Positions 1 to 13,194 of a DNA stretch of 13,194 nucleotides are shown here, one piece after another. Positions within the stretch are counted from its first letter, which is position 1. The number at the start of each line of letters is the position of its first letter. The position numbers and the translations under genes are program-made. The stretch is taken from positions 1 through 13,194 of the forward strand of contig JAYTHP010000119.1 in the NCBI GenBank assembly GCA_043732485.1, in the 5' to 3' direction. Under the pieces are notes generated by a model that was not told where the DNA came from, did no database searches, and was given only the letters and a program-made list of their open reading frames with translations. The stretch comes from Oligoflexia bacterium. Lineage in GTDB: Bacteria; Bdellovibrionota; UBA1018.

Positions 1-398
1 GGGATGTGCGTCATGGTGGCATCAAAGGAGTGCGAATGGTAGATCGATCCGCGGATCCCACTGCCCACCGGGGTCATCACCGTCATGGGTAAGTGCCAAT
101 CGCCGTTGGAACACCAACTCTGCATGCCGGCAAGCTTCAGTAAATCGATGGTGTTATAAATGTAATCACAAAACTGAATTTCAGCTACACAGCGGGAACC
201 GGCTAAGCCCAATCCCATCGCAGCGCCAATAATGCCGCGCTCATCAAGCGGCGAATTCCAGGCCGTTTTCAGTCCCTGCGTGGCCGTGAACACTCCTCCT
301 AAAGGGGCGCCGACATCTTCTCCAAAGATATGCTCCACTCCCAAATGGGTTTCACCATAATGCAGGGCCATGCGAATCGCTTGAACGAGCGTTGCCAT
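1..398 (-). CDS. 2-oxoacid (likely branched-chain) dehydrogenase E1 beta subunit, N-terminal part; runs off the window edge
   Basis: Absent from the ORF track and translated by hand from ATG at 398-396: MATLVQAIRMALHYGETHLGVEHIFGEDVGAPLGGVFTATQGLKTAWNSPLDERGIIGAAMGLGLAGSRCVAEIQFCDYIYNTID...GSIYHSHS. Contains the E1-beta motifs GEDV, GGVF, EIQFxDY and YHS. The ATG directly abuts the TAA of E1 alpha. Confidence 0.93.
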   Translation of the reverse strand, partial: MATLVQAIRMALHYGETHLGVEHIFGEDVGAPLGGVFTATQGLKTAWNSPLDERGIIGAAMGLGLAGSRCVAEIQFCDYIYNTIDLLKLAGMQSWCSNGDWHLPMTVMTPVGSGIRGSIYHSHSFDATMTHI

Positions 399-1475
399 TT
401 ACCAGTATCTCCCTTTTTGCCCATAATAAACGTGATCATACATCGTTGACGCCTCAGGCAGTGGCTCTAATTTCACTTGTTGTGAAATCTTCAAATACTC
501 TTCCGTCAGCTCAGCGCGCAGCTCTTTGATCTGCGCTGCTGAGAAAACACCCCCAGCCAGCAACCGCTGCTCAAAAACTACTAAACAATCCTCTTCTTGC
601 GACACGAAATTGCAACCGGTGGCCGAGCTGTGCCCGTATAGACGCGAGACACTGGCTTCCAATAAAAACGGCTTGCGCTCAGTGCGGACGTACTCCATCG
701 CCGCTTTTAAGGCAAAATAAGACTCTTCCACATCATTGCCTTGAATGGTTTGCGTTTTAATTCCAAAAGCCTTCCCGCGATCGGCAATTTTCTGATCCCC
801 ATGCTGGGTGCTTGCCGCCGTAGAAATCCCCCACTGGTTGTGAGTGACCAGAATCAGCAGCGGCAGCTCCGCTTGCGGCCTGGAGGCCCAGACCAAACAA
901 GAGGCAAAATCCCCTTCTGCCGTTCCGGCATCCCCGCCGTTGACAATCGTGATCCCCGTGCCACCCCGCTTCTTTTGGGCGATAGCCGAACCGATGGCAC
1001 TTAAATACTGTGTTTCAATCGTGGAGGAGACAGGAACCACGTTCCAGGCTTTCTTGGAAAAATGGTTCGAAAAATTTCTACCCCCAGAAAAAGGGTCACT
1101 CGCAGTATTTTTCATCTGCCGCATGGCATCGCGTGGGTCAATCCCTAGCACCAATAAAATGGGCAAGGAGCGGTAATGAAGGTGAAAAAAGTCATAATCA
1201 GTCCCCTGACCCTGATGGGCAAGCATGGCCAGCGGAACACTAAAGGCTTCCTCACCCGGCGCTCCGATCCAGAAATAACCATCCGATTGCTTGTACATGC
1301 GAATCATCCGCTCTTCTAAGAGCCTCGCTTGCAGCATCCAATGATAGATTTTTTTCAGCCGAGCCTCATCCAGCCGAAAAGGCGATTTTTTTGACGTAGG
1401 TAAACTCATCACAGCCGATGGGGCGACCGGTTCGTTTAAAAGACGGGATTGATTTTTCTCAGTCTGTTTTTTCAC
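399..1475 (-). CDS. TPP-dependent 2-oxoacid dehydrogenase E1 alpha subunit (BCKDH/PDH family)
   Basis: TPP-binding motif GDAGTAEGDF...NQWGIST and RLYGHS loop. GTG start with GGAGGAG at 1492-1486. Adjacent to E1 beta. Confidence 0.93.
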   Translation of the reverse strand: MKKQTEKNQSRLLNEPVAPSAVMSLPTSKKSPFRLDEARLKKIYHWMLQARLLEERMIRMYKQSDGYFWIGAPGEEAFSVPLAMLAHQGQGTDYDFFHLHYRSLPILLVLGIDPRDAMRQMKNTASDPFSGGRNFSNHFSKKAWNVVPVSSTIETQYLSAIGSAIAQKKRGGTGITIVNGGDAGTAEGDFASCLVWASRPQAELPLLILVTHNQWGISTAASTQHGDQKIADRGKAFGIKTQTIQGNDVEESYFALKAAMEYVRTERKPFLLEASVSRLYGHSSATGCNFVSQEEDCLVVFEQRLLAGGVFSAAQIKELRAELTEEYLKISQQVKLEPLPEASTMYDHVYYGQKGRYW

Positions 1476-1628
1476 AGCAGCAACACTCCTCCATCATAAA
1501 ATTTAATCTGTCCTCCACTCATAACCTCTCAGGCTCGGAAACTCAACAACTGCTCGCTGTCTGCAGTTGATTTTGTGGCAGGGACGCGAACTCAACAAGG
1601 TAAAATCGCTTGCGCTCCGTCAACGACC

Positions 1629-2342
1629 TTAGGCGAAGCGAACGTAGGCCACCAGCCCAACAAAAGCCATTAACCCGGCAAAGGAAAGAAAAGCCTCGTA
1701 AGCTTTGTTCTTAAGGGCTAACTGCAGGTGAAAATGCAAATGACTAACTTGCGGATTGATTTGCTGTAACTGGCTTTTTTTCGCAGGCCACAAAGCTGGA
1801 CGAAAGCGCGGGACGAGTTGACAGTAAAGCGCATAGCGATCGCCAAAAATCTGTCGCAACTTCTGCTCCTCATCCAAAATAATAAAATGGTAAACCAGCG
1901 CAAAAAGCACGCTCACGAGCAACAAAAGCTGCCGATTCTCAATCGCCAGTGCCGATCCCACCGCCATCAGATAAGTCCCTAAATAGAGAGGGTTTCTTAC
2001 AAAACCGTAGGGTCCGCCCACCGCCAATAATTGGTCCTTCCGCAAAAACCCGCTCGCCCAAAACCGCAAGCCGCTGCCCGCAAGACAAACCAGCATGCCA
2101 GGCCAAGTGGGATAGCCGTGGGTTAAAGCTCCAAGCACCAAGACGAAAAGCCAGGCCATGAGAATTCTAGTTTTTCCCTGCAAAAAACCACGAAACCAAG
2201 TGGGAGAAGCTTTGACGGCTGCAACCCCAACGTTACTGCCGCCGGCAGCCTCTGTGGCATTTTGAGGGAGGTCAAGCGGCTTTGTAATACTACTGTTGAT
2301 GACTGAACTCACTTCGGCCCTACCCATCTCGTCGTTATCCAT
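1629..2342 (-). CDS. Isoprenylcysteine carboxyl methyltransferase / phospholipid methyltransferase (ICMT/PEMT) family membrane protein
   Basis: L..GGPYGFVRNPLYLG signature, EE..L...FG..Y..Y...VPRF C-terminal motif and several hydrophobic segments. Start uncertain because the first ~45 aa are low-complexity. Confidence 0.85.
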   Translation of the reverse strand: MDNDEMGRAEVSSVINSSITKPLDLPQNATEAAGGSNVGVAAVKASPTWFRGFLQGKTRILMAWLFVLVLGALTHGYPTWPGMLVCLAGSGLRFWASGFLRKDQLLAVGGPYGFVRNPLYLGTYLMAVGSALAIENRQLLLLVSVLFALVYHFIILDEEQKLRQIFGDRYALYCQLVPRFRPALWPAKKSQLQQINPQVSHLHFHLQLALKNKAYEAFLSFAGLMAFVGLVAYVRFA

Positions 2343-2354
2343 GGTCTGGTCTTC

Positions 2355-2398
2355 TCACTTTCTAGTCACTTTCTAGTCACTTTCTGCTCATTTCCTGC
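2355..2398. repeat. 11-bp tandem repeat, four copies, progressively degenerate
   Basis: TCACTTTCTAG (2355), TCACTTTCTAG (2366), TCACTTTCTGC (2377), TCATTTCCTGC (2388). Confidence 0.85.
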
Positions 2399-2486
2399 GC
2401 TCTTTTCTTGCCCTGTCGCTCGTGCCCTCTCGCTGCACTGAACACTCCGCCCCTCAAGCAGATCGTCACGCGACACCCGACGAGCG

Positions 2487-2918
2487 TTACTTCGCGGTAG
2501 TTGCAATAGCAAACTGCTGCGCTCCTGCCAGCCGTGCGTGATCCATGACCTCAATGGCTGCCCCCAAAAATGCTTGTCGATCTCCTTGTAAAACGACCAA
2601 ACGCGACGGAGTTTGCAAAAAAGCGGCCTTTAAAGCCTGCGTAAAACCCGCAAAATCCCCCGCTTGCACCTCAACCTCATTGACCTTCAATTGGCCGCGC
2701 GCCAGCAGGCTCACTACCACTCCGTCTGGCTGCTCTTGCGACAGCGCAGTACTCGCCTTGGGAAGCTCTACCCCGACCCCTTGCGTCATAATCGCCGAGC
2801 TGGTGACCATGAAAATGATGAGTAACACCAAAAAAACGTCGGTCAGAGGCGTGATATTAATCTCAGCGACGATGGCAGCCTCAGGCTCCTCACGTTGACC
2901 CCAACGACGGCTAGCCAT
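2487..2918 (-). CDS. ExbD/TolR family biopolymer transporter
   Basis: EINITPLTDVFLVLLIIFMVT transmembrane motif with the conserved Asp, plus VELPKA and GD...VMD motifs. Overlaps the upstream ExbB/TolQ gene by 8 nt. Confidence 0.95.
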   Translation of the reverse strand: MASRRWGQREEPEAAIVAEINITPLTDVFLVLLIIFMVTSSAIMTQGVGVELPKASTALSQEQPDGVVVSLLARGQLKVNEVEVQAGDFAGFTQALKAAFLQTPSRLVVLQGDRQAFLGAAIEVMDHARLAGAQQFAIATTAK

Positions 2919-3594
2919 GCCCGCTCTCGTCCTCAGTCACCGCACCCTCAAGCACTAGAAGCTCTGCAATTTCTTCCATTTGCAATCTAACCCGCAAAAC
3001 TAACTGCGTCCACTGCACCTGGAAGGCATTAAACGCGATCACCGCAATAATCGCCACCACAATACCAGCCGCCGTGGTCACCAAAGCTTCAGAGATCCCA
3101 GCCGCCACCACCGCAAAACCCCCTGCGCCGCCGCTACTTCCTGCCATTTCCTGAAACGAGCGCAACACTCCCAAAACGGTACCAAAGAGTCCAATAAACG
3201 GGGCGGAACTGCTAATAGTCCCTAGAATCCAAAAAAACTTCTTTAATTCAAGGCTTTGCATCTGACGCCTGCGCTCAACCGCTTCCCACCACTGAGCGCG
3301 AATGCGACTATCTTTCGCTCCCAATCGCTCAAGCGCCACCAGCACCAGCTGCGCGGTGGGTAAATCAGACTCAGCTTGGCACAGCTCTTTTAACGCTGCT
3401 TTGTGGCCTTGTAAAAGCGTGTTCATCGCCTTCAAATGAAAGGAATTAAGGTGGTGACCCAAGCGACGATAAACCCACAGCCTCTCAAAAATCACTGCCC
3501 ACACCAAAAGCGAGCACGCAAGCAGAGGATATAAGGTGACGCCCCCCGTTTTGACTAGGCTCCACAGGGTTTGGGTTTCGGAAGCAACTGGCAT
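2911..3594 (-). CDS. MotA/TolQ/ExbB proton channel family protein
   Basis: APFIGLFGTVLG and GISEALVTTAAGI motifs, three hydrophobic segments. Confidence 0.95.
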   Translation of the reverse strand: MPVASETQTLWSLVKTGGVTLYPLLACSLLVWAVIFERLWVYRRLGHHLNSFHLKAMNTLLQGHKAALKELCQAESDLPTAQLVLVALERLGAKDSRIRAQWWEAVERRRQMQSLELKKFFWILGTISSSAPFIGLFGTVLGVLRSFQEMAGSSGGAGGFAVVAAGISEALVTTAAGIVVAIIAVIAFNAFQVQWTQLVLRVRLQMEEIAELLVLEGAVTEDESGHG

Positions 3595-3604
3595 AAGACT
3601 TTTG

Positions 3605-3634
3605 ACAATAGCGTGCGCTTCCCCCGGAAGTCAA
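3605..3634 (-). promoter_or_regulatory. Candidate sigma70 promoter for the exbB/exbD-like unit
   Basis: Minus strand TTGACT (3634-3629), 18-nt spacer, TATTGT (3610-3605), ending 10 nt before the ATG at 3594. Confidence 0.45.
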
Positions 3635-3797
3635 TCCTCGGCTCGGGAAAATTCCTTGGCGCCCCCTCAGCCCAAAGCGAGCAAGCGTTTTTTTCCAGTG
3701 GACGCTTTCTCTGCTGGTAAAGTAGAAGCAAAAGGTCTTAGAGTGACCTTAAAAGTGCCTTTAAAGGTTCACTGGCACTGCTGACTGCTTTCAAAAA

Positions 3798-3806
3798 AAG
3801 GAGGTG
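3798..3806 (+). promoter_or_regulatory. Shine-Dalgarno site of the HAD gene
   Basis: AAGGAGGTG immediately upstream of the ATG at 3809. Confidence 0.7.
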
Positions 3807-3808
3807 TT

Positions 3809-4546
3809 ATGTCCACTTCATCTCAAACGCCAAAAACTGCTAGGCCCATAACTGATCGCATTGCCGGGATCTTATTTGATCTCGATGGCACCCTCATTGA
3901 CACCGAGGCGCTTGCGATTCACTGCGTCGAGGAATGCTTAAGCCAATGGGGGGTGCAGATCGACCCCCGCGATAGCCAACAGCTGACCGGCAGCACTTGG
4001 GAGAGCACCTTGAGTGTTCTTTTTCAAAAATACGCCATCGGTGAGAAAATTGCAGCACACTTTCCTGAAGTTGAAAACAGTGAACAAAGAGCCGCGTTAG
4101 CGAAAAGAGTGATTCAAGCCCGTTATAGCGAACGACTGAAAGCCGAGTTCGTTGAAGTACCAGGCGCGAGTCAAGCGATCCGGGGACTTGCGGCCAACTA
4201 CCCGTTGGCTTTAGTCTCAGGCTCCAACCGTGCCGACATTCTTTGGGCCCTAGAATCCTTAGGCGTACTTTCACTTTTTAAGGTCATTTTAGGCGCGGAA
4301 GACTATCCGCGCAGTAAGCCTGAGCCGGACGGTTATTTGAAGGCCATGGAGCTGCTTGACCTTAACCCTGCCACTTGCTTAGTTTTTGAAGACTCCACCG
4401 TGGGCATTGCGGCAGCCCGCGCCGCCGGAGCGCGCACCATTGCTATCTCCTCGACCAACCATTCACAGCAAATCCAGACGCAAGCCCATGGCGCAATTGC
4501 TGATTTTACCGTCGTCACGCCGGAATGGGTGAGCCAGCTAACCTGA
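3809..4546 (+). CDS. HAD-superfamily phosphatase (subfamily IA, beta-PGM/CbbY-like)
   Basis: Motif I FDLDGTLIDT, motif II VSGS, motif III KPEPDGY, motif IV FEDS..GI.AA..AG; strong SD. Confidence 0.95.
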   Translation: MSTSSQTPKTARPITDRIAGILFDLDGTLIDTEALAIHCVEECLSQWGVQIDPRDSQQLTGSTWESTLSVLFQKYAIGEKIAAHFPEVENSEQRAALAKRVIQARYSERLKAEFVEVPGASQAIRGLAANYPLALVSGSNRADILWALESLGVLSLFKVILGAEDYPRSKPEPDGYLKAMELLDLNPATCLVFEDSTVGIAAARAAGARTIAISSTNHSQQIQTQAHGAIADFTVVTPEWVSQLT

Positions 4547-4765
4547 TTTGCGCCCCAGTCCCATTTTTTTCACGCAAGGGGCTTGATCTTGCTGCAAAAT
4601 TGAGATGAAATGAAAGAAAGTTCTCTTCCAAAACGTTACCTGCTTGCGCTTGGAAGCAAAAACTACGAGCCACACGCAGAGGATTGAAACGCCTGAAAGG
4701 AATACTTTTTTTCACAAAAGAGACCCCAGGGCAAAGCGACTTGAGAGAAAGGAAAACCGTTTACT

Positions 4766-5281
4766 ATGAAATCCCGCCCTACCGAATCATCTCTACGACT
4801 CACGAGGACTTCCCAAAACACCAGCATGGTTGCAGCACTCTCGCTTGCGGCTGTGACCCTTTTGAGCTCCGTTCAGTGCACCCAAAAACCTAAGGAGTCG
4901 CAGCAAGCTGCAAACGACTTCGCAACCCAATCCCTTATCCCCACCCCCGAGAAAGTCCCCGACAATATGCACATTAAAGACAAAGTCGTTGGCACCGGTC
5001 CCGAAGCCGTCCTTGGTAAAACCGTCAGCGTCCAGTACACCGGAACAACCGGCGGCAAAGAATTTGATTCTTCTAGGCACTCGGGGCTGCCCTTTACCTT
5101 TAAACTGGGCCAAGGCCAAGTCATTCCCGGCTGGGAAAAAGGCATCCCAGGCATGAAAGTGGGCGGCATCAGGTTACTGACCATCCCACCGGAGCTTGCT
5201 TACGGTGCAAGAGGGCATAGCAACGTTATCCCACCGAACGCCACTTTAGAGTTTGAAGTGGAATTGGTTAAAGTTGAATAG
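4766..5281 (+). CDS. FKBP-type peptidyl-prolyl cis-trans isomerase with N-terminal signal peptide (possible lipoprotein)
   Basis: V.YTG, FDSS, F.LGQGQVIPGWEKGI.GMKVGG.R.L.IPPELAYG and IPPNATL.FEVEL. Hydrophobic leader ending SSVQC. Confidence 0.96.
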   Translation: MKSRPTESSLRLTRTSQNTSMVAALSLAAVTLLSSVQCTQKPKESQQAANDFATQSLIPTPEKVPDNMHIKDKVVGTGPEAVLGKTVSVQYTGTTGGKEFDSSRHSGLPFTFKLGQGQVIPGWEKGIPGMKVGGIRLLTIPPELAYGARGHSNVIPPNATLEFEVELVKVE

Positions 5282-5645
5282 CGTTTTCAAAGCACTCATC
5301 CAACGCCTAGCCTCAACACAACAATTAGATCTGATTGTGGCCACCTTTTATCAAACGATGGCGCAAGACGTGGTGATTGGATTTTTTTTTGATCCAACAA
5401 AAATTGAGCTCATCGCCCACCAACAGGTTCAATTCTTAAAATTTGTGGCGGGATTGATCCAGAAGTTTGAGGGTAAGGCGCCGAAGCAAGCCCATCAGCC
5501 CTTACCACCGATCTTGCTAGGTCATTTTAACCGCCGGATGATGCTCTTAGAATCGACACTACAGCAATTTGATCTCTCGCAAGAGGAAAGCAAGGCGTGG
5601 CTCAATTTTGAACGGGGGTTTCAAGGGGCTTTAGTGCAAAGCTAG
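5274..5645 (+). CDS. Truncated (2-on-2) haemoglobin, group I-like
   Basis: V..FY (B9/B10), D..I..FF (CD1), Q..FL (E helix), AH (proximal His F8) and HF in helix G; about 120 aa. TTG start at 5274 is inferred; the ORF is open from 5253. Confidence 0.78.
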   Translation: MNSVFKALIQRLASTQQLDLIVATFYQTMAQDVVIGFFFDPTKIELIAHQQVQFLKFVAGLIQKFEGKAPKQAHQPLPPILLGHFNRRMMLLESTLQQFDLSQEESKAWLNFERGFQGALVQS

Positions 5646-5744
5646 GAGAAGGCAGGAAAGGCTAAGGCAAGTTGCTTCCTTCCCGCAAGCGTTGTCTCCC
5701 CAGTGCCGCTCCTCAAGCTCCCCCCCCCTCCGCTCACGACGCCA

Positions 5745-7160
5745 TTACAAAGCCGGCGCCGTACCTGAGCCCCCACTCTCTGAGCTCGCGCTGGCCACTT
5801 GCGACTGGTAAACAATCTTCAAGCAGGCCATGATTTTGCGAAATTGGCTGGCCTTGTATTTTTCGCGGTTCGCTTCCAGAAACTGATTGATTTGAAACTG
5901 CTCTGGGCCATCGCGAAAGATGGCGCTGGTCACGTCGTGGGCTACGATGAAAACGCAAGAAAGTGGCGCAATATGACTGTAGGTTAAGCCCCGGGGAAAT
6001 CCCGAGCCATCGGGACTTTCATGGTGCTGACGAATGATGGTATCAACATCGGGCGGCACCTCAGACATCTTTTGCACCATATCGCCGACCGTCATGGGAT
6101 GCTGTAAAAAGTCATGGATCTCTTTTTCGGTAAACTGAGCGCGCTTAGCTTCTAACTGCTCACGCGTGGTAATGGCAGTTAAAACATCGTTTTCCAGTGA
6201 AATGTCGTGCAAAAAAGAAGCTAAACTCAGCTTATAAAAGGTGGTATTCGATCCCCACTCCATCTGCCCTGCAATGGCACACGACAAATACGCACAAAAC
6301 ACCGTATGGGCCGAGAGGTAATTTTCGCTGTTTTTCTTCAGCTTATCGATCAACTCTTTTAAGCGCGGTGCCTTGGTCATCACCTTCAAACTTAAATCGA
6401 CATGGGTACGAGTAATTTTTTGGACTTCCTCGGTAAAACCAATCTTATTGACCAACTCCTGCACGGTCTCTTGCACCGATTGCTCAAGCTGCAGCTGGCT
6501 CTCTAAATCGGTCTCCTTGTTCTGCGGTTGCTTGATCAACTCGGAGCGATACTTGGAGATAAACTCCGTACACAAGCTTTTACTAATATAAAGGTAAATC
6601 ACCCCTTTTTGCGTGGTGTATTTCTCTAAATCCTTCAGATCAAAGACATCGCCCTTGCCAAAGAGCCTGATGTACTTATTTTCTGACAAACGAATAAAAA
6701 CATCCCCTTCCAGGGGACTGACCGACAGCAGCAGCTTGGTCTTCACCTTAATATAATCCAAATCAGTGCACTGGGTGGGTAAACCCAAGGCGACAGAATT
6801 TTTTTGACCTTCTAGCTCGCGTAAGTCCTTCAGCAGCTGCTCGAGAAAGAACTTAGGCTCTAGCACCGCCTTGAGTGGCACCAAGGCCGCCTTGAAGACT
6901 TGCACTAAAGCGTGATTGCCTCCCGTCATCAACACCGGAACCCCTTCAATCGCCCGGCAGAAGGCTAGCGCCTCAGCTCCTGCAGAACTTGCCAGCGCAT
7001 CCACAGCAATTAGATCAAAGATCACAGCAGCACTTCTTAAGGCCAACATGGCTCCAGAAAAATCTCCGCAGGCCTTCACGCTAAACCGCGTGCTCGATTC
7101 AATCACAAAGACCGTTTTCTCTAAGACTTCTGAGCGATCGCATAAGAGTAGTAGATTCAT
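5745..7160 (-). CDS. HD-GYP-family protein (degenerate motifs) with N-terminal receiver-like region
   Basis: LHDI, HP and HHESPDGSGFPRGL motifs. N-terminal MNLLLLCD...FDLIAVD...VPVLMT resembles a receiver fold. ATG at 7160 preferred (AAGGGGA upstream) over the TTG at 7307 used in the ORF track. Confidence 0.85.
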   Translation of the reverse strand: MNLLLLCDRSEVLEKTVFVIESSTRFSVKACGDFSGAMLALRSAAVIFDLIAVDALASSAGAEALAFCRAIEGVPVLMTGGNHALVQVFKAALVPLKAVLEPKFFLEQLLKDLRELEGQKNSVALGLPTQCTDLDYIKVKTKLLLSVSPLEGDVFIRLSENKYIRLFGKGDVFDLKDLEKYTTQKGVIYLYISKSLCTEFISKYRSELIKQPQNKETDLESQLQLEQSVQETVQELVNKIGFTEEVQKITRTHVDLSLKVMTKAPRLKELIDKLKKNSENYLSAHTVFCAYLSCAIAGQMEWGSNTTFYKLSLASFLHDISLENDVLTAITTREQLEAKRAQFTEKEIHDFLQHPMTVGDMVQKMSEVPPDVDTIIRQHHESPDGSGFPRGLTYSHIAPLSCVFIVAHDVTSAIFRDGPEQFQINQFLEANREKYKASQFRKIMACLKIVYQSQVASASSESGGSGTAPAL

Positions 7161-7319
7161 ACGGATGGTTGTCCCCTTTTTTGCAAAAAACTGGACCTCT
7201 TTCGCCTCAGGCGCCCCCGCGTACTCTCTTACACCTTGTGGCATGATGAGTCCCCTGACCCGCCCGTCAGTGAGAAAGAGCGAAGCGGGCGCCTGCTGCG
7301 CAGTCAAGCAGACCTAGCC

Positions 7320-8465
7320 TCAAACGAAATTGCCCCTTTTTATTTTCTCAACAATAATTTTTTCAGGCATGGTCGGGTCTCGCGGATTGACCGTAAAAAA
7401 AGCCTGTTGCTCACAACGTCGCTTATTCTTCAGCAACCAGTTCAAAATCTCAGTACAGCCACGATTTCTTTTATCTTGAAAGAAAGGGTCATTTTTCAGG
7501 GCGTCTTGCGCCTTCTTTAACGCTCGCACCTCCTGTGCATCATTTTCCTTCACCGGATAGTCATTAAGATCATATTTGGCAATATCCTCCGGCAGCACCC
7601 CCAAAAAACGCACATCAGGCGCCGAGAAATCAGAATTGCGAATCAGGCTCGCAGCCGATCCCGCCTTCAGAGTGCGAAAAATATTTTGCATGGTGTAAGC
7701 GTCAAGGTCACCAAAAAAATACAAGGGGACATTCAGTTGATCTTGGATCAGCTTACACCAACCACGCACGGCGTTCGAAGGAACCCCCTGCGCGCCGAGT
7801 AAAATTGAAGCATGTCGCTTGGTAAACCCATTGGCCACCAAGGTATTGGCCGTACCTTCTGACTCGACAATCAAACAAAAATCAATCTTGCCGCTAGTCG
7901 ATAATTTCAAGTTCTGTGGCCGATTCTTCGGTTGAAAAGGCGTGGTCCCTAGCTTCGACAAATCCACTACCGCTTGATCGCCATCCGGCAGCGTTTCCGT
8001 CACAATCAACTGCTGCGAGTAGGTCTGTCCACCGCGATCGTTGGCATAACAGTTCAGCTCTTCCCGGTAACACTCAAGCATCTCACAAATAAAATCAATC
8101 GTTTCATCTGAAGCATCTTGATCCTCAAAATCCAGCGGCCTTAACTCCGGATCATGCTTAATCTCACCCTTACTAATATAGTAGAGTTCGCGCTTCGTAT
8201 TGACCGCTCCGGTATCAATGTTACGCAATATGATCTCCAACATGAAAATAGCCCGCGACATTTTCTTCACCGAGCTGACGTTCAGCTCGGTGGCCACTTT
8301 CTTATCGCCCGGCGTTAAATATCCTAACTTGTGGTTATAATTAGCATTATCTAAGGAGCATTTGGTGGCGTAAAGAATAGGGCGCTTGGCACGCTCAAGA
8401 TCTGAGAGTAAACGATGACACAGGTTTTTACTCAAAAGCGGTATGGTTTTTTCTTTTCCAATCAT
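7320..8465 (-). CDS. top6A: DNA topoisomerase VI subunit A (Spo11/Top6A family)
   Basis: Winged-helix TKRELYY catalytic Tyr motif, TOPRIM acidic motifs VESEG and GDLD, G.P....R, FLGV.P.DI..Y.L and C-terminal EQQA. 381 aa, 25 nt downstream of top6B. Confidence 0.93.
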   Translation of the reverse strand: MIGKEKTIPLLSKNLCHRLLSDLERAKRPILYATKCSLDNANYNHKLGYLTPGDKKVATELNVSSVKKMSRAIFMLEIILRNIDTGAVNTKRELYYISKGEIKHDPELRPLDFEDQDASDETIDFICEMLECYREELNCYANDRGGQTYSQQLIVTETLPDGDQAVVDLSKLGTTPFQPKNRPQNLKLSTSGKIDFCLIVESEGTANTLVANGFTKRHASILLGAQGVPSNAVRGWCKLIQDQLNVPLYFFGDLDAYTMQNIFRTLKAGSAASLIRNSDFSAPDVRFLGVLPEDIAKYDLNDYPVKENDAQEVRALKKAQDALKNDPFFQDKRNRGCTEILNWLLKNKRRCEQQAFFTVNPRDPTMPEKIIVEKIKRGNFV

Positions 8466-8490
8466 AAATCAATTTTCAACTTTCTCTCAC

Positions 8491-10137
8491 TTAAGCCTTC
8501 ACCAGTGCTTGCTGCTGAGCCTCTAATTTTTCCTGAGCGCGGTTCAGTTCACTTTCCGTCTCGCTCGCATCTCGCCCCAGCAACTTGACTAAGCCTTCTT
8601 CCGCTTTTTTCTTGCGCTCAGGCGAAGCCTGGATAATGCGACACAAGCCGTTCACCAGAATCGGGCAAAACTGCTCAATATGCCGCATCTTTTCTTCGAG
8701 CTCATTGGCCTTGTCTTCCCGCCTAATGTGCTTGGATAGTTTTTGTCCCGCCTGAATCAAAGCCCGCCTGATCTCCTCCACCAGCTCTTCTGAGGCATCG
8801 ATCGTTTCTTTAGAAGCATTTTTAAATTTAATAAACGGCGAAACCACGCTCACAGCGATAATATAGGGCCCTTGCGGCAAGGAATTCTTCGGCTGCACCA
8901 AACCATAGGAGCGCCATTGCACTGACTCGATCGCATGGACAATCGCACAAGACGAGCGATCAAATTGCAAGGGCACACGGTTGGCAAAGCGCAAGACCTG
9001 CACCGCCGACTCCGCCTCAACCGCCCGATTTTCCAACCGCGCAATCCCCACCTCAATCTGCACCGGCTTAAAATCACAAATCGCAGGCTTACGCGTCACC
9101 ACCGAGAAAAAATCCACCGCCCCTAACCGCTGAATACTCTTGGCAAACCCGTCTTCACCGATGGACAAGACCGACTTAGTGGAGGGCGCCATCAGTTTGA
9201 CGTTTTGCAGCCCCACGAACAGGGCTTTAAACTCAATCTCGTTCAAGGAATCGACAAACTTCTCTAAAATCGCAGCCGCAAGGCCAGTTGCCACCAACTC
9301 CGCAAGCACGCTGTCTTGAATGCGCGAGAAACCTTTTTTAAGCCAAACTTTGACCTTCACCTTACCAAACAGGTGAGAATGAGCAATAAATTCGCCCAAC
9401 TTCATAGTATGCGGATGCGGCTCAGTGGCTTCCGGGATCTCAGGCATCACCGAACTCACCCGCTCAATCACGGTTTGCAGCTGGTCGGGGAGCTGATAGC
9501 TCAACTGTAAATGCGGATTCACCAGTGCGGTGGCCGTAAGGTAATTGATCAGCCCAGCTTCCCCGTTCAGTTGCGCTCGGCCATCGACTAGAAACTCAAC
9601 ACACGTGCCATGAGGACGATCCCAAACGATCATCTCTTTTTCTTTAACCACCCCTTGGTTGTTCTTAATATCGACTTCCACCCGACAAGAAAGCGCTTTT
9701 TTCATCTCCTGGGTTTTGGTCTTGACTTGCACCCCGCTTGCGCTCGTCAGCTGCGCCCAGGTGGTCGCCGCCGAAATCCCAATCCCCTGCTGCCCACGGG
9801 AACACCGGCCGCGACCAAACTTGGAAGACGCTAAATACTCACCAAAGACCTTGGGGACATCCTCGATACTAATGCCAGGACCATTATCAGAGACTAATAC
9901 CCGGATTTGATCGCTATTTTTTAACGATCCCGGACCTTTCTTCTCCACCTCTACCCGCAAATCAGGCAAAATGTCGTTTTCTTCACAGGCATCCAGCGCA
10001 TTATCCACCGCTTCCTTCAAAGTGGTTAAAATTGCTTTAGTTTGTGAGGAAAAACCGACTTGTTGCAGGTTCTTGGAGAAGTACTCAGCGGTGCTGCTGG
10101 TGGAAATCTTTTGCGACGCGGGTGTTAGTTTAGCCAT
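8491..10137 (-). CDS. top6B: DNA topoisomerase VI subunit B
   Basis: S.AEYF.KN...GF N-terminus, GHKL motifs EAVDNALDACE, DNGPGI, SKF and RGQQGIG, NPH, PHPH, RFANRVPL, WRSYGL and transducer Lys in FKNASKE. Confidence 0.97.
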   Translation of the reverse strand: MAKLTPASQKISTSSTAEYFSKNLQQVGFSSQTKAILTTLKEAVDNALDACEENDILPDLRVEVEKKGPGSLKNSDQIRVLVSDNGPGISIEDVPKVFGEYLASSKFGRGRCSRGQQGIGISAATTWAQLTSASGVQVKTKTQEMKKALSCRVEVDIKNNQGVVKEKEMIVWDRPHGTCVEFLVDGRAQLNGEAGLINYLTATALVNPHLQLSYQLPDQLQTVIERVSSVMPEIPEATEPHPHTMKLGEFIAHSHLFGKVKVKVWLKKGFSRIQDSVLAELVATGLAAAILEKFVDSLNEIEFKALFVGLQNVKLMAPSTKSVLSIGEDGFAKSIQRLGAVDFFSVVTRKPAICDFKPVQIEVGIARLENRAVEAESAVQVLRFANRVPLQFDRSSCAIVHAIESVQWRSYGLVQPKNSLPQGPYIIAVSVVSPFIKFKNASKETIDASEELVEEIRRALIQAGQKLSKHIRREDKANELEEKMRHIEQFCPILVNGLCRIIQASPERKKKAEEGLVKLLGRDASETESELNRAQEKLEAQQQALVKA

Positions 10138-10328
10138 AGCTGTCTTGAATACAACCAGAACTCAAGCCAATTTGTCAAGAAAGGCCTGAAGTAAAGTGCA
10201 ATCTTTCTCAAAAAAGCCAGCAGAAGCGGGTGTTAAGGGGTCCACCCTGAAAACAGAAATTAAGCTTGATTTCAAGTGCTTAGGACAATAAATCTTATTT
10301 TTTTATTCATTTTTTCAGCCAGCCACCT

Positions 10329-10454
10329 TCATGGGAGGTTTTGAGCCGGTTTTGAAACCAAGGCCTGACGCCCCACCTGACGTCCAAGGATAGCCATTGA
10401 TTTGTCCCCAGGAAGTGAGGTAGCCTCCTTAGGACCGCCAGCAAAACCCCATGA
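10329..10454. other. 126-nt nested inverted-repeat element (candidate structured RNA or MITE-like remnant)
   Basis: Outer arms TCATGG-GA-GGTTTTG (10329-10343) and CAAAACC-CCATGA (10442-10454). Inner arms 10377-10396 and 10421-10441. Confidence 0.4.
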
Positions 10455-11104
10455 CACAAAACCCTGCTTCCTCCATCCGCATCAAACTTAGCCCGTCCTA
10501 CTGGAAACACGCAAGTTGCGTGCCCTTTTCTGAGGATGTCATCCCCTCGAGTTTGTTCTTAAAAAACCGTCATTTCTTGATTATCGATATCGAAACCCAG
10601 CAACTTGCCCAGGAAGTGGGAGGCTGGGAGAACCTGCATCGCTTAAAAATCTCAGTGGCTTGCGCCTATGATAGTCAAACCGAGCAATTTTTGACCTACC
10701 GGGAGTCTGAGCTAGGACAGCTGATCCAGCTGTGTGAAAAGCGGTTGGTGATTGGCTATAACATTCGGGGATTTGACTTACCGGTGCTTGCGGCTTACGG
10801 CTTAAAACTCAAGCCTCTGGATATCTTTGACATCATGTATGATCTGGAATCGCTCACCCGCCAGCGCTTTTTGAAACTGGAGGCGGTGGCGCGCGGCACG
10901 CTGGGGACCGGTAAATCAGCCGATGGACTGCTGGCAGTTGCTTGGTGGAAAGAAGGCAACGTTCAAAAGATTATCGATTATTGTTTGCAAGACGTCCAGG
11001 TGACGAGGGATGTCTTTGAATTTGGCAGAAAAAATGGCTTCGTGAAAATTCAGCGCTCCGAGGACGCGAGCAAGATTAGCCAAATCGCTGTGCAATGGAA
11101 CTAG
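10451..11104 (+). CDS. Stand-alone RNase H-like DEDD 3'-5' exonuclease (RNase_H_2 / YprB-MrfB-like domain)
   Basis: ExoI IIDIETQ, ExoII GYN...FD.PVL and ExoIII YC.QD. The true start may be downstream, e.g. TTG at 10553. Confidence 0.88.
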   Translation: MTQNPASSIRIKLSPSYWKHASCVPFSEDVIPSSLFLKNRHFLIIDIETQQLAQEVGGWENLHRLKISVACAYDSQTEQFLTYRESELGQLIQLCEKRLVIGYNIRGFDLPVLAAYGLKLKPLDIFDIMYDLESLTRQRFLKLEAVARGTLGTGKSADGLLAVAWWKEGNVQKIIDYCLQDVQVTRDVFEFGRKNGFVKIQRSEDASKISQIAVQWN

Positions 11105-11171
11105 CCCCGGCCAAAAACGCTCAAGCACCCTTCCCCGGCTAAAGTAGTCTGAGAAGAGTGCTCTTTTAAGT

Positions 11172-11218
11172 TAAAAAACAAGCCACTAGTTCACTGGTGC
11201 CGCCGAGTCAAGGACTCG
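11172..11218 (-). terminator. Possible terminator region between convergent genes
   Basis: Perfect hairpin CGAGTC-3nt-GACTCG (11204-11218) and imperfect hairpin 11184-11199, followed on the minus strand by TTGTTTTTT. Confidence 0.3.
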
Positions 11219-11227
11219 TCAGGCTCC

Positions 11228-11872
11228 TTACTTCGTCACAGCGGTCGGCACTTTTGCCATGGCCACGATCGGCTTAATCGGTTGGGTGTTGGCCTGATCG
11301 CTCATGACGTCATCCGCAATCTGGCTTGCAAGCGTTGGCCAGCCCGATTGACCGCGACAGCCCTGACGCTCGACTAACACACCGTTATTTTGGACCAGCT
11401 TGAGATGCACGGGAGCCCAGCATTCGCCGCCTGTTGCGACGAGTGGTTTTTCCGATTCCACTTGCAAGGCTTTCAGCGTTTTCTTAATCTCCTCAACTTT
11501 CAAGCGGGAGGGCACCACCCCCATGAAGCTGAGACTGGGGAGTACTGAGACCATCGGTTGATTCATCTTCATGAATCCGAGATGCACCAGAAAGCCCTGG
11601 GGGCCGTTCCAATGACTGCTGGGTCCATCAAATTCTAGATACCCTTCGATGATCGAAGCGGGATCTTCCCCCACGAGGCTCACTAGCTTCTTATCCGCCT
11701 GGTGACCCTTGGAGCAAGCAGTCCCGAGCGATAAGACGAGCAGGAGCGCCCCGAATCTGGTGAACCAGCGCTGATCGGAGTTCAAGCCTGAGGCTTGGAG
11801 TGGGTTTGGAGCTTGACGCAGTCGGCTCACTGGCAGAACTGAGAGGGTTTGGATGTCAAGGTTCGAGCTCAT
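11228..11872 (-). CDS. Hypothetical protein, putative lipoprotein
   Basis: 214-aa ORF with RWFTRFGALLLVLSLGTA-C signal/lipobox-like segment. ATGA overlap with the upstream gene. Confidence 0.7.
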   Translation of the reverse strand: MSSNLDIQTLSVLPVSRLRQAPNPLQASGLNSDQRWFTRFGALLLVLSLGTACSKGHQADKKLVSLVGEDPASIIEGYLEFDGPSSHWNGPQGFLVHLGFMKMNQPMVSVLPSLSFMGVVPSRLKVEEIKKTLKALQVESEKPLVATGGECWAPVHLKLVQNNGVLVERQGCRGQSGWPTLASQIADDVMSDQANTQPIKPIVAMAKVPTAVTK

Positions 11873-13194
11873 AGCGATTTCTCCTGTTTTTGCTCAAGTA
11901 GGTGACTCAGACAGCTTTTGGCTTGAGGATTTTGGATGAAGAACTTCAATTCACAACCTGGGGCACTCAGTTGGACGGCAAGGCTTGAAGCAATCGCCCA
12001 GTTTTTCTCTGAGAAGGATTCCGAGGCTTTCACCCCCATGCAATTGAGGAGCGGATCCCAGGGCTGCGGCGCGGCTGTTGCTGCAGATTTCATAGAGGTG
12101 GCGGCAGCGGGTGCCGGTGACAGACTTGCCACCAGAGCGTGACCGGGCGTGGCTGCAGTCGCAGGCGAAGCTGCAGGAGCTCTGCTCAGCGTTGCTTCCA
12201 GCATGGCCGTCGTAGGCGACCAGACTTGTGCAAGCGTGCGGGTCATTTCAAAGGCCGCTCTTTTTGGTTCTCGCAAGAGTAACCGCATGAAGCCTTGGCC
12301 GAGAAGGAGAGAGTGATGATTTTGTTCGTTTTTCACCACTAACAACTCCCCTCTCCAGCTCAAGTCGGGCAAGTTCAGATAAGGGGGGCGATACAGCTGG
12401 GTTTCTTCTAACGCTGCCACCATGCCCTTGTAGAGTTCCGGTGATTGCGCAAACTTGGAGTGCTTTAACCAATCGAGTAACAGCTTTTTGCTGTGCCGAT
12501 ACTCGGTTAGAAGCTTTTTCCAGTCGGCAGGATGAATCGGCTTGGCGTGAATGCCCGGACCGCGGTATTCGGTCGACACACACTCGCCGACGGCTGGTTT
12601 GCCCATCACGGTGAATTTGTAATCGTCTTCAGGCAGCCAAGTTTCATAGCCCATCTTGCCGTCAAGCTTTTTACTCTGGACGTCATTGTCGGAGTCGTTC
12701 TTGGATGAAAAGGAGGCTTCTTCCTCTTTGCCGCCTTCTTTGCCAAGCTCTTTGCCGTCTGGCATGACTGAGTCCTTATCCGCGCCGCCGCCTGCTGCCT
12801 TCTGCATTTTTTTGGTAGACGGCATCACTGCGCTAAGCGGCATGTGAACCGCATGTTGCTGAGCGTGCGTGGTCGCTAGGGGCTGTTCATGAGCGTTACG
12901 GGAGTGATGATGCTGTTTCAGCTCTTCGTTTGCACGCGTTTCTAAAGCACTTTTTTCTTCAGCGACAGCTTTTTTATTTTTCAATTCCCCTTTAGAACCC
13001 TCTGAAGGTGAGGCAAGATGACGCTTTGAAGTCCCTTCCACGCCGCTGCCTTCCTCTTTTGCGACTTGGCTAGCGTTACCGCCTGCCTGCTCGCCTGCTA
13101 CAGGCTCTGAGCCCCCACGATTGGGGTCTGATAAGCGATACATCACCGTGGCTCCGCCCATGACCAGCGCGCCAATCCCCACTGCTATCCAAGT
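11869..13194 (-). CDS. Hypothetical membrane-anchored protein, 5' end probably outside the window
   Basis: Frame stays open upstream of GTG 13182 to the window edge (ACT TGG ATA GCA GTG). N-terminal hydrophobic stretch, long charged/His-rich low-complexity linker, globular-looking C-terminal half. Confidence 0.75.
   Translation of the reverse strand, partial: TWIAVGIGALVMGGATVMYRLSDPNRGGSEPVAGEQAGGNASQVAKEEGSGVEGTSKRHLASPSEGSKGELKNKKAVAEEKSALETRANEELKQHHHSRNAHEQPLATTHAQQHAVHMPLSAVMPSTKKMQKAAGGGADKDSVMPDGKELGKEGGKEEEASFSSKNDSDNDVQSKKLDGKMGYETWLPEDDYKFTVMGKPAVGECVSTEYRGPGIHAKPIHPADWKKLLTEYRHSKKLLLDWLKHSKFAQSPELYKGMVAALEETQLYRPPYLNLPDLSWRGELLVVKNEQNHHSLLLGQGFMRLLLREPKRAAFEMTRTLAQVWSPTTAMLEATLSRAPAASPATAATPGHALVASLSPAPAAATSMKSAATAAPQPWDPLLNCMGVKASESFSEKNWAIASSLAVQLSAPGCELKFFIQNPQAKSCLSHLLEQKQEKSL

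Follow-up and report, generated by a model that had tools for sequence, protein, structure and literature searches.

What does a complete pair of topoisomerase VI (topo VI) genes do in a bacterium, and with which other type II topoisomerases does it share the chromosome? The function of topo VI in bacteria has been called an open question (PMC11302465; this and the other papers given by PMC number are cited from excerpts), and the locus analyzed here raises it for a member of the Bdellovibrionota. The window, i.e., the whole stretch of DNA that was analyzed, is 13,194 nt long and carries the following features.

8491..10137, minus strand: top6B, 548 aa, with a GHKL ATPase domain, an H2TH-like helical region (~aa 245-311), a transducer domain, a long stalk helix and a 25-aa C-terminal tail.
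7320..8465, minus strand: top6A, 381 aa, with a winged-helix domain (aa 67-138) and a Toprim domain (aa 196-360).
8178..8180, minus strand: codon of Tyr96 in top6A, the likely catalytic tyrosine, paired in the alignment with the second of the two Tyr in the M. jannaschii Top6A motif.

In M. jannaschii that residue is presumably the catalytic Tyr103. The two genes are separate ORFs, in the order top6B then top6A, with a gap of 25 nt. Top6A matches the Pfam families TP6A_N (PF04406, E = 2.8e-14) and TOP6A-Spo11_Toprim (PF21180, 2.2e-36), Top6B matches HATPase_c and Topo-VIb_trans (PF09239, 9.5e-45), and the sequence matches in the PDB are exclusively to topo VI (Top6A, 4/4; Top6B, 5/5). Top6B clears the NCBIfam model NF003218 (511 bits vs. 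a cut-off of 274), and Top6A lies slightly below the cut-offs of NF003335 (389 vs. 424) and TIGR01052 (378.3 vs. 380.7). The motifs R92-E-L-Y95-Y96, E201 and D253-x-D255 are present in Top6A; Top6B has the ATPase motifs E42-x3-N46-x2-D49, D84-x-G86-x-G88 and G115-QQ-G118-x-G120, the transducer motif W408-R-S-Y411 and the switch lysine K443. In the full-length sequences available for the window and for 110 loci, R92, E93, Y95, Y96, E201, D253 and D255 are invariant in 108/108 Top6A, as are E42, N46, D49, D84, G86, G88, G115, G118, G120, W408, R409, Y411 and K443 in 67/67 Top6B.

The region of Top6B between the GHKL and transducer domains is spanned by alignments to 2Q2E and 2ZBK, consistent with an H2TH domain; a structural model places helices at 247-311, with a pLDDT of 80-89 for the greater part of this region, and a separate Pfam match to H2TH is absent. 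The best 15 Foldseek matches listed for the model are all Top6B, and because the model is modest (pLDDT 69.5, pTM 0.44, TM ~0.4 to Top6B) it backs the domains, not their arrangement. The sequence features that define topo VI are all found: two subunits, a winged helix with its Tyr, a Toprim metal site, GHKL boxes, an H2TH region and a transducer. Judged by sequence, the two genes are an intact archaeal-type DNA topoisomerase VI (type IIB); ORFs, Pfam and PDB matches agree on this, and the preliminary description was right both about the full-length pair 25 nt apart and about the GHKL, transducer Lys, WRSY, RxxYY and TOPRIM motifs. Two other classes were considered and rejected. Topoisomerase VIII is a single-chain, plasmid-borne type IIB enzyme (PMC5922973), and here two genes lie amid chromosomal core genes; the B partners of Spo11 / TopoVIB-like complexes have lost the H2TH domain and often the ATP motifs too (PMC11302465, PMC9665070), and Top6B keeps both.

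The type IIA complement of the host genome (89% complete, 0.24% contaminated) consists of one GyrB match and one GyrA, the latter as two complementary halves on two contigs and with a GyrA-box; no second pair resembling gyrB-gyrA or parE-parC is found in this 89% complete assembly. This is what the gyrase/topo IV check proposed in the preliminary description yields. The phylum sample comprises 251 genomes (250 at ≥90% completeness and the window genome). Top6A is present in 173 of them, nearly all-or-none per family, and two of the 78 Top6A-negative genomes have Top6B at contig ends, so that 175 have topo VI and 76 do not. Topo VI had been described as sporadic in bacteria; within the Bdellovibrionota it is the rule. 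Excerpts of PMC9665070, PMC9752973, PMC11390915 and PMC12642874 contain nothing on its distribution across this phylum.

No native second type IIA enzyme or topo IV was found in the 175 topo VI genomes of the sample. Extra GyrB/ParE matches in five of them are a single frameshifted gyrB (G178), a GyrB-methyltransferase fusion (G237), a fragment at a contig end (G161), a single-chain enzyme of eukaryote or giant-virus type (G060) and a second gyrase with GyrA-box on an 8.6-kb contig (G119). Extra GyrA/ParC matches appear in 10/175: six each come from a single gyrA broken into pieces, one is below the cut-off, and three belong to G060, G119 and G144, that in G144 being a frameshifted gyrA of 64% GC. 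Based on sequence type, contig size and GC, we judge the extra copies in G060, G119 and G144 to be contaminants. The searches are sensitive enough for such a negative result, since they also picked up the very divergent enzyme of the Bacteriovoracaceae described below. A review lists ‘Top IV (Bd0005)’ for B. bacteriovorus (PMC11318664); we read this as a gyrA annotation because all 31 genomes of the B. bacteriovorus family (f20) have a single GyrA/ParC match.

A second type IIA enzyme is found in 64 of the 76 genomes without topo VI, namely in 61/61 Bacteriovoracaceae and in 3/3 genomes of family f15, where it is a gyrase-like pair without GyrA-box. Gyrase alone is found in 12/251 genomes: 10 of 0.9-2.2 Mb (families f17, f19, f24 and f34), G168 (97% complete) and G134 (450 contigs). 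By family, topo VI alone occurs in 28, a second type IIA enzyme alone in 2, neither in 4 and both in 0 (Fisher p = 0.027, with kin not independent). This exclusion fits the prediction of a shared slot, but few independent events lie behind it. With the deep nodes of a GyrA tree left open, the lineages without topo VI may have lost it or may never have acquired it.

The Bacteriovoracaceae (f21) were recognized by proteins identical to those of Bacteriovorax stolpii and Halobacteriovorax marinus. Their second A subunits are orthologous (63-100% identical), with frames of ~470-497 aa (one cut by a contig end); in the four inspected, the gene follows its own B gene and the C-terminal pinwheel and GyrA-box are absent. 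The enzyme scores far below all Gyr/Par NCBIfam cut-offs (best for A, 187-189 vs. 654; for B, 309-313 vs. 740), including that of the Chlamydia-length model (105-107 vs. 598). In quick trees it does not join the cellular GyrA and ParC sampled, all of which form one clade without it (SH-aLRT 100, stem 1.44). The sample behind that clade includes a Bacteroidota ParC-like protein and leaves out Chlamydia and spirochaete ParC. The enzyme also stays outside the group of phage and eukaryote type IIA enzymes (SH-aLRT 95). Among Atlas look-alikes of the B subunit, a viral cluster (0.99) and Bacteroidota ParE clusters (0.98) are practically level, a scan of viral contigs with the A subunit gave no match, and a search for near-length homologues had close relatives only among its best 120 of 790. 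The PHROG score (361-367 bits) was set aside as evidence of phage origin, control ParC proteins scoring higher (416 and 500). With a ParC sample of this scope and an uninformative PHROG score, we grade a phage origin of this enzyme as possible. Its database label is ‘DNA gyrase subunit A’, no description of it was found in the literature outside subscription papers, and it may represent an undescribed cellular type IIA lineage. Replacement in place at the top6 locus is not supported, as its neighbors (IHF, MerR, polyprenyl synthase, PilM) differ from those in the window; the IHF and PilM matches sit on other contigs of genome G000.

We propose, with a probability of roughly 0.7, that topo VI stands in for topo IV as a dedicated decatenase, with gyrase supplying negative supercoils; both activity and role are inferred. 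Replacement of topo IV is likely because no native second type II enzyme was found beside topo VI across the phylum and because the main family without topo VI has a divergent type IIA enzyme. The preliminary description had left it that topo VI may supplement or replace topo IV; with one gyrB-gyrA here and native second type IIA enzymes found in 0/175 genomes, replacement fits better than supplementation. Bacterial topo IV (ParC/ParE) has a type IIA fold instead and would likely do the same job, decatenation. Such a role has been proposed for bacterial topo VI in PMC11302465, which also reports that B. bacteriovorus has topo VI and gyrase without topo IV, that topo IV is missing from topo VI bacteria outside the Pseudomonadota and Terrabacteria, and, citing unpublished work, that E. 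coli parE(ts) can be complemented with the M. mazei enzyme. By analogy with the archaeal enzyme, Top6A and Top6B would form an A2B2 tetramer in which ATP closes the Top6B gate and the stalk opens the Top6A dimer. The G-segment would be held along the stalk/WKxY and H2TH surfaces (PMC5922973), Tyr96 and the Toprim metal site would cut this duplex with the 2-nt overhangs characteristic of topo VI, and a second duplex would pass through the break before it is resealed. Daughter chromosomes would be unlinked by topo VI while gyrase supercoils them.

The same enzyme, if active, might mainly relax supercoils, either in balance with gyrase or in the service of a compact predator chromosome, and leave decatenation to gyrase. 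The twelve genomes with gyrase alone, in which gyrase suffices, indicate that cells can do without a second type II enzyme; outside the Bdellovibrionota, topo VI and topo IV occur together in 7 of the 17 bacterial families reported to have topo VI, B. bacteriovorus being included in the 17 (PMC11302465); the DNA-crossing sensor loop is altered (see below); and PMC11318664, which notes Bd2864, ties topo VI to chromosome architecture, without data. A relaxing role leaves unexplained why all 61 genomes of the large family without topo VI have a type II enzyme lacking the C-terminal domain, and why native second type IIA enzymes are missing from the topo VI genomes, and we consider it unlikely.

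The altered loop also bears on whether strands are passed at all.

9553..9582, minus strand: non-basic loop (Top6B aa 186-195) at the place of the KGRR DNA-crossing sensor of M. mazei Top6B.

The M. mazei KGRR aligns to N191-G192-gap-E193, i.e., the basic KGRR loop is not retained, which the preliminary description overlooked. Position 193 is E/D in 67/67 Top6B, the clade consensus is G-R-x-Q-L-x-G-[ED]-[AG]-G, and the B. bacteriovorus protein has the same loop. WKxY and KGRR data are available for M. mazei topo VI, in which KGRR loop mutants (AGAA, EGEE) are unable to relax DNA or pass strands (PMC5922973). Loss of KGRR could accordingly have changed the mechanism, leaving a complex that binds or cleaves DNA without strand passage and drifts toward a Spo11-like state, and the very long stem of the clade would suit such a drift. 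Unlike the TopoVIB-like partners, Top6B still has every ATPase box, the switch Lys, WRxY and the H2TH-like region, and Arg187, invariant in 67/67 Top6B and four residues ahead of the loop, or the Lys-rich tails of relatives may compensate for the lost KGRR. We regard this drift as improbable, more so than a mainly relaxing role. Tails of ≥50 aa, many of them Lys-rich, are found in 46/80 tail rows, the tail in the window being 25 aa vs. a median of 68. A loose sliding-clamp pattern occurs in 8/80 tail rows (5 plausible), with none convincing in the window protein.

Top6A is present in 59/61 genomes of the family and order, and in 40/40 of the high-quality ones. The best 80 of 393 relatives on genome contigs are 76-91% identical and mostly labeled, loosely, as Oligoflexia, Bacteriovoracaceae, Bdellovibrionales or Bdellovibrionota MAGs. 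In 79/80 named loci top6B is directly upstream of top6A, with window neighbors nearby (FKBP in 29, the 130-aa ORF in 22, HAD in 13, the HD protein in 5). Synonymous sites are saturated (pS 0.77-0.89), while pN is 0.07-0.11 for top6A (6 pairs) and 0.15-0.16 for top6B (5 pairs). A quick tree of 74 rows (SH-aLRT only, without bootstrap) puts the window protein in a clade of 22 rows (SH-aLRT 99) whose stem is very long (1.71 + 0.57 changes per column). Grouped with it there is family f20, in which the proteins bear the names of topo VI from B. bacteriovorus and Pseudobdellovibrio. The pair belongs to the syntenic core and is under strong purifying selection, ‘domesticated’ as had been suggested, and its conservation, synteny, saturated pS against low pN and tree placement mark it as an ancient core gene, inherited vertically, of a clade already in print. 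The host belongs to the Bdellovibrionota and the pair is not a stray archaeal import.

Pfam families of the neighbors are ExbB, ExbD, HD_5, FKBP, HAD, PDH E1 alpha and RNase_H_2-like; integrase or transposase families have no match among the 13 proteins scanned in the window (3 without any family), in line with the bacterial neighborhood first described. A recent horizontal import, mobile cargo or an archaeal assembly chimera, to which the GC of the region (48.9% vs. 53.6% for the genome) and the GC3 of top6A (lowest 2.5% of long ORFs) might point, is refuted by core status in family and order, synteny and the tree, and further by typical codon adaptation of the pair (71st and 84th percentile), even read depth of the contig (~15-17x in two runs that are possibly the source of the assembly), plasmid-record matches that are haloarchaeal and only 24-26% identical, and a single match among viral contigs, on a 482-kb contig.

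Upstream of the pair lies one further feature.

10149..10178, minus strand: promoter-like element, with TTGACA (10178-10173), an 18-nt spacer and a -10-like TTGTAT (10154-10149), 11 nt before the top6B ATG.

Words resembling TTGAC-N-(17-19 nt)-TT[GC]AAT are shared ahead of top6B by 35/65 loci, by a pattern that was defined after the data were viewed and with close kin counted separately. The start codon is 6-7 nt downstream of the element in 29/35 loci, which suggests, at the sequence level, a promoter with a leaderless top6B transcript. A consensus promoter scanner did not find the element, its promoter and terminator hits being near chance (6 vs. 3.1; 5 vs. 3.9), and the -10-like word is not enriched genome-wide (4 of the 825 TTGACA sites have it at spacer 18, against 2-9 for control spacers).

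Among known systems, the closest is B. bacteriovorus topo VI (Bd2864 and its neighbor; Allen & Maxwell 2024, PMC11302465), with 70% identity for Top6A and 64% for Top6B. The two share clade, B-then-A order, the non-basic loop and gyrase without topo IV, whereas the window host is in a different order of the phylum and its Top6B lacks the long Lys/Thr-rich C-terminal tail. That enzyme is already published, and the window pair adds a member to a known clade, which by the preliminary description's own measure reduces its novelty; no biochemical study of any Bdellovibrionota topo VI was found in the literature outside subscription papers. Archaeal topo VI (M. mazei, 2Q2E/9O0G; S. shibatae, 2ZBK; M. 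jannaschii Top6A, 1D3Y) has the same domains and catalytic residues at ~25-35% identity, but the KGRR loop is replaced in the window protein, WKxY reads WRSY, and Top6B is 548 aa vs. 621 aa in M. mazei, where it carries an extra C-terminal domain that bacterial enzymes reportedly lack (PMC11302465). Topo VI of family f22, in the same phylum, shares the B-A operon, gyrase and the lack of a second type IIA enzyme; at 31-34% identity, in a separate clade and with a basic RGRQ/KGKQ loop in 5/5, it is likely a separate acquisition.

While the gene pair itself is ordinary for its phylum, the census as a whole raises a wider reading, to which we give even odds: the decatenase slot would have been swapped naturally within the Bdellovibrionota, being filled in most families by a fast-diverged topo VI that passes DNA without KGRR, in the Bacteriovoracaceae by a chromosomal enzyme without C-terminal domain that branches on the phage/eukaryote side among type IIA topoisomerases, and in f15 by a duplicated gyrase without GyrA-box. 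The census opens a direct comparison in culturable predators, B. bacteriovorus (topo VI and gyrase) vs. Bacteriovorax/Halobacteriovorax (gyrase and the divergent type IIA enzyme). If the two enzymes are interchangeable, one cellular slot could be filled by either a type IIB or a type IIA topoisomerase, and the altered loop of an active enzyme would show that KGRR is not the only means by which topo VI senses DNA crossings.

A conserved promoter-like element precedes top6B in the window, and three further genes or reading frames lie around the top6 pair:

Window 10149-10178, minus strand: promoter-like element, also found at 34 related loci
Window 5745-7307, minus strand: HD-domain protein gene, directly downstream of top6A
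Window 5253-5645, plus strand: 130-aa ORF with no Pfam match
Window 10451-11104, plus strand: gene for a stand-alone 3'-5' exonuclease-like protein of the RNase H fold, oriented divergently to top6B

The promoter-like element consists of a perfect -35 and, after a spacer of 18 nt, a -10 word in which T replaces A at position 2; across these loci the top6B ATG usually lies 6-7 nt downstream of it, and in the window 11 nt. Recurrence of the neighbours was counted in 80 named top6 loci of relatives. The 130-aa ORF, which overlaps the end of the FKBP gene and whose sequence pattern resembles that of a truncated globin, is close to top6 in 22/80 loci, the HD-domain gene in just 5 and the exonuclease-like gene in 3. 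A TTG 13 nt away from the stop of top6A is listed as the start of the HD-domain gene, whose true start may be the ATG at 7160. Short Gln-x-x-Phe/Leu words resembling sliding-clamp motifs occur in the Top6B C-tails of five loci (L024, L025, L029, L034 and L070); the window Top6B has no such word.

Members of family f22 (loci L172-L176) encode a second, unrelated topo VI type of this phylum, at 31-34% identity and marked by a KGRR-like basic loop and basic Top6B N-terminal arms.

At one locus (L161; G237:C1:1062552-1064531) the N-terminal half of GyrB is fused to a domain resembling SAM methyltransferases, judged from its motif by eye; Toprim and a second GyrA are both missing. An 1822-aa gyrB frame (L242:586-6051, genome G020) contains intein-like motifs. 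A single-chain topoisomerase II of eukaryote or giant-virus type (L163/L169, 1089-aa frame) is encoded on contig G060:C4, which is 188 kb long, lies within a bacterial bin and is likely viral contamination.

All 61 genomes of the Bacteriovoracaceae (f21) encode a divergent type IIA topoisomerase, exemplified by two chromosomal B-A pairs:

L164:5062-8600 (genome G149): divergent type IIA B-A pair
L165:5387-8991 (genome G067): divergent type IIA B-A pair

The A subunit (~477 aa, without a C-terminal domain) is labeled gyrase A in databases and is placed outside the sampled GyrA/ParC clade; the B subunit carries a Lys/Ala-rich tail, and IHF and MerR genes adjoin the pair. An additional gyrase-like pair without a GyrA-box (L168, L239 and L240) is present in 3/3 small genomes of family f15, all lacking topo VI, and is likely an independent topo IV-like paralogue.
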